64,000 nucleotides of DNA from Planctomycetota bacterium (GTDB taxonomy: Bacteria; Planctomycetota; B15-G4; SIAN01), in the NCBI GenBank assembly GCA_031409275.1, contig JANNXA010000033.1, forward strand, positions 96,001 through 160,000, given 5' to 3'. The notes beneath the pieces were generated by a model. It saw nothing but the letters and a program-made list of their open reading frames with translations. It searched no databases and was not told where the DNA came from. The translations under genes were made by a program, and so were the position numbers. Below are positions 1-64,000 of the stretch, one piece after another (positions within the stretch are counted from its first letter, which is position 1; each line of letters starts with the position of its first letter).

Positions 1-1
1 C

Positions 2-667
2 CCGCTGGTCGTCTCGGTTCATACCGTCGTCAGCACGGACTTCGCGACGTCGCTGATCCCGGGCTGGCATGCGACGATCCTGCCGCCCTACTTCGTCATC
101 GGCGCCGTCTTCTCCGGTTTCGCGATGGTGCTGACCTTGATGCTCGTGGCGCGCAAGGTGATGCACTTCGAGGCGTACATCACGCCGCGCCACGTGCATG
201 CGATGTGCAAGGTGCTGGTGTTCACCGGCAGCGTCGTCGGGCTGGCCTACCTCACCGAGTCCTTCACGGCCTGGTACTCGGGGAACCCCTACGAGCGCTT
301 CACGTTCCTGAATCGCGCCTTCGGGCCCTCGGGATGGGCGTACTGGGTGATGGTGCTGTGCAACGTCGTCTCGCCGCAGCTCCTTTGGTTCCGGCGCATT
401 CGCAACGACCTGCGCCTCGTCTTCGTGCTGTCGTTGGTGATCAACGTCGGCATGTGGTTCGAGCGGTTCGTGATCATCGTCACCTCGCTCGAACGCGACT
501 TCCTGACCTCGTCGTGGTCGCACTACACGCCGACGCTGGTGGAACTCGGCACGCTGCTCGGGAGCTTCGGCCTGTTCTTCACGCTCTTCCTGCTGTTCTG
601 CCGCTACCTGCCGATGATCGCGATCTCCGAGGTGAAGGGCGTGTTGCCAGGGAGGCACGAGCGATGA
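2..667 (+). CDS. actC: Alternative complex III subunit ActC (NrfD/PsrC family), 5'-truncated by window edge
   Basis: The frame is open from base 2: [31 protein letters not shown]...[14 protein letters not shown], which are NrfD/ActC signature segments. Multiple TM helices are present. Confidence 0.9.
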
Positions 668-1209
668 GTCGCCGCGTGCACGTCGCGCTCTTCGAGGACG
701 GAGCAGAGCTGGTGGCTGCGGCGAACGCGTGCAGCCGCCTCCGGATCCCGATCGTCGACGCCTATCTGCCGTTTCCGGTGCATGGGCTCGACGAGGCGAT
801 GGGGCTGCGGCGCTCCCGATTGCCGCTCGTCTGCTTCGGCGGCGGGCTGGTCGGCCTGTCGCTCGGTCTCGCGCTGCAGTACTGGACGTCCGCCGTCGAC
901 TGGCCTCTGAACGTCGGCGGCAAGCCGTTCCAGTCGTTCCCTGCGTTCGTGCCGGTGGCGTTCGAACTCATGGTCCTGTGCGCTGGTCTCGCGACTGCAG
1001 GCGCGCTGTTCGTGCGCTCGCGTTTGCTGCCCGGCCATGTCGGCGTGGTCGTCGATCCTCGCGTCAGCGACGACCGCTTCGTGCTGGTCGTCGCTCCGGC
1101 GGGCGCGTCGATCCGGGCCGCTGACCTGCGCGCATTGCTGATGGAGCATGGCGCGATCGAGTGCCGCGAGCAGATCGTCACCGATCGTCACGTGGAGGCG
1201 CGGTCATGA
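664..1209 (+). CDS. actD: Alternative complex III subunit ActD (DUF3341)
   Basis: ATGA overlap with the actC stop. Motifs [45 protein letters not shown]. Confidence 0.9.
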
Positions 1210-1784
1210 GCGAGTGGAAGCGCACCGGATGGGTGCTCGTCCTCGCGGCGGCGGCGCTCGCGGCGCTCCGCGCGCTGACGGTCGTCAACTCCGATCGCCG
1301 CGGCCTCGAGTTCTTCCCCGACATGGCGCGCTCCTGCGCTGCCGAGTCCTACGCGCCGAGCGATCTGCTGCCAGGCGGCACGACGCAGCAGCCGCTCGTC
1401 GTCGGAACCGTCGTGCGCGGCAGCGAACCGTTCCCGTTCGAGCCGACGCCGGCGGGCGCGATCGCTGCGGGCGAACAGCTCGCCAATCCGTTTCGCGCGG
1501 ACGATGCGGCGGCGCGCGCGCGTGGCGCCGACCGCTTCGCGAACTTCTGCGTGGTGTGCCATGGCGCCGATGGCCTCGGGCGCGGTCCGGCAGTCGCGCG
1601 CGGCATGCCGCCGCCGCCGTCGTTGCTGGCCGACCGCACGCGCGCGCTCCGCGACGGCCAGTTGTTCCACGTGCTGACTTGCGGTCAGGGCGGCATGGCG
1701 AGCTATGCCGCGGTCCTTACTCCCGCGGATCGCTGGAAGCTGATCCTGCATGTGCGCGCGCTGCAGGCTGGAGGCGCGCCATGA
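1206..1784 (+). CDS. actE: Mono-heme cytochrome c, ActE-like
   Basis: ATGA overlap, FFPDM motif, single CVVCH, G.GGM distal Met region, position after actD. Confidence 0.85.
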   Translation: MSEWKRTGWVLVLAAAALAALRALTVVNSDRRGLEFFPDMARSCAAESYAPSDLLPGGTTQQPLVVGTVVRGSEPFPFEPTPAGAIAAGEQLANPFRADDAAARARGADRFANFCVVCHGADGLGRGPAVARGMPPPPSLLADRTRALRDGQLFHVLTCGQGGMASYAAVLTPADRWKLILHVRALQAGGAP

Positions 1785-2950
1785 ATCCGTCTGGCAGCGA
1801 TCCGCTTGCGCGCGCTTCGCGCCGACTGCTCCTGGTCGGGGCGATCGCCGGGACCGTGCTCCTCGCGGGGTTCTTCGTCGATCCTCGCCGTGCGTGGACC
1901 GGCTGGTTGCTCGGCTTCCTGGCGGCAACGTGCCTCGCGTTGGCCGGGCCGCTCTTCCTTTCGCTGTTGCGAGTTTCGGGCGCGCGCTGGGCCACCGCGT
2001 TGACTCCGGTGCCGCTGGCGATGGGGAGGCTGCTCCCATGGGCAGGGCTCGCCGGAGTCGTCCTCCTGTTGGGGGTGCCGACGCTCTACGAATGGGCTCA
2101 CGGACATGGCCACGACGAGTTGCTGGCGCGCAAGGCCGCATGGTTGAACGTCCCCGCTTTCTCGGCGCGCCTGGTCGGGTGTTTCGCCGTCTGGCTGCTC
2201 TTCGAGCGCGTGCTTCGACGCAGCGAACGGAGCCCGTCCGACGCAGGGCGCCGGCAGAAGCTCGCCGCCGCCTTCATCGCGACGTTCGCGATCACGTGGT
2301 CGGTCGCGAGCATCGACTGGGTCGCATCGCTCGAGCCGCACTGGTCGAGCACGATCTTCGCGCTGCGCACCGCCACGGCGCTCGTGCTGCTCGGTCTCGC
2401 GTCCGCAACGCTGCTGGTGCTGCTCGCACGACACCACGGACCGGTCGCCGGTCGCGTCACCGCGGCCCATGTCCACGATCTCGGCAAGCTGCTGCTCTCC
2501 TTCAGCGTGCTGTGGGTCTACATCTGGTTCTGCCAGTACATGTTGATCTGGTACTCCGACCTCCCCGAAGAGGCCGTCTACTACACGCGCCGAGCGACGT
2601 CAGGCTGGCGCGCAGCCAGTTGGGCGAGCCTCTTGCTGCTCTTCTTCCTGCCGTTCCTCGCGCTGCTGTTCGAGCGTGCGCGCCGCAGCCCTGAGGTGCT
2701 CGTCCGCGTGGCATGCGTGCTGCTGGTCGGGGTGGCGCTCGATCTCTGTGTCATGGTCGGGCCCGCGAACTCGCAAGCGGGGCAGTCCATCGGCTGGCCC
2801 GAGCTCGCGGGGCTGCTTTGCGGCTTCGCGCTCTCCTTCGGCGTGATGGTGCGTGCACTTCGCCGCCTCGCGCTCGAACCAGGCCAGGCCGCGTGCCCGC
2901 AGGCCGATGCCGTCACCCGGATCGAGGTTGGGCACTCCCACGCGCACTGA
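1781..2950 (+). CDS. actF: Alternative complex III membrane subunit ActF
   Basis: ATGA overlap. Motifs DWVASLEPHWSSTIF, HDLGKLLLSFSVLWVYIWFCQYMLIWYSDLPEE. About 10 TM helices. Confidence 0.85.
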   Translation: MNPSGSDPLARASRRLLLVGAIAGTVLLAGFFVDPRRAWTGWLLGFLAATCLALAGPLFLSLLRVSGARWATALTPVPLAMGRLLPWAGLAGVVLLLGVPTLYEWAHGHGHDELLARKAAWLNVPAFSARLVGCFAVWLLFERVLRRSERSPSDAGRRQKLAAAFIATFAITWSVASIDWVASLEPHWSSTIFALRTATALVLLGLASATLLVLLARHHGPVAGRVTAAHVHDLGKLLLSFSVLWVYIWFCQYMLIWYSDLPEEAVYYTRRATSGWRAASWASLLLLFFLPFLALLFERARRSPEVLVRVACVLLVGVALDLCVMVGPANSQAGQSIGWPELAGLLCGFALSFGVMVRALRRLALEPGQAACPQADAVTRIEVGHSHAH

Positions 2951-3123
2951 CCGTGCGCCGGATTCGGGATGTGGTCCGAGTTCGGGAAGCGGCGCGCGCT
3001 CGGCGCGATTCGCCGGGGAGTCGTGCCCGAAGACCGGGTGGCAGCACCTCGATGGCAGGGCGTGCCGCGAGTCGGTCCATGGGTTGCGGTCGAGGCACCC
3101 ACCATTCACAGGAGAAGAACTCG

Positions 3124-4611
3124 ATGAGTCGAGCACCCCAACGCAAGCTCTCCCGACCGTTGATCGAACTCGCCGTCGGAGCGGCTTGCCTGTTGCAAGT
3201 GCCAGCGACGGGAGTCGTCCCTCAAGCCGCGCCGCCGGCGCCCGCGAAGCCACTCATCGAGATCGGCTGGGGTGACCACCCGCTGCGGATCGAGGGTTGG
3301 GAAGGACTCAAGTTCTGGATGGAGGGACGGTGGCGCGTCGAGCAGTGGCGTCACCTGGAGAAGCCGGGGCAGGACGGCAGCTACAACTACGAGCACACTC
3401 GCGTGCGCCAGGGCTTGTCGCAGACGCTCGGTCCAGTCGAGCTTGGCTTCGAGTGGCAGGCCGTGAACCTGTTCGGCGTCGACCCCCGCGTCCCGGCGGG
3501 CCCCGGCAAGAACTATCGCGACGCAAACAGCGGCGGCTCGCCGCAGTCGCTGTCGATTCGCCAGCTGTACGGCGCCCTCGATGTCGGGGGCCCGAAGCTG
3601 CGCGTCGGACGTCAGCTCTACGAGGACTCCGGCGGCATCAAGTGCGACGATCCGAGTTTCCAGTACGTGCGCGATCGCGGCAATGCGCGCCTGGTGGGAA
3701 CGCTCGATTGGCCGGCCAGCGGCCGGACGTTCGACGGCGTGTCGATCGGCAGCGACAGCGCCAAGTGGCTTCTGCGAGGCATCGGTTTCGAGGCCAATGA
3801 GGGCGCCTTCGACATCGACGATTCCGGCGACTCGCTCGCCGATGTCCGCATCGCGGGCGTCGAGGTCGTGAGCAAGGTCGGGACGCTGGTCCCCAACACG
3901 GAGCTACGCGCCTTCGGTTTCGACTTCCGTGACGATCGCGCGCCGACGACAGCCAAGTTCGGAGACGACCTGCAAGCCGATCTCGTCGGCGTCCAGGCGG
4001 CGTCCCGGATCAAGCTCGGGCCCGGCGCGGTCGATGGCTGGTTCTGGGCGGCACACGAATCGGGTGACGCGGGCACGCGCTCGTTGCGCGCCGGAGCGTG
4101 GATCGCCGAGGCGGGGTATCGCTTCGAGGAAGCTCCGCTGCGTCCTTGGTTGCGCATCGGCCAAGCGCGAGCCCAGGGCGATGCAAGCACGTCCGATGGC
4201 ACCGTCTCGAACTTCTACAACGGGTTGCCGACGAACCACACCTACTACGGCTACGCCGACCTGTTCGGCTTCACGAACCTGCGTGATACGTACGTCGACC
4301 TCCTTCTCGATCCTCATCCGCAGGTGCGCTTCGTGGCGGGCTGGCACGCCTTCGCGTTGCAGCACGAGAAGGGCGGGATCGTCTCCGGAAGCGGTCCGTT
4401 CACTCAAGGGTCGTTCGGCTACGCGACGCTTCCTGCGACATCACGCAACCTCGGCCGCGAGCTCGACCTGACGCTGCGTGCGACGTCTCCCGGGAAGCGG
4501 GTGTTCGCGCTGCTCGGATGGAGTCGATTCTGGGGCGGTACGGCCTACGAGCGCGCCTTCACGCGAGCGGACGTCTCCTTCACCTACCTCGAAGTGGGGT
4601 TCAAGTTCTGA
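3124..4611 (+). CDS. Outer-membrane beta-barrel, alginate-export (AlgE-like) family
   Basis: AGGAG RBS, signal peptide, motifs LRVGRQ, GRTFDG, F.NGLPTNHTYYGYADLF and LGRELDL, and a C-terminal Phe (YLEVGFKF). Confidence 0.75.
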   Translation: MSRAPQRKLSRPLIELAVGAACLLQVPATGVVPQAAPPAPAKPLIEIGWGDHPLRIEGWEGLKFWMEGRWRVEQWRHLEKPGQDGSYNYEHTRVRQGLSQTLGPVELGFEWQAVNLFGVDPRVPAGPGKNYRDANSGGSPQSLSIRQLYGALDVGGPKLRVGRQLYEDSGGIKCDDPSFQYVRDRGNARLVGTLDWPASGRTFDGVSIGSDSAKWLLRGIGFEANEGAFDIDDSGDSLADVRIAGVEVVSKVGTLVPNTELRAFGFDFRDDRAPTTAKFGDDLQADLVGVQAASRIKLGPGAVDGWFWAAHESGDAGTRSLRAGAWIAEAGYRFEEAPLRPWLRIGQARAQGDASTSDGTVSNFYNGLPTNHTYYGYADLFGFTNLRDTYVDLLLDPHPQVRFVAGWHAFALQHEKGGIVSGSGPFTQGSFGYATLPATSRNLGRELDLTLRATSPGKRVFALLGWSRFWGGTAYERAFTRADVSFTYLEVGFKF

Positions 4612-4672
4612 GCGCCGGAGCGTCTGAACGAGGCTGCACCACGGCTGACTCACCTCGACCGGAGAGTTCCCA

Positions 4673-6190
4673 GTGAACCGACGCCGCGTCCCTGAACTCA
4701 TCGACTTCGCGCAGGAACGCATCCGCAACCTGCACTTCACCTGGATCGCGTTCTTCATCTCCTTCTACATGTGGTTCAACATGGCGCCGCTCGCGACGAC
4801 CATGTTGCGCGAAGAGGGCGGAGACGGCGGTTGGCTCACGCCCGGTCACATCAAGTTGCTGGCGATCTGCAACGTCGCGCTGACGATTCCTGCGCGCATC
4901 ATCGTCGGCGCGCTGATCGACCGCTTCGGGCCGCGGCGCTGCTTCGCATGGCTGCTCATGCTCACCGCGATCCCCACGGTCACCTTCGCGCTCGGCAACT
5001 CGTTCACTCAGCTGCTGATCTCGCGCCTGCTGATGAGCACGACTGGCGCGAGCTTCGTCATCGGCATTCGCATGGTGGCGCAGTGGTTCCCGCCGAAGAC
5101 GATGGGCCGTGCCGAGGGGTTCTATGCGGGGTGGGGGAACTTCGGCTCGGCATGGGCCGCGATGACGCTGCCGTGGGTCGCGCTTGAACTCTTCGGCGGC
5201 GGGCACAGCGGCTGGCGCTACGCGCTGGCAGCGAACGGCGTGGTCGCGTTCGGCTATGGCATCGCCTACCTCTTCCTCGTCCGCGACATGCCGGAAGGCA
5301 AGAAGTTCGTCGGGGTTCACAAGGCCCAGCCCCTTCTGGTCAGCAGCCGCTGGGATCTGGTCCAGTACATCCTCTGGTCGTTCCCGTTGGTGGGGGCGCT
5401 CGGTTTCCTTGCGTGGCGGTCGGCCGGAATCCCGCTGGGCAACGGCGGCAGCGAGCGTGTTCTTTCCAGCAACATGCTGTGGCTGACGTATGGCGTGCTC
5501 GCGCTCGTCTTCATCGTGCACGTGCTGAAGAGCGTGCAGGTCAACCTCCCGCACTTGCGCGGCGGCGTCCCGGCCGACATGCGCGTGCACTTCCCGAGTG
5601 TCGCGGCGCTCAATACCACGTACTTCGCGAACTTCGGTGCCGAGCTCGCGGTCGTGTCGATGCTGCCGGCGTTCTTCGAGAAGACCTTCACGATTTCTCC
5701 CACCGTCGCAGGGCTCGTCGCTTCCTCGTTCGCCTTCGTGAACCTGTTCGCTCGACCGCTGGGCGGCCTGTTGTCGGACAACCTGAAGAACCGCAAGTGG
5801 ACCATCGTCCTCTACATGGTCGGCATCGCCGTCGGCTTCTTCGGGATGGCCTTCATCGACGGTGGCTGGCCGCTGTGGCTGGCGGTCGCGCTGACGATCG
5901 GATGCTCGATGTTCGTTCAGGGCGCCGAGGGAGCGACCTTCGCGATCATTCCGATGATCAACAAACGCATGACGGGCCAGATCGCCGGGATGGCAGGCGC
6001 CTACGGCAATGTCGGCGCGGTCGTCTATCTCGTGCTGCTGACGATGGTCGAGTCGAAGACCTTCTTCCTGCTGCTCGCGGCCGGCGCGGCAGTCAGCGTG
6101 GTCGCATGCATGCTCTGGCTGCGTGAACCCGAGGGCTCGTTCGTCGACGAAGCGGAGGCCGCCGCCGCCGAATCGGGATCAGGACACTAG
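4673..6190 (+). CDS. narK: NarK-family nitrate/nitrite MFS transporter
   Basis: LHFTWIAFFISF, GRAEGFYAGWGNFG (nitrate signature), NFGAELAVVSMLP, ARPLGGLLSD, GMAGAYGNVG. Confidence 0.92.
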   Translation: MNRRRVPELIDFAQERIRNLHFTWIAFFISFYMWFNMAPLATTMLREEGGDGGWLTPGHIKLLAICNVALTIPARIIVGALIDRFGPRRCFAWLLMLTAIPTVTFALGNSFTQLLISRLLMSTTGASFVIGIRMVAQWFPPKTMGRAEGFYAGWGNFGSAWAAMTLPWVALELFGGGHSGWRYALAANGVVAFGYGIAYLFLVRDMPEGKKFVGVHKAQPLLVSSRWDLVQYILWSFPLVGALGFLAWRSAGIPLGNGGSERVLSSNMLWLTYGVLALVFIVHVLKSVQVNLPHLRGGVPADMRVHFPSVAALNTTYFANFGAELAVVSMLPAFFEKTFTISPTVAGLVASSFAFVNLFARPLGGLLSDNLKNRKWTIVLYMVGIAVGFFGMAFIDGGWPLWLAVALTIGCSMFVQGAEGATFAIIPMINKRMTGQIAGMAGAYGNVGAVVYLVLLTMVESKTFFLLLAAGAAVSVVACMLWLREPEGSFVDEAEAAAAESGSGH

Positions 6191-6323
6191 AGCCGATCCC
6201 GGTCGGTGCGACCGAGCTCCGCGCCGCGCCGACCCCGACGATGCGAGGCGGAACGAAGCGGATGCGGCTTCGCCGCAAGCACGGTGACCGAGCGTCTCTA
6301 CCGGGATGGGCTCTTGGAGGACG

Positions 6324-7424
6324 CTACAGCCCGAACACGCGTCCGTCGTCGAGCACGTGCATGCCGGCGGCGAGCACGGCCTGCCAGGCGGAGCCGTCGA
6401 CGGTAGCGGCGGCGTTGGTGTGGTTCAGGTGGGTGAAGAAGAGCTTCTCGCGAGCGGCGGCGGGGAGCCGCGCAAATCGCTCGAGTGACTCGCGGATGAA
6501 GGGATGCGGGATCTCCTTCATGCTGCGGCCGGCGATCTCGCCATCGGCGAAGAAGCAGCCGTCGATGAGCGCGATGTCGGCCGCCGCCAACGCCTGCTCG
6601 ATGGTCCTGATGCCCCCGTTGCGCTCGGCACCGGCGGGCGGCGTCCAGGCCTCGAACGCTTCCCATTTGTCGATGTCGGGCAGGTAGAGCAGGTCGCGGT
6701 GGGGGCCGTCGATCACGAAGCCGACGGTGTCGGAGAACTCGTCGCGATGCGGCACTCGAAAACAGCGCACGCGCAGGTTGGGGGCGAGTTCGATGGCGAC
6801 TTCCGGGTCGAGCTCGTTTAGCGCCAGGCGCCCTTCGTCGACCATCAGCTTCCACGGACCGTTCGTGCGCAGGAAGTCGGCGAAGCGCGGCGTGACGAAG
6901 GTCGGCAGCTCCTTCACCGCGAACGCCTCGCGACCGAGTTCGAGCAGGCCCCCGTAGTGGCCCATGTGGGCGTGCGTCAGGAAGATGCCATCGAAGAGCG
7001 GCGGCCGCGGACCTTCCATCACGCGCGTCGTCGGGTGGCCGCGCGCGGCATCCATCTGCGCGCGCAGGTCCGGCGTGCAATCGAACAGCCAACGGCGGCC
7101 ATCGCGTGGATCGCACAGGAGCAGCGACGTGACCCGCCGCGCACGCGTCGGATCGCGCCGCGCCTCGCGGCAGCAGCCGCGCTCGCAGCCGAGGTGAGGC
7201 AGCCCACCATCCTGCGCGGTCCCGAGCACCAGCACGTAGGGAGCGTCGGAAGGGAGCGGTTCGTCGAGCGGCGCCGGCGCGACCGCGCTCGAATCGGTCG
7301 CGCTCGTCGCGCTGTTCGCTGCGCTGTTCGCCGCGTGGTTCGAGCCCGTGCAGCCCTGCAGCGGGGCGAACAGCGCAGCACCGAGCGCGGCGATGCATGC
7401 GACGAGCGCCGCCGCGCCTTTCAC
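6324..7424 (-). CDS. MBL-fold metallo-hydrolase, PqqB-like, probable lipoprotein
   Basis: VLGTAQDGGLPHLGC, FLTHAHMGHY, VPHRDEFSDT, YLPDIDKW, HLNHTN. GTG start overlaps the upstream stop, and there is a signal with LQGC. Confidence 0.85.
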   Translation of the reverse strand: MKGAAALVACIAALGAALFAPLQGCTGSNHAANSAANSATSATDSSAVAPAPLDEPLPSDAPYVLVLGTAQDGGLPHLGCERGCCREARRDPTRARRVTSLLLCDPRDGRRWLFDCTPDLRAQMDAARGHPTTRVMEGPRPPLFDGIFLTHAHMGHYGGLLELGREAFAVKELPTFVTPRFADFLRTNGPWKLMVDEGRLALNELDPEVAIELAPNLRVRCFRVPHRDEFSDTVGFVIDGPHRDLLYLPDIDKWEAFEAWTPPAGAERNGGIRTIEQALAAADIALIDGCFFADGEIAGRSMKEIPHPFIRESLERFARLPAAAREKLFFTHLNHTNAAATVDGSAWQAVLAAGMHVLDDGRVFGL

Positions 7425-8656
7425 TTCGCCGTCGCCGCGGGATCCGCCGCCGTCGTCACGGCCACCGGCGTGTCGAGCCAGCCGGCGGGTGCGCGGCTCA
7501 GTGCCAGCAGCGAGAACGCGGTGCCGTAGTGGTAGTGGTAGTTGTAGAGCGGGTAGTCCCAGAACGACCCGTCGGGTTGCCGGCAGTAGAGGACGCCGCG
7601 CGCGAGCGAGGGGTAGAGCTCTTGTTGCGCCTCGATCGGCAGCTTCTCGGCCAGCACGAGCGATGCGTAGTAGAAACCGTAGAGATAGAAGTAGCCGCTG
7701 ATGCTGTACCACGCCTCGTGTGGCACGGGTCGCCGTACGGCGATCTGCTGGAAACCCACATATCGGTTGACCAGGTTGTCGACGGCGTCGTGCCATGCGA
7801 CCTTGCGGCGCGGTGCGTGATCGAACGCGGCCAGCGCGTAGAGATTGCCGGGGGTGCGGCACGCCGAGCCCTTCGGCTCGTTGATGCCGCGCCGCGGCAT
7901 CTGCCACAGGTAGCGGCCGTAGAGGAACGACCCCTCTGGCGTCTGTCCGGCGGCGAGCCGATCGAGCGCCTTCTTCACCAGACCGGCCGGCGCCGCCTCA
8001 CCCAACCGCTGCGCGCGCTCGATGCCGATCAGCACGGTGGCGGTGGTGAAGGTCATCTCCGAGTCGCTCGGCGGAATCGACTGCAGGTCGAAGTCGAGGT
8101 AGCTGAAGCCGCCGTCGAGGATCTGGTAGCTCGGCAGGCGGTCGAGCATCGAGCGGCACGCCGCCTTCACCGCCGGCAGGCGAGTGTCATCAGGGTGGCG
8201 CAGACCCCACTCCCCCAGCGCCTGCAGGCCGTAGCCAAGCGCCCAGGTGTTGTAGAACTCCATCCCGTTCGGGCGCCCGACCTTGTGATTCGCGAGCAGG
8301 AAGTCGACCCCTTTGCTCGCGGCCGCCGCCGACGCGTCGCTGGGTCGCGCGCATTGGTCGAGCGCCATCACGCACAGCGCCGAGGTTGCGACGTGGAACG
8401 CCTCGAGCGAGCCCGGCACCGTCGCGAGGATCTCCCAACCGCGTGCGGTGTGGTGCGTCCCGAAACCGCCGTCCGCGTTCTGGTTGGCGACCAGCCAGTC
8501 GCGCCCGGTGTCGATCGCGTTCACCACTTCGCGACGAAGCGCTTCGCCGGTCAGCGCGGCCGCCGCCGGACCGAAGCCCTGGCCGACCTTCGTGTCGACG
8601 GCGCTGGCGCCATCCCCGACGGGCAGCGCCAGCGCGAGGAGCAGTGCGGCGTTCAC
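7421..8656 (-). CDS. Secreted prenyltransferase/squalene-oxidase-repeat (alpha/alpha toroid) protein
   Basis: QW-like repeats WLVANQNADGGFG, YQILDGGFSY, GQTPEGSFLY, CRQPDGSFW. GTG start overlaps the upstream stop. Confidence 0.75.
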   Translation of the reverse strand: MNAALLLALALPVGDGASAVDTKVGQGFGPAAAALTGEALRREVVNAIDTGRDWLVANQNADGGFGTHHTARGWEILATVPGSLEAFHVATSALCVMALDQCARPSDASAAAASKGVDFLLANHKVGRPNGMEFYNTWALGYGLQALGEWGLRHPDDTRLPAVKAACRSMLDRLPSYQILDGGFSYLDFDLQSIPPSDSEMTFTTATVLIGIERAQRLGEAAPAGLVKKALDRLAAGQTPEGSFLYGRYLWQMPRRGINEPKGSACRTPGNLYALAAFDHAPRRKVAWHDAVDNLVNRYVGFQQIAVRRPVPHEAWYSISGYFYLYGFYYASLVLAEKLPIEAQQELYPSLARGVLYCRQPDGSFWDYPLYNYHYHYGTAFSLLALSRAPAGWLDTPVAVTTAADPAATAK

Positions 8657-9879
8657 GTGCCGACCTTCGCTGCCGCCTCGATCACCACGGTGCAGCGCAT
8701 GCCGGCGACGAAGCTCGGTTCGGTGGCGTCGAGTTCGACGCTGCCGTCGTAGCTGTTCTCGCCCGCGGCGGCGCTGCGCGGACTCGGGAAGCGCTCGTAG
8801 CGCAGCCGTCCCACCATCGAACGCGCGCCATCGGCCGTGGGCGTGACTTTCACCGCCATCCCCTGCGTCAGCTTGAGGACGTGCGATTCGGGGATGTCGA
8901 GCGCCACCACCATCGCGCCCGGCTTCGCCACGGTGAAGAAGGTGCCGCGCGCGGCGAGCGATCCGCCGACGACATGGCGCGAAGGCGCGCGACCGGGCTT
9001 GTAGTCGTCGATGGCGCCGTGCAGCACGATGCCGGCCTGCGACGCGCGCAGGGTGAGCCGTTCGCGGTCGCGGCGCAGCTGCTCGACACGGTCGCGCGCC
9101 GCCTTCAGTTCCGGCTCGAGCCGGGAGAGCTGGTCGTCGCGGCTGCGCTTCTCCATCTCGAGTTGCCGCACCAGTCGCTCGCGCCCGGTTCGTGCGTCGC
9201 GGACCGCGCGCTTCTTCTGCTTCAGCGTCTGCGGATCGCCGACCTCCTCGTCGATGCGACGGCGCGCCTTCTGCAGCTCGTAGCCGATCTCGCTGCGCGC
9301 GAGCTGGCGGCGCGCCCGCTTCAGCACGATCTCTTCTGTGGCATCGGTGAGCTCGTCGGCGGTGTACATCTTCTCGAGCTGCGCGAGCTCGTCGCGCTGA
9401 TCCTCGAGCCCATCCTGCGTGTAGCCGTCGTTCAGCTCGATGCCGCGCCGCTTGAGCTCGATCTCCGTCTTTTCCCACAGATCGAGCGCCTTCTCGGCGT
9501 CCTCGATCGCGTCCGCCGCATCGGCGAGGCGCACGTCGAAGGCCTCGATCTCGAGCCGCGCCGATTCGCGCGTGTTCTGCTGGCGGATCTCGGTCGATCG
9601 CAGGTCGCGCTCCGCAGCGACGATCGCCTCGTCGATGGAGTCGAGTTTGCAGCGAGCCAACACATCGCCCGCGCGCACGGGGGTGCCATGCGCGACGACT
9701 TCAAGGAGCTCGAGCGGCCCCGAATAGGCTTCGAGCGCGAGCTTCACTTCGCTCGCTTCAGCGGGGACGAGCGTGCCCTGGCGTTCGAGCGGCTTCGGTG
9801 CTTCCTGCAGCGGCGCAGCGGCCAGCGGGATCGACAAGGCGCCGATGAGGGCGAAGCTCTTCCAACGGGTCGCGGACAC
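8653..9879 (-). CDS. HlyD/membrane-fusion periplasmic adaptor-like protein
   Basis: GGAGGA RBS before GTG 9879, signal peptide, lipoyl half-motifs (GTPVRAGDVL; LRASQAGIVL) flanking a long coiled coil, C-terminal GMRCTV. Confidence 0.75.
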   Translation of the reverse strand: MSATRWKSFALIGALSIPLAAAPLQEAPKPLERQGTLVPAEASEVKLALEAYSGPLELLEVVAHGTPVRAGDVLARCKLDSIDEAIVAAERDLRSTEIRQQNTRESARLEIEAFDVRLADAADAIEDAEKALDLWEKTEIELKRRGIELNDGYTQDGLEDQRDELAQLEKMYTADELTDATEEIVLKRARRQLARSEIGYELQKARRRIDEEVGDPQTLKQKKRAVRDARTGRERLVRQLEMEKRSRDDQLSRLEPELKAARDRVEQLRRDRERLTLRASQAGIVLHGAIDDYKPGRAPSRHVVGGSLAARGTFFTVAKPGAMVVALDIPESHVLKLTQGMAVKVTPTADGARSMVGRLRYERFPSPRSAAAGENSYDGSVELDATEPSFVAGMRCTVVIEAAAKVGT

Positions 9880-10001
9880 GGGGAGTCCTCCATTCGAGTT
9901 GGACAGGATCGGCGCGCGGCGAGCGGCCGCATGCGGGCCGGTATGGTACGTCGGCCTCGACGACATGGGCTGCGCTGCAGTCGAACCAGGAGTGCGTGCG
10001 G

Positions 10002-10997
10002 ATGAACGTGCGGAAACTCCAAGTGGCGCTGATCGCGTCGCTACTGACGTCGGCGTGCATCACGGTGGCGCCGCCGCCCGAGGATGAAGGGCTGCCGAGC
10101 GCGCCGGCCTACGACGCGCTGCCGGCGAACGCGGCCACCGGTTCGCAAGGAGAGCCCTTCGTCGGACTCGAACTCGCCGAGGCGACCAGCGGCGGCCTTG
10201 ACGCCCTCGAGTTCCTCGCCGGTTTGCGTGTGGCGAACGTCGCGCCCGGCTCGCCCGCCGAAGCGGCGGGGCTGCGAGCGGGCGATCGCGTGCTGAGCGT
10301 CGATGGCATGAAGCTCGAGCGGCTCGACCAGTGGAGCGCGTTGCTGGCCAGCGTGGCTCCCGGTCGCACGTGGCGGATCGAGGCGGAGCGCGACGGCAAC
10401 GTCCGCGCGGCGACGCTCGAAGTCCGGCAGCGCTCGACGCCCGAGTTGCGGGCCACCGATCGCTTCGTCGAGCGGCGCCGGCTGCGTTGCACGGCGTCGA
10501 CCGTCGCGCTCGGCGCGGCGGCCAGCGGCACCGGCGCCGCGCGGACCGGCGCGCGGCTCGACGAGCTCGCCGACGACAGTCCGCTGCACGACGCCGGGAT
10601 CGAGCCGGGCGACACGCTGCTCGCGCTCGACGGCAAGGCGCTGACCGGGGCTGCCGACCTCTTCACGCGGGTCGCGGCGATGGCGCCGGGCAGCGAGGTC
10701 GAGCTCGTGGTCCAGTCGCGCGATGGCGGCGAGCGCCAGGTCGACCTCGATCTCTACGAGCCCGAGCGCCACCTGACCGCACTGCGGTTGTGGCCGCTGC
10801 TCGCCTGGAGCAAGACGCCGGATGAGCGCCGCAGCGAAGTGGTCGTGATCGACCTCTGGCTGATCTGGCTCTACAAACGGACCCACGATGGTCCCACCAC
10901 GCAGACCAGCGTGCTGCGTTTCATCTCGTGGGAGAGCGGGGTCGGGGCGTTGACCGAGGATGGCACCGACGCCGGCGCGGCGGGGGGCGGTCGATGA
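10002..10997 (+). CDS. Lipoprotein with two PDZ domains
   Basis: Lipobox LTSAC. PDZ motifs VAPGSPAEAAGLRAGDRVLSVDG and DSPLHDAGIEPGDTLLALDG. Confidence 0.8.
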   Translation: MNVRKLQVALIASLLTSACITVAPPPEDEGLPSAPAYDALPANAATGSQGEPFVGLELAEATSGGLDALEFLAGLRVANVAPGSPAEAAGLRAGDRVLSVDGMKLERLDQWSALLASVAPGRTWRIEAERDGNVRAATLEVRQRSTPELRATDRFVERRRLRCTASTVALGAAASGTGAARTGARLDELADDSPLHDAGIEPGDTLLALDGKALTGAADLFTRVAAMAPGSEVELVVQSRDGGERQVDLDLYEPERHLTALRLWPLLAWSKTPDERRSEVVVIDLWLIWLYKRTHDGPTTQTSVLRFISWESGVGALTEDGTDAGAAGGGR

Positions 10998-12520
10998 TGC
11001 TGGTGGCGCCGCCGATGGAGACGCCGACCTTCGTCGAGTCGCGCATCGACGTCGGCAGCGAGCGCTTCGAGTACCAGATGATCGACGTCGACGGCGATGC
11101 GCGCGTCGACCTGCTGGTGACGGTGGCGCTGGGCGGCGAGCGCAAGCTGCGCCTGTGGCGTCAACGCGCCGATGCGACGTTCCCTGCGACTCCCGATTGG
11201 CAGATCGCCGCGCCGCCCGATGTGGTCGCCTACTCGCTGCTCGAACTGCGGGACGAGCCGGGGCGCGAGCTGCTGCTGATGACGCGATCGGCGATCTACT
11301 CGCTTTCGACGACCAAGGAGGGGCTGCAGGGCAACGTCCGCCGCGAGCTCGACTTCTCCTTCTTCCCCGACCTGCCCGATCCCGATCGCCTTCCATGCTG
11401 GCGCCTCGTGATGGACCTCGACGGCGACGGCCGCGAGGAGTTGCTGGCGATGGTGGCGGGGGTGGGTCTGGGCACCCTGTTCGTCACCGGCCAGGGCAGC
11501 GAGCGTCGTCTCGAGCAGGGCGTCCTCCTCGGCTGCTACGAAGAGCCGATCCGCGCCGCGCGCGGGTCGTTCCGCTTCGGCTCCGGCGGCGTCGAGACGC
11601 AGCAAGGCGATCTTGGCACCAACCCCTCCCTCTTCCCCGGCGCGCGCAGTTCGAAGCCGGCGCTGGCGGGGGAGTTTTTGCTGGAACGACGGCGCCGATT
11701 CCAGCTGCCGCAGTTGCTCGACTTCGACGGCAACGGCACGGTCGAGCGCATCGACCTGCAGAGCGGTCAGTGGCACGTGGCGCCGGCGCTCTACATGGGC
11801 GAAGGCAAGTCGGACGCGGTGACGATCGAGCTGCCGGCGGCCGCGCGCGACGCCGACGAGCGCCTGTGGCTCGACGTCGATGGCGACGGGAAACGGGAGC
11901 TGGTCGCGTTCGAGACGAACGGCGACGACAAGCTCGCCATGACCTTCACGGCGACCCTCGATCCGGCGCATTCGCTGGCCGCGGTCATCGCGGAGACGCC
12001 GAGCGCGCGCGTGAAGCTCGCCGGGATGAGCGTCGACTTCGCGCTGGTCGATGTCGATCACGACGGCCGCCAGGACCTCACCGCGCGGGTGTTCGACATT
12101 CCGACCGGCCTCTCCACGCTGGCGACGGTGCGCCTCGACTCGGCGTTCCACGTCTTTCGCGGCGGAGCGGGCGCGACCTGGTCGAAGTCGCCCGACTTCT
12201 CCTTCGCGCGCACCTTCAAGCCCGAGCAGCTGGCGCGCGTGCAGGAGTCGCTCCTGCTCGACCTGCGCGGTGATTTCGATGCGGATGGCACGAACGACCT
12301 GGTGACGACTCAACTGGATGGCCGCGTCGAGATCCGCGCGGTGAAGAAGGAAGGGGAGAAGCTGGTGCTGGTGGAGCCGCCCTTCGCCTCGTTCCAGCCG
12401 CAAGCGCAGGTGACGCGGATCGAGACGTGGGACCTCAGCATGGATGGCGTCGCCGATCTCGTGCTGCGCCATGACCACGCGTTCACGATGTTCGTCTCGC
12501 GCGGCGGAGCCAAGCGATGA
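10994..12520 (+). CDS. FG-GAP/VCBS repeat protein
   Basis: Repeated D-x-D-G-D-G-x-x-D/E-L Ca-binding motifs. ATGA coupling on both sides. Confidence 0.8.
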   Translation: MMLVAPPMETPTFVESRIDVGSERFEYQMIDVDGDARVDLLVTVALGGERKLRLWRQRADATFPATPDWQIAAPPDVVAYSLLELRDEPGRELLLMTRSAIYSLSTTKEGLQGNVRRELDFSFFPDLPDPDRLPCWRLVMDLDGDGREELLAMVAGVGLGTLFVTGQGSERRLEQGVLLGCYEEPIRAARGSFRFGSGGVETQQGDLGTNPSLFPGARSSKPALAGEFLLERRRRFQLPQLLDFDGNGTVERIDLQSGQWHVAPALYMGEGKSDAVTIELPAAARDADERLWLDVDGDGKRELVAFETNGDDKLAMTFTATLDPAHSLAAVIAETPSARVKLAGMSVDFALVDVDHDGRQDLTARVFDIPTGLSTLATVRLDSAFHVFRGGAGATWSKSPDFSFARTFKPEQLARVQESLLLDLRGDFDADGTNDLVTTQLDGRVEIRAVKKEGEKLVLVEPPFASFQPQAQVTRIETWDLSMDGVADLVLRHDHAFTMFVSRGGAKR

Positions 12521-14178
12521 GCGTGCTGCTGCTGGCGACGCTCCTGGCGCAGGCGCCTGCGACACTGGCACGCGGCGAGCCCGGCGTGCCGGTCGCGATC
12601 CAACGCGACACCGAGGGTCTCGCGCTCCTCGACTGGGATGGCGATGGCCGCCAGGAACTCCTGGTCGCGCGGTCGTACGAACTGGTCGTGGCGACGCTCG
12701 CGCGCGACGGCAAGTTGACGCCGATCCACACGATCGACCGCGGCCCTTCGCGCACGATCGCGTGGTGCATCGATGGCTCGACCCGTCCGGCGACGCTGCT
12801 CACGTTGCGCGAGGATGGTCGTCTGGAACGCCATCGCAAGGATGCGGCGGCGCAGGAGGCGGCGCGGGTCCCTGGCCTCGCGTTGCCCGGCGGCGTCTAC
12901 GCCTTCCCGTTCGCACGCGATCTCGACGGCGACGGCGACGTCGACTTCGCGCTGCCCGCCACCAACGGTCTCGAGCTGTGGTTCGTCGGCGCGGACGGCC
13001 TGGCGAAGCGTGGTCCGACGGTGCGCCATCGCGTCGACCAGTCGATGACGCTGGCGTCCCCCGAAGACGACTCGCCGTCGGTGGCGGCATCGATCGTGAT
13101 CCCCGCGTTCACCGTCGAGGATCAGAACGGCGATCGACGTCCCGACCTCGTCTTTCAGTCGAACGACCGTCTGCAGTTCTTCTGGAGCAAGCCCGACGGC
13201 TCGCTGCCCGAGGCACCGACGCTCGACGTCGACCTCGAGGAGCTGAGGAAAAAGCTCGATTCGGGCCCGCGCGGCGTGCTCGATCCGGCCAACCTCTTCA
13301 AGTTTTTCTCTGGCAGCGTCAGCGCCGAGGTGCGCGACCTCGACGGCGATGCTCGCGCCGACCTGCTGCTGCGGCAGGGTTCGAAGGTGTCGCTGTTCGC
13401 GGGCGGCGCGCAAGGGATCGATCGCAGCAAGGCGGCGCAGGTGCTGAAGGTCAGCGGCAACCTGCTGCTCGCCTTCGCGCGCGACGACAACGGCGACGGC
13501 AAGGAAGACCTCTGCCTGCTGCAGGTGGCCGATGTGTCGATCGGCCAGGTCCTGCTGTGGGTCATCGTCGGCGGCAACCTCGAGTTCGACCTCTTCACCT
13601 ACTTCCAGGAAGCGACGCTGCGCTTCAGCAAGAGCCCGTCGCGCCGCCGCCGCCTCGTGGTCGAGCTGCCGGCGCTGCTTGGCCTGCAAGAGGAGCTGCA
13701 AGACAGCCCGGTGGTGAAGCGGCTGGCGGGCGAGTTCCTGCGCGTGCCGATCGGGCTCGACCTCGACGGCGATGGAGTGCGCGGAGACGTGGCCGATCTG
13801 CAGCGCGATGGCGTCATCGCGCTGCATCGCGGGAAGACCGCGCTTGCCGCCGCGACCGATCCGAGCCTTGCGCTGCTGCGGCGCGAGCTGATCGCCCGCT
13901 TCGATCGCGTTGGCGATGGCAAGGAGGTCGTGAAGATCGAGCTGATGGAGCTGGTCGATTGGGTGCCGACGCCCGGCTCGGCGCTGCGCGCCGCCATCGC
14001 GGGCAAGACGCCGACGAGGCTCCTCGGCCTGCTCGACTCGAGCGCCTTCTCTCTCAGCGGTCGCACGCCGCAGACCGATCGCCTGCTGGTCGCAGCGGAC
14101 CTCGACGGCGACAAGAAGGACGACCTGCTCCTGCTCGATCGCGACCCGCTGACACTGGAAGTGTTCTGGGGGGAGTGA
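12517..14178 (+). CDS. FG-GAP/VCBS repeat protein
   Basis: Signal peptide and repeats DWDGDGRQEL, DLDGDGDVDF, DQNGDRRPDL, DLDGDKKDDL. Confidence 0.8.
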   Translation: MSVLLLATLLAQAPATLARGEPGVPVAIQRDTEGLALLDWDGDGRQELLVARSYELVVATLARDGKLTPIHTIDRGPSRTIAWCIDGSTRPATLLTLREDGRLERHRKDAAAQEAARVPGLALPGGVYAFPFARDLDGDGDVDFALPATNGLELWFVGADGLAKRGPTVRHRVDQSMTLASPEDDSPSVAASIVIPAFTVEDQNGDRRPDLVFQSNDRLQFFWSKPDGSLPEAPTLDVDLEELRKKLDSGPRGVLDPANLFKFFSGSVSAEVRDLDGDARADLLLRQGSKVSLFAGGAQGIDRSKAAQVLKVSGNLLLAFARDDNGDGKEDLCLLQVADVSIGQVLLWVIVGGNLEFDLFTYFQEATLRFSKSPSRRRRLVVELPALLGLQEELQDSPVVKRLAGEFLRVPIGLDLDGDGVRGDVADLQRDGVIALHRGKTALAAATDPSLALLRRELIARFDRVGDGKEVVKIELMELVDWVPTPGSALRAAIAGKTPTRLLGLLDSSAFSLSGRTPQTDRLLVAADLDGDKKDDLLLLDRDPLTLEVFWGE

Positions 14179-14339
14179 GGGCGACGGATGGCCGATCGGC
14201 CCCGGGAGAGCGACCGCGTCAGCGCGCTCGGCCGGAATTGCGGTGACATCGCAACACGCTCTCGGATGGCAGGGGGAGCGAGCACGGGCGCGACCTTCGT
14301 GTCGCCGCGCCTCGCACCCTCTTCGTCATCGAGATCTTC

Positions 14340-15914
14340 ATGCGTATCGGAAGTAGTGGAAGCGGTCGATCGGCCTGGCTCAGCGCGCTCGCCGGTATCG
14401 CGATCGGACTTACGTCGCCGTCGTCGGCGCGCGGCCAGGCGAAGGAGCAGCACCTCCTGACGCCGGCGACCGGCACGCTCTACCAGGAGTTCGGCTCGAG
14501 CGTCGGAGTCAGCGGCGACGTGATGGTGGTCGGAACGCCGTTCGACAACACGAAGGCCTTCCAGGCGGGGACGACGTTCATCCATCGCTTCGATCCGGTC
14601 ATCGGCGCGTGGGTGCGCGAGCAGCAGCTCTTCGCCAGCGACTTCGAGTACGACGCGCGTTTCGGGACGGCCGTCGCCGTCGACGGCGACAAGGTCGTCG
14701 TGACCGCCAAGGGCAAGAACACCGTGAAGGGGGTCGACGCGGGACAGGCCTACGTCTTCCGCTACGACGCGGTCGCGAAGCGCTGGAACGAGGAGCAGAA
14801 GCTCGTCCCAGGCGGCGGCAAGACCGGCGACTGGTTCGGCTACTCGGTGGCCATCAGCGGCGATGACATCGTGGTCGGCGCGAACTACGCCGATGTCGGC
14901 ACGTTCGTCGATGCGGGCGCGGCCTATGTGTTCCGCTGGCAGGATCCGACCGTGAAGTGGATCGAAGAGGGGCAACTGATCGACTCGAATGCGTGGCACG
15001 GCGATCAGGCCGGCCGCTCGGTCGGCATCGACGGATCGACCGCAGTCGTCGCGTCGACGCTCTCCGATACCGGCGGCTGGCTCGACGCTGGCTCGGTCAG
15101 CGTCTTCACGCGGAACGGCTCGACGTGGAGCGAGACCGCCGAGCTCACGATCACCAACAACTACACCTACAACGACTTCGGCACCGCCGTCGCCATCAGC
15201 GGCGATCGCATCGTCGCGACGGCTCAGGGCGAGAACTACGGCACCACCATCGGAGCGGTCGGCTACTGCTACATCTTCGAACGGACCGGAGGCGCGTGGG
15301 GGCAGACCGCCCGACTCGCGAATCCGAACCTCGCGCCCTTCTCCTACTTCGGGAAGAGCGTCGCGATCCGCGGCGATCTCGTGGTGGTTGGCCATCCCGA
15401 CAACGACACGTCGAGTGCCATCGACTCGGGCGCCGCGTGGCTGTTCCGCTGGGGCAAGAAGACGGGGTGGGTTCCCGATGGCGAACTCATCGCCAGCGAC
15501 GGCGCCGCCGGCGACCGCTTCGGCGCGAGCGTTGCGCTCTCCGACGACACCATCGTCTGCGGCGCGCCGAAGAACGACACGGCGTCCGGCAGCGACTGGG
15601 GGGTGGCGTACGCCTATGCCGCCGCCGACCTCACGTTGACCCTGTCGCCGAGCCACCCGGCACCCGATCAGACCATCGACGGCGTGGTCTTCCGCGGCGC
15701 GCCGGGTGGACTCGTGCTCCTCGCCGTCGAGGAGATTTCCGGCGCGCCGCTCTTCCTCCCGTTGGTGCAGACCGTCTTCGCCGCCGACAACACCTTCACC
15801 TTCTCCGACAGTGCGCCGAACCCAGCGCTCGGCTTCCACGTCGGCGTGCGCGCCTACAAGATCGCGCCGACCGGCAAGCTGGTTGCTTCAGAACTCGCCT
15901 ACGTCGACCTCTGA
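14340..15914 (+). CDS. Secreted FG-GAP (integrin-alpha-like) beta-propeller protein
   Basis: Signal peptide and about 7 repeats of FG.SVAISGD..VVGA....GAAYVF. Confidence 0.88.
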   Translation: MRIGSSGSGRSAWLSALAGIAIGLTSPSSARGQAKEQHLLTPATGTLYQEFGSSVGVSGDVMVVGTPFDNTKAFQAGTTFIHRFDPVIGAWVREQQLFASDFEYDARFGTAVAVDGDKVVVTAKGKNTVKGVDAGQAYVFRYDAVAKRWNEEQKLVPGGGKTGDWFGYSVAISGDDIVVGANYADVGTFVDAGAAYVFRWQDPTVKWIEEGQLIDSNAWHGDQAGRSVGIDGSTAVVASTLSDTGGWLDAGSVSVFTRNGSTWSETAELTITNNYTYNDFGTAVAISGDRIVATAQGENYGTTIGAVGYCYIFERTGGAWGQTARLANPNLAPFSYFGKSVAIRGDLVVVGHPDNDTSSAIDSGAAWLFRWGKKTGWVPDGELIASDGAAGDRFGASVALSDDTIVCGAPKNDTASGSDWGVAYAYAAADLTLTLSPSHPAPDQTIDGVVFRGAPGGLVLLAVEEISGAPLFLPLVQTVFAADNTFTFSDSAPNPALGFHVGVRAYKIAPTGKLVASELAYVDL

Positions 15915-16135
15915 GCGAGCAACGGCGGTCACGGGCGCGCCGACCGCAAAGCGACCCTGCCCTCGTTTCGAAACCGCGACCCCCGTGCCGAGCGTCCCCC
16001 GAGTGTCACGATCGGGGCGGATTGGCAGCGACCCCTCGCGCGCTCCTCAAGAGTGGCTACCTCTTCGTGTTGTCGCACGGCGGCGCGGGTTGCTTCGATG
16101 GCGCCGCTCCGAGCAGACCGCCGAGGGGACTCATC

Positions 16136-18907
16136 GTGAAGCACTTGAGCAAGTCGCGGCTCACCGGCGTTTCGGTGGCGTGGTTGGCTTTGGTCGCGAG
16201 CGCCGCCGCCGCGCCGCAACAGTCGCTCTGGACTGAGTACGGCGACATCCGGCGCGAACGCTTCGGGCAGTCGGTGGCGTGGCTCGACGATCTTGACGGC
16301 GACGGCGTGCGCGACTTCGCGGCGGGCGCGCCGACGTGGGACGCGTGGATCCAACCGGTGCCGCGTCACGGGATCGTGCGCATCTGCTCCGGCGCCGACG
16401 GCTCGCTGTTGCGCGAGCTGCGCGATGACGCGCACCACTCCTTCGGCTGGAAGGTTGCGAACGGCGGCGATCTCGACCGCGATGGACATGACGACGTGCT
16501 GATCGGTGCGCCGTACGACGGCAACGGCTCCGCCTTCGCGTACTCGAGCCAGTCGGGTGCGCGGTTGCTGGCGCTCGGCGACGCCGCGCCCGACGCTCGC
16601 TTGGATCTGTATGGGCTGGCCCTGGTCTCGCTCGGCCTGGTCGATGGCGATGACGTGCCGGACTTCGTGGTCGGCGTGCCAGGGGAGTTCGTGAATGGCC
16701 TCGCCGTTGGCCGGATCGAGCTGCGCTCGGGAGCCGACGGTGCGTTGCTACGTTCCCTCAATGGAGCAGACCTGTCGCTGTTCGGCAGCGAGCGGCAGCT
16801 CGACGCGGCGGGCGACGTCGATGGAGACGGCGCCGGCGATGTGCTGACCGCCGAGATCTTCTTCGCGCCAGACAACACGCCGAACTGCAACCTCGACGTC
16901 TGGTCAGGCGCCTCGTTCACCAGCCTCTTCCACGCAACGGTCACGTTGCCGCAGCGTCTCCAGTACGACCACGGTCCATGCGCGCGAGCCGTGGGCGATG
17001 TCGATGGTGATGGAACCGGCGACTTCGTCGTGTCGATGGTCGGGGCGTTCAGCACGGTCACCAGTCGTGCGGTCGTCGTCTCCGGTGCGACGGGGGCGGA
17101 GATCCGCGTGCTGACCGGCACCGCGGAATTCGGACAGAGTTGCGGCGGCGTCGGCGATGTCGATGGCGACGGATTGGCCGAGGTTGCGGTCACGCTCGGC
17201 TCGATCGAATACGGCGACGGCGATCTGCGGATCTTCAGAGGGAGCGACGGCTCGGAGCTTCGCACGATCCTCGAAGACAGCTTCCAGAGCCACGCCTTCG
17301 CGACTTCGTTCGATGCCAGCGTCGATGCCGACGGCGATGGCGTTCGCGATCTGCTGGTCGGCTCGCCTCCGTACTACAACCCGAGCAGCAGCCGGTACGG
17401 CGGTCCCGGTCGCGTCCAGCGTCGTTCGTTGCTCGACGGCTCGAAGCTCATCGCGCGTGACGGCGAGCCGACGGCTCTTCACGTGGCCGGTTCGGCGCTG
17501 CTGGTGGGCGATGTTGATGGCGATGGTCGGCTGGACGTGGTCGTGCGCGAAGTGGATGAGCTCGACTTCAACGATCCCGTGGAGCGCTTCTCGTTGCGCT
17601 CGGGAGCCGACGGCCACGAGCTGCAGTTCGCGACGCTGACGACGACCCCGATCGGCAGCTACCGCGGCACGATGCTGGCGATCCCCGATATCGATGGAGA
17701 TGGGCTCGTCGATTTCGCCTGCGCGCAGGTCGGAGGTGGCTGGCAGTTGGAGCTCCGATCGGGCGCGACGCTGCAGCTTCTGCAGTCGCTCGCCTTGTCG
17801 TCGAGCCCGTCACCCATGTTGCTCGTCGCCGCGGTTCAGCCAACGACCGGCGCGGTCGAGATCGGGGTGGGCTTGCCGACCGCCGATCATCCGCTTGGCT
17901 TCGCGGGTGTCGGTCGATTCGCGGTCTACGACGCGGTCAGCGGCGCGCTGCGCTTCGAGGTGTACGGCAAGACCGCGTTCCCCAACGAGGCGTTTGGGAC
18001 CTCGGTCGCCGCTGCCGGCGACGTCAACGGCGATGGCGTCGGCGACTGGGCGGTTGGCGGCCCGGGCAACGGGAAAGCCGCTCCGGGCTGCGGCCGGATG
18101 TCGGTCGTCTCCGGAGTCGACGGCAGCGGGCTCTACAACCTGTACGGAAGCGCTGGCCAAGGGCTGGGCACGCACTTGGCGATGCTCGCCGACTCTTCTG
18201 GCGACGGGTTGCCGGAACTCGCCGTGGTGTCGGTGCTCGGCACGGTGTCGGGGCGTGCCTTGGGCAAGGTCGAACTGATCGACAGCGCGAGCCGCACGGC
18301 CTACGCCACGCTGAACGGAACCGTCGCCGGCGAGTTCTTCCCGTCGTATCTGATCGCGTTCCCCGACCTTGATGGCGACGGGAGCGATGACCTGGCGTTC
18401 GTCGTGAGTGGCGGTGACGCCTTCCAGTTCCGCTCGGGGCGCGACTTGACGCTGATCCACCGCGTCACGAGCAGCCCGACGTACCCGCTCGCTCCGCCCC
18501 CGGTCGGCGTGACCGGCCGCATCCGGCGCGGCGGCGGACCGCTGGCCGTCAGCTGGTCAGAGTTGGACACGACCTTCGGCGAGTACGCCGGTCGCCTCGA
18601 CCTGCTTGAGCTCGATGACCTCTATCTCGAGGTCGAGCCGCGCAGCGCGCCAGCGGGTGCAACTGTCGAAGTCTGGGTGCGGCGCGGTCCGGCCGCAGTG
18701 GCGGCGGCGCTGATGCTCGAATCGATCGACGGCGCGCCGGTCGGCGTCCTGTTGGCGCTCGACGACTTCGATGGGGCGGGCGAGCTCGCGCTCGACGCGG
18801 TGATTCCACCGGGCCTTTCAGGACAGGAGTGGACGCTGCGTGGCTACGCCATCGGATGGAGCGGGAAGCTGGTGATCTCCCAGTCGAGCACCTTCACCTT
18901 CGAGTGA
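16136..18907 (+). CDS. Secreted FG-GAP/integrin-alpha repeat protein
   Basis: GAGGGG RBS before GTG, signal peptide, many GDVDGDG..D..VG repeats. Confidence 0.85.
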   Translation: MKHLSKSRLTGVSVAWLALVASAAAAPQQSLWTEYGDIRRERFGQSVAWLDDLDGDGVRDFAAGAPTWDAWIQPVPRHGIVRICSGADGSLLRELRDDAHHSFGWKVANGGDLDRDGHDDVLIGAPYDGNGSAFAYSSQSGARLLALGDAAPDARLDLYGLALVSLGLVDGDDVPDFVVGVPGEFVNGLAVGRIELRSGADGALLRSLNGADLSLFGSERQLDAAGDVDGDGAGDVLTAEIFFAPDNTPNCNLDVWSGASFTSLFHATVTLPQRLQYDHGPCARAVGDVDGDGTGDFVVSMVGAFSTVTSRAVVVSGATGAEIRVLTGTAEFGQSCGGVGDVDGDGLAEVAVTLGSIEYGDGDLRIFRGSDGSELRTILEDSFQSHAFATSFDASVDADGDGVRDLLVGSPPYYNPSSSRYGGPGRVQRRSLLDGSKLIARDGEPTALHVAGSALLVGDVDGDGRLDVVVREVDELDFNDPVERFSLRSGADGHELQFATLTTTPIGSYRGTMLAIPDIDGDGLVDFACAQVGGGWQLELRSGATLQLLQSLALSSSPSPMLLVAAVQPTTGAVEIGVGLPTADHPLGFAGVGRFAVYDAVSGALRFEVYGKTAFPNEAFGTSVAAAGDVNGDGVGDWAVGGPGNGKAAPGCGRMSVVSGVDGSGLYNLYGSAGQGLGTHLAMLADSSGDGLPELAVVSVLGTVSGRALGKVELIDSASRTAYATLNGTVAGEFFPSYLIAFPDLDGDGSDDLAFVVSGGDAFQFRSGRDLTLIHRVTSSPTYPLAPPPVGVTGRIRRGGGPLAVSWSELDTTFGEYAGRLDLLELDDLYLEVEPRSAPAGATVEVWVRRGPAAVAAALMLESIDGAPVGVLLALDDFDGAGELALDAVIPPGLSGQEWTLRGYAIGWSGKLVISQSSTFTFE

Positions 18908-19200
18908 CCGACCGACGCGCTCGCTTGCGTGGCCCTGGCGCCCCGCGGATTGCGCGCTACATTCCCGCCTCGTGATCGCGCTGCCGCGAGTGGCGCGCGT
19001 TCGCAAGTGGTGTCGCCATCGCGCGACGCCGGTGCCTGTGCGAAGCCTGAATCGTCGCCGCGAGCTCGCCTTCGAGGCGAGCCATCGGAACGCCGCGTTT
19101 GCGGCGAAGGGAGGCGCTTCGAAAGCGCCGCGGCCCTTCCTCCGACGTCCCGGAACCTCCGGGCGTTCCCCGACGCAGCCTTTACAGGACTTCACCTTCA

Positions 19201-19995
19201 ATGAGCTCGAACGTCGCAACTGCTTTGTCCGCGGACATCGTTCCCCACTGGTTTGAGACCTTCTTCCACGACATCGCGCTCGATCTGTGGCGCGCGGCCG
19301 CCTCTCCCGAACAGACACGCGCCGAAGTCGACTTCCTCGAGCGGGCGCTGCAGCTGACCCCGGGCGCGCGCGTGCTCGACGTGGCGTGCGGGCTCGGGCG
19401 CCATTCGATCGAGCTGGCGGCGCGCGGCCACCGGCCTCTTGGCGTCGACGTTTCACATGAAGCGCTCGCGCAAGCGCGCAAGGAGACCGCCGCGCGCGGC
19501 CACGTGGCCGAGTTCGTGCAGGGCGATCTGCGCGCGCTGTCGACCTGCTCCGCCGCGGCCGAGCCGTTCGCCGCCGCCTTCGCGCTCGGCAACAGCTTCG
19601 GCTACGTCGATCGCGTCGGCACGCAGGCGTTCCTGGCCGGCGTTGCGCGCTCGCTCCCACCGGGCGCTCGTTTCGTGATGGACAGCGGCTACGTCGCCGA
19701 AGCGCTGCTGCCTCACCTGCGCGACCGCGAGTGGGTCGCGATCGGCGACCTGCTCTTCCTCGAGGAGAACCGCTACGTCCTCGAGCAGGGGTGCGTCGAG
19801 ACGACCTACACCTTCCTGCGCGGCAGTGAACGAGTGACGCGCAAAGGCTGGCAGTGGGTCTTCACCCTGCGCGAGATCGGCGAGTTGCTGGCCGAGGCGG
19901 GCTTTCAGATCGAGCAGCGGTTGCAGTCGATCCACGGCGAGCCGTTCGCATTCGGGGCGCGCTACCTGCTGATCGTGGCGCGCAAGCGGCCGTGA
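19201..19995 (+). CDS. Class I SAM-dependent methyltransferase
   Basis: Motif I VLDVACGLGRH, plus GVDVS, GDLR, NSFGY, LPPGARF. Confidence 0.9.
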   Translation: MSSNVATALSADIVPHWFETFFHDIALDLWRAAASPEQTRAEVDFLERALQLTPGARVLDVACGLGRHSIELAARGHRPLGVDVSHEALAQARKETAARGHVAEFVQGDLRALSTCSAAAEPFAAAFALGNSFGYVDRVGTQAFLAGVARSLPPGARFVMDSGYVAEALLPHLRDREWVAIGDLLFLEENRYVLEQGCVETTYTFLRGSERVTRKGWQWVFTLREIGELLAEAGFQIEQRLQSIHGEPFAFGARYLLIVARKRP

Positions 19996-20004
19996 ATCAG
20001 CGGG

Positions 20005-20868
20005 CTACCCCGCGCGCAGCAGCCACGCTCCGACACATGCGCCGATCGGCAGCGCCACCGCCAGCACGAAGGTGCGGCGCGGTGAGCCGCTGCCGGTCGG
20101 CAGCAACGTGCTGCACCACGTGGCGCAGAGCAGCAGCGTGCTGCTGTTGCTGACGTAGCGCGCCGACCAGCAGTAGGCGAGCAGGCTCGCGAAGGCGAGC
20201 GTCGGCGTCGCGATGGCGCTGCGGGGCAGCGTCGCGGCGGGTCGCACCACCGACAGCAGCAGCGTGACCAGCAGCGCGGCGAAGAGCCCACCCGCGGCTC
20301 GTGCGAGCTTGTCGCTCTGGTCAGCGAAGCAGGCGACGGCCGTGGCGCTCGCCAGCACCATCGGCAAGAGCGAGCGCCACGCGGGTTGCGTTGCCGCGCG
20401 CGCTTCGCCGAGCAGCAGGTAGACGATCAGCACCAGGCCGGAGCCGAGGTAGACGACCTGCGCGTCGAGCGGCGACCAGTCGCCGGCGCGACCCGATGGG
20501 CGCACGATCCACCACGCCGTGCCGGCCACCAGCGCGAGGTGGAGCAGGAAGCGCAGCGCTGTCGCGGCTCCATGCGCCTCCTCGAAGAAGAGCAGCAGCA
20601 GCGTGGCCAACGTGAGCCATGCGCTCCACTGCCACCGTTCCGCGGGCGGCAGCATCGGGATGCCACCCAGGACGGTGTAGAGCGCTGCGACGAAGGCGAG
20701 CGCGAGCCCCGTGGCGATCGACCCGCCCCGCACCGAGCCGGTGCCGTCGATGGCGCGCCGAGAGGAGCCGATCGCCCCGATCGTCTGCATCAGCAGCGCC
20801 ACCCCAGCGGCGGCGCCAAGCGTGCGCAACCACTGCTGGACGATCAGGTCTTCGAGCCACTCGAACAT
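20005..20868 (-). CDS. Integral membrane protein of unknown function
   Basis: Many hydrophobic helices, GGAG RBS, co-oriented downstream of the yceI-like gene. Confidence 0.7.
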   Translation of the reverse strand: MFEWLEDLIVQQWLRTLGAAAGVALLMQTIGAIGSSRRAIDGTGSVRGGSIATGLALAFVAALYTVLGGIPMLPPAERWQWSAWLTLATLLLLFFEEAHGAATALRFLLHLALVAGTAWWIVRPSGRAGDWSPLDAQVVYLGSGLVLIVYLLLGEARAATQPAWRSLLPMVLASATAVACFADQSDKLARAAGGLFAALLVTLLLSVVRPAATLPRSAIATPTLAFASLLAYCWSARYVSNSSTLLLCATWCSTLLPTGSGSPRRTFVLAVALPIGACVGAWLLRAG

Positions 20869-20905
20869 CGGCGCTCCTCGTCCGCGTGCAGCCGCGCGGC
20901 GTCGA

Positions 20906-21538
20906 TCAGCGCTTCTTCGCCTCGATGCTGATGACGACGTCGATGTCGCTGCCGAGCAGGTCGGGGAGGTAGTTCATTCCGAAGTCGGCGCGCTTCACCG
21001 TGAACTTCGCTTCGTAGCCCACCACGGTGCCCCACTGCGCGCCGGTGCTGGTGCCGATGTAATCGGCGATCACCGTCACGTTCTTGGTCACGCCGTGCAT
21101 GGTCAGCGGGCCGGTGATCTCGAACTTCCCGGCCCCCTTGTCGACCACCTTCTCCGACTCGAACTCGATGGTCTTGAACTCCTCGACGTTGAAGAAGTCG
21201 GGGCCGCGCAAGTGCTTGTCGCGGGCGTCCTTCGCCGCGTCCTCGACGCCGGCCTCGTCGTTCGTATCGATGCTCTTCGCGTCGATCTTGAGCGAGATCA
21301 TCGACTCGCTCGGCGTCTCGGCATCGAGGATGAGGCTGCCGCTCACGAGGTTGAAGCGGCCGTAGGAGTTGCTGGCGCCGAGGTGCCGGATTCGGAACAT
21401 CACCGCGGTGTGCACGTTGTCGATGTCGTAACGGCCGGATGCGGCGGGCGTCGCGGCCTGCGTCGAGGTGGCGGGCGGCGGCGGCATGGCAGCGAGCGAG
21501 GCGAGGGCCGTGGCCGCGAGGGCGAGCTTGGCGAGCAT
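20906..21538 (-). CDS. YceI-family periplasmic lipid/polyisoprenoid-binding protein
   Basis: AAGGAG RBS, signal peptide, YDIDNVHTAVMFRIRHLG, RDKHLRGPDFF, LTMHGVTK, RADFGM. Confidence 0.9.
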   Translation of the reverse strand: MLAKLALAATALASLAAMPPPPATSTQAATPAASGRYDIDNVHTAVMFRIRHLGASNSYGRFNLVSGSLILDAETPSESMISLKIDAKSIDTNDEAGVEDAAKDARDKHLRGPDFFNVEEFKTIEFESEKVVDKGAGKFEITGPLTMHGVTKNVTVIADYIGTSTGAQWGTVVGYEAKFTVKRADFGMNYLPDLLGSDIDVVISIEAKKR

Positions 21539-21652
21539 TCGATTCTCCTTCGGTGAGTGGACCGCACGCCGGGTGGATGCGCGACGCGGGATGGTAGCGC
21601 TCGTGTCTCCGCGGCCTTTCGGCTCCACGCCGGCACGGCTAGCGTGCTGTCG

Positions 21653-23374
21653 ATGAGCTCCTCCATCCCGCGCCTCGCGACCGCTCTGGCGCTCCTGTTC
21701 GCCTCCCATGTCGAAGCCGTCGCGCAAGGGGCGCCCGCGGCTCCGCGTCCCGGTCGCGGCAACCGTGCGGGACGTGGCGCGGTCGACTGGACGACCGCAC
21801 GTCAGGCACTGCTCGATGCGACGCCGCCGACCGAGACGCTCTTCTCCGATCTGCTGCAGGCGGTGTTCGAAGAGGCGACGCGTCGCAAGCTGCCGTCGAC
21901 GATGGAGAACCCCGACGCCAACTACTCGCCGGAGTACCTCGCGTTCCGTCAGGAGATGTACGGCGAGCTGCGAGAGCGGCCCGACCTTCGCACGTTCCTG
22001 CGCGGACTTGCGGGGCGAACGCCGAGCGGCGCCTTCGATTTTGTGGGCATCACCGCGGCCCTGATCCTGGCTGATGCTCCCGATGCCGAGGATCTCGACG
22101 CGCTGTTCGCCGGCTATCGCGCGACGCCGCCCGACAGCCGCGCGGGCGTTGCGCGCCAGCTCGGGCGTGCGGCGGGCACGTTGAAGCTCGCCGGACTTGC
22201 GCGCGCCGACGAGGTGATGGCGCAGCTGCGGCAAGACGCCGCGGCGGGGCGTCCAGGGCAGCGCGGCGCGGCCATCGAGGGGCTCTATCGCGCAGGCGCC
22301 ATCGAGGAAGCGCTCGGCGCGATCAAGCCGCTCCTGCTCTCCGAGGCGGACCCGACCGAGTCGGTGCCGTTGCTTGCGGCGTGCTCACGCCTGCTGCGAC
22401 GCACCGACGTCGACCCGTTCCTGCGTGCGCGTGCGGTGGCTGCCGCCAGTTCAGCCATCACGAAGCTGCTCGATTCGGACGAGCCGGTGCAGACGACGCA
22501 GGTGATTTCCGGTCAGGGTCGCACGCTGCGCGCCGCGATCAGCTTCCTGCAGGAGGTCGGCGGCGACGCCGAGTTCGAGCTGATGATGCGCTGCCTCGTC
22601 GAGCCGCGCGGGCCGCGGATGCTGGGCATGGATGGTCTTCAGAACCTGCGCTTCGCGCTGCAAAGCAAACGCGCGACGGTCAGCGCCGAGCTTGGACGGA
22701 AGCTCGATCGCCATTACCTGCAGACGGTGCTGGACGCCGGCAATCGGCTGTTCGCGCTCGAGGAAGAGCCGTTCCAGCCCGACGAGCAGCGCGCCTTCTT
22801 CGAGGCGCGCGACCTGCGCTACAACGCGCTCTCGTACCTGTGCGATCAGTTCCTGCGCGCGCCGGCGGTGAAGGAGCTGCTCGGCAGCGAGCCCGATCTG
22901 CCGGCGCTGCTCGCGACGTTCGTGCGGTCGAAGGAGGAGGTACGCGAAGAGGGCGGCGCCGCTGACGCGCCGTGGCTCGCGATCGCGGAGAAGGTCGAGA
23001 ATCGCGTGCTCGCGCTGCAGCTGCTGGCGCGCGTGCAACGCGAGTGGAACCGTGATCCGGCGGGGCTCGACCTCTTCGCCGAGTCGTATGCGCTGCTGTG
23101 CGTCGAGGTGCAGGCGCCGCTCCTGCCATTCGCCGAGATCGTGGCGTTTCGCCGCGCCCGCGCCCCAGGACTAGTCTTCGAGATCCCGATCGGCCGCGCG
23201 CCGTCCGACCCGTGGGTGAAGGGCGCTTGCTGCCAGGCGATCGCCAACCTCGGGTACATCGTGAGCACCGTTGCCGGCCGTGTCCGCATCGAAGCGGATG
23301 GCGAGAGCCCGTGGCCATGGCCTGACCCGGAGCCCGCGGGTTCCGAGGTCAAGGGCGTGCCAGGGGGCCGTTGA
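21653..23374 (+). CDS. Secreted all-helical hypothetical protein (HEAT/ARM-like)
   Basis: Signal peptide, Leu/Ala-rich helical composition, codon usage matching neighbours. No recognisable catalytic motif. Confidence 0.65.
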   Translation: MSSSIPRLATALALLFASHVEAVAQGAPAAPRPGRGNRAGRGAVDWTTARQALLDATPPTETLFSDLLQAVFEEATRRKLPSTMENPDANYSPEYLAFRQEMYGELRERPDLRTFLRGLAGRTPSGAFDFVGITAALILADAPDAEDLDALFAGYRATPPDSRAGVARQLGRAAGTLKLAGLARADEVMAQLRQDAAAGRPGQRGAAIEGLYRAGAIEEALGAIKPLLLSEADPTESVPLLAACSRLLRRTDVDPFLRARAVAAASSAITKLLDSDEPVQTTQVISGQGRTLRAAISFLQEVGGDAEFELMMRCLVEPRGPRMLGMDGLQNLRFALQSKRATVSAELGRKLDRHYLQTVLDAGNRLFALEEEPFQPDEQRAFFEARDLRYNALSYLCDQFLRAPAVKELLGSEPDLPALLATFVRSKEEVREEGGAADAPWLAIAEKVENRVLALQLLARVQREWNRDPAGLDLFAESYALLCVEVQAPLLPFAEIVAFRRARAPGLVFEIPIGRAPSDPWVKGACCQAIANLGYIVSTVAGRVRIEADGESPWPWPDPEPAGSEVKGVPGGR

Positions 23375-23476
23375 TCGCCCGAAGGCCGTCGACACGCTCG
23401 TCGTCGAGGCGCGTAGCGGCCCGCAAGTTGCAACCCGGCACGAGGCGAGTCGAACTCGCCTTGCGGAGCCGTTTCC

Positions 23477-24835
23477 GTGCCGCAATTCACCTCCCTGCCA
23501 CCGGGCCCGAGGTCGTCGTCGCTGACGCAGCTGCTTCGCTACGTCCCGCACCCCGCGGATTTCCTCGAGGCATGCGCTCGCGATTTCGGCGACCGCTTCA
23601 CTGTCCGCCTCGCCGGATTCGGGACGTTCGTGATGCTGGCGCGGCCGGCGGCGGTGCAGGAGGTGTTCCGCGCCGATCCGTCGCTGCTCCATTCCGGCGA
23701 GGCGAACGCATTCCTCGCGGCCACGGTCGGCTCGCGCTCGGTGCTGGTGCTGGACGAGACGGCGCACGCTGACCAACGCCGGGTCCTCGTGCCGCCGCTG
23801 CACGGATCGCGGATGCACGCTCACGTCGATCGGATGCGCGGGGCCACCGAGGCGTCGCTGCGCCTTTGGCCGCGCGACCGCCCCTTCGCCATCGAGCCGA
23901 GGATGCGCGACATCACGCTGCGCACCATCCTCGAAGTGGTGCTGGGGATCGAGGGGGAAGCGGTCGAGGGCGCTGCCACCCGTCGACTCGAAGCTGATTT
24001 CGTGCGGCTGCTGTCCTATTCGAGGATGCCGTACGCGTTGGTGCTCGCGAAGCTGGCTCCACACCAGTGGCTTAGGAAGCTGCCGTTCCTGCCCTACTAC
24101 CGCGAACTGCGCCGCATCGACGCCGCGCTCCACGACCATGTTCGTCGCCGTCGTGTCGCGATCGCGGATCGTGACAAGAGGGACATCCTCGCCGAACTGC
24201 TGCGCGCGCAGCATGCCGACAGCAGCTCGATCGACGATGCCGAGATCCGCGATGCGTTGATGACCATCCTCGTCGCAGGTCACGACACGACCGCGGTCGC
24301 CCTGGCGTGGATCTTCCAGCAACTCCTCGACCACGAGGAAGTCCTGGCGCGGTTGCGTGCGGAGCTCGATGAAGTGCTCGCCGGCGATCCGGTTCGCGCC
24401 GACCATCTGCCGCGACTCATCTACCTCGACGCCGTGGTACGCGAGTCGTTGCGGCGCCGCACGATCGTTCCATTCGTCACTCGTCGAGTGATGCAGCCGC
24501 TGCGCGTCGATGGCCACGACTACCCCGCGGGCGTCCATCTCTGCCCATGCTCGCTCCTCGTCCACCTCGATCCCGACCTCTATCCGGAGCCGAAGACCTT
24601 TCGCCCCGAACGCTTCCTCGAGCGCAAGTACGGGCCACACGAGTGGTTCCCGTTCGGTGGCGGTGAGCGGCTCTGCACCGGGATGGCCTTCGCGCTGACG
24701 CAGATCAAGGTCGTGCTGGCGACCGTGTGCCGCTCGGTCGAACTTCGCCGCGCTGACGGGGCCGTCTCGCATCCGGTCCGACGCGGGGTGCTCATCGCGC
24801 CGTCGGACGGCGTGCAAGTCGTCGCGCGGCGTTGA
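23477..24835 (+). CDS. Cytochrome P450
   Basis: I-helix AGHDTT, ExxR (ESLR), PERF, heme loop FPFGGGERLCTG. Confidence 0.95.
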   Translation: MPQFTSLPPGPRSSSLTQLLRYVPHPADFLEACARDFGDRFTVRLAGFGTFVMLARPAAVQEVFRADPSLLHSGEANAFLAATVGSRSVLVLDETAHADQRRVLVPPLHGSRMHAHVDRMRGATEASLRLWPRDRPFAIEPRMRDITLRTILEVVLGIEGEAVEGAATRRLEADFVRLLSYSRMPYALVLAKLAPHQWLRKLPFLPYYRELRRIDAALHDHVRRRRVAIADRDKRDILAELLRAQHADSSSIDDAEIRDALMTILVAGHDTTAVALAWIFQQLLDHEEVLARLRAELDEVLAGDPVRADHLPRLIYLDAVVRESLRRRTIVPFVTRRVMQPLRVDGHDYPAGVHLCPCSLLVHLDPDLYPEPKTFRPERFLERKYGPHEWFPFGGGERLCTGMAFALTQIKVVLATVCRSVELRRADGAVSHPVRRGVLIAPSDGVQVVARR

Positions 24836-24865
24836 TTGGCTCGGTAACGCCGACGAGTTCGTCGA

Positions 24866-25414
24866 TCAGCCGGGTCCGGTCGCGCCATGCGCCTGCAGGT
24901 ACGCCTCGAAATCCGGGTCACTCGCTCGATCGAGTACGAGGTGCTGCCATTCGGAGCGTTCGAACTCGAGCAGCCGCAAGTACCAGTCGGTCAAGATCTC
25001 TTCGCCGCCGCCCGCGGGCTCCCAACCATGCGGGGCGTCGGGCTTGCCGAGGAAGCCGGCGTGCAGCAACTCGGTCTCGCGCTGCCAGCGATCGATCAGC
25101 ACGTGCGCGTGCGATCGACCTTGGAAGACGACGACGAATCCGGCGCCGTCGACCTCGTTCGCATACGGACGCGAGTGCAATTCGAGGTCGATGAGGTTCG
25201 CAACGGCGCTCATCAGGCGCGGGCGAAGCGCGGGTCCTCCGCCCTGCACTCCGTAGAGCTTGAGCGCCGTATCGCGGACGGTGAGCATTTGCGTGAAGCG
25301 CGAGAGTTCGGAGCGATCGCCATCACTTTCGGGATCGGAGCGGACGCGGCAACGATCGGCATGGGTTGCCTTCGGAGACGGGCCACGCACGACTTCCCCT
25401 CGCGTGATCCGCAA
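24866..25414 (-). CDS. Hypothetical protein (start uncertain; ATG at 25288 possible)
   Basis: The C-terminal half looks protein-like (LKLYGV...GFVVVFQG...LIDRW...FERSEWQHLVL...PDFEAYL). The N-terminal ~40 aa look non-coding. Confidence 0.55.
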   Translation of the reverse strand: MRITRGEVVRGPSPKATHADRCRVRSDPESDGDRSELSRFTQMLTVRDTALKLYGVQGGGPALRPRLMSAVANLIDLELHSRPYANEVDGAGFVVVFQGRSHAHVLIDRWQRETELLHAGFLGKPDAPHGWEPAGGGEEILTDWYLRLLEFERSEWQHLVLDRASDPDFEAYLQAHGATGPG

Positions 25415-25584
25415 GCGACGCTGTCGCGGCCGCCCGGCGCCGTTTCGATTCGGGGTGGCCAGCGCGAACGCCGGACTTCCCCTTGGTGCCCGTTCCGAGC
25501 GATTCTCGGTCGCCGTGCTCGCGGCGTTCCCTCATCTGCAGTCGGCGCGCTGTTGCGCTCGGGCGCAGTGACGAGGGCAGACGT

Positions 25585-25926
25585 TCAAGCACCGCCATCG
25601 ACGGGAAAGACGTTCTCCTGCTCGACGCGGGCGATGCGCGTCTTGAAGGCGCGGTACCACTTCGAGCGCCCGGCCTGTTGCGCGATTTGATGCTCGCCGA
25701 CCGCCTTCCAGGCAGCGATCGCGGCGCGGCTGGCCCAATAGGAGACCGTGATGCCAAGCCCCCCTGCGTCGCGGGCACTTTCGATGCCCAGATACCCAGG
25801 CTGGCGAGCGGCGAGCGCGACCATCGCGTCGGCGGTCAGCGCGTAGCCAGCATCGATCTCGGTGCGCAACGAAGTGAAGATCACGGCGTAGTAGGGCGGC
25901 GGAGGGGTTCGGGCGAGTTCGGTCAT
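25585..25926 (-). CDS. Antibiotic biosynthesis monooxygenase (ABM/heme-degrading) family protein
   Basis: TPPPPYYAVIFTSLR, QPGYLGIESAR, GITVSYW, EHQIAQQAGRSKWY. Confidence 0.9.
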   Translation of the reverse strand: MTELARTPPPPYYAVIFTSLRTEIDAGYALTADAMVALAARQPGYLGIESARDAGGLGITVSYWASRAAIAAWKAVGEHQIAQQAGRSKWYRAFKTRIARVEQENVFPVDGGA

Positions 25927-25952
25927 CGGGGTCCCTCGACAAGTGGGCGCAC

Positions 25953-26999
25953 GTGGGGTTGATCTCTCTACCATCCCGAGCCGTGGAGCCAACTAGCGAC
26001 GACGAGACGTCCTTCGCGCCGCCGTGGTGGGCCGGCGGAACGCATCGGCAGACGTTGGCTGGGTACGTGCTGCGGCGTGTCCACTGCAACGCCCTGGGCA
26101 CGCGCGAACGATTGGCGACGTCGGACGATGACTTCGTCGTGCTCGAGTGGTTTGCGTTGCGTTCGAGCGCGCCTGGTCGAGTCGTGCCGTTGGTGTTGGC
26201 GCTGCACGGGCTCGAAGGGTCGAGTCGATCGGGCTACATCGTCTCGCTTGCGCGGTCCCTTGCCGCGGTGGGCGTCGAAACCGTCGCGCTCAACTTCCGC
26301 GGTTGCGGCGGCGAGCCGAACCGACTGCCGCGCGCCTATCACGCCGGCGAGACGGGCGACCTCGCCTTCGTGGTCGCCACGCTCGCGGCGCGCTTCCCGG
26401 GTCGGCCGCTCGGGGTCGTCGGCTTCTCGCTCGGCGGCAACGTGCTGCTGCGTTGGCTCGGTGAGGCAGGGGAGGCGGTTCACCCGGCGGTCGTCGCGGC
26501 GGCGGCGGTCTCGGTGCCGTTCGAGCTCGGGGTGGGCGCTGACCACTCGATGAGTGGAGCCGGTCGTCCGTATGCGTTGAGGCTGATCGCCGAACTGCAC
26601 TCGAAGGTGCGCGCGAAGTCGTCGCTGGTGGCAGGTCGAGTCGACGTCGAGCGGGCGCTGCGAGCCGCGACTTTCCGCGAGTTCGACGAAGCGTTCACTG
26701 CGCCGCTGCATGGATTCCGCGACGCCAACGACTACTACGCGCGATCGAGCTCGGGACCTTGGATCGACGGGGTCGCGGTGCCGACGCTGACGATCCACGC
26801 GCTCGACGATCCGTTCCTGCCGCGCGCCGCCGTGCCGCTGGCCGCGCTCCGTGCGAATCGCCGTTTCACCTTGCGGATCAGCGAGCGTGGCGGCCACGTC
26901 GGTTTCGTCGCCGGGACACCGTGGGCGCCGCGTTTCTACGCCGAAGAGACGCTCGCGCGCTTCTTCGCGTCACACTTCGATCGTCGCGGATCCAAGTAG
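25953..26999 (+). CDS. YheT-family alpha/beta hydrolase
   Basis: HRQT, LHGLEGSS, NFRGCGGEPN, YHAG, nucleophile GFSLGG, DDPF, GGHVGF. Confidence 0.9.
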   Translation: MGLISLPSRAVEPTSDDETSFAPPWWAGGTHRQTLAGYVLRRVHCNALGTRERLATSDDDFVVLEWFALRSSAPGRVVPLVLALHGLEGSSRSGYIVSLARSLAAVGVETVALNFRGCGGEPNRLPRAYHAGETGDLAFVVATLAARFPGRPLGVVGFSLGGNVLLRWLGEAGEAVHPAVVAAAAVSVPFELGVGADHSMSGAGRPYALRLIAELHSKVRAKSSLVAGRVDVERALRAATFREFDEAFTAPLHGFRDANDYYARSSSGPWIDGVAVPTLTIHALDDPFLPRAAVPLAALRANRRFTLRISERGGHVGFVAGTPWAPRFYAEETLARFFASHFDRRGSK

Positions 27000-27014
27000 C
27001 CCGGCGCACACGCA

Positions 27015-27087
27015 AGGTGGCGGGGATCTTTCCACCACCGTTCCCGCACAGTGTGCGGATCAGGTGGCGGAAAAGTCCCCGCCACCT
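27015..27087. repeat. REP/BIME-like nested palindrome between convergent genes
   Basis: AGGTGGCGGGGATCTTTCCACCACC (27015-27039) is an imperfect inverted copy (22/25) of GGTGGCGGAAAAGTCCCCGCCACCT (27063-27087). A central CCGCACA-G-TGTGCGG palindrome lies between them. Confidence 0.7.
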
Positions 27088-27106
27088 GTTCGGCGGTTGG
27101 GAGGCG

Positions 27107-28690
27107 CTACCAGTCGTCGCTGCGGAAGGGGGAGGCAGGGAGTCCGTCGCGGTTGTAGAGGTTCGCGCCGACGGGGTTCATCGAGAAGGCGTAGCGGACG
27201 GCGACAGGCGCCGGCACGTCGGGCGCAGAGACGACGACGTGCTCGCCGTCGATTCGAGCGTCGGCCCAGTGCCACACCTTGTCGGCTCCGGCGATCGCAA
27301 AGCGGGCGAGCTTGCCGTCGGTCTGTTCCTTCGCGTCGCCGCGCCCCGAACGCTGGCCGGCCATCAGACCGGCACCAACGTGGTCGAAATCGATGACCAG
27401 CAGTGCCCCTTTGGCGACGACCGAGCGAAACAACGGCCCCGACACGACGAGCTGCTTCTGGCCGTAGCAGTCGCGCAACGCCCATCGCGCGAGCCGCTCG
27501 CCGACGACCCGCTTGTCGTGCGGGTGGATGTCGTTCGCATCACCGGCATCGATCGTGACGCACATGCCCGTGCGTGGGATCGAGAGCGACTTCGTCTGTT
27601 CGCATCGGATCCGCGCCCAACCATCCCCGCCCGCAGGTGCCTCGTTGGGTTGCTGCCAGTTGGCGAGCTGCACCGAATAGAACGGCAGCTCCGGCTGGCG
27701 AAACACCTTGCGCCAACCGCCGACCAGGGCGCGCATCTTGTGGAAGTAGCTCTCGCCTTCGTCGCCGTTGCTTTCGCCCTGGTACCAGAGCACTCCTTTG
27801 AGGGCCATCGGCGCCAGCGGTGCCACCTTGGCGAAGTAGATCGAGAAGGGCGTTCGATTGAGGATCGGGAAGCTCGGAGCCGGCGGCGTTGCGGGCGGGA
27901 CGACGCCCTTCGCCATCGCGGTTCGCGCCGCTCGCGCCCACTGCTCGAAGCGGTCGATCTGCGGCACGAGCGCGTTCAGGTCGGCTTGCTGCTCGGCGAG
28001 CTTCGCGGCGCGGAACTCCGCGAGCTCGGTGATGGCGGCGAATCCATCGGGGTCGAGCCATGGCTCGATGTTGGTGCCGCCCCAGGCGACGTTCACCAAC
28101 CCCATCGGTACTGCCACGTCCTGTTGCACGCGCTTGGCGAAGAAGAAGCCGACCGCCGGGAACATGCCCACGGTCTGCGCCGTCGCCGCGAGCCACGGGT
28201 GAGCCACATGCTCGGCCGGCACATCCTCTTGCGGCTCGGTCGCCATGACGTAGCCGAACTTGATGCAACGGATGGTCGCTGCTTCGAGCTTGGAGAGATC
28301 CTCGTCGCAGCCACCGACTCCCCATTCCATGTTCGACTGGCCGCTGCACAACCAGACGTCGCCGACGAGCACGTCGTTCACCGTCACGCTGTTCTTGCCG
28401 GCGACGACCAACGGACGGCCGTCCGCAGAAGCCTGGAAGGCCGGAAGGGTGACCTTCCAAGCGCCTGACTTGGCGGTCGTCGCGCTCGCCTTCGCGCCCG
28501 CGAGCGTGACCTCGACCTTTTCGCCCGCGTCAGCGAAGCCCCAGACCACCAGCGGTTGATCGCGCTGCACGACCATGTGGTCGCCGAAGATTCGCGGCAG
28601 CCGGACGTCGGCCCAAGCGGTGGGAGCGAACAGGGCGAGCGACGCCGTGGTCGCGAGAATTGGCAGCACAGTGAAAGGCCAACGTCGCAT
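27107..28690 (-). CDS. Sialate O-acetylesterase (SGNH, SASA domain)
   Basis: Signal peptide, FGDHMVVQRD, GDVWLCSGQSNME, WGGTNIEPW, WYQGESN, DIHP, NLYNRDGLPASPFRSDDW. Confidence 0.93.
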   Translation of the reverse strand: MRRWPFTVLPILATTASLALFAPTAWADVRLPRIFGDHMVVQRDQPLVVWGFADAGEKVEVTLAGAKASATTAKSGAWKVTLPAFQASADGRPLVVAGKNSVTVNDVLVGDVWLCSGQSNMEWGVGGCDEDLSKLEAATIRCIKFGYVMATEPQEDVPAEHVAHPWLAATAQTVGMFPAVGFFFAKRVQQDVAVPMGLVNVAWGGTNIEPWLDPDGFAAITELAEFRAAKLAEQQADLNALVPQIDRFEQWARAARTAMAKGVVPPATPPAPSFPILNRTPFSIYFAKVAPLAPMALKGVLWYQGESNGDEGESYFHKMRALVGGWRKVFRQPELPFYSVQLANWQQPNEAPAGGDGWARIRCEQTKSLSIPRTGMCVTIDAGDANDIHPHDKRVVGERLARWALRDCYGQKQLVVSGPLFRSVVAKGALLVIDFDHVGAGLMAGQRSGRGDAKEQTDGKLARFAIAGADKVWHWADARIDGEHVVVSAPDVPAPVAVRYAFSMNPVGANLYNRDGLPASPFRSDDW

Positions 28691-28941
28691 CGGCAGGCTC
28701 CTGATTTCGTGATCCCGAGATCCGCTTCCGAGTTCTTGGCGACCGCCGCGCACGGCCTCGTTGCGCCGCCTCACCCGCTCTTCACGAAGTTGAAGTCGCC
28801 GGGGTGCTTCGCCCTGCACGAAGCTCGCAGGTAGCTTCATTCGCGAGCTTCAGGATCAGGAAGCTAGCGAGCGAGCGGCACCTCCGGCCGCCGAGCATCG
28901 CCGGAGAACGCGCCCGCGGCAGCGGAGCGCCTGGAAAGAGC

Positions 28942-28982
28942 CGCGGCAGGTCGCGCGGCCTATGCCGTTGCGACCTGCCGCG
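28942..28982 (-). terminator. GC-rich hairpin downstream of the OPT gene, probable intrinsic terminator
   Basis: 13-bp perfect inverted repeat CGCGGCAGGTCGC...GCGACCTGCCGCG about 30 nt after the stop, followed on the minus strand by a weak T-tract (CTCTTTCC). Confidence 0.55.
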
Positions 28983-29012
28983 AGGGATCGATCGTTCGAA
29001 CGTGCCGCCGGC

Positions 29013-31484
29013 TCAGCTCGGTGGCCCGGCGGTGCCCTTCGGTTTGCGCGAAGCCATCCCGTAGAGGATCAACGCCAGCACGCCGAAGCAGCCGAACGCC
29101 CAGAAGTTGTGCTGATCGAGGAAGTGGCGCACGGTCATGGAGCGCGTGTTGCTGTCGACAAGCCAGCTCGGCGCCTGGTCGATGTGGAGCGTCTGCATCG
29201 CCTGGTCGACCGTCTCGTTCTCGGGGAAGAGCGTGTTCGCGAGGTGGATGCCGTACTGGCCCGAGAAGCGCGTCTCGTAGGTCACCTCGCGCGGAGCGGC
29301 CAGTGCGTCGCCGTTCGCGTCGTGCGTCATCGTGGTCGGTGCGCTCAGTGCGCAAGCGAGGATGCCCACCAGCGCGCCACCGGCGATCAGGCCGGAAGAG
29401 AAGAGCACGCCAGGCGAGCTCTCCTGGTCCGCTTCCGAGAGCTTCGTCTTGCGGTCCGCGAACTTGCGCGCCAGACCGCCGAGGAAGATCGCCGCCGAGG
29501 TCGCGATCGGGAGGTAGGCGCCGACCGCGAAGGGCAGCGCTGCGACACCACACAACTCCATCATCACGGCGATGCAGATGCCGATGATCACCAGCACCCA
29601 CGGCAGGTTGCCGCCCAGCACGCCGTCGATGATGAGCCGGAACAGCTGCGCCTTGGGAGCGTCGAACTTCGACTCGATGTCGCGCTCGACCGTCGTGCCA
29701 TCCGCAGCGAGCTGCTTGGTCTCGGTGCCACAGATGCCGGGATCGACGTAGAAGGCGATCGCGCCGTCCTTCACCAGGTACTTGCCGCGCGGGACGACGA
29801 CCGACTGGCCGCCCGCGGTCGCCTGGGTCTGCTCGGCGCGCACGTACATCACGTCGTACTCGACGTTGCGGAACGTCTTCTTGCCGCGGAACGCGAGGTC
29901 GTCGGGGTGGCCCTGCGAGGCGAGCTCCGTCACTCGCCCCTGCGTCGCGCTGAAGCCGGCGAACTCGGGGCGCGCGTGGTAGGTGGTGTAGTTGTCGTTC
30001 AGGAACATCAGCGTGAGGCCGATGACCGCCGAACTGGTCAGCACTCCCCACATGATCGCGGTCTGCTGCTTGCGCGGCGTGGCACCGACCAGGAAGCCCG
30101 TCTTCAGGTCCTGCGACGTCGTGCCGCCGTTGCTGGCGGCGACGCAGACCAATGCCGCGGTGCAGAGCGCCATCTCCTTGTAGGAGACGCCGGTCCGGCC
30201 GGCCGCGACGAAGAGCAGGCAGGTGATCAACAGCGTGGCGACCGTCATGCCGGAGATCGGGTTGCTGGAACTGCCGATCTCGCCGGTGATGCGGCTCGAC
30301 ACCGTCACGAAGAAGAAGCCGAAGAAGACGATGAGGATCGCCGACATCCAATCGATGCCGAGGATGTCGCGTCCGATCAGTCCCTTGTTGAACGCGAGGT
30401 TCGGCGCCCAGATCGCGAGCACCAGCGCGATGCTGCCGAACACGACGACGCTCATCGGCAGGTCGCGTTGCGTGCGCAGCGTCACCGCGCCCTTGTTCCC
30501 TCCGACGCCTGCGAGCCCGCGCGCGAACGCGCCGAGGATCGTCGGCAGCGCGCGTGCCAGCGAGATGAGCCCGCCCGCGGCGACGGCGCCGGCGCCGATG
30601 TAGAGGACGAAGGCGTTGCGCAGCTGTCCCGGCGTCATGTCGACCGCGCGCACATGGCCGCCGCCGACGAGCGGCGAGGTGAGCTCGGGGCCGAAGTACT
30701 GGATCGCCGGGATGAAGATCAGGAACGACATGATCCCGCCGGCGAGCATCACGAACGACGTGCGCCAGCCGATGATGAACCCGGTGCCGAGCAGCACGGG
30801 GTTGGTCTCGAAGCTGATCGAACCGCCTTTCAGGAGCGAGAAGGTCCGGTCGTTGAAGCTGATCTTGTCGAGGCCCCAGCTCGCGTACTCGGCGAAGAAC
30901 TTCCCGATGCGACCGAGGTAAGCCCACAGACCGCCGAGGAAGAGGCCTCCGAACAGCGCCGCGGCGGACGAGCCGCCCTTGTCGCCGACGATCAGCACCT
31001 GCGCGCACGCCGTGCCCTCCGGATAGAGCAGCTTGCCGTGCTCCTTCTCCATGAGGTTGTGTCGCAGCGGGATCATCATCAGGATGCCGAGCGCGCCGCC
31101 GAGCAGCGCGATGAGCGTGATGCGCAGCGTGTCCATGTCGAAGCCCATGAGGAGCAGCGACGGCAGGGTGAATGCCACACCCGCCGCCAGCGACTCGCCC
31201 GCGGACCCCGTGGTCTGGACGATGTTGTTCTTCAGGATCGTCGACTTGCCGAACGCGCGCAGGATCGTGATCGAGAGCACCGCGATCGGGATCGACGCCG
31301 AGGTCGTGAGGCCGACCTTCAGGCCGGCGTAGACCGAGGCCGCCGCGAAGAGGATCCCGAGGATCGAGCCGAGGACGATCGCTCCGATCGTCGACTCGGT
31401 CATCTGCGTTTCGGGCGCGACGTAGGGCTTGAAGGGGGCAGGCGCGTCCGCGGCGCCGACCGGGCTGCTCGGGTTCGAGTTCAT
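29013..31484 (-). CDS. OPT-family oligopeptide transporter
   Basis: YAGLKVGLTTSASIP, NNIVQTTGSAGES, LYPEGTACA, GSSSNPISGMT, SQDLKTGFLVGATP, APKAQL. Confidence 0.93.
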   Translation of the reverse strand: MNSNPSSPVGAADAPAPFKPYVAPETQMTESTIGAIVLGSILGILFAAASVYAGLKVGLTTSASIPIAVLSITILRAFGKSTILKNNIVQTTGSAGESLAAGVAFTLPSLLLMGFDMDTLRITLIALLGGALGILMMIPLRHNLMEKEHGKLLYPEGTACAQVLIVGDKGGSSAAALFGGLFLGGLWAYLGRIGKFFAEYASWGLDKISFNDRTFSLLKGGSISFETNPVLLGTGFIIGWRTSFVMLAGGIMSFLIFIPAIQYFGPELTSPLVGGGHVRAVDMTPGQLRNAFVLYIGAGAVAAGGLISLARALPTILGAFARGLAGVGGNKGAVTLRTQRDLPMSVVVFGSIALVLAIWAPNLAFNKGLIGRDILGIDWMSAILIVFFGFFFVTVSSRITGEIGSSSNPISGMTVATLLITCLLFVAAGRTGVSYKEMALCTAALVCVAASNGGTTSQDLKTGFLVGATPRKQQTAIMWGVLTSSAVIGLTLMFLNDNYTTYHARPEFAGFSATQGRVTELASQGHPDDLAFRGKKTFRNVEYDVMYVRAEQTQATAGGQSVVVPRGKYLVKDGAIAFYVDPGICGTETKQLAADGTTVERDIESKFDAPKAQLFRLIIDGVLGGNLPWVLVIIGICIAVMMELCGVAALPFAVGAYLPIATSAAIFLGGLARKFADRKTKLSEADQESSPGVLFSSGLIAGGALVGILACALSAPTTMTHDANGDALAAPREVTYETRFSGQYGIHLANTLFPENETVDQAMQTLHIDQAPSWLVDSNTRSMTVRHFLDQHNFWAFGCFGVLALILYGMASRKPKGTAGPPS

Positions 31485-31600
31485 GGGGGCGGCATCATGC
31501 CCGCCGCCCCGGAGGAAGAAAGAAGAGCGCCGCCACGACGCGCCGGGACTGGCGCACGGAGTGCGAACGGTGGCGGGCTCGCGCCCCCCCTCGGCTCTTC

Positions 31601-31758
31601 GAGCGCCTAACAGGATGTCCGCTGCGTTCGACCGGCTGCGGCGACCCAGGACCTCGTCGACCTCGATCGGCGACTCTTCAGAGTCGCCTCCTTAGGCCTC
31701 CTCATCCTGGGCGGCCTCGCTCGGTCTCGGCGCGACGCGTCGATTTTGTCAGGCGCTC
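31601..31758. mobile_element. MITE-like palindromic element
   Basis: Terminal inverted repeats GAGCGCCTAACAGGAT / ATTTTGTCAGGCGCTC (13/16), inner CCCAGGA...TCCTGGG, central hairpin GGCGACTCT-TC-AGAGTCGCC. No coding capacity. Confidence 0.6.
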
Positions 31759-32723
31759 TACTGCTTCCCGGTCGGCGGCGTGCCCCTCTTCGGCGGCGCG
31801 AGGTAGCGGCGGCCGTTGTTGGGGTTGTCGCGGTCGAAGGCGAAAGCGTCGCGGTTGTCGAGGAAGTGCTGCACGTAATTGATCGGGATCGCGAAGTTCA
31901 GCCCCTCGCTGAACAACATCTTCCAGGCCACGACACCGACGACTTCGCCGTTCTTGTTGAACAGCGGGCCGCCGCTGTTGCCGGGATTCACCTGCGCGGT
32001 GGTCTGGATGTAGACGAAGCCGTTGTTCTCGCGGTTCGTCGTCGAGACGATCCCTTCCGACACGCTGCGTTCGAGCCCTTCCGGCGCGCCGATGGCGAAG
32101 ACCGACTGTCCCTGCTTCAGGGTGTCGATGTCGCCGAGGAAGACCTTGGTCAGCTTGGTGTCGCCGAGCTCGGCGGCGTCGATTTGCAGCAGGGCGAGGT
32201 CGACCTGCGGGTTGACCGCGACGATCCTCACGCGCTCGTAGACCTTGCGCTCGATCTGCTGGTTCACCATGCGGTAGACGGTGACCGTCACCTCGGTCTC
32301 GCCCTGGACGACGTGGGCATTGGTGACGATGAACCCGTCGTCGCTGACGATGAACCCCGATCCGAGCGAGCTCGGGTTCTTGATGAGCACGACCCCTTCG
32401 CCGAAGGTCTCGACCGCGTCGCGCACGGAGATCTCGGGGAGCGACTTCTTCGAGTAGAGGCCGCGCTTCGTTTCCGCTCCGGCCGGCGCGTCGTTGCCGG
32501 TCTCGCCGCTTCGGCGCTCGAGGACCTGCGAGCGGGGCACCGTCAGCACGGTGAAGCCGAGGTCGACGTAGAGGGAGTCGTTCGTCTCCTTCAGGATGGC
32601 GCCACGCACGATCGCGCCGCCCGCGAGCTGCAGCTCGTCGCCCTTCGCGTCGACGGCCAGCATCAGAACGGCCGCCAGCAGCCCGCTCGCCACCCGTCCG
32701 TGTCCACTTTTGCGCCGCACCAT
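31758..32723 (-). CDS. Trypsin-like (S1C, HtrA-type) serine protease without PDZ domain
   Basis: GSGFIVSDDGFIVTNAHV (His), DLALL (Asp), NPGNSGGPL (Ser), signal peptide, GAGGAG RBS. Confidence 0.92.
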   Translation of the reverse strand: MVRRKSGHGRVASGLLAAVLMLAVDAKGDELQLAGGAIVRGAILKETNDSLYVDLGFTVLTVPRSQVLERRSGETGNDAPAGAETKRGLYSKKSLPEISVRDAVETFGEGVVLIKNPSSLGSGFIVSDDGFIVTNAHVVQGETEVTVTVYRMVNQQIERKVYERVRIVAVNPQVDLALLQIDAAELGDTKLTKVFLGDIDTLKQGQSVFAIGAPEGLERSVSEGIVSTTNRENNGFVYIQTTAQVNPGNSGGPLFNKNGEVVGVVAWKMLFSEGLNFAIPINYVQHFLDNRDAFAFDRDNPNNGRRYLAPPKRGTPPTGKQ

Positions 32724-32837
32724 CGTTCGCTCCTCGCCGCTCGTTGCCACCGCAGCCGCCAACGCAGGACGACCGGTACCATACCGCCCCCTTGAGCCGG
32801 CGATTTCAGCGCCGGAGTGTCGCACGGAGTCGCATGG

Positions 32838-35156
32838 ATGAGACGACCACTCCCCTTCGCCTTCGCGGTGGCCGGCAGCCTCCTGATCGTCCCCTCCCGC
32901 GGCGTGCCGCGACCGGAGGAGTACGGCTTCAGCGGCCTGATCAACTCGCGCCTGAACGACGGGCTGTTCAAGCTGATCGCCGCCGACGTCGACAGCGACG
33001 GCGACACCGACCTCGCGGTCATCAACAACTCGAAAGCGCGTCTCGATTTCCTGCTGCAGCGTCAACCCGGCGAGCCGCTCGGCGACTCGGCGTCGACGGA
33101 GGCAGGCGACCGGACCAATGACTTCGCCGACGAGGTCCACTTCCGCCGCGACTTCTTCGCCACCGAGCAGAAGGTCAGCGCGCTGGCCATCGCCGACCTG
33201 AACGGCGACGGCAAGAACGACCTCGCCTTCGTGGGCGACTCCGGCAAGCTCACGGTCGCCTACCGCGATGCCAAAGGCGGCTTCGGCGAGCGCGTGCGCC
33301 TCGACCTCGATGAGCTGTCGAACGTCGCGCAGGCGGTGCGCTGCGGCGACATCGACGGTGACGGGCGCAACGACGTGCTGGTGCTCGGCCGCCGCCGCAC
33401 GCAGCTCTTCCTGCAGGGCAGCGATGGTCGGCTGGTCGAGGCGCCGGAACTGCTGAACTCGACTTCGTCGCCCGACGGCTTCGCGCTCGCCGACCTCGAC
33501 GGCGACTCCCGCGGCGACCTCCTCTACGTGAAGGCGGATGCCGACGCGCCGCTGCGTTTCCGCCTCAATCGCGGCGGCGGCGAGTTCGGCCCCGAGCGCC
33601 TCTTCCCGTTCACGGAACTGCGCAGCTACGCCGTCACCGACCTCGACTTCGACGGGCGCACCGACCTCGCGGTCGTGCGACGCCGCAGCGGCCGCGTGGC
33701 GCTGCTCGAGTACGCCGGTGCCGGAGCCGTCGCGCGTGCCGGCGAGATCGTCCTTTCGTCGCCTCGTCTCGTGGCCTACTCGACGCAGAAGGACGAGAAG
33801 CCGCGCGACGAGCTGCTCGCCGACCTCGATGGTGATGGCAAGGTCGAACTGCTGGTCTGCGAACCGTCGGCGGCGCGCGTGGTCCGCCATGGCAGCGATC
33901 CCGATGGTCTCGCGAGCCGTGGCGAAGCGTTCGCGAGCCTGGTGGGTGCCCGCCATCCGCGGCTCGCCGATCTCGATGGCGACGGCCGCTTCGAACTGCT
34001 GGTGGCGGCGCCGGAGGAGGGGGCGATCGGCATCGCCAAGATCGGCGCCGACGGCCGTCCCGGCTTCCCCGAGCCGCTCGGCTACAAGGCCGACCAGCTC
34101 CTCGCGCTCGACGCCGCCGACCTCGACGGCAGCGGCAAGTCGAGCGTGGTCGCGTTGCTCGCCACCGGCAAGGGCGCGACGAAGAGCTACGCGCTCGCGC
34201 GCGTCGCCGCTGGCGAGCCCTTCTCGGTCGAGCTGAAGAAGCTGCCGACCGACCCGAGCGACCTGTGGCTGATCGACCTGAATCGCGACGGGCTGCGCGA
34301 TGCGTACATCACGGTGCCGACCGAAGTGCCGCGCATCCTGCTGGCCGGCAAGGGCAGCGACGGGAAGCTCGCCTTCACGCCGGTCGAGACGCAGGACGTT
34401 CCCGGCCTCGGGTTGCTGAAGGGAGTCGCCCGCACGGCGCTCTTCCATGGCGATGTCGATGGCGACGGCACGCTCGAGCTTCTGGTGCCCGGCCCCAACT
34501 TCGCGCGCGCCTTCACGCTGGGCGCGAAGGGGGTCCCGCAGGTGGTCGCGCAGTGGAACCTCGAGGAGGCATCCGCCAAGGTCGGCTGCGTCGCGGCCGG
34601 CGACCTCGACGGCGACGGCAAGCCGGAGATCCTGGTGCACGACCGCACCAGCCGCACGCTGCGCGCGCTGCGCATGGTCGACGGCGCGGCGCGCACGATC
34701 GCGCGCGTCGAGACGGCCGACCTCGAACCCAAGGGGCTGCGCGTCGCCGACCTCGACGGTGACGGCGCGCGCGACGTCGTGCTGTTGGGCGCCGAGCGCT
34801 TCGCGGTGGTCCAATCGGGCCGCGCCGACCCGGGCTTCGTCGAGACCGACGACTACGAGTGCCCGCTGAAGAACGCGTTCCTCGACCAGCTCGCGTTCGG
34901 CGACCTCAACTCGGACGGCATCGTCGATGCGGTGATCACCGACTCGAGCAAGCACCTGATCACCATCGCGGCCCACGTCGAAGGCAAGCTGCACCACGTG
35001 TTGCAGTTCCCGATCTACTCCGAGAGCATCTTCGAGCGAGACGGAGGCGGCGGCCGCGAGCCGCGCGAAATCGTCATCGCCGATTTCACGGGCGACCAGA
35101 AGGCCGACCTCGCGCTGCTGGTCCACGACCGCATCCTCGTCTATCCGCAGGAGTGA
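32838..35156 (+). CDS. Large FG-GAP/VCBS repeat protein
   Basis: About 13 DLDGDG..DL repeats, signal peptide, C-terminus ADFTGDQKADLALLVHDRILVYPQE. Confidence 0.88.
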   Translation: MRRPLPFAFAVAGSLLIVPSRGVPRPEEYGFSGLINSRLNDGLFKLIAADVDSDGDTDLAVINNSKARLDFLLQRQPGEPLGDSASTEAGDRTNDFADEVHFRRDFFATEQKVSALAIADLNGDGKNDLAFVGDSGKLTVAYRDAKGGFGERVRLDLDELSNVAQAVRCGDIDGDGRNDVLVLGRRRTQLFLQGSDGRLVEAPELLNSTSSPDGFALADLDGDSRGDLLYVKADADAPLRFRLNRGGGEFGPERLFPFTELRSYAVTDLDFDGRTDLAVVRRRSGRVALLEYAGAGAVARAGEIVLSSPRLVAYSTQKDEKPRDELLADLDGDGKVELLVCEPSAARVVRHGSDPDGLASRGEAFASLVGARHPRLADLDGDGRFELLVAAPEEGAIGIAKIGADGRPGFPEPLGYKADQLLALDAADLDGSGKSSVVALLATGKGATKSYALARVAAGEPFSVELKKLPTDPSDLWLIDLNRDGLRDAYITVPTEVPRILLAGKGSDGKLAFTPVETQDVPGLGLLKGVARTALFHGDVDGDGTLELLVPGPNFARAFTLGAKGVPQVVAQWNLEEASAKVGCVAAGDLDGDGKPEILVHDRTSRTLRALRMVDGAARTIARVETADLEPKGLRVADLDGDGARDVVLLGAERFAVVQSGRADPGFVETDDYECPLKNAFLDQLAFGDLNSDGIVDAVITDSSKHLITIAAHVEGKLHHVLQFPIYSESIFERDGGGGREPREIVIADFTGDQKADLALLVHDRILVYPQE

Positions 35157-35161
35157 TTCCG

Positions 35162-37057
35162 ATGCCGCGTCCTTGGTTGATCGCCGCGTTGCCGTCCGCC
35201 TTGGCCCTGGTTCCGCAGGAGGCGCCGGCGCCCGCCGCTCCGGTCCGCGCGCCCGGCTACGAGACGATCTGCGCCGCCGACACGATGCTCTTCCTCGGCA
35301 TCGACCACCTCGATGACCTGCTCGCCGATTGGCGCGCTTCTGCGTACGGACGCATGCTCGCCGACGAGGGCGCGGCGCCGGTGCGCGCCAGCTTCGAAGC
35401 GATGCTCGCGGCGATGGCCGACGACTCGCGCGGCGAGTTCGGCGTCGACGTCGTCGACATGGTCCGCAAGATCGACGGGCGGCTCGGCTTCGCGGTCGCC
35501 GGCGACGTGATGGCCGATGCCCATGACGGCCACGGCATCGCCGCCTTCGAGTCGACCGAGCACGCCGACGAGCTGCGCGCGCTGATGGCGACGGCGCTGC
35601 AGAAGATGGTCGAGGCGGGCGAAGCGGTGGTGAAGCACGAGATGCTCGGCGAGCACGAGCTGATGCAGATCACGCCGCTGGGCGAGGGCGATCAGGGGCG
35701 CTTCCAGATGGCGCAGGCGGGCGGCACGCTCGCGCTCGGAACGGCGGTCGGCAAGGCGCTGGAGCGCGAGGACTTCGCGCGCTTCGTGCAGACGCTCGAT
35801 GGGCAAGGCGGCGAGACGCTCGCGGCGCAGCCGAGCTTCCGCGATTCGCTCGCCGCACGCAGCGGCGGGGTGAAGCTCTTCTTCGACACCGGCCGCCAGA
35901 TCCGCGCCGGCATGTCACCGCCACTCGAGGACGGCAGCGAAGCGCCTGATGCGCGACTGCAACGAGTGCTGGGGCTCGATCGGTTTGGCGCGCTCAGCTC
36001 CCACTTCACGATGAACGCGGAAGGGATGCACGCGCTGCTCCATCAGGCATGGGGCCAAGGCGGCATCGCGGCGGTGCTGCAGGCGCTGCTGGTCGGCGGA
36101 GATCACGGCCTCTTCAAGCTGCTGCCGGCCGATGCCGCGATGGCGGTCGGGTCGCAGTTCGACCTCAAGGCGGGCCTCGACGCGGCGGATCAGCTGGCGA
36201 AGGAAGCGGGAATGGGCCCGCTCTTCGGCGCTCCGCCGGCGGAAGGGAACTCGCCGGAGACGACGGCGGCTCCCGACGAGTTCCAGCCGCGCCGTGACCT
36301 GCTCGACCACCTCGACGGCCGCATCGCCTTCACTGCGGTGCCGACCGCGCCGGAGGAGTCGTTCATGATGAGCGGCCTGCAGGGCGGAGCGTCCGTCAAC
36401 TACGCGATGCTGCTCGGTACCCGGAACAGCGCAGCACTCGGCGCCTCGATCGACAAGTTGCTGCGCAGCCAGGGAATGCACGCCGCGCGCCGCAAGAGCG
36501 AGTTCGAGGGCTTCCTGATCTACACGCTGCCGCTCGGGATCACGACGATCCACTACACGATCGTCGATGACGCGATGATCACCTCGCCGTCACTCTCGAT
36601 CCTGCAGGACATCCTGCGCCGCCGCTCGAATGCGGAGCTCGCGAACCTCCACGCTTCAACCCTCTTCGCCCGGCAGCGGGAAGGGCTCGAGGGCTCGCCC
36701 GGTCTCCTGCTTTGGGTCGCGAACTCCCCGGAGCTCTTCGATTCCATGACGGGCGTCGCCGAACGGCAGGTGGAGAGCGGTGGCGGCTACTACGACGACG
36801 GGTCCGGCGACGACAACGGCAGCAACGACAGTGGCTACGACAGCGGCTACGACGAGGGCGAGTCGCGGCAGCCCGCGTCGGAAGGCGACGAGCCAGCGGC
36901 AGCGCCCGAGGATCCGGTGCAGCAGCGGGCGAAGGCGTTCCTCGAGGCGTTCAGTGCGCTCGACAATGCGCTGCTGAAGAAGCACCTGCCGGGCGGCTCG
37001 GTGATGGCGATGCGCTTCGATGCGGGCGGCGCCTGGCTCGAACTCGTTTCTCGCTGA
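35162..37057 (+). CDS. Secreted hypothetical protein (DUF3352-like)
   Basis: Starts 5 nt after the VCBS gene, has a signal peptide and alpha/beta pattern, and carries an acidic Gly/Asp/Tyr insert near the C-terminus. The family assignment is tentative. Confidence 0.65.
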   Translation: MPRPWLIAALPSALALVPQEAPAPAAPVRAPGYETICAADTMLFLGIDHLDDLLADWRASAYGRMLADEGAAPVRASFEAMLAAMADDSRGEFGVDVVDMVRKIDGRLGFAVAGDVMADAHDGHGIAAFESTEHADELRALMATALQKMVEAGEAVVKHEMLGEHELMQITPLGEGDQGRFQMAQAGGTLALGTAVGKALEREDFARFVQTLDGQGGETLAAQPSFRDSLAARSGGVKLFFDTGRQIRAGMSPPLEDGSEAPDARLQRVLGLDRFGALSSHFTMNAEGMHALLHQAWGQGGIAAVLQALLVGGDHGLFKLLPADAAMAVGSQFDLKAGLDAADQLAKEAGMGPLFGAPPAEGNSPETTAAPDEFQPRRDLLDHLDGRIAFTAVPTAPEESFMMSGLQGGASVNYAMLLGTRNSAALGASIDKLLRSQGMHAARRKSEFEGFLIYTLPLGITTIHYTIVDDAMITSPSLSILQDILRRRSNAELANLHASTLFARQREGLEGSPGLLLWVANSPELFDSMTGVAERQVESGGGYYDDGSGDDNGSNDSGYDSGYDEGESRQPASEGDEPAAAPEDPVQQRAKAFLEAFSALDNALLKKHLPGGSVMAMRFDAGGAWLELVSR

Positions 37058-37072
37058 GCGCGCGCGCAGCCG

Positions 37073-38503
37073 TCAGCGAATCGCGACGGCGGCGTCGGAC
37101 TCGGCGGGTGGGGCCGGGAACGCGACGCCCGCCGCACGCAGCAGCGCGAACGGCGGCGTGCCGCCCGCGAAGATGAAGACGTGCTGGTTGTCGAGCGTGA
37201 CGGCGCGCGTGGAGTCTTGCTCGCGCACGGTGAGCGTGACCGCGTCACTGCCGATCACCGTCACCTCGCTGCGGAAGTAGACGGTGACCCGCCCGCCGAC
37301 CAGTCCGCTGTTGTTCCCGCTGGCATTCCCGCTGGCCTGCGCGGCCGCGATGCGTTCCTCGTTGCGCCGCTTGAGCCGGAAGAACGACTCCTTGCGGTAG
37401 CTGAGCGTCACTCGGTTGCCAGGTTGGCCAGCGAGCGCCAGCGCCGCCTCGACCGCGCTGTCACCGCCGCCCACCACGAGCACGTCGACGCCGCGGTAGA
37501 GCGCGGCATCGAGCAGGCGGTAGGCGACCTTGGTCTGCTCCTCGCCGGGGACTCCGAGCTTGCGTGGCGTGCCGCGCCGACCAAGCGCGAGCACCACCGA
37601 ACGGGCTCGCACCTCCGCGCGTTCGCCAGCCTCGCCGGTCTCGCTTTCGCCGGTGCGACGGGTGGTCACGACGAACGCGTCGCCGTCACGCAAGATCGAC
37701 TCGACGCACGTCTGCGCGCGTACGCGCAACGGGAAGCGGCGCGCGGCGTCCTCGAACAGCGAGACGAGCTCTTCCTTCAGGTACTCGTTCTTGGCCAGGC
37801 AACCGATCAGCGGCAGCTCGACCGGTTGCGTCATGACCAGCTTCTGGCGCGGATAGTGCAGCAGCGTGCCGCCCAACGCGTCCTGCTCGATCAGGACGTG
37901 GGAGAGCTCGAGCTCGATGGAACGCAGCGCGGCAGCAAGCCCCGCCGGCCCGGCGCCGACGATGGCGACATCGACCGTCTCGGCGTCACGTCGGTGGGAC
38001 GGCGCACGGTCGCGGCGCCGCGCGATCTCGTCGACCGCGGTGGTGGCCTGCCCGATGGCATGCCGGATGAGCGCGATGCCCGAGAGTTCGCCGGCGATGA
38101 AGAGGCCCGGCACGCTCGATTCCTGGACGGCGGAGAGCAGCGGCAGATCCTCGCGCAGCGCCAGCGCACCGAGTCCGACGTGGATCGCGCCGACCGGACA
38201 GGCCGTTTCGCAGCGACCGTGACCGACGCAGCGCGCGCCATGGACGACTCGCGCGACGCCGTCCAGCACCGCCAGCACCCCCTCTTCGGGGCACGCCTTC
38301 ACGCACAGCCCGCAGCCGACGCACTGCAGCGCGGCGATCTGCGGATGCTGTGCCGTCGGTTCGGCGGAGCCGCGCGCGCGCGCTTCGTCGAGCTCGGCAC
38401 GCGCCGACGCCTCGCGCTGGCGTGCCGCGCGCCGCTCGATCCAGGCCAGCGCGAGCAGCAGCGGCACGAGGGCGGCGCAGAATCCGAGGAGCGGCAGCAG
38501 CAT
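37073..38503 (-). CDS. Membrane-anchored 4Fe-4S dicluster + FAD/NAD(P)H oxidoreductase (TrxB/FNR-like)
   Basis: N-terminal TM helix, CVGCGLCVKACP and CVGHGRCETACP, FAD motif VGAGPAG, NAD(P) motif VGGGDSAVE with SYRK, no CxxC active site. Confidence 0.88.
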   Translation of the reverse strand: MLLPLLGFCAALVPLLLALAWIERRAARQREASARAELDEARARGSAEPTAQHPQIAALQCVGCGLCVKACPEEGVLAVLDGVARVVHGARCVGHGRCETACPVGAIHVGLGALALREDLPLLSAVQESSVPGLFIAGELSGIALIRHAIGQATTAVDEIARRRDRAPSHRRDAETVDVAIVGAGPAGLAAALRSIELELSHVLIEQDALGGTLLHYPRQKLVMTQPVELPLIGCLAKNEYLKEELVSLFEDAARRFPLRVRAQTCVESILRDGDAFVVTTRRTGESETGEAGERAEVRARSVVLALGRRGTPRKLGVPGEEQTKVAYRLLDAALYRGVDVLVVGGGDSAVEAALALAGQPGNRVTLSYRKESFFRLKRRNEERIAAAQASGNASGNNSGLVGGRVTVYFRSEVTVIGSDAVTLTVREQDSTRAVTLDNQHVFIFAGGTPPFALLRAAGVAFPAPPAESDAAVAIR

Positions 38504-38544
38504 GAAGTCTCAGTCTCGCAAAGAGGTGCTGGAACGTGCGTCGC

Positions 38545-40206
38545 TCAAAAGCGCCAGGTGAGCCCGAGGTCGAGCGACAGCGTGTCGATCGAGTCGCCGA
38601 GGCTCTTGGCGACGCGCGTCCACAACAGCGACTTCGCGCCGAGCTGCTGCGTCAGGAACAACGACGCCGTATGGCTGAAGTACGCGTCGCCGCCGTCGAT
38701 CTCGAGCGTGGTCGCGTCGTAGCCAAGCCGCAACGAAGTGGCTGCGGTCGGAGTCCAGGTGAGACCTCCGCTGCCGCCGAAGCCCGACTGATCGAGGCCG
38801 ACGAGGTTGAACAGGGCGAGATCGCCGCCGATCGTCTCCCAGCCAAACAGCTTCGAATCGCGGGAGCGCAAGGTGACCTGCAGAGCGCTTGGAGTGCCGT
38901 CGCCCATCACTTCGGCGACCTCCTGCTCGAGCGCGAGACCGGACTTCCATGTCTCGACGGCGGCAAGGGCCGCGCGCGTGCGACCACGCCCATACAGAGC
39001 GTCGTCGGCAGCGATCTGGCGCAGCGAATCGGTGTCGGGGTTCTCGTAGTGCGACCAGGTGGCGCGCAGGCCGAAGGGTTCGCTTGCTTGCCAGAAACCG
39101 CTGGCGTGCAGCCGCGTGAGACCGGCGCCCGAGCGGCGCGCCTCGTTGCCGTCGTAGACGTCGACCTGCGCGGAGGTGCGCAGCCAGTGGCCGCCTCTGA
39201 AGTTGGCGCTGACTTCGCCAAGCAGCGCGTGCTGATCGGCACTTCCTTGGAACCAGCTCGCCATGGCGCCGCCGGTCGCGGCGAGGCGCGAGCCGCCGCT
39301 GCCGCGATGCTCGAGCGCGCCCCAGCCCGCGAGGACGAGCTCATCGCTGCGCGGCGCAAGCTCGTCGCGATCGGGACGGAAGCCGAGCAAGGCACCGACG
39401 CGCGCGCCGTCGCCGACGACCTTCTCGGCATAGCTGCCGTCGATGCGGCCGATGCCGGGCAGCGCCTGCGGGAGGAAGCGGCCGATGCCGAGGACGCTGC
39501 CGTCCTCGAAATGGCGGCGCAACACCAACGTGTCGGCGCGCAGCCGCCACTCGTCCTGCTTGGGATCGCCGTCGTAGCCATCCCCGCTGCGCCGATTCAC
39601 GTCGAAGCGGAACTGCAGTGACCACGGATCGCCGCCGAGGCGCTCGACATCGCCGCTGGCGAAGAGGCGCAGGTTGGCGTAGTCGCGACCGTTCTCCGCG
39701 TCGTGCAGCCATCCGCTGGTGAGGCCGGTGGTGCCGTGGAAGAAGTTGCCGCGCGTCGTCGTTCCCGCCGCGACGGAGGGCGCCAGCAACGGCCGGAACG
39801 GCGCGTTCGGGTCGGTGCGTTCGCCGGTCGCTGGCGCGCGCGGGGTCGTCTCGCTCGGCGGTGCCAGGCCGCGCAGCACGGCGCGATCGCCGGCCTTCAC
39901 GACCACTCCCGGCTCGGTCGACACGAACGCCGCGAAGCACGACGTCGCGCTGACGTGCCGCACTTCGAACTCGGCGAGCACGCGACCGTCGCGCTCGATG
40001 CTCCCGCGCGTGCCAGCGACGACGCCAGCATCGCTGCCTGCCCCGAGATAGACGCCGTCGGCGGCGACCTGGGTGACCGTTGCTTCAACGTCACGAGCGA
40101 CGTCGCGCGCGCTGCGATGGGCGACCTCCTGAGCCGCCGCGTTGCCGGCCGCGGCCGAGCCGAGCAGCGCGAGGAGCGTCGCCGCGATGCGGTGTGCCGC
40201 GTTCAT
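38545..40206 (-). CDS. Outer-membrane beta-barrel protein with N-terminal soluble domain
   Basis: Signal peptide, alternating amphipathic strands, C-terminal LDLGLTWRF (BAM-type terminal Phe), ATGA overlap with the upstream cytochrome. Confidence 0.75.
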   Translation of the reverse strand: MNAAHRIAATLLALLGSAAAGNAAAQEVAHRSARDVARDVEATVTQVAADGVYLGAGSDAGVVAGTRGSIERDGRVLAEFEVRHVSATSCFAAFVSTEPGVVVKAGDRAVLRGLAPPSETTPRAPATGERTDPNAPFRPLLAPSVAAGTTTRGNFFHGTTGLTSGWLHDAENGRDYANLRLFASGDVERLGGDPWSLQFRFDVNRRSGDGYDGDPKQDEWRLRADTLVLRRHFEDGSVLGIGRFLPQALPGIGRIDGSYAEKVVGDGARVGALLGFRPDRDELAPRSDELVLAGWGALEHRGSGGSRLAATGGAMASWFQGSADQHALLGEVSANFRGGHWLRTSAQVDVYDGNEARRSGAGLTRLHASGFWQASEPFGLRATWSHYENPDTDSLRQIAADDALYGRGRTRAALAAVETWKSGLALEQEVAEVMGDGTPSALQVTLRSRDSKLFGWETIGGDLALFNLVGLDQSGFGGSGGLTWTPTAATSLRLGYDATTLEIDGGDAYFSHTASLFLTQQLGAKSLLWTRVAKSLGDSIDTLSLDLGLTWRF

Positions 40207-41498
40207 TCGCGGCCATCCGGATGGCAGGAGAAGCACGCCGGGCTGCTCCAGCTGTAGCCGTTCACCCCTTGATGTTCGGAGTCCATCTTCGACTTGCGGT
40301 GCTCGTGGCAGTCGATGCAGGAGAACGCGGGGTAGTTGCCGGTCGTGTGGCAGTCGGCGCAACCGAGCCCACCGTGATTTCCGCTGAGGGGGAAGGAGTC
40401 GTGGTCGAACCTGCCATCGCCCCAAGTGGCCGGCGTGTGGCACTGCTCGCAGTTGGTGCCGAATCCGGCGGCGGCGTGGTCGGGGTTCTGCGTTCCGGCG
40501 TAGTCGTCGGCGTGACAGCTGTAGCAGTCGCGCGGCGTTCCGGCGTAGATGCCGTTCCCGTGGCATGCGCTGCACGCGAGCGACGCGTGCTGACCCTGCA
40601 GCGGGAAGGTGGTGTGGAGGAAGCCGCCCGCGCCCCAGCCGATGGGCGTGTGGCACTGCTCGCAGCTCGTTCCAAAGCCACTCGACGAGTGCGGCGGGTT
40701 CTGGGTGCCGGCGTAGTCGTTGACATGGCAGCTGTAGCAGTCGCGCGGCGTGCCGGCGAACACGCCACCCACGTGGCAGTCGGAACAGTCGACCGAGCGA
40801 TGCTGGCCGAGCAGCGCGAAGGTGGTGTGGTTGAAGTGCGCCGCGTTCCATGCGGTGGCCGAGTGGCAGCGCTGGCAGTCGTCGCGATAGCCGAGCGCGA
40901 GGTGGTCGGGACTGGTCGCGCGCGCGAGATCGTCCTGATGGCACGCGGCGCACTCGAGCGGCGCGCCGACGAAGCGGCCGACGCGCGACTGTTCATGGCA
41001 GCGATCGCAGGCGGCGGCGAGGTGAGCACCCGCCAGCGGGAAGCGCGTCTTCGCATGCTCGGCGATCAGGCCGGTTGGCTGCCATTGCTGCTGCGAGTGG
41101 CATTGCGTGCAGTCGTTGCCGAGCGTGCTGTCGTGCGGGTCAAGGTGGCAGCCACCGCAGCCGCGCACCGCGAACTCGCGCACCGGGCCGCGGTCGTTGT
41201 GGCAGCGCAGGCAGCTGGCGGTCGCGTGCGCTCCTTCGAGCGCGAGGCCCGTTTGCGCGGCGTGGTCGAAGGTGAAGTCGCTCTTCAGCACGTCCCAGCG
41301 TTCTGGCAGGTGGCAGAGCGAGCAGTCGGTCGGAAAGGTGCGATGGGGGACGAGCGGGCCGAAGCGCCCCTCGTCCCAGCTCTGCCTTGGCGCCGAGGTG
41401 AGTGCGTAGCACGCCGCCAGCAGCGAGACGCCGGCGAGCGCGAGGAGGGCGCGGCGTCGCGCAGCACGCAACGGGTCAGCGTCCGGTGTGGCAGTCAC
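40203..41498 (-). CDS. 16-heme c-type cytochrome, probable lipoprotein
   Basis: 16 CxxCH counted. N-terminus RRRALLALAGVSLLAAC resembles a lipobox. There is no ATG; candidate starts are TTG 41507, GTG 41498 and TTG 41471. Confidence 0.9.
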   Translation of the reverse strand: MTATPDADPLRAARRRALLALAGVSLLAACYALTSAPRQSWDEGRFGPLVPHRTFPTDCSLCHLPERWDVLKSDFTFDHAAQTGLALEGAHATASCLRCHNDRGPVREFAVRGCGGCHLDPHDSTLGNDCTQCHSQQQWQPTGLIAEHAKTRFPLAGAHLAAACDRCHEQSRVGRFVGAPLECAACHQDDLARATSPDHLALGYRDDCQRCHSATAWNAAHFNHTTFALLGQHRSVDCSDCHVGGVFAGTPRDCYSCHVNDYAGTQNPPHSSSGFGTSCEQCHTPIGWGAGGFLHTTFPLQGQHASLACSACHGNGIYAGTPRDCYSCHADDYAGTQNPDHAAAGFGTNCEQCHTPATWGDGRFDHDSFPLSGNHGGLGCADCHTTGNYPAFSCIDCHEHRKSKMDSEHQGVNGYSWSSPACFSCHPDGRE

Positions 41499-43380
41499 GA
41501 CATTCAACTCCGAGCGGAACGTAGTGGATCATCACGCGATCATCGGAGCGTCCACCCGCGACCTTCACCGGCGAATGGCAGGCCGAGCACGCGAGCCGCG
41601 CGTGCACGCCATCGAGCGCGAATCGCGAGTCGCGTTGGTGGTCGAACGTCACCGGAAGCCACCGCTCGTCGGACTGGTGGCAACGGTTGCAATCGTCGCC
41701 CTTGCGCGTGAGCTGGCCTCCGTGCGGATCGGCGTGGCAGCTCTTGCAATCGCGCGGCGTGCCGGCGAATGCCCGAACCGCGGTGTCGTTCGCGCGGTGG
41801 CAATCGTTGCACGCGACGGCGAGGTGCGCACCGGTGAGCGCTGGTTGATGGCGCTGCGCGGTGAAGGTCGATGGCGCGAAATGACGCTCGTCGTGGCAGC
41901 TCGCGCAGCCCCCCGGCCGCGTGCGGAACTGCCCGCCGTGCACGTCGACGTGGCATTGGTCGCAAGCCGTTGGCGTCGCGCGGAAGCGCACGGGCGCACC
42001 CGGTTCGGGTGCACGATGGCACCCATCGCACCCCACGTTGGCATGGGCGCCGAGAAGCTCGGGATGGCGCGCCGCGAAGTCGAAGCGCGACGGCGTGAAG
42101 CGCGACTCGTCGTGGCACGCCTCGCACCCGTCGCCGCGCGCGGCGAACTGGCCACCATGCGGATCGACGTGGCACGCGCTGCAGGTGGTGGGGGTGGCGA
42201 CGAAACGCGCCGGAGCACCTGGTGTCGGCGGCTGATGGCATCGTTCGCAGGCCGCGTCCGCGTGACGAGCGCGCAACGGCGGCGCGTGCGCCGCCGCGGT
42301 GATTCGCGACGGAACGAAGTGGGTCGCGTGGCACTCCGCGCAATCGGATTCACGGGCGCCGAACTGGCCACCGTGCGGCGACTCGTGGCAGGTAGTGCAA
42401 TCGGACGACGCACGTCCGGGGAATCGCTTCGCGAACGGAACCGCCGGATCGTGGCAGGCGCGGCACTCGCGATCGGCATGCGGCGGCGTCAGCGCGAATC
42501 CGAGTTTCGCATGCTCGTCCACGGTGACGCGAGCCGACGCGGCGGCGAAGACGAGGTCGCTCGCATCGTGGCAGGTGGTGCAGCGACCGGCTGGCAGCGC
42601 GCGGTGCGGCGTCGCATGGCACTGCTCGCACGTCGTGCCTCGCACCACGGCGAAGTCGAGTGGGGCGCTGCGCACCATCGTCGCGTCGATCACCGTCGCC
42701 GCCGGTACGACCGCGGATGGATGGCACTTCGCGCAGCTCACCTGCGCGTGAGCTCCAAGCAGGGGAAAGTGCTGCGCATGCTCGAACGCCGCGGCCGGCT
42801 TGAAGCTCTCCTGCCCATGGCAAGCGCCGCAGTCATTGCTCATCGCGTCGCCGTGCGGGTCGTCGTGGCAGCTCGCGCACGCCTGCGTGAGCCCGAGGTA
42901 GGTGCGTCGCGTCGAAGCGATCGCGAGGCGATCAGCGGTCCCGTCGGGCAGCATCGCGACGTGACAGCGCGCGCAGTCGAGCGGCTGGTGGGCGCCGGTC
43001 AGCTTGAAGTCGAGGTGGCGGTGGGCATTCGCCGACGCGGATCCCTCGCCCCAGGAGTGCTCATGGACCAGCGGGAAGTCGGCACCCCAGTGCTCGCCGT
43101 GGCATCCGCCGCAATCGAGCGGCCGCTCGGCGGCGAGTGAGCCGTGCCAACCGGTGCCGCTCGACAACTGCGCGGCGATCTCGGCGTGGCAGGAGGTGCA
43201 GCCATCGACCGCGCCGACGTGCGCGTGGCATCGTTCGCAACCGTCGAGTCCATGCAACTCGGGCAAGGCAGCGTGAACCGCGGAGAGATCGCCGGGGCTA
43301 GGCGCCACGCGGGCGAGGTTGATGGCCAGCGCAAGGACGGTGAGGCCAAGGAGCGTGAAGACGATGGCACGCGCGCTCAT
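41476..43380 (-). CDS. 23-heme c-type cytochrome
   Basis: 23 CxxCH counted, N-terminal signal/anchor followed by SPGDLSAVHA, GAGGTGG RBS and ATGA overlap with the upstream gene. Confidence 0.92.
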   Translation of the reverse strand: MSARAIVFTLLGLTVLALAINLARVAPSPGDLSAVHAALPELHGLDGCERCHAHVGAVDGCTSCHAEIAAQLSSGTGWHGSLAAERPLDCGGCHGEHWGADFPLVHEHSWGEGSASANAHRHLDFKLTGAHQPLDCARCHVAMLPDGTADRLAIASTRRTYLGLTQACASCHDDPHGDAMSNDCGACHGQESFKPAAAFEHAQHFPLLGAHAQVSCAKCHPSAVVPAATVIDATMVRSAPLDFAVVRGTTCEQCHATPHRALPAGRCTTCHDASDLVFAAASARVTVDEHAKLGFALTPPHADRECRACHDPAVPFAKRFPGRASSDCTTCHESPHGGQFGARESDCAECHATHFVPSRITAAAHAPPLRARHADAACERCHQPPTPGAPARFVATPTTCSACHVDPHGGQFAARGDGCEACHDESRFTPSRFDFAARHPELLGAHANVGCDGCHRAPEPGAPVRFRATPTACDQCHVDVHGGQFRTRPGGCASCHDERHFAPSTFTAQRHQPALTGAHLAVACNDCHRANDTAVRAFAGTPRDCKSCHADPHGGQLTRKGDDCNRCHQSDERWLPVTFDHQRDSRFALDGVHARLACSACHSPVKVAGGRSDDRVMIHYVPLGVECRDCHTGR

Positions 43381-44333
43381 CGCCACCACCTCGAGAAGTC
43401 GAGCGAGCCCCAGCGCACCGCGAGTGCGATGTGGCAGATCGCCGTCCCCACCATCACCAGAGCCAGCCAGCGGTGGAGGAAGCGCCACGAAGCCATCAGG
43501 GCCGAGAGGTCACGCAGGCGCGCCAGTCGCTGCGCCTCGCGCAGGATCGTGGCCAGCAGCGGCTCGATGCGGCGCCGCACGGCCGGGTCGGGTGACCGTT
43601 CACGCAACAGCTCGCGGTAGCGCGCATGGGCGGCGCGCGCGTTCGCGTCGCCGAAGAGGACGCCGAAGAGCGCGCGCAGGCGCGACGGCGAGCCCTGCGT
43701 CTCCGCCGGAAGCAGCTCGAGCGGCGGCAGACCGAGACCCGTGAGCTGGGTACGAAGCTGCGTGAAGCGGGAATGGGCCTCGTCCAGCGAAAGCTCGCGC
43801 CCCTCGCGCGTGCGGGGCAGCTGGGCGAGGACGTAGCGGCCGATGATGCCGGTCGCGAGCACCACGCCGAGCGCCACGCTCGCGACCGTGGCGGAGGCGC
43901 TGCGCAGGTGACCGGCCGCGTGCACCAGCACGCAGCCTCCCGCGAGTAGCCCCGATACGACATGGAGGTCCATCCAGCCGCGCAGGCCGCCGAGCCGCGT
44001 GCTGGCGACGAGGCGTCGACGCACGAGGTAGGCGAGGTTGATCCCCATCAGTGCGACCGCGGCGACTCCAAGCGCGAGGCCGACGTCGCCGCTCGATCGC
44101 AGGCGCGGGTGGCGCGGATCGAGGGCTTGTGCGGTCAGGGGCGCCGTGTAGTAGCTGCATTCCGTGCACAGGAGTTGCACGAGGAAGCCGATGCCCGCCA
44201 GCAGTGCCAGCGGCGCCCACCAGGCGGTGCGCAGTCGATTCGCTGGATCGTTCTGCTGGATCACCGGGTCACGAACTCCGCCGCGCCGTCCAGGAAGTGG
44301 AATGGGCGTCGGACGGACGGACGCCGCGTTCAC
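43377..44333 (-). CDS. Inner-membrane protein, ferric-reductase-like/cytochrome b transmembrane domain
   Basis: About 5 TM helices with two His pairs spaced 14 residues apart (WMDLHVVSGLLAGGCVLVH; WRFLHRWLALVMVGTAICH). Start uncertain. Confidence 0.75.
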   Translation of the reverse strand: MNAASVRPTPIPLPGRRGGVRDPVIQQNDPANRLRTAWWAPLALLAGIGFLVQLLCTECSYYTAPLTAQALDPRHPRLRSSGDVGLALGVAAVALMGINLAYLVRRRLVASTRLGGLRGWMDLHVVSGLLAGGCVLVHAAGHLRSASATVASVALGVVLATGIIGRYVLAQLPRTREGRELSLDEAHSRFTQLRTQLTGLGLPPLELLPAETQGSPSRLRALFGVLFGDANARAAHARYRELLRERSPDPAVRRRIEPLLATILREAQRLARLRDLSALMASWRFLHRWLALVMVGTAICHIALAVRWGSLDFSRWWR

Positions 44334-44396
44334 CCCCGATCATCGATCGATGGCGAACGCGCGCCGATCAACGCAGTCGGCGTACCAACCGCTCGG

Positions 44397-47300
44397 TCAG
44401 CGGCCGGGGGTGAACTCGCGCAGGCGCAGCTGGCGCAGTTCGACGCGACTGCCATCGCCGAGCACGAATCCGAACGTCCCGTTGCGGCGACCGTCGTGGT
44501 CCTCCGTGTCGACCGTGACGGAACCATTCAGCTGGACGGTCAGGCGCGGGCCGACGGCGGTGACGAGGAAGTGGTTCCAGCCGGTGCGATCCGGCAACGG
44601 CCACCAGATCTCTTCGCGCGGTTGCACGAGGACGCCGCGACCCTCGGGCTCGGTCAGGCGGCCCCAGGCCGAACCTCCGGCATAGGTGGCGTAGGAGAGC
44701 GGCGCGCGCGAGTCGACTCCGTCACGGAGCGGCTCGGCCTGGCGGAACAGGAATCCGAGCGATTGGGTCGGAGATCCAAGTCGCGCCTCGAACTCGAACG
44801 CGAAGTCGCCGACCGTCGGCGCTAGCCCCGTCCAGCCGTTGACGTCGTTGTCGGCGGCGACGAGCACTCCGTCGACCAGGCTCCATCCTTGCGGCACCTG
44901 TGGCGCGATTCCGTCGAGGAAGGGCCGCCAGCTCGGCTGTGCCGCCGCCGGCTCGATCGTCGGCGCCAGCAGCCACGCGGCGAGATCGCTGATCTGCTCC
45001 AACGAAAGGGCATCCGCGAGCCCTTCGGGCATGATCGACTTGGTGGCCGGCTTGCGCTTCTCGATCTGCGCGGCGAGCACCTCGACCTGCTTGCCGGTCG
45101 CATCGACCAGCACGACCCGTTTGTCGTCGGCGATCAACGGCAGGCCCGAGATCACGTCTCCGTTCTTGAGGAAGACGTTCTCGCCGCGGTACTGATCGGA
45201 GATCGTGCGCGAGGGCGTGACCATCGACTCGAGCAGGTCGCGGGCGCCGAAACGCGAACCGATGGTGGTGAGATCGGGGCCCACCGCGACGCCGAAGTCG
45301 CCGCGCTTGTGGCACTTGGCGCAGAGCTGCTGGTAGAGCAGCGCGCCGTCAGGCGGCGAGCGGTGCGGGGCGTGCAACGTGCGCTCGACGAAAGTGAGGA
45401 CGCGATCGAACTCGCGCGGCTCCGCGGCGGAGGCGGGCGCGGCCGGTGCCGACGCCGCCGCCTTGATCCGCTCGGCCGCCTCCTGATCGAGCGCCGTCCG
45501 CTCGCTGTCACTGAGTCCGACGTCCGCATCGTCGCGGATGTTGGTCAGGTAACCGACGTAGCTCATGCCGCCGGAGTTGGCGCGGATCGCCTCATCGAGC
45601 CAACGGTGCAGTTCGACGCGCGCGCCTGCGGGCCACCCCTCCTTCACGCAGCGCAGCGCATCGGCGTAGAGGATCTTCTGCTCGCGCGACGGCTCGAGGA
45701 CGAAGGTGCGCCACAGCAGTTCGGCCGCGCCTTTCGGGGCGGCATTCGCGATCAGCTGGGCCCAGTCGCGATTCGCGGCCGGATCGACGCATGGGAAGCC
45801 GGTGAGGAGTTGCTCGCCGGCGAACTTGGCGTCAGGCGCGGCGATCCGCCAGAGCTGCAGCGCGCGCAGCACGGCGTGACGGAGCTCGCGCGGCGATTCG
45901 CTGTCGAGCGAGCCCAGCAGCACGACGCCGAGCTGCAGCACGACGGCGGCATCGGTGTCGTCGACCGGCGCGCGTCCGACCAGCCGCATGCGCGCCAGCG
46001 CGATCATGCTCTCGGCCTGCGCCATGGGCGACTTCGCCGCGGCGAGGGTCGCGGCCACTTCGCCGGCGGGTCGCCGCTCGAGTTCGCGCGCGGCGAGGAA
46101 GCGCCGGAAGCGGTCGGGCGAGGCGAGTTCGGTCGCAAGCGCGGCGACGGGTGCGCTGTGCAGTTTCTGAGCCAGGCTGGTGGCGGTGTCGCGGTCGGCA
46201 GCGGGAGCGACGGCCGGGGTCGCGGCAACGGGCAGCTCGCTCGCCGCAGGATCGACGCAACGCAGACGGTGGACGCCGCCGACCGTGCCACGACCGCCGA
46301 CCGCGAAGAGGAGCGAACCATCCGCGTCCATCGCGAGGTCGGTGACATTCAGCGGGTGACCGCGCAGGAGGACATCCGTGCTGGCGGTGTAGCTCACGCC
46401 GCGCGGCGTCGCGCGGAAGGCGTAGATCACTCCCAGCGACCAGTCTCCGGCGAGAAGAGCGCCCTGGAAGCGTCGCGGAAACTGCGTGCCCGTGACCAGG
46501 CACATGCCCGTCGGCGAACCGCGACCCGCTTCGACCGCGGGCGGCAACGAATCGGCGGCCACGTTCGGCCACACGCTCGAACCGGTCCTCCAGCCGTATT
46601 CACCGCCCGGCACGACGTGGACGATGCGGACCGGTCGGTACCACGGCAGCCCGACGTCCCACTCCATGTCGGAGTCGAAGGTGAAGAGCTCGCCACGCGC
46701 GTCGAACGCGAGGTCGTAGTGGTTGCGGAAGCCGGCGGCGAAGAGTTCGCAGCGGCCGCTCTCCGGTTCGACGCGAAGGATGATGCCGCCGGGTGCCTTG
46801 CACTCGGTGGCGTGGCCACGCGGATCGAGATAGGTCGGCAGCAGATGCCCTTCGTAGGTGATCGAGTAGGGCGATCCCGCCGCGGGTGGCTGGCCGAGGC
46901 GCGCGTGGTTGCCGACGGCGATGTAGAGCGCGCCGTCGGGGCCGGGCACGATCGCATGCGGGCCGTGCTCGCCGAGGTCGCCATCGAGAGCGACGACCTT
47001 GATCGGCGCGGTCGCACCTTCGGGGAGGCGATAGAGGCCGTGGCCGTTGGGCCCGGCTCCGGTGAACCAGGTCGTGCCGTCCTGCCAGTACATCCCCTGG
47101 CAGCCTTGGATCGCGGCCGTGAACGGCGTGATCTCCTCGGCGCGTCCATCGCCATCGGCATCGACGAGCGAGAAGATCGGCCCGCCCTCGACGTTCGCCA
47201 GCAGTCGCCGCGGACCCGCGGTGGTCAGCGCGACGACGGAGCCGAAGCCGTCGGCGACCGTCTCGATCACGAAGCCGGGCAGCGGATCGAAGCTCGGAGC

Positions 47301-47876
47301 CGGCGGGGCGTGGAGTTCACCCCACGGAGCGGCGCCGTAGGGGGCGACGACGCGCGCGCGCGCCGCGTCGGCCGCCATCGGCGCGCTGGCGGTGTCGGGG
47401 TCATACGGACGGCAGAGCCACGCCTCGTCGGACACCACGACCGGGCGGGTGCCGTCGGCACAGCGGACCTCGACGGCCAGCAAGAAGCCGGCGGGACCGC
47501 CCTCGTTGGCGACGCGCGCGACGAACTCGTTGCGGCCGCGGCGCAGCAGCTCCGTGACGTCGAGCGTCGTCAAGCGCGACCAGTCGTCGCCACGTCCAGC
47601 GACGGTCCCATTCACGCTCAGCCGAAAGCGGTTGTCGCTCGAGACGGCGACCAGCGCGCGCGTCGGCTCGGAGCCGAGCTCGAACGTGCGCGTGAGGAGC
47701 CACTCGTCCTTGCCGTCCGCGGTGGCCTTTGCATCGCCCCAGATCCAGCGTGCTTGCGCGAGTGGTGCGTTCTGGCCGGTGAGTCGCGTTGCGACGCCGA
47801 GCAGCGCGAGTGCGGTCAGCACGTGGACGAAGGCGGCGTGGTGGCGTCGGGGCGAACGGTGGAGGTGCGTTTCCAT
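44397..47876 (-). CDS. PVC-type heme-binding membrane-bound dehydrogenase-like protein (sugar-binding domain + sorbosone-DH-like propeller + helical repeats + cytochrome c + DUF1080-like domain)
   Basis: EHGPHAIVPGPDG, GFRNHYDLAF, DSDMEWDVGLPWYRP, GRGSPTG, CAKCH...VGPDLT...SIMPEGL, C-terminal GWNHF...VQLNG. Confidence 0.88.
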   Translation of the reverse strand: METHLHRSPRRHHAAFVHVLTALALLGVATRLTGQNAPLAQARWIWGDAKATADGKDEWLLTRTFELGSEPTRALVAVSSDNRFRLSVNGTVAGRGDDWSRLTTLDVTELLRRGRNEFVARVANEGGPAGFLLAVEVRCADGTRPVVVSDEAWLCRPYDPDTASAPMAADAARARVVAPYGAAPWGELHAPPAPSFDPLPGFVIETVADGFGSVVALTTAGPRRLLANVEGGPIFSLVDADGDGRAEEITPFTAAIQGCQGMYWQDGTTWFTGAGPNGHGLYRLPEGATAPIKVVALDGDLGEHGPHAIVPGPDGALYIAVGNHARLGQPPAAGSPYSITYEGHLLPTYLDPRGHATECKAPGGIILRVEPESGRCELFAAGFRNHYDLAFDARGELFTFDSDMEWDVGLPWYRPVRIVHVVPGGEYGWRTGSSVWPNVAADSLPPAVEAGRGSPTGMCLVTGTQFPRRFQGALLAGDWSLGVIYAFRATPRGVSYTASTDVLLRGHPLNVTDLAMDADGSLLFAVGGRGTVGGVHRLRCVDPAASELPVAATPAVAPAADRDTATSLAQKLHSAPVAALATELASPDRFRRFLAARELERRPAGEVAATLAAAKSPMAQAESMIALARMRLVGRAPVDDTDAAVVLQLGVVLLGSLDSESPRELRHAVLRALQLWRIAAPDAKFAGEQLLTGFPCVDPAANRDWAQLIANAAPKGAAELLWRTFVLEPSREQKILYADALRCVKEGWPAGARVELHRWLDEAIRANSGGMSYVGYLTNIRDDADVGLSDSERTALDQEAAERIKAAASAPAAPASAAEPREFDRVLTFVERTLHAPHRSPPDGALLYQQLCAKCHKRGDFGVAVGPDLTTIGSRFGARDLLESMVTPSRTISDQYRGENVFLKNGDVISGLPLIADDKRVVLVDATGKQVEVLAAQIEKRKPATKSIMPEGLADALSLEQISDLAAWLLAPTIEPAAAQPSWRPFLDGIAPQVPQGWSLVDGVLVAADNDVNGWTGLAPTVGDFAFEFEARLGSPTQSLGFLFRQAEPLRDGVDSRAPLSYATYAGGSAWGRLTEPEGRGVLVQPREEIWWPLPDRTGWNHFLVTAVGPRLTVQLNGSVTVDTEDHDGRRNGTFGFVLGDGSRVELRQLRLREFTPGR

Positions 47877-47895
47877 GGGGCGCTATCTTGCCGCG

Positions 47896-48450
47896 ATGCT
47901 CGACGCCGTCACGATTTTTTGCGGCTCTCGCGTCGGAAGTGACCCGCGCTATGCCGCGGCGGCGCGGGAGCTCGGACGGGCACTCGCGCGACGCGGCACC
48001 ACCCTCGTCTGGGGGGCGGGCCGGGTCGGGTTGATGGGCGAGGTGGCCGACGCCGCTCTCGCCGAAGGCGGGCGCGTCCACGGCGTGATCCCGACCTTCC
48101 TGCGAACCGAGGAACTCGTGCACCCGCGGCTTGGGCCGACCGAACTCACCGTCACGGAGACGTTGTTCGAGCGCAAGCGCCAGCTGATCGAGCGCGCCCA
48201 GGCATTCGTGGTGCTTCCCGGGGGGCTGGGGACGCTCGACGAACTGTTCGAGGTGATGACGTTGCGACAGCTCGGCCGTGGCGCTGGACGCTGCGGAGTG
48301 CTGAACGTGGCCGGCTTCTTCGATCCGCTGCTCGCGCACCTGTCCCACACGGTCGCCGCCGGCTTCGTCGACGCGCGCCATCTCAGCGACCTCGTCGTCG
48401 AACGCGAGGTGGAGCCGCTGCTCCGCGCGTTGGAATCCGCGACGAGCTGA
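47896..48450 (+). CDS. LOG-family (TIGR00730) nucleotide phosphoribohydrolase
   Basis: IFCGS, GAGRVGLMG, RK, PGGLGTLDELFE, LNVAGFFDPL. Confidence 0.92.
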   Translation: MLDAVTIFCGSRVGSDPRYAAAARELGRALARRGTTLVWGAGRVGLMGEVADAALAEGGRVHGVIPTFLRTEELVHPRLGPTELTVTETLFERKRQLIERAQAFVVLPGGLGTLDELFEVMTLRQLGRGAGRCGVLNVAGFFDPLLAHLSHTVAAGFVDARHLSDLVVEREVEPLLRALESATS

Positions 48451-48533
48451 GGGCCAAAACGAACAGGCTGGCACGCTTGCGCGCACCAGCCCGTCCGAGG
48501 ATTACGTCGAGTCAGCTTTCGCTGCAGTCGATC

Positions 48534-48980
48534 TCAGTAGCGATCGCCGCCACGGCCACCGCCGCCGCCGCCGCCGCCGAAGCCGCCACGGCTTCCGCCG
48601 CCGCCGCCGAAGCCGCCGCGACCGCCGCCGCCGCCGCCGCCGCCGTAACCACCACCGCCGCCGCCGCCGCCGAAGCCGCCGCCGCTGCCACCGCTACCGC
48701 CGGTGCGCGGACGGAAGCCACCCGGACGCTCTTCGCGCGGCTTGGCCTCGTTGACCGTCAAAGGACGGCCATTCATCTTCTGGCCGTTCAGCGCCGCGAT
48801 CGCGGCCTTGGCCTCATCGTCCGTGCCCATTTCCACGAAACCAAAGCCCTTCGAGCGGCCGGTCTCGCGGTCCATGATCACGTCCGCGCTCTTCACACCG
48901 CCGTGAGCCGAGAACATGTCGTTCAGCTCCTGGCTGGTGGTGGAGTACGGCAGATTGCCGACATACAACTTCGTGCCCAT
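48534..48980 (-). CDS. RRM RNA-binding protein with Gly/Arg-rich tail
   Basis: RNP2 KLYVGNL, RNP1 KGFGFVEM, VNEAKPRE, poly-Gly RGG tail, GGAG RBS. Confidence 0.95.
   Translation of the reverse strand: MGTKLYVGNLPYSTTSQELNDMFSAHGGVKSADVIMDRETGRSKGFGFVEMGTDDEAKAAIAALNGQKMNGRPLTVNEAKPREERPGGFRPRTGGSGGSGGGFGGGGGGGGYGGGGGGGGRGGFGGGGGSRGGFGGGGGGGGRGGDRY
48559..48700. repeat. (GCC)n microsatellite-like tract encoding the poly-Gly tail
   Basis: Long runs of GCC on the + strand. Confidence 0.85.
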
Positions 48981-49507
48981 TCTCAATCTCCGGTCAACGG
49001 ACAGCAGCGCGGGCTGGGCAGCCAGCTCTGCAATTCCTGGCGGCCACTCTTGTGGCCATTCATTCAAGAAACCCAACGGGCAATCGGATGAGACCGCACG
49101 AGGGCAGATTGCTCTGCCATCGACTCATCGCGAGGCGTTCCGACGGAACGAAGCCGCGCGTTCACGGGGAAGGACGACATCTGGGGCGCGTGGTGACACT
49201 CGCGGCGACGAAGAACCCGTCGCGCGCACCCCACCCTGTCCAAGACGAAATCGGTCGACCGCAATCGCAAGACCTTGAAACCGTCAGGCACCAGCCCGAC
49301 GCCGGGGGACGATAGCAGCGTGTTCTCTTGCAGGGGAAGGGGGAAAATCGCGCGCGCTTCGTGAATGGCGCCATTCGAACGGGCGTCCGCGGCCATTCGC
49401 GGGTCCTCCCGCTCGCAGTGCCGCGACCCGTGGAACGGAACGCGCCTCGGGTCGCGGAGGCGACCGATCGAAGGCGGCCTTGGTCCCCGATCGAGACTTC
49501 AGAACAT

Positions 49508-49540
49508 GACATAAGTACTTATTCAAAATGTACTTATGTC
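49508..49540. promoter_or_regulatory. AT-rich palindrome, candidate protein-binding site
   Basis: GACATAAGTAC-N11-GTACTTATGTC perfect inverted repeat in a ~620-bp intergenic region. Confidence 0.55.
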
Positions 49541-49600
49541 GATTCTTGAGGACCCGAAAGACGGCGGCGAGCGCTTCCTTTTCGCGCCGGTCGACGGCCG

Positions 49601-51763
49601 TCAGGTCGCCTCGCCGGCCGTTCGTTTCGCCGCCGTCAGGGTCTCTTTTCGCTTCGCGCGTGCCTCGAGCGCCAGCCAGAGTCCGGCCAAGACGACCAGC
49701 GATTCGACACCGTAGGTCGTCCACAGCCAGAAGCTCACGCCGTCGGTTTCACCGTACGCATGCAACCCGACCCCGAGCTGATTCACGTGCCACCAAGAGA
49801 AGGTGACGATCGTCGTGCCGAAGACCGCCGCGGTGCAGATCCCCAGATCGCGTAGGTAGCCACCCATGCGTCCGTGCAGGATCGCGAGCTCCCAAAGGCA
49901 GATCATGAGCGCGCCGTTCTCCTTCGGGTCCCAGCCCCAGAAACGGCCCCATGAGTCGTTGGCCCAGACGCCGCCGAGGATCGTGCCGACCACGCTGAAC
50001 AGCAGTCCGAAGCAGATCACTCCGTAGGTCATGCGCGCGACCGAGCGATAGAAATCGGGGTCGCCACGGCGCAGCCCGAACAGCTTGCCGAGGATGTAGA
50101 CGTGCGCGAGCAGGCCGGCCAGCAGCCCGGCTGCGTAGCCGATCGTGACGCTCGTGACGTGGGTCGACAGCCAGAAGTTGGTGTCGAGCACCGCGACGAG
50201 CTGCGGCATGGTGTCGATGCCGCGATCGAACGCTTCCTTCACCTCGTAGCGCTGCGTGAGGAAGAGTCCGGCCGCGCCGAGCAGGGCCGCGAAGACCACC
50301 GCGACGCGGCGCCGATCGATCAGCTCGATGATCAGCGCCACCAGCACGACGGCAGCGGTGATGAACGGGATCGTCTCGTAGAGCGTGGAGACCGGCGGAC
50401 GGGCGCGCAGGTAGCCGCGCCAGACGATGGCGGCGACGTGCAGCGCAAACGGCGCGAAGAGCAGCCACGGCAGCGCGCGATTCAGCTTGTGGTCGGCGCG
50501 CAGGAGCCAGCCCACCGCCACCAGCACGAAGCACAGCACGTAGAGCACGAGCGCGCGGAAGAAGAGGTCGGCCTTGTAGTAGCCGATCTCGCTGTCGATC
50601 TTCGCGTACTGCTCGCGGCCAGTCGCGGTCGCCACCAGCGAGCCACGTACTCGCTGCATCGCCGCCTTCATGCGCGGCGGGTCGTTGCGCGCGTCGAACG
50701 CGTCCTCCCAACCGACGATCACCGGCAGATGGAGCGCGAGGAGCGCGGCGTCGCCCTTCGCGACGCGCTGCTCGATCTCGCCCAGCGTGAGCCACGACTC
50801 CTCGTCGCTGCCGCCGGGTCGGATCTGTGCCGGGCCGGAGTTGTACATGGTCGTCTTGACCATCGGCGCCGGCTTGGCGTCGGGCGGGTAGAGAGTCAGG
50901 ACGCTCGCGAAGTCGGCCATCTGCTGTGCGGTCTGGAGCAATCGATCGATGGCGATGCGCGTGGTGTCGTCACCGGCCGATGCCTGGCGTGACGCAAGTT
51001 CGCTCGAGTGCTGCAGCAGCAGCGAGAAGCGGGTGCTTGATTCGTTCCCGAGCAGATCGCCGAGCGAGGCCTCCTTCGGGAGCTCGAGGAACTCGCGCTG
51101 CGCGAAGACCAATGAGCCCAGCAGCCCCTCGTACTGGTTCACCTTCGTCGCGAGCTGGATCAACTGCTCTTCGAGGTAGCTGCGCCCCTTGGCCTCGCGC
51201 TTCACCGGATCGTTCATGAGTGCGCCCGCGCGCGCGAAGAGCTGCGGGCGACCCGGCGACAACTCGAGGTAGCTGTAGCGATCGCGCTTCTTGCGGCCGC
51301 CGATGCGCTCGACGCCGATGGCATCGAGGAGCTCCCACGTCTGCAGCTGGAAGCACGGGTAGTGGCGCGACGCTTCGGGGAAGAACATGCAGTCGAGCAG
51401 CCACTCGCTCGGCGTCAGCTTGTTCTCGATGTCGTCGTTCTTGTCGTCGGGCGTGCCGCGGTCGTCGATCCAGGTCAACGTGCGCGAACCGTTCAGTTGC
51501 AGGAGCTTGAAGCCCGCGAACGTGGAGAGCGGCTTCACGCGTCCCTGCTCGAGGATCGGGATCTGGGCGAAGAGCTCGACGATCTGTGGATCCCATGGAG
51601 CGGCGCGGCGGACTTCGTGCGGCTCGGCCGCGTGGTCGTGGCCCGCGTGGTCGTCGGGCGCCACGGCCGGTGACTGCGCGATCGCGCCACCGGTCGTCGC
51701 CACGCACGCCAGCGCCAGCGCGGCCAGGCGCGTCCACAGCTTCCGGACGATCGAGAGTGTCAT
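49601..51763 (-). CDS. ccsA: Cytochrome c biogenesis protein CcsA (System II) with large N-terminal soluble domain
   Basis: RPPVSTLYE, LDTNFWLSTHV, WWD motif GGVWANDSWGRFWGWDPKEN, GLHAYG. Confidence 0.93.
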   Translation of the reverse strand: MTLSIVRKLWTRLAALALACVATTGGAIAQSPAVAPDDHAGHDHAAEPHEVRRAAPWDPQIVELFAQIPILEQGRVKPLSTFAGFKLLQLNGSRTLTWIDDRGTPDDKNDDIENKLTPSEWLLDCMFFPEASRHYPCFQLQTWELLDAIGVERIGGRKKRDRYSYLELSPGRPQLFARAGALMNDPVKREAKGRSYLEEQLIQLATKVNQYEGLLGSLVFAQREFLELPKEASLGDLLGNESSTRFSLLLQHSSELASRQASAGDDTTRIAIDRLLQTAQQMADFASVLTLYPPDAKPAPMVKTTMYNSGPAQIRPGGSDEESWLTLGEIEQRVAKGDAALLALHLPVIVGWEDAFDARNDPPRMKAAMQRVRGSLVATATGREQYAKIDSEIGYYKADLFFRALVLYVLCFVLVAVGWLLRADHKLNRALPWLLFAPFALHVAAIVWRGYLRARPPVSTLYETIPFITAAVVLVALIIELIDRRRVAVVFAALLGAAGLFLTQRYEVKEAFDRGIDTMPQLVAVLDTNFWLSTHVTSVTIGYAAGLLAGLLAHVYILGKLFGLRRGDPDFYRSVARMTYGVICFGLLFSVVGTILGGVWANDSWGRFWGWDPKENGALMICLWELAILHGRMGGYLRDLGICTAAVFGTTIVTFSWWHVNQLGVGLHAYGETDGVSFWLWTTYGVESLVVLAGLWLALEARAKRKETLTAAKRTAGEAT

Positions 51764-51776
51764 GACGAACTCCGGT

Positions 51777-53018
51777 TCACGATTGCGCGGCGGGCGTCGT
51801 CGCCGGCCGTCGGGTCGATCGGATGAAGCGCTTCAATCGCAGCGAGAAGTGCAGGAGCAGGCCGATGGCGATGACGTAGCACGACCACTTCGGCCACTGG
51901 TCGGAGGGGTTCTCGACCACGGTGAAGACCGAATAGAGCGGCTGGTTCACGTTGCCGTCCTGCGGGCCCCAGCTGGTCTGGAACAGCGTGTAGCCCTTCT
52001 CGCGCAGCGGCTCGTTCATGGTGATCTTGAGCGCCGTCTCCTGGCTGCCGTCGAACTTCGTGACGTTGCTCCAGTAGGTGCGCGCCATGCCCGTGCCCGG
52101 ATGGAACTCGACGATGAACTTGTCGAGGCGCACGTCGAACGGCAGCTCGTAGCGCCGCTTGCCCAGATCGATGAGCCAGCGCTTGCCGCCGGCCTCGGCG
52201 GTCAGCGGCTGCCGCTGCGCGCCCCAGAGGATCGCGTCGACGTGCCGTCCCGAGGACTTCTCGACCACGGTGATGTAGGCGCCCGGCTGGTTGAACTCCG
52301 CCTCGACTTGCGGCTCGGCCGCCAGCACGACGTAGCCATCGATCACCGGCCCATCGCCCTTGAACATCGGCCCCTGCGGCACGACGCGGCAGTTGCGGAA
52401 GACCTTCGTGACCAGGAGGTCGAAAGGCAGATCGTCCGCCGTGAAGCGGTGCGTCGAGCCCGCCTCGAGGTTGCGCCACTCTTCAGCGGCGATCACATGC
52501 TCGCGAACGCGGCCGGATGCACCGGCGTCGCGCAGCGTGATGTCCCAATCGTGGAAGCTGAAGTACTCGCGGCTCTTCTCCTGCGGGAAGACCATCAACG
52601 AGCCTTCGTGCGACCAGCGGAACTTGACGAATCCCGCCGCCAGCATCAGCAGGATGCCGACGTGCGTGATCATGATCCCGGCGCGGGAGCGATCCTTGCG
52701 CAGCCGGATCATCCCGCCGAGCACGAGGTTCACCGTCAGCAGCGCCATCAGCAGATAGACGCCGGGCAACGGCACCGGGATCTCGGGAATCGTCGCCAGC
52801 GGTGCCGAGGTGACTTCCGCCCACGGCAGCCGCAGCACGAACGGCCCGGCATGGTGGATGAGGAACAGCGACTCGAAGTACTTCTTCTGCGTCTCGAAGA
52901 GGCCGAACTCCACCTGCTCCAACGTGCCAAGCCACGTCAGCAGCAGCAGCAAGACCAGCAGCACCGCGGCCAGGCCGAACGAGGAAAACAGCGCGAAGAG
53001 CTTCTTCATCAGTCCCAT
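51777..53018 (-). CDS. ResB/CcsB-like cytochrome c biogenesis protein
   Basis: LGTLEQ, ITHVGILL (TM His), LPFDVRLDKF, ITMNEPLREKGYTLFQTSW. Lies directly upstream of ccsA. Confidence 0.88.
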   Translation of the reverse strand: MGLMKKLFALFSSFGLAAVLLVLLLLLTWLGTLEQVEFGLFETQKKYFESLFLIHHAGPFVLRLPWAEVTSAPLATIPEIPVPLPGVYLLMALLTVNLVLGGMIRLRKDRSRAGIMITHVGILLMLAAGFVKFRWSHEGSLMVFPQEKSREYFSFHDWDITLRDAGASGRVREHVIAAEEWRNLEAGSTHRFTADDLPFDLLVTKVFRNCRVVPQGPMFKGDGPVIDGYVVLAAEPQVEAEFNQPGAYITVVEKSSGRHVDAILWGAQRQPLTAEAGGKRWLIDLGKRRYELPFDVRLDKFIVEFHPGTGMARTYWSNVTKFDGSQETALKITMNEPLREKGYTLFQTSWGPQDGNVNQPLYSVFTVVENPSDQWPKWSCYVIAIGLLLHFSLRLKRFIRSTRRPATTPAAQS

Positions 53019-53028
53019 GCGTGGTCAT

Positions 53029-54234
53029 TCACTCCGACAGCGAAGCGCAGAGTTCGCGGAAGCCGGTCCGAACGCTCTCGTCGACCTCAGCCTCAGGCCC
53101 GGTCAGCTTGACGAAGAGCGCGCGCCCCTCGAGCAGCGCGATCGCGCCGAGCATGCGCGCCTGCGGGATCTTGCGCGCGTTCATCGAATCCTCGAAGGAC
53201 CCGACCACGTCGATCAGCACCGCGTCGCGCCCCGCGAGCGTCGTGTGCGGTAGCGCCGCGAACTCTGCCGCCGTCATCGGCCCAAGCCCGATCTGTCCGC
53301 GCCAGCGATCGGCGTTGCCGCTCAGCCCGCCGCCGTCGCCACCGAGGACCGAGACGGCGCATTCCGTTTCCTTGGTGCCCGCCGGCTTCAGCGTTACGAC
53401 GCGCGTGGCGCGTTCGCGATCGGCGGTCCAGCCGATCGGGCCGGTGAAGCGAATGTTCTGATTGGTGCCGCTCACCCGACCATCGGGACCGGCGGCGGGT
53501 CCGGGAGTCGGCGCTGAGTCGCCCGCCGCTGGATCGCCGGTCGCCGCTCCGGCGCCACCGCTTGGCGTCGCGGCACCCGAGTCGCTGCGCGCGGAGGGGG
53601 CGCCCGCGGGCACCAGCTTCAGCGAAGCGACGAAGCGATCGAAGTTGGCCGCTTCGGCGGTGACGACGGCCTCGGGTCCGGTCATCTTCACGAAGATCGA
53701 CTGGTCGCCGAACGCCGTCAGCAGGCCGATCAGCCGATAGTCGGGCTTGCCCGGCGCGTCGCCCATCCCTGCGAAGGCGCCGCTCAGGTCGACGCGCACC
53801 GCATCGAGGCCGAGCAACGCCTGCTTGGGCAACTGCGCAACCGCCGCCGCATCGATCGGTGGCAGCGTCATCTGTTTGCGCCAGCGGTTGACGTTGTCGA
53901 CCATCCCGCCCGCGCCGCCGGGAAGCAGGCTCAGGTAGCACTCCGCGTCGGGGTTCCCGGCCGGCTTCAGGTTCGCCGTGCGCATCGCATTCGGCGGCAA
54001 CTCAGTCCAGCCCGGCGGGTTGTCCCACACCAGTTCCGGGGCCGGCGCCTTCTGGCTGCCGGCGCCCGGCGCGCCGCTCATCGTTCCGAACCGTTCCGCA
54101 CTCGTCGCCCCGACCCGTTCGCGATTCGGGACGACGTCGACTTCGCGCGTGCCAGTGATCGGTCGCGGGCCGCTCGCGTCGCCGCTGCACGCGGCCAGGA
54201 GCAGGAGGAGCGGGGCTAGCGGGGTAGCTCGCAT
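53029..54234 (-). CDS. Lipoprotein with two homologous domains, first gene of the ccs operon
   Basis: Lipobox LAAC. Internal duplication P.GW...GG...N..RWR.Q..L.P...FVK.TGP. Confidence 0.8.
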   Translation of the reverse strand: MRATPLAPLLLLLAACSGDASGPRPITGTREVDVVPNRERVGATSAERFGTMSGAPGAGSQKAPAPELVWDNPPGWTELPPNAMRTANLKPAGNPDAECYLSLLPGGAGGMVDNVNRWRKQMTLPPIDAAAVAQLPKQALLGLDAVRVDLSGAFAGMGDAPGKPDYRLIGLLTAFGDQSIFVKMTGPEAVVTAEAANFDRFVASLKLVPAGAPSARSDSGAATPSGGAGAATGDPAAGDSAPTPGPAAGPDGRVSGTNQNIRFTGPIGWTADRERATRVVTLKPAGTKETECAVSVLGGDGGGLSGNADRWRGQIGLGPMTAAEFAALPHTTLAGRDAVLIDVVGSFEDSMNARKIPQARMLGAIALLEGRALFVKLTGPEAEVDESVRTGFRELCASLSE

Positions 54235-54437
54235 CGCTGCGAAATCTCGCGGAGAGGGGGGGACGAAACGCAGGTCACGAAGCGGCGCCGACGCAACGAT
54301 TGCCGGGGTGCCGCCCATGCAACGGTGTCGGCCGCGGAGCGGTCGCAGAGTACGGCCGTTTCCAAGTGAACGCGAAGCGAATGACGGACCGCGCCCCGGG
54401 GAAGGTGCGGGTCGCACCCGCGGCCGGCGGCTCGCCG

Positions 54438-57400
54438 CTACTTGCGCAGCTGCAGCTCGACTTCGCCAAGCCCGATCGCGCTCTTTGCCGCCGGCAGGTC
54501 GCTTACGTCCAGCATCCGCACGTCGAGGCGCCGCACGACCGTCACCCTCGGCAGACGGATCACGCCCTTGCGTCCATCCGCCGGGAGCAGCACCTCGAAC
54601 GTTCCGCTCTTGCCGCGATCGAGCGCCACTTCGACCCGCCGAACTCGCCATCCCTGGCGATCGGCCTCGAAGCCGCGCTGCTGGATCGGCGTGATCCAGA
54701 CGGTGTCGGCGCGCGTCGGCTTCTTGAGCTCGATGGAGAGCGTCGGGCGGCGATCGCCGTCGGCCGACAACCAGCCGCGCGACGTGAGGTTGTCGACGGC
54801 GAATGCCGGAGCGAAGTTGCCATCGAACTGGCTGGAGGCCGTCGCGGTGGCGTTGCCCGGGCCGAGCAGGTTGCGCCCCGGGTCGGCGGCGTAGCCGAGC
54901 AGTTCAGGGTCCTTCGCCATGCGAATCGGCACGCTCACCAATGGCGAACTGAACAGCATCTCGGCGGGCGACTGCGTCGGCGCGCCGCGCACCCGCACCA
55001 GCGCGCGGATCGGGTAGGTGCCATTGCGGTCGAAGTTCACTTGCGTGGCGAACCGCTCCGGACCGCTCGGTCGGGCGGGATCGCCAGCGACCGTCGCCAG
55101 GACGCGTTGATCGAGCAGCGCGAGGTCGACGCCCGCGAAGGTCGCCCCGCGCCGCACGTGGAGCGCCACCACGTTCTTGCCGGGGTGAAGAAGGGTGGCG
55201 AGCGGCGCTTCGGCGGGGACGGGCGAGTAGGGTGCGATCGGCGAGTTCGCCGAGAAGACGCGCGTCCCGTTCAACAGCACTTCGAGCGTCGCCACGGCGT
55301 CGGCGCCCGGCGGGAGCGCGTCGACGAGCGGGCGCACGACATTCGCATGCGCCGCGGTCGAGCGCGGGATCGCGTCGAAATCGGCCGGCGATCGCGCCAG
55401 GTAGATCGCGTCGAAGCCGGCGAGACCGCCGGCCATCGGCACCAGCGCCAATCCGGTCAGCGTCGTTGCGCCGCCGAACGCCGCGACGAGGTCGATCGTT
55501 TCGGCGCGCCACTCGCGCGGCGCGTCGTCATCGAGGGCGGTGCTGGGCCAATCGAGGTCGTTGGTGCCGGCATGACGGCGGACCGTCTGCGCACCCCAGC
55601 TGCCGTTGACGGCGAGCTGGATCATCACCCCGCCACCGCCCTCCTTGCGCCAGCTGAAGCGCAGGTAGCGGAACTCGCCGGGCCGCGGCTCGCTGGCGAT
55701 TGGGAAGTTCCAGCCCGGCAGCGCCGGGTGGTGGACCTGCTGCGGCTGCACGGCGAGCCAGAGGCGACCGTTGGCGGCGTTGCCGTCGCGGGTCGCCACG
55801 CTGCCGCCGGCGCTCGCTTCGGTGAGCTTCGCCGCGAAATCGGCCTCCTCGTCGAAGAGGCAGAGGAGCGGCGCCGTCGGCACGGCGGCCGGCAGCGCCG
55901 GCGCCGCAACGAAAAGCTGCGGATCGACGATCGGCGCTTCGTCGAGCGTGAACTCGCGCCGCAACCAGAACTCGGCGGCGGCGCTGCTCGTGCGCACGGC
56001 GATGCCGGTGGCCTGCGGATCACCGACGGCGCCGGTGACGCTCTTCCATTTGCCGTCGTCGAAGCCCGGCGTCGCCCACGCCCCGGACGGCTCGCTCTCG
56101 CTGAGTCGCCACGGTGTGGGCGCTTCGCGGCTGTCGCCGAAGAGCGCGCGGCCGGGGACGGTGTAGGTGACGTGGTCGACGTGCAGCCCCTGACCCGCTT
56201 CGCCGGGCCACTCGAAGAGCTTCGCCGCGCCGCCAAACGACGACACCCACAGCGTCAGCGGCGCGTCGCCCGATCCCCGCAGGCTGACATCGAACTGCGC
56301 ATCGTCACCACCCCACAGGTTCTCGGCGCGCACGGTGACGCCCGAAACCGCGGAGGTCGCGCGCGCAAGGAAGAGGAGCGCGAAGCAGGTCGTCGGTTGC
56401 GGACCGCCATCGCCGTCCCAGGAGCCCTCGGGCTTCTGCGTCTCGACGCCGATCCGCGCCCCCTCGCGATACCACGACTTGCCGGCCAGCTCCGCCACAT
56501 CACACAAACCGCCGACTCGCTCGACGCCGTAGAGCCAATACCACAACCAGCTGGCGCCGCTGCGCGGGTTGGAATCGGCCGCGAAGTTGCGATCGAGCCA
56601 GCTGACCCCCTTGCGCCAACCCGTCACGAACGCGGTCTTGCTGGCTCCCGTCTTCGCGAGCTGCTCGTCGACGATCTTGACGATGCAGGTGCCGCCCGCC
56701 GTCATGGAGCCCGTCGGCGGGCCACCCGGGTAGTAGCCGAAGCCTGCGCCTTCGTAGGCGCCGCTCGCCTTTTCCTGGTGTGTCAGCGTCGCGTCGCCGA
56801 GCTTGATCCACGCCTCGGGCGGGATCTTCACGCCGCGCTTCGCCGCGGCCCGCAGTCCGAGCGCCGCATACTGCCCATTCGACAAGTCGGGCGGCGCCGC
56901 CGCGGGATAGCTGTAGCCGCCGCCGCCCTGCTGCCACGACAGCAGTCGGCGCGCGGTCTCCTCGATGCGACCTTGCAGCGCCTCGTCCTGGAGCTCGGCC
57001 AGGAAGAGCAGCTCGAATCCCGCCGCGTAGACGCTGCTGGCCGGCTCGCACTGGATCCGCGTCGCGGCACGCTGCACGGCCGGGTGGTCGCGCTCGACAC
57101 CACACTTGAGCAACGTGTAGGCGGCGAGGCTGGTCATGCCGAACTTCACGTCCTCGGCGCGCGCCGCCCACAAACCGTCGAGCTCCTGCTGGTCGAGCAG
57201 CCAGCGCACACCGCGCGCGATTGCGGCCCCGACGCGTCCCTGCGCTTCGTTCACGGCGGTCAGGTCGCGGCGAGCGCGCAGCGGCCGCGGCGCCGTCGTG
57301 TAGGCGAGTCGCAACCGTCCGGGGATGTGCTGGCCACCGAGGTTGAAGTCGAGCCGCAGCTTGAGCTTCACGCCGGCGTCGAAGCCGAGGTCGTGCTGGG

Positions 57401-57899
57401 TTTCGAACACCGCCTCATGCGAAACCCCGGCTTGCGGCAAGATCGCCCAGCCGGTGGTCGGGGCGCCGTCGACGGCGGCGGCCACGTTGAACGCCGCCTG
57501 TTCGAAGTCGGCGCTTGGTCGTTCGAGCAGCACGGTCTTGAAGCCGTCGGAGTTCTTCGGCGCCTGCTCGACGACGAACTCGCTCAACACGAAGTTGCCG
57601 TTCGGCGCGAGCCCGGGTCCGCCGGAAGGGAATCCCGGATCGGCCAACGCCTCGATCCGCAGTCCGGTGATGCCGTTGGCGTCGACGAGGCACTCGAACG
57701 TGAGGCTCTCCGTCGCCGCTACCGCTCCGCCGACGCGGATCGCGCCGTCGCCCTCGAGCGTCAGCGTGGATCCATTCGCCGCGCTCATCCGCGCCGGTGT
57801 GAGGATCTGGAAGCGCGTCGTCTCCTGCGCCGCCGCGTGAGGCGCCAGCGCGATCGCGAGGAGAGCTGGAACGCACCGGACGACGTGGCGCCGACTCAT
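54438..57899 (-). CDS. Large secreted multidomain protein: beta-sandwich/discoidin-like modules plus prenyltransferase-type alpha/alpha toroid
   Basis: Signal peptide, GPGLAPNGNFVLSEF, WLLDQQELDGLW, DLSNGQYAALGL, TGSMTAGG, LYGVERVG, QKPEGSW, C-terminal ATASSQ...AVDN...GLGEVEL. ATGA overlap with the DUF1552 gene. Confidence 0.8.
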   Translation of the reverse strand: MSRRHVVRCVPALLAIALAPHAAAQETTRFQILTPARMSAANGSTLTLEGDGAIRVGGAVAATESLTFECLVDANGITGLRIEALADPGFPSGGPGLAPNGNFVLSEFVVEQAPKNSDGFKTVLLERPSADFEQAAFNVAAAVDGAPTTGWAILPQAGVSHEAVFETQHDLGFDAGVKLKLRLDFNLGGQHIPGRLRLAYTTAPRPLRARRDLTAVNEAQGRVGAAIARGVRWLLDQQELDGLWAARAEDVKFGMTSLAAYTLLKCGVERDHPAVQRAATRIQCEPASSVYAAGFELLFLAELQDEALQGRIEETARRLLSWQQGGGGYSYPAAAPPDLSNGQYAALGLRAAAKRGVKIPPEAWIKLGDATLTHQEKASGAYEGAGFGYYPGGPPTGSMTAGGTCIVKIVDEQLAKTGASKTAFVTGWRKGVSWLDRNFAADSNPRSGASWLWYWLYGVERVGGLCDVAELAGKSWYREGARIGVETQKPEGSWDGDGGPQPTTCFALLFLARATSAVSGVTVRAENLWGGDDAQFDVSLRGSGDAPLTLWVSSFGGAAKLFEWPGEAGQGLHVDHVTYTVPGRALFGDSREAPTPWRLSESEPSGAWATPGFDDGKWKSVTGAVGDPQATGIAVRTSSAAAEFWLRREFTLDEAPIVDPQLFVAAPALPAAVPTAPLLCLFDEEADFAAKLTEASAGGSVATRDGNAANGRLWLAVQPQQVHHPALPGWNFPIASEPRPGEFRYLRFSWRKEGGGGVMIQLAVNGSWGAQTVRRHAGTNDLDWPSTALDDDAPREWRAETIDLVAAFGGATTLTGLALVPMAGGLAGFDAIYLARSPADFDAIPRSTAAHANVVRPLVDALPPGADAVATLEVLLNGTRVFSANSPIAPYSPVPAEAPLATLLHPGKNVVALHVRRGATFAGVDLALLDQRVLATVAGDPARPSGPERFATQVNFDRNGTYPIRALVRVRGAPTQSPAEMLFSSPLVSVPIRMAKDPELLGYAADPGRNLLGPGNATATASSQFDGNFAPAFAVDNLTSRGWLSADGDRRPTLSIELKKPTRADTVWITPIQQRGFEADRQGWRVRRVEVALDRGKSGTFEVLLPADGRKGVIRLPRVTVVRRLDVRMLDVSDLPAAKSAIGLGEVELQLRK

Positions 57900-59254
57900 G
57901 CGAGCGCCGAGAGGTGTCCGGTCGAGTCCCCGAAGCTCGACGCGCGTGCCCCGGTGCGATCGTGCAAGGCAAGGAAGAGGTTGCACAGCGGCGTGGCCGG
58001 CGCGACGCGGACGTGGCGACCGCTCTTCACCGTGCCGTTGCCGCCGCCGGCCAGCAGGATCGGCAGCTCATCGTGGTTGTGGGCGTTGCCATCGGAGATG
58101 CCCGCGCCGTAGAGCACGAGCGAGTGGTCGAGCAACGTGCCGTCGCCCTCGTTCATGGTGGCGAGCTTTCCGAGGAAGTAGGCGAGCTGCTCGACGTGGA
58201 AGCGGTCGATCTTCTCGACGCGCTCGATCCGGATCGGGTCGTCGCGGTGGTGCGACGTCTCGTGGTGGCCATCGGGCGCGCCGATCTGCGGATAGCTGCG
58301 GTTGTCGCCGTCGTTGGCGAACATGTGCGTCGCCACCCGGGTGAGGTCGGCCTGGAACGCCAACGCCAGCAGGTCACACAGCAGCCGAGCATGCTCGCCA
58401 TGGTCGGCGGGCATTGCGGCGGGCAGGTCGATCACCGGTACCGGCCGGGTCGCCGCGTCGGCCTCCGCCTTGGCGAGGCGCTGCTCGATCTCGCGCACCG
58501 CCGTCAGGTACTCGTCGAGCTTCCGGCGATCGGTCGTGCCGAGCTGCACGGACAGGCGCGTCGCATCGTCGCGGGCGTAGTCGAGCAGGCTCTGCTTGCG
58601 GGCGAGGCGGCGCGCGCGCTGCTGCGGCGTCAGGCCGTCCGTCGCGCCGAAGAGGCGCTCGAAGAGGGCGCGCGGGTCGGTCTCCTTCAATTGCGGGGTC
58701 GTCGGCGAGCGCCACGAGATGTTGCACGAGTAGGCGCACGAATAGCCCGAGTCGCAATTGCCCGACGTCAGCGGCGGCGTGCAACCGACCTCGAGCGAGC
58801 GAAAGCGCGTCTCGTGGCCGATCCGTTCGGCCAGCACCTGGTCGATCGAGATGCCGTTGTGGATCTCGGCCCCCTCGGTCTTCTTCGGGTGGGCCCCCGT
58901 GAGGAAGCAGGCGGCGGAACGGGCATGGTCGCCTGGCCCGTCGCCGAGCGCCTCGGCGTTCTTCTGCGCCAGTCCGCTCAGCACCAGTAGCCGGTCGCGC
59001 ACACCCGCCAGTGGCTGGAGCGTCGGCGACAGCTCGAAGCTCGCCCCCTCGGTGGTGGGCGTCCACGAGTTCATCCACTTGCCGTTGGGCGCGAAGAGGA
59101 AGGCGAATCGCAGCGGTGCCGCGGAGGCGGCGACTCCGCGCGCCAAAGCGGCGCGAGGCAGCATCGCTTCGAGCCACGGCAGCGCCAACGCGACGCCGGC
59201 GCCGCGCAGGAAGGTCCGGCGGGAGAGCGGCGTTCGAGTCAGGAAGTGGGCCAT
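57896..59254 (-). CDS. DUF1552 family protein (Tat substrate)
   Basis: SRRTFLRGAGVALALPWLEAM, SIDQ, CDSGYSCAYS.NISW, TLLDHS, DGNAHNH. Confidence 0.92.
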   Translation of the reverse strand: MAHFLTRTPLSRRTFLRGAGVALALPWLEAMLPRAALARGVAASAAPLRFAFLFAPNGKWMNSWTPTTEGASFELSPTLQPLAGVRDRLLVLSGLAQKNAEALGDGPGDHARSAACFLTGAHPKKTEGAEIHNGISIDQVLAERIGHETRFRSLEVGCTPPLTSGNCDSGYSCAYSCNISWRSPTTPQLKETDPRALFERLFGATDGLTPQQRARRLARKQSLLDYARDDATRLSVQLGTTDRRKLDEYLTAVREIEQRLAKAEADAATRPVPVIDLPAAMPADHGEHARLLCDLLALAFQADLTRVATHMFANDGDNRSYPQIGAPDGHHETSHHRDDPIRIERVEKIDRFHVEQLAYFLGKLATMNEGDGTLLDHSLVLYGAGISDGNAHNHDELPILLAGGGNGTVKSGRHVRVAPATPLCNLFLALHDRTGARASSFGDSTGHLSALA

Positions 59255-59261
59255 GGCGCGA

Positions 59262-61577
59262 TCATCGTCCTTCCGGCGCTGATGCGCGAGGGGCCTCGCC
59301 GCGCCGGCGCAGGAAGGCGTCGAGCGCGAGGAGGTCGACCACCAGCTTCTCCAGGCTCGGGCTCTTGCCGCGGTATCCGGTCACCAGAGCGTGAACGGCG
59401 CGCCGATCGTCGTCGAGGAGGCCGCGGCCAAGCGCGAAGGTCAGGAGCTGCTCGGCGAAGCAGCGCGTGAAGCTGTCGCCTTCCAACACCACCCGCTTCA
59501 GGTCGGACGCGCCATGCAGCACGGCGCCGTCGGGGAGCGTGCCGCCATCGTCGATGACGTGCGGACCGTCGCGATCGCGCCAGCCGCCCGTCGGACCGAA
59601 GTGCTCGAGCGTGAAGCCCAGCGCGTCCATCTTCACGTGGCAGCCGGCGCAGTCGGCCTTCGAGCGATGCTGCGCCAGCCGCTCGCGCAACGTCGCGGTC
59701 GCAGCGGCTTGCGCGGTGTCATCGAGCGCGCCCACGCCGGGCGGCGGCGGTGGCGGCGGCGTGCCGAGCAGCCGCTCCAGCACGAACTTGCCGCGCTTCA
59801 CCGGCGACGTGCGCGTCGGGTTGCTGGTCAGCGTCAACAGGCTCGCGTGGCCCAGCAATCCACCGCGACTGCGATCGGTCACGCGGACGCGCTGCATCGC
59901 GCTGCCGACGATGCCGGCGATGCCGTAGTGCAGGGCGAGCCGTTCATTGACGAAGGTGAAGTCGGCGTCGACCAGTTCGCGCAGCGGGCGCCCCTCGCGG
60001 AAGACCGCCTCGACGAAGAGTTCCGTCTCGAGGCGCATCGCGTCGCGCAACGCCTCGTCGAAGTCGGGGAACGCCTGCGGGTCGGGCGCGACGGCGGCGA
60101 GGCTTCGCAGCTGCAGCCACTGCGCCGCGAACTGGCTGATCAGGCTGTGGGCGCGCGGGTCGCGCAGCATGCGCCGCGCTTCGTCGGCCAGCACGTCGCG
60201 CTCGCGCAGGAGTCCCTGCTCGGCCAGCGTCGTCAGGCGTTCGTCGGGCAGGCTGCTCCACAGGAAGTAGGAGAGGCGCGAGGCGAGCTCGTGCGCGGAG
60301 AGCGGCCGCTGCGCGCTCGGATCGTCGGGCAGCGCGTCGATCTCGCTGCGGTAGAGGAAGTTCGGCGACACCAGGATCAGCGAGAGGCCGAGGCGCGTCG
60401 CCTCGACCAGCGTGTCGCCCGCCGCCAGCGCGGCGTCGACGGGAGCCAGCAGGCGCGCGAGCTCGAGCTCGCTGACCGGTCGCCGCCATGCGCGCGTCGC
60501 GATCCGCTTCAGCGTCGCGGGAAGGCAGGCGCGCGTATGGGCGTGGTCGGCTCCACATGCGTAGAAACGCCGTTCCGATGCGGTGGGTGGCATCGGATCG
60601 AGCGGCCCCTCGACCTCGATCCAGTCGACCAGCAGGTTGCGATCGCGTTGGCCAGGGTCCGTCGCGTCGGCCTGGTAGTAGTCGTTCACGAAGGCGAGGT
60701 CGAGGCGTTGGCGACCCGCTTCGATGCGGCCGCGCCACTCGTGCGTTTCCGCCGTCGGCCGCTCGCAAGCCACCTCGCCGCGCAGCAGTTCCGGGGTGCC
60801 GCCACGCTCGGACGCCACGGCCTTCATGGTGAGCACGAATCGGCACGGGTCGGGCCCCGCCTGGTCGCCAGACATGCGCGCCCGCACGAGGTACTCGCCG
60901 GCACGGGGCACTTCGAACTCGGCCAGGATGCTGCCTTGCGCGAAGAGGACGCCGAAGTCGTCGCCGTAGTTCTCGTGCAGCGTGGTCGGCAGCGCCTCGC
61001 CCTCGAAGCGGCGCATCGCCGACGCGCGCAGTTCGGCGCCGGGCAGCGCCGCCGCGGCGATCTCCTCGGCCAGCGCGGCGTACTTCTCGAGCAGTAGCGG
61101 CGACAGCGACAGCACGTCGCCGATGGTGTCGAAGCCGTAGCCGACCTCGTCGGGCGGCAGCTTCTCGGCGAGCGGCAGCGGCAGGTCGAGCAGATCGCGC
61201 ACGCTGAAGGCGTATTCGAATCGCGACAGCCGCCGCAACGTCACGCGCCCCGGGTCGAGCGGCCAGCTCCCCGGCCCCGTACCCAGGCGCACCGCGAGCC
61301 AGCGTTGCGCCCTCTCCACCAGCCTGGCGTCGGCCGCCGGGGCGTCGGGCGGCGGCATCTCGCCGCACTCGAGCTTGTCGCGCACGCGCCGCCACGTGCC
61401 CGACGACGCGCGCGCTTGCGCTTCGTCGGTGATGCCATCGAGCGCGAGCGACGCGGCCGGCTCCGCGCCCGCATGGCAGTCGAGGCAGCTGTCGCGCAGC
61501 AACGGCAGCACGTCGCGCGCGAAGTCGGGCTCCTGCGCGAGCGCCGTGGCGAGCAGAGAAGGGAGCAACGATCGCAT
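59262..61577 (-). CDS. DUF1592/1588/1587/1585/1595 protein with planctomycete cytochrome c domain
   Basis: CLDCH, MPP, LRRLSRFEY, GYGFDT, LVSPNFLYR, ELASRLSYFLWSSLPD, RTSPVKRG, CAGCHVKMD. Confidence 0.92.
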   Translation of the reverse strand: MRSLLPSLLATALAQEPDFARDVLPLLRDSCLDCHAGAEPAASLALDGITDEAQARASSGTWRRVRDKLECGEMPPPDAPAADARLVERAQRWLAVRLGTGPGSWPLDPGRVTLRRLSRFEYAFSVRDLLDLPLPLAEKLPPDEVGYGFDTIGDVLSLSPLLLEKYAALAEEIAAAALPGAELRASAMRRFEGEALPTTLHENYGDDFGVLFAQGSILAEFEVPRAGEYLVRARMSGDQAGPDPCRFVLTMKAVASERGGTPELLRGEVACERPTAETHEWRGRIEAGRQRLDLAFVNDYYQADATDPGQRDRNLLVDWIEVEGPLDPMPPTASERRFYACGADHAHTRACLPATLKRIATRAWRRPVSELELARLLAPVDAALAAGDTLVEATRLGLSLILVSPNFLYRSEIDALPDDPSAQRPLSAHELASRLSYFLWSSLPDERLTTLAEQGLLRERDVLADEARRMLRDPRAHSLISQFAAQWLQLRSLAAVAPDPQAFPDFDEALRDAMRLETELFVEAVFREGRPLRELVDADFTFVNERLALHYGIAGIVGSAMQRVRVTDRSRGGLLGHASLLTLTSNPTRTSPVKRGKFVLERLLGTPPPPPPPGVGALDDTAQAAATATLRERLAQHRSKADCAGCHVKMDALGFTLEHFGPTGGWRDRDGPHVIDDGGTLPDGAVLHGASDLKRVVLEGDSFTRCFAEQLLTFALGRGLLDDDRRAVHALVTGYRGKSPSLEKLVVDLLALDAFLRRRGEAPRASAPEGR

Positions 61578-61673
61578 CACGTGCCGTCCTGCGCGCGCCG
61601 CCGCGAGCCCGTTTGATTCATGATCCCCGTCGACGCGCAAGGTTCCGCCGGCGGCGGATCGTAGCCGCCGCTC

Positions 61674-62950
<1,277 letters not shown>

Positions 62951-62954
<4 letters not shown>

Positions 62955-63328
62955 GGCTTCGCGCGGCGCCGCCGACCGCCCATCTCCTCGATCGCGCGCA
63001 CGTCGATGCGCTGGCCGTGGGCGAGGTGCGGGTGGCCGGCGAGCAGTTCGAGGCAGTGGTCGTAGCCGTCGGCCTCGACGACGTAGAAGCCGCCGATCAC
63101 TTCATGCGACTCGGCGAACGGCCCGTCGGTGACCTTCACCTTGCCGCGCACCTTCTGCATGCGCTTGCCGCCTTCGTCCACGAGCTTGTGGCCCGCCTTG
63201 ATGCGCTTGGTGGCATGCATCTGCATGCTCCACGCGACGTACTGCTTGATCACTTCCTGCATCTGCGCCGGCGTCATCTTCGCCCAGTAGGACGGGTCGT
63301 CGGTCAGCAGCACCATGAACTTTGCCAA
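62951..63328 (-). CDS. YciI/YCII-related (DGPF) protein
   Basis: VTDGPFAESHEVIGGFY. Overlaps the start of the sigma factor. Start is TTG 63328 or ATG 63316. Confidence 0.9.
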
Positions 63329-63475
63329 GGTCGCTCTCCCAGGGATGGTGGGGCGCTGCGGTCGCGCCGTTGCCCCTCCTGACGATCGAAGCGTGCGAGG
63401 ATCGACACGATTCTCGATTTCGATGCCGGCCCGATCGAGCGGCAGTGGCGCGTGGTGTGGGTTCGCGCGGCGCCG

Positions 63476-64000
63476 TCAGTCCCAATCGAGCAGACTGATG
63501 CCGAAAGCGATCGACTGCTGGCGGTGGTCGTAGTCGATCAACGTCTCGCCGAAGCCGCTGAAGAGCCGGCAGAACACGGCGACCCGATCGTTGAAGATCG
63601 GGTAGGCGATCGAGAGCTGCACTGCGCCGTGGTTCTCGGAGGAGTCGAGGTTGTTGCGCAGCAGGAACGAGGCGAGGAGCCGCTCCTTGAAGCCCCATCG
63701 GAATGTGTGGGCGAGCTCGAGGTCGCCCGACCCCATGAACTGCTCGAGATCGGAGTTGTCGTCATTGACGGAGCTTTCGGGGATGCGCCACCAGGGTCGC
63801 AACATCAGCGTCGTGTCTTCGCCGAGGGTGGCGCCGAGCTGGCCGATCACGCGATTCCAGCTGCGCGACTCCGGCCCGCTGCGCCCGTTCGATTGGTGGT
63901 TCACGCCCACCCCGACCAGCTCGAGCTTCAGCGCCCCCCAATCGCACCATTGGCCCACGGGCTGGATGAGGAAGGACTCGGGCTCGTAGTTCGTCTCGCG
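63476..64000 (-). CDS. pldA: Outer-membrane phospholipase A1 (OMPLA), 5'-truncated by window edge
   Basis: RETNYEPE at the window edge, catalytic HQSNG..GPESRSWNR, GFGETLIDY. Confidence 0.92.
   Translation of the reverse strand, partial: RETNYEPESFLIQPVGQWCDWGALKLELVGVGVNHQSNGRSGPESRSWNRVIGQLGATLGEDTTLMLRPWWRIPESSVNDDNSDLEQFMGSGDLELAHTFRWGFKERLLASFLLRNNLDSSENHGAVQLSIAYPIFNDRVAVFCRLFSGFGETLIDYDHRQQSIAFGISLLDWD

Follow-up and report, generated by a model that had tools for sequence, protein, structure and literature searches.

The locus described here raises the question of what a thioredoxin reductase (TrxR)-like flavoprotein, lacking the catalytic CxxC and with its parts in an unfamiliar order, does in a cluster of multiheme cytochrome genes. 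The window analysed, a 64,000-nucleotide stretch of Planctomycetota contig JANNXA010000033.1, encodes this 476-residue protein on the minus strand (37073-38503). Its gene is the last of a five-gene PCC3-type cluster that runs from an inner membrane protein (IMP) through 23- and 16-heme cytochromes and a predicted porin to the flavoprotein. PCC3, widely cited as a candidate system for electron transfer to or from the cell exterior, is usually taken as a quinone-linked iron oxidase. By sequence comparison, the flavoprotein is a circularly permuted, CxxC-less relative of Bdr/YpdA, and its predicted function sits in a His-substituted cluster and in the tie to the IMP and the multiheme genes.

Domain organisation of the flavoprotein

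The protein is predicted to be a membrane-anchored flavoprotein with two [4Fe-4S] clusters. It begins with a putative transmembrane anchor (residues 2-22; 38438-38500, minus strand; hydropathy 2.49) and continues, up to residue 44, into an Arg-rich helix (7 Arg in 23 residues) that probably lies on the cytoplasmic side; the structure model (pLDDT 92.8, pTM 0.88) shows a helix over residues 2-44. A ferredoxin-type dicluster domain follows (residues 50-110; 38174-38356, minus strand; Pfam Fer4_7), with the ligand motifs CxxCxxCxxxC and CxxHxxCxxxC. His95, which stands in place of one Cys ligand, is present in 91 of 92 aligned relatives, and the seven cluster cysteines are also conserved, making it likely that one of the two predicted clusters is His-ligated.

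The remainder of the chain consists of two parts of a TrxR-like fold. The displaced, formerly C-terminal element of the FAD domain (residues 116-166; 38006-38158, minus strand), assigned from profile matches to TrxB and to a sister family, is modelled at pLDDT >90 as a strand (134-136), a G-E-L motif (helical, 138-141) and a helix (146-166). Glu139 of this motif, where Asp is usual, is found in 91 of 92 aligned relatives. The core FAD- and NAD(P)H-binding domains (residues 176-462; 37118-37978, minus strand), assigned from the structural match to Bdr and from motif conservation, contain GAGPAG (183-188), GGGDSA (345-350) and SYRKxxxxR, and Arg370 and Arg376 are invariant in all 92 aligned relatives. 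In related enzymes an HRRXXXR motif contacts the 2'-phosphate of NADPH, according to the available portion of PMC8564101. The GGGDSA motif and the two invariant arginines are of the NADPH type, from which we infer a preference for NADPH.

With low-Mr TrxB (TIGR01292) the protein has in common GxGxxG, GxGxxA, the basic 2'-phosphate residues and the terminal strand-GD-helix element, here moved and with Glu for Asp. It differs in having no dithiol, in its permuted order and in a basic motif, YRKxxxxR, whose spacing is unlike that of HRRxxxR. The absence of the catalytic CxxC, as the earlier note had claimed, holds throughout: the former site, KVAYRLLD (37508-37531, minus strand), is placed by an alignment of VAYRLLD with the CxxC-D of TrxB, its Val326 and Tyr328 are invariant, and a pattern scan found CxxC in none of 80 related loci (the best 80 of 591).

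A circularly permuted thioredoxin reductase-like fold

A permutation had been proposed because the segment ESSVPGLFIAGELSG..LIRHAIGQA (residues 128-153) precedes the FAD motif DVAIVGAGPAG (178-188), and because the chain stops at residue 476, soon after HVFIFAGGTPP, which ends at 451. Both placements are correct, and family models match only in part: Pyr_redox_3 over positions 2-278 of 305, Pyr_redox_2 over 2-251 of 291 and TIGR04018 over 1-261 of 316. The permutation itself is borne out by profile comparison, in which the displaced segment matches exactly what is missing, namely the C-termini of TrxB and of an unpermuted sister family. Against TrxB, the segment aligned with positions 262-297 (hhalign probability 75, E 2.5e-5, score 33.2) and the flavoprotein core with 5-248. 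For the sister family the corresponding ranges are 273-317 of 323 for the segment (probability 99.0, score 97.3, E 5.6e-18) and 1-266 for the core. None of twenty column-shuffled control profiles scored above 18.8 (TrxB) or 20.1 (sister family). The strand-GD-helix element of the TrxB C-terminus is present, but N-terminal to the core, and we regard the permutation as confirmed at the level of sequence profiles. All 80 related loci, from many phyla, have the same order; as the best 80 of 591 they favour close relatives.

That there is no true permutation, but rather a truncated TrxR-like fold or an assembly artefact with an N-terminal motif of chance likeness, is barely credible. It could draw on the fact that the segment as a single sequence had no significant match in the PDB (the best TrxR-fold match, E 1.9, lay below histone and GroEL noise), and that sequential structural aligners left the segment unaligned. 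Neither chance nor truncation sits well with the sister-family match, which far exceeds the shuffled controls, or with a segment confidently modelled as strand-turn-helix, and we reject artefact and truncation on the constancy of the order at the 80 loci. A search of the segment profile against 36,430 six-frame ORFs of the genome returned only the three permuted paralogs as significant matches, the canonical TrxB C-terminus being absent at E up to 10; a richer template profile is needed to see the TrxB and sister-family match.

The linker from the displaced helix to the first core strand has a median length of 10.5 residues (range 4-34), and no position within residues 150-177 is conserved at 90%. 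Because the chain has been opened at one loop (approximately 268-276 of Bdr), both new ends exit the FAD domain at the same point; the new N-terminal end bears the Fe-S domain, and the new C-terminal end bears the membrane domain where the two proteins are fused. The earlier note had further suggested that the rearrangement serves to place the ferredoxin domain beside the flavin. We reject this as its cause, since in 12 of 19 permuted representatives the segment comes first, with no ferredoxin ahead of it; moreover, the Fe-S domains of the unpermuted sister family are C-terminal.

Core-domain trees, built from subsets of 36 and 50 rows hand-chosen for spread, place the permuted and unpermuted sister families together (support 89/97 and 90/82) and next to YpdA, their sister group. 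The data do not reject one origin for the permutation (p-AU 0.396), and the support of 65/25 is too low to establish it. With sister families in both the permuted and the unpermuted order, this natural circular permutation within the low-Mr TrxR fold is a clean case of fold rearrangement. The permutation also explains why these proteins, which number in the thousands, match just part of the family model and are automatically named 'thioredoxin reductase' or 'NAD(P)-binding domain protein'.

Relationship to Bdr/YpdA, TrxB and ferredoxin:NADP(H) reductases

The top PDB matches of the structure model are Bdr. Residues 176-462 superpose on residues 2-272 of 324 of 7a76 with Z 24.2 and an rmsd of 2.4 over 266 residues (29% identity). 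Common to the flavoprotein and Bdr/YpdA (PDB 7A76, 7A7B, 7APR; TIGR04018) are a YP motif, a V-x-(H/Y) stretch at the former CxxC site and the absence of CxxC itself; the flavoprotein differs in its permuted order, predicted transmembrane anchor, dicluster ferredoxin domain and tie to a heme membrane protein and multiheme cytochromes. The TrxR-like ferredoxin:NADP(H) reductases (FNRs; YumC/FNR1/FNR2) also have this fold without CxxC, at a lower Z of 17-18, and the same hydride-to-one-electron chemistry is likely, with the difference that the Fe-S partner is here fused and predicted to be membrane-bound. Bdr/YpdA is a soluble tetramer that reduces bacillithiol disulfide, and the TrxR-like FNRs are homodimers with ferredoxin/flavodoxin:NADP(H) activity.

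The protein belongs to none of these families as defined. TrxB is ruled out by the lack of CxxC, a TIGR01292 score of 76.6 bits against a cut-off of 343.45 and the permuted order, and a separate canonical TrxB is encoded in the same genome. As for YpdA, the TIGR04018 score of 132.4 bits is far below the cut-off of 339.9, and there is no equivalent of Cys14, a residue of the FAD-binding loop that, in the accessible text of PMC8945050, is common to the Bdr of B. subtilis, B. cereus and S. aureus while not universal. The corresponding residue 187 is Ala in 80, Ser in 7, Gly in 3 and Thr in 2 of 92 sequences. The earlier description as an FNR-like module holds in part: one-electron chemistry of the FNR kind is plausible, but among relatives of solved structure Bdr/YpdA is the nearest. 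Membership of the YumC-type FNRs is ruled out by this greater distance and by the lack of a counterpart to their flavin-stacking C-terminal tail, the former C-terminal helix here continuing through a short linker into the first strand. The available part of PMC10294844 gives as the FNR hallmark a His, Val, Tyr or Phe that stacks on the re-face of the flavin and is carried on the partner monomer's C-terminal subdomain.

With Bdr as the nearest solved relative, likewise without CxxC, the flavoprotein might be a membrane-tethered enzyme that reduces a small disulfide or some other substrate in the cytoplasm, retained in the operon for upkeep and standing outside any electron wire. The genome leaves room for such a job, which counts against a wire: it contains a BshC-like gene (251.8 bits, just under the cut-off of 265.8), and no canonical YpdA was found in the host assembly (92.9% complete). 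We nevertheless think this reading very unlikely, given the TIGR04018 score and the missing Cys14 equivalent. Canonical-order YpdA-like genes also coexist with the permuted family in 6 of 36 genomes searched, and disulfide reduction needs neither two Fe-S clusters nor fusion to a heme protein.

The PCC3-type cluster

All genes of the cluster lie on the minus strand. The IMP (43377-44333; start codon uncertain) has five hydropathy peaks, taken as five transmembrane helices, and two WX3HX13H motifs, as defined in the available text of He, Barco, Emerson and Roden (2017; PMC5566968). Both motifs are present in 67 of 68 related IMP domains and the four His are invariant in 69 of 69, and two b-hemes are thus predicted from the motifs. 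In the predicted topology, one His pair lies at each membrane face and a large loop inside. Both Gly of the TM4 motif TGIIG are invariant. A fold search with the IMP model gave no match at E 0.001 or better; the best structural match scored Z 8.9, and superoxide oxidase from E. coli, a di-heme bundle, ties with it at Z 8.4, inside the noise for helical bundles. Matches to Pfam ferric-reductase PF01794 (20.5 bits, cut-off 28) and Ni_hydr_CYTB (22 bits, cut-off 30.1) are similarly weak.

Next come two cytochromes c, one (41476-43380) predicted from its hydrophobic N-terminus to be periplasmic and containing 23 CxxCH motifs, the other (40203-41507; start codon uncertain) containing 16 such motifs and a lipobox-like LLAAC, both N-termini being judged by eye. 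The 553-residue product of 38545-40206 has no Pfam or NCBIfam match and is predicted to be an outer-membrane beta-barrel porin from a signal-peptide-like N-terminus and a C-terminal Phe, again by eye. A scan of 36500-45000 found no promoter or terminator.

This set agrees with the predicted PCC3 of He et al. (PMC5566968, as far as accessible) in its predicted porin, two large multiheme cytochromes and an IMP of about 300 residues with five helices and two WX3HX13H motifs. It differs in that PCC3 as published consists of four genes linked to quinone, with no flavoprotein described in the accessible paper or supplements, and in that TM4 reads TGxxG here and SGXXG there. The cytochromes carry 23 and 16 motifs; the published medians are 21 and 34. 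PCC3 is defined as having one periplasmic and one extracellular cytochrome.

Pairing of the flavoprotein with the inner membrane protein

An IMP is found at 69 of the best 80 of 591 loci, in 15 of them as a C-terminal fusion beginning 17-25 residues past the core. Where the sequence extends at least 8 kb to either side (43 loci), the IMP is present in 42, a cytochrome of at least 10 hemes in 43 and a porin in 37, with all three in 36. We also drew 151 genomes evenly from the phylum and scored 11-16 candidates in each, kin among these genomes not being independent. A full flavoprotein and a strong IMP match occur in the same 26 genomes, and of the 39 flavoprotein copies 36 have an IMP no more than 6 kb away, many of them fused; the other three begin about 1.1 kb or less from the start of a contig. 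Counted against the pairing are 7 of the 151 genomes, in which the IMP match is weak (E 1e-20 to 1e-27) and a full flavoprotein of the permuted type is missing. Pairing or fusion of the two proteins is near-obligate. A second copy in the host genome is fused and lies in a similar cluster, and an unpermuted sister (L118) has as neighbours a 10-heme protein and a protein weakly homologous to the same IMP.

Our literature search found no account of the permutation or of a link between such a flavoprotein and PCC3 or its IMP, and the flavoprotein is not described in the accessible parts of papers on Melioribacter, Caldithrix, quinol oxidases in extracellular electron transfer (EET) and peat EET clusters.

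Proposed electron path

A near-obligate and often fused NAD(P)H flavoprotein gives PCC3 a defined cytoplasmic end. It also predicts export, not uptake, of electrons, and this would alter the interpretation of PCC3 genes in metagenomes. In the reading that we favour, and consider slightly better than an even prospect, the module is an electron-export valve: the flavoprotein would take hydride from cytoplasmic NADPH onto FAD and pass single electrons via its [4Fe-4S] clusters to the predicted b-hemes of the neighbouring IMP, from which they would travel through the 23- and 16-heme cytochromes and the porin to an extracellular acceptor. Electrons that leave NADPH outward across the membrane are driven by the membrane potential, and spend it. 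Such a flow would therefore suit a redox valve or surface reductase rather than energy conservation, in a role resembling that of NADPH oxidases (NOX) and ferric reductases. In NOX enzymes the dehydrogenase is of the plant-type FNR fold and lacks an Fe-S relay; the present flavoprotein differs in its TrxR-like fold, the IMP lacks a significant fold match and the acceptor would be a cytochrome wire. The logic from cytoplasmic NAD(P)H through FAD and two membrane b-hemes to the outside is, by analogy, likely the same in the NOX/FRD family, for example SpNOX (available portion of PMC11564096), and the HX13H pattern common to the IMP and NOX/FRD was noted by He et al. (PMC5566968, as accessible). 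Counting against a direct wire, the flavoprotein and IMP genes stand at opposite ends of the cluster, 4.9 kb apart.

The same pairing data would also fit an NAD(P)H:quinone module, with the multiheme wire trading electrons with the quinone pool and not directly with NADPH. He et al. compared the IMP with quinone-active cytochrome b and proposed electron exchange with quinone (PMC5566968, accessible text), and the weak Ni_hydr_CYTB match points the same way. We hold this to be unlikely; a His pair at each membrane face and the operon coupling to cytochromes can be explained without quinone.

Our broader proposal, offered tentatively and with somewhat less than even expectation, is that a large undescribed clade of permuted TrxR-fold proteins provides the cytoplasmic NADPH plug of membrane modules and forms, with PCC3, a quinone-independent wire from NADPH to the surface, NOX-like but built on another flavoprotein fold and spanning the whole envelope. 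If true, a clade present in about one-sixth of the phylum genomes sampled and in many other phyla would recast PCC3 from an iron oxidase to an electron-export valve.

Current could also run inward, with a mineral, electrode or partner cell supplying electrons that the flavoprotein would pass to NAD(P)+ or ferredoxin. The reversibility of TrxR-like FNRs would allow this. NADP+ reduction would oppose the membrane potential, however, and from standard values we estimate that a donor well below -320 mV is needed; many groups that carry the permuted flavoprotein are, to our knowledge, not known as lithotrophs. In favour of inward flow, it was in iron oxidisers that PCC3 was defined, and the accessible literature continues to list it as a candidate oxidase. 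We judge inward flow quite unlikely and retain the export valve, with which the behaviour of Sideroxydans ES-1 is in keeping. The available text of PMC12016527 reports its extracellular PCC3 cytochrome as undetected on magnetite, and its PCC3 is down-regulated on Fe(II) relative to thiosulfate (PMC8788666, in the portion accessible), which, by analogy, fits a role other than iron oxidation.

Domain organisation and circular permutation

The gene at 37073-38503 on the minus strand encodes a 476-residue flavoprotein comprising a hydrophobic N-terminus (residues 1-19, hydropathy 2.49), a dicluster ferredoxin (residues 50-110), a strand-GEL-helix segment (residues 116-166) and a core of FAD and NAD(P)H domains (residues 176-462). 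The Pyr_redox_3, Pyr_redox_2 and TIGR04018 models cover the core only (model positions 2-278 of 305, 2-251 of 291 and 1-261 of 316, respectively). An AlphaFold2 model computed from a 92-row alignment has a mean pLDDT of 92.8 and a pTM of 0.88, and its residues 175-465 superpose on residues 2-272 of the 324 of B. cereus bacillithiol disulfide reductase (Bdr/YpdA; Z 24.2, rmsd 2.4, 266 residues). As the Bdr alignment stops at residue 272, the C-terminal part of the fold, approximately 50 residues, is absent from the end of the flavoprotein. Two private low-complexity insertions (window 37292-37339 and 37622-37654, minus strand; residues ~389-404 and 284-294) are not found in close relatives, and pLDDT drops there to 61 and 81.

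When compared with the PDB as a single sequence, the segment gave no significant match. The segment profile aligned with residues 262-297 of the thioredoxin reductase TrxB (probability 75, E 2.5e-5) and the core with TrxB 5-248, using a 24-row TrxB alignment (24 of the 30 fetched loci parsed). Closer relatives with the canonical domain order were found in a search of 36 genomes: at loci L117 and L118, Pyr_redox_3 is matched through position 305 of 305, followed by cNMP-binding and Fe-S domains. Among 150 representatives retrieved with the L117 protein, the segment lies after the core in 81 and before it in 19; 46 have no segment match, three another arrangement and one neither. A profile of this unpermuted sister family, built from 62 of the 81, was matched by the segment at positions 273-317 of 323 (probability 99.0, E 5.6e-18, score 97.3, 40% identity) and by the core at 1-266, with a top score of 20.1 for 20 column-shuffled controls. 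Because the segment profile fits the very C-terminus that the flavoprotein lacks, and the shuffled controls score far below, we regard the circular permutation proposed in the earlier note as established at the level of sequence. That the protein is not truly permuted is scarcely conceivable. An assembly artefact was rejected, as at least 8000 clusters match the flavoprotein at E 1e-30 or better and the segment comes first in 80 of 80 GTDB loci (the top-scoring 80 among 591 confirmed). These loci span Planctomycetota, Acidobacteriota, Gemmatimonadota, Calditrichota, Ignavibacteriota, Bacteroidota, Pseudomonadota and other phyla, and Planctomycetota provide the top named matches among those listed.

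Active site and cofactor motifs

The catalytic CxxC, which the earlier note had reported missing, is indeed replaced by VAYRLLD, within which Val326 and Tyr328 are invariant (92/92). The Asp of the strand-GD-helix element normally binds the flavin; in the moved element Glu takes its place (91/92). The GXGXXA and HRRXXXR motifs described for NADPH binding (PMC8564101, in part) have their counterparts in GGGDSA and in Arg370 and Arg376, both invariant, and we infer a preference for NADPH. The second cluster motif reads CxxHxxCxxxC, with His95 in 91/92; across the 80 loci this position is His in 65, Tyr in one and Ile in one, with 13 not parsed. Since His95 stands within this motif, one of the clusters is likely of the 3Cys-1His or 3Fe type.

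The flavoprotein is proposed to resemble TrxR-like ferredoxin:NADP(H) reductases (FNR) in its chemistry. Membership of TrxB was rejected (no CxxC; 76.6 vs 343.45 bits), as was that of Bdr/YpdA (132.4 vs 339.9 bits; no equivalent of Cys14, a Bdr feature according to part of PMC8945050) and of the YumC-type FNR, whose C-terminal stacking tail (PMC10294844, in part) is absent. The genome contains a BshC-like gene just below the cut-off and a canonical YpdA was not found there, which favours a Bdr-like housekeeping reductase and counts against a role in outward electron transfer; we nevertheless consider a housekeeping function improbable.

Gene cluster and pairing with the membrane protein

The flavoprotein gene is the last in a minus-strand run of five, preceded by genes for an inner membrane protein (IMP; 43377-44333), a 23-heme cytochrome (41476-43380), a 16-heme cytochrome (40203-41507) and a predicted porin (38545-40206). 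ATGA overlaps occur at two junctions, and the final gap, between porin and flavoprotein, is 41 bases. The IMP shows five hydrophobic helices together with a pair of WX3HX13H motifs, the signature of PCC3/PCC4 porin-cytochrome cluster IMPs (He et al., PMC5566968, in part), and none of its four His varies across 69 rows. Judged by features, the IMP and cytochromes would be of the PCC3 type. The gene directly upstream of the IMP on the same strand (44397-47876) encodes a 1159-residue protein that combines a 3-keto-disaccharide hydrolase domain with a cytochrome c motif. On the plus strand (32817-37057), the genes for a 779-residue FG-GAP repeat protein and for a protein without Pfam match are convergent with the flavoprotein gene, and the intervening 15-base gap contains no terminator-like site.

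Of the 80 top-scoring loci among the 591 confirmed, 69 have an IMP, which in 15 is fused to the flavoprotein. Flanks of 8 kb or more on each side are available for 43 of these 80 loci, and these 43 contain an IMP in 42 cases, a cytochrome of at least 10 hemes in 43, a porin in 37 and all three in 36. Because the 80 loci had been selected by score, an even sample of 151 genomes from the phylum was additionally searched with the flavoprotein and IMP profiles, both draws showing the same handles and tallies. Full flavoproteins (39 copies) and strong IMPs (38 copies, E 1e-50 or better) occur in the same 26 of 151 genomes, and 36/39 and 36/38 copies, respectively, lie within 6 kb of a partner. The shorter flavoprotein rows (segment-first or core-only) and 13 rows with weak IMP matches are excluded from these counts, which carry no p-value since kin genomes are not independent. 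Seven of the 151 genomes have a weak IMP only.

A second cluster in the same genome (G000:C28:21556-31152) encodes a flavoprotein-IMP fusion (~725 residues), a 23-heme cytochrome, a porin-like protein and 7-heme and 11-heme proteins. Two representatives (P0223 and P0237, 821-831 residues) carry seven CxxCH motifs on one chain with the ferredoxin, the segment and the core, and could represent a direct fusion of heme protein and flavoprotein. Gene copies at L033:9959-11065, L037:9986-11838 and L054 are truncated or in pieces, through sequencing error or decay.

Origin of the permuted order

The suggestion that the protein was rearranged so that the ferredoxin can sit next to the flavin is unsupported as a cause: in 12 of the 19 permuted representatives the segment begins at residue 15-29, with nothing ferredoxin-like ahead. 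These 12 represent a second permuted architecture, present also in the same genome (contig C51) and its relatives, in which segment and core are followed by a Fer4_5-containing membrane region and then by a dicluster at the C-terminus. The main permuted forms have in common one opened loop, so that both new chain ends can carry partners; at each of the 15 loci with a fusion, 17-25 residues separate the core from the start of the heme membrane domain. In two core-only trees, the unpermuted family falls together with the two permuted types (89/97 and 90/82); the YpdA-like proteins are their sister group, and TrxB lies outside. A single origin of the permutation is not rejected (p-AU 0.396), nor do the trees establish it (65/25).

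Members of the second architecture (G000:C51:272125-275403, i.e. L003; L125; L132-L136) are common in the phylum sample, and form a single clade (99/93) in the 90/82 tree and a split one in the 89/97 tree. In G000, a gene for a 246-residue membrane protein overlaps the C51 gene just upstream. The unpermuted family (L117:181-2580, L118:7910-13475) combines the flavoprotein with two cNMP-binding domains, an Fe-S domain and sometimes FHA. L118 adjoins a 10-heme cytochrome with an FHA domain and a weak homolog of the IMP, pointing to a version of the flavoprotein-IMP module that is under signal control.

Proposed electron transfer and relation to known systems

Starting from the observed anatomy, conservation and flavoprotein-IMP pairing, we propose a path for which all cofactors, the contact and the direction are predicted, and which we hold to be moderately probable. 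NADPH would reduce the FAD, from which single electrons would travel over both clusters and then the inner and outer b-hemes of the IMP, finally reaching the cell exterior by way of 39 c-hemes and the porin. Redox potential and membrane potential both favour the outward passage of electrons from NADPH, and the membrane potential is spent in the process. The module would therefore act as a redox valve or surface reductase rather than a coupling site, akin to NADPH oxidases and ferric reductases, to which the flavoprotein-IMP layout is proposed to be similar (for example SpNOX; PMC11564096, in part). Counting against this path, the IMP has no clear fold match. The quinone link proposed by He et al. 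(PMC5566968, in part) also speaks against a direct NADPH wire, and a quinone-coupled module is a possible, if less probable, arrangement. Inward electron flow through the PCC3 wire would require a very low-potential donor and appears unlikely; in Sideroxydans ES-1, PCC3 is down-regulated on Fe(II) (PMC8788666, in part) and its extracellular cytochrome went undetected on any substrate tested (PMC12016527, in part).

As a variant of a known fold, the flavoprotein is real, widespread and apparently unpublished, and the predicted cluster to which it is tied is a known one. The full-text literature covered, which includes few subscription papers, contains no description of a permuted TrxR-like flavoprotein or of a flavoprotein in PCC3. 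The available parts of 10.1101/2025.02.27.639646, PMC9900912 and PMC13386937 on PCC3 describe four genes or name no flavoprotein, those of a peat EET preprint (10.64898/2026.05.27.727921) do not mention it, and those of PMC5492636, PMC5317091, PMC6295460 and PMC10950700 add nothing further on it. The words ferredoxin, flavo and thioredoxin are absent from the main text and text supplements of He et al. 2017. In their Table S6, unnamed 'other redox proteins' (412-805 residues) accompany HX13H membrane proteins in clusters that mostly lack a porin; judged by length only, those of ~800 residues may belong to the unpermuted sister family.
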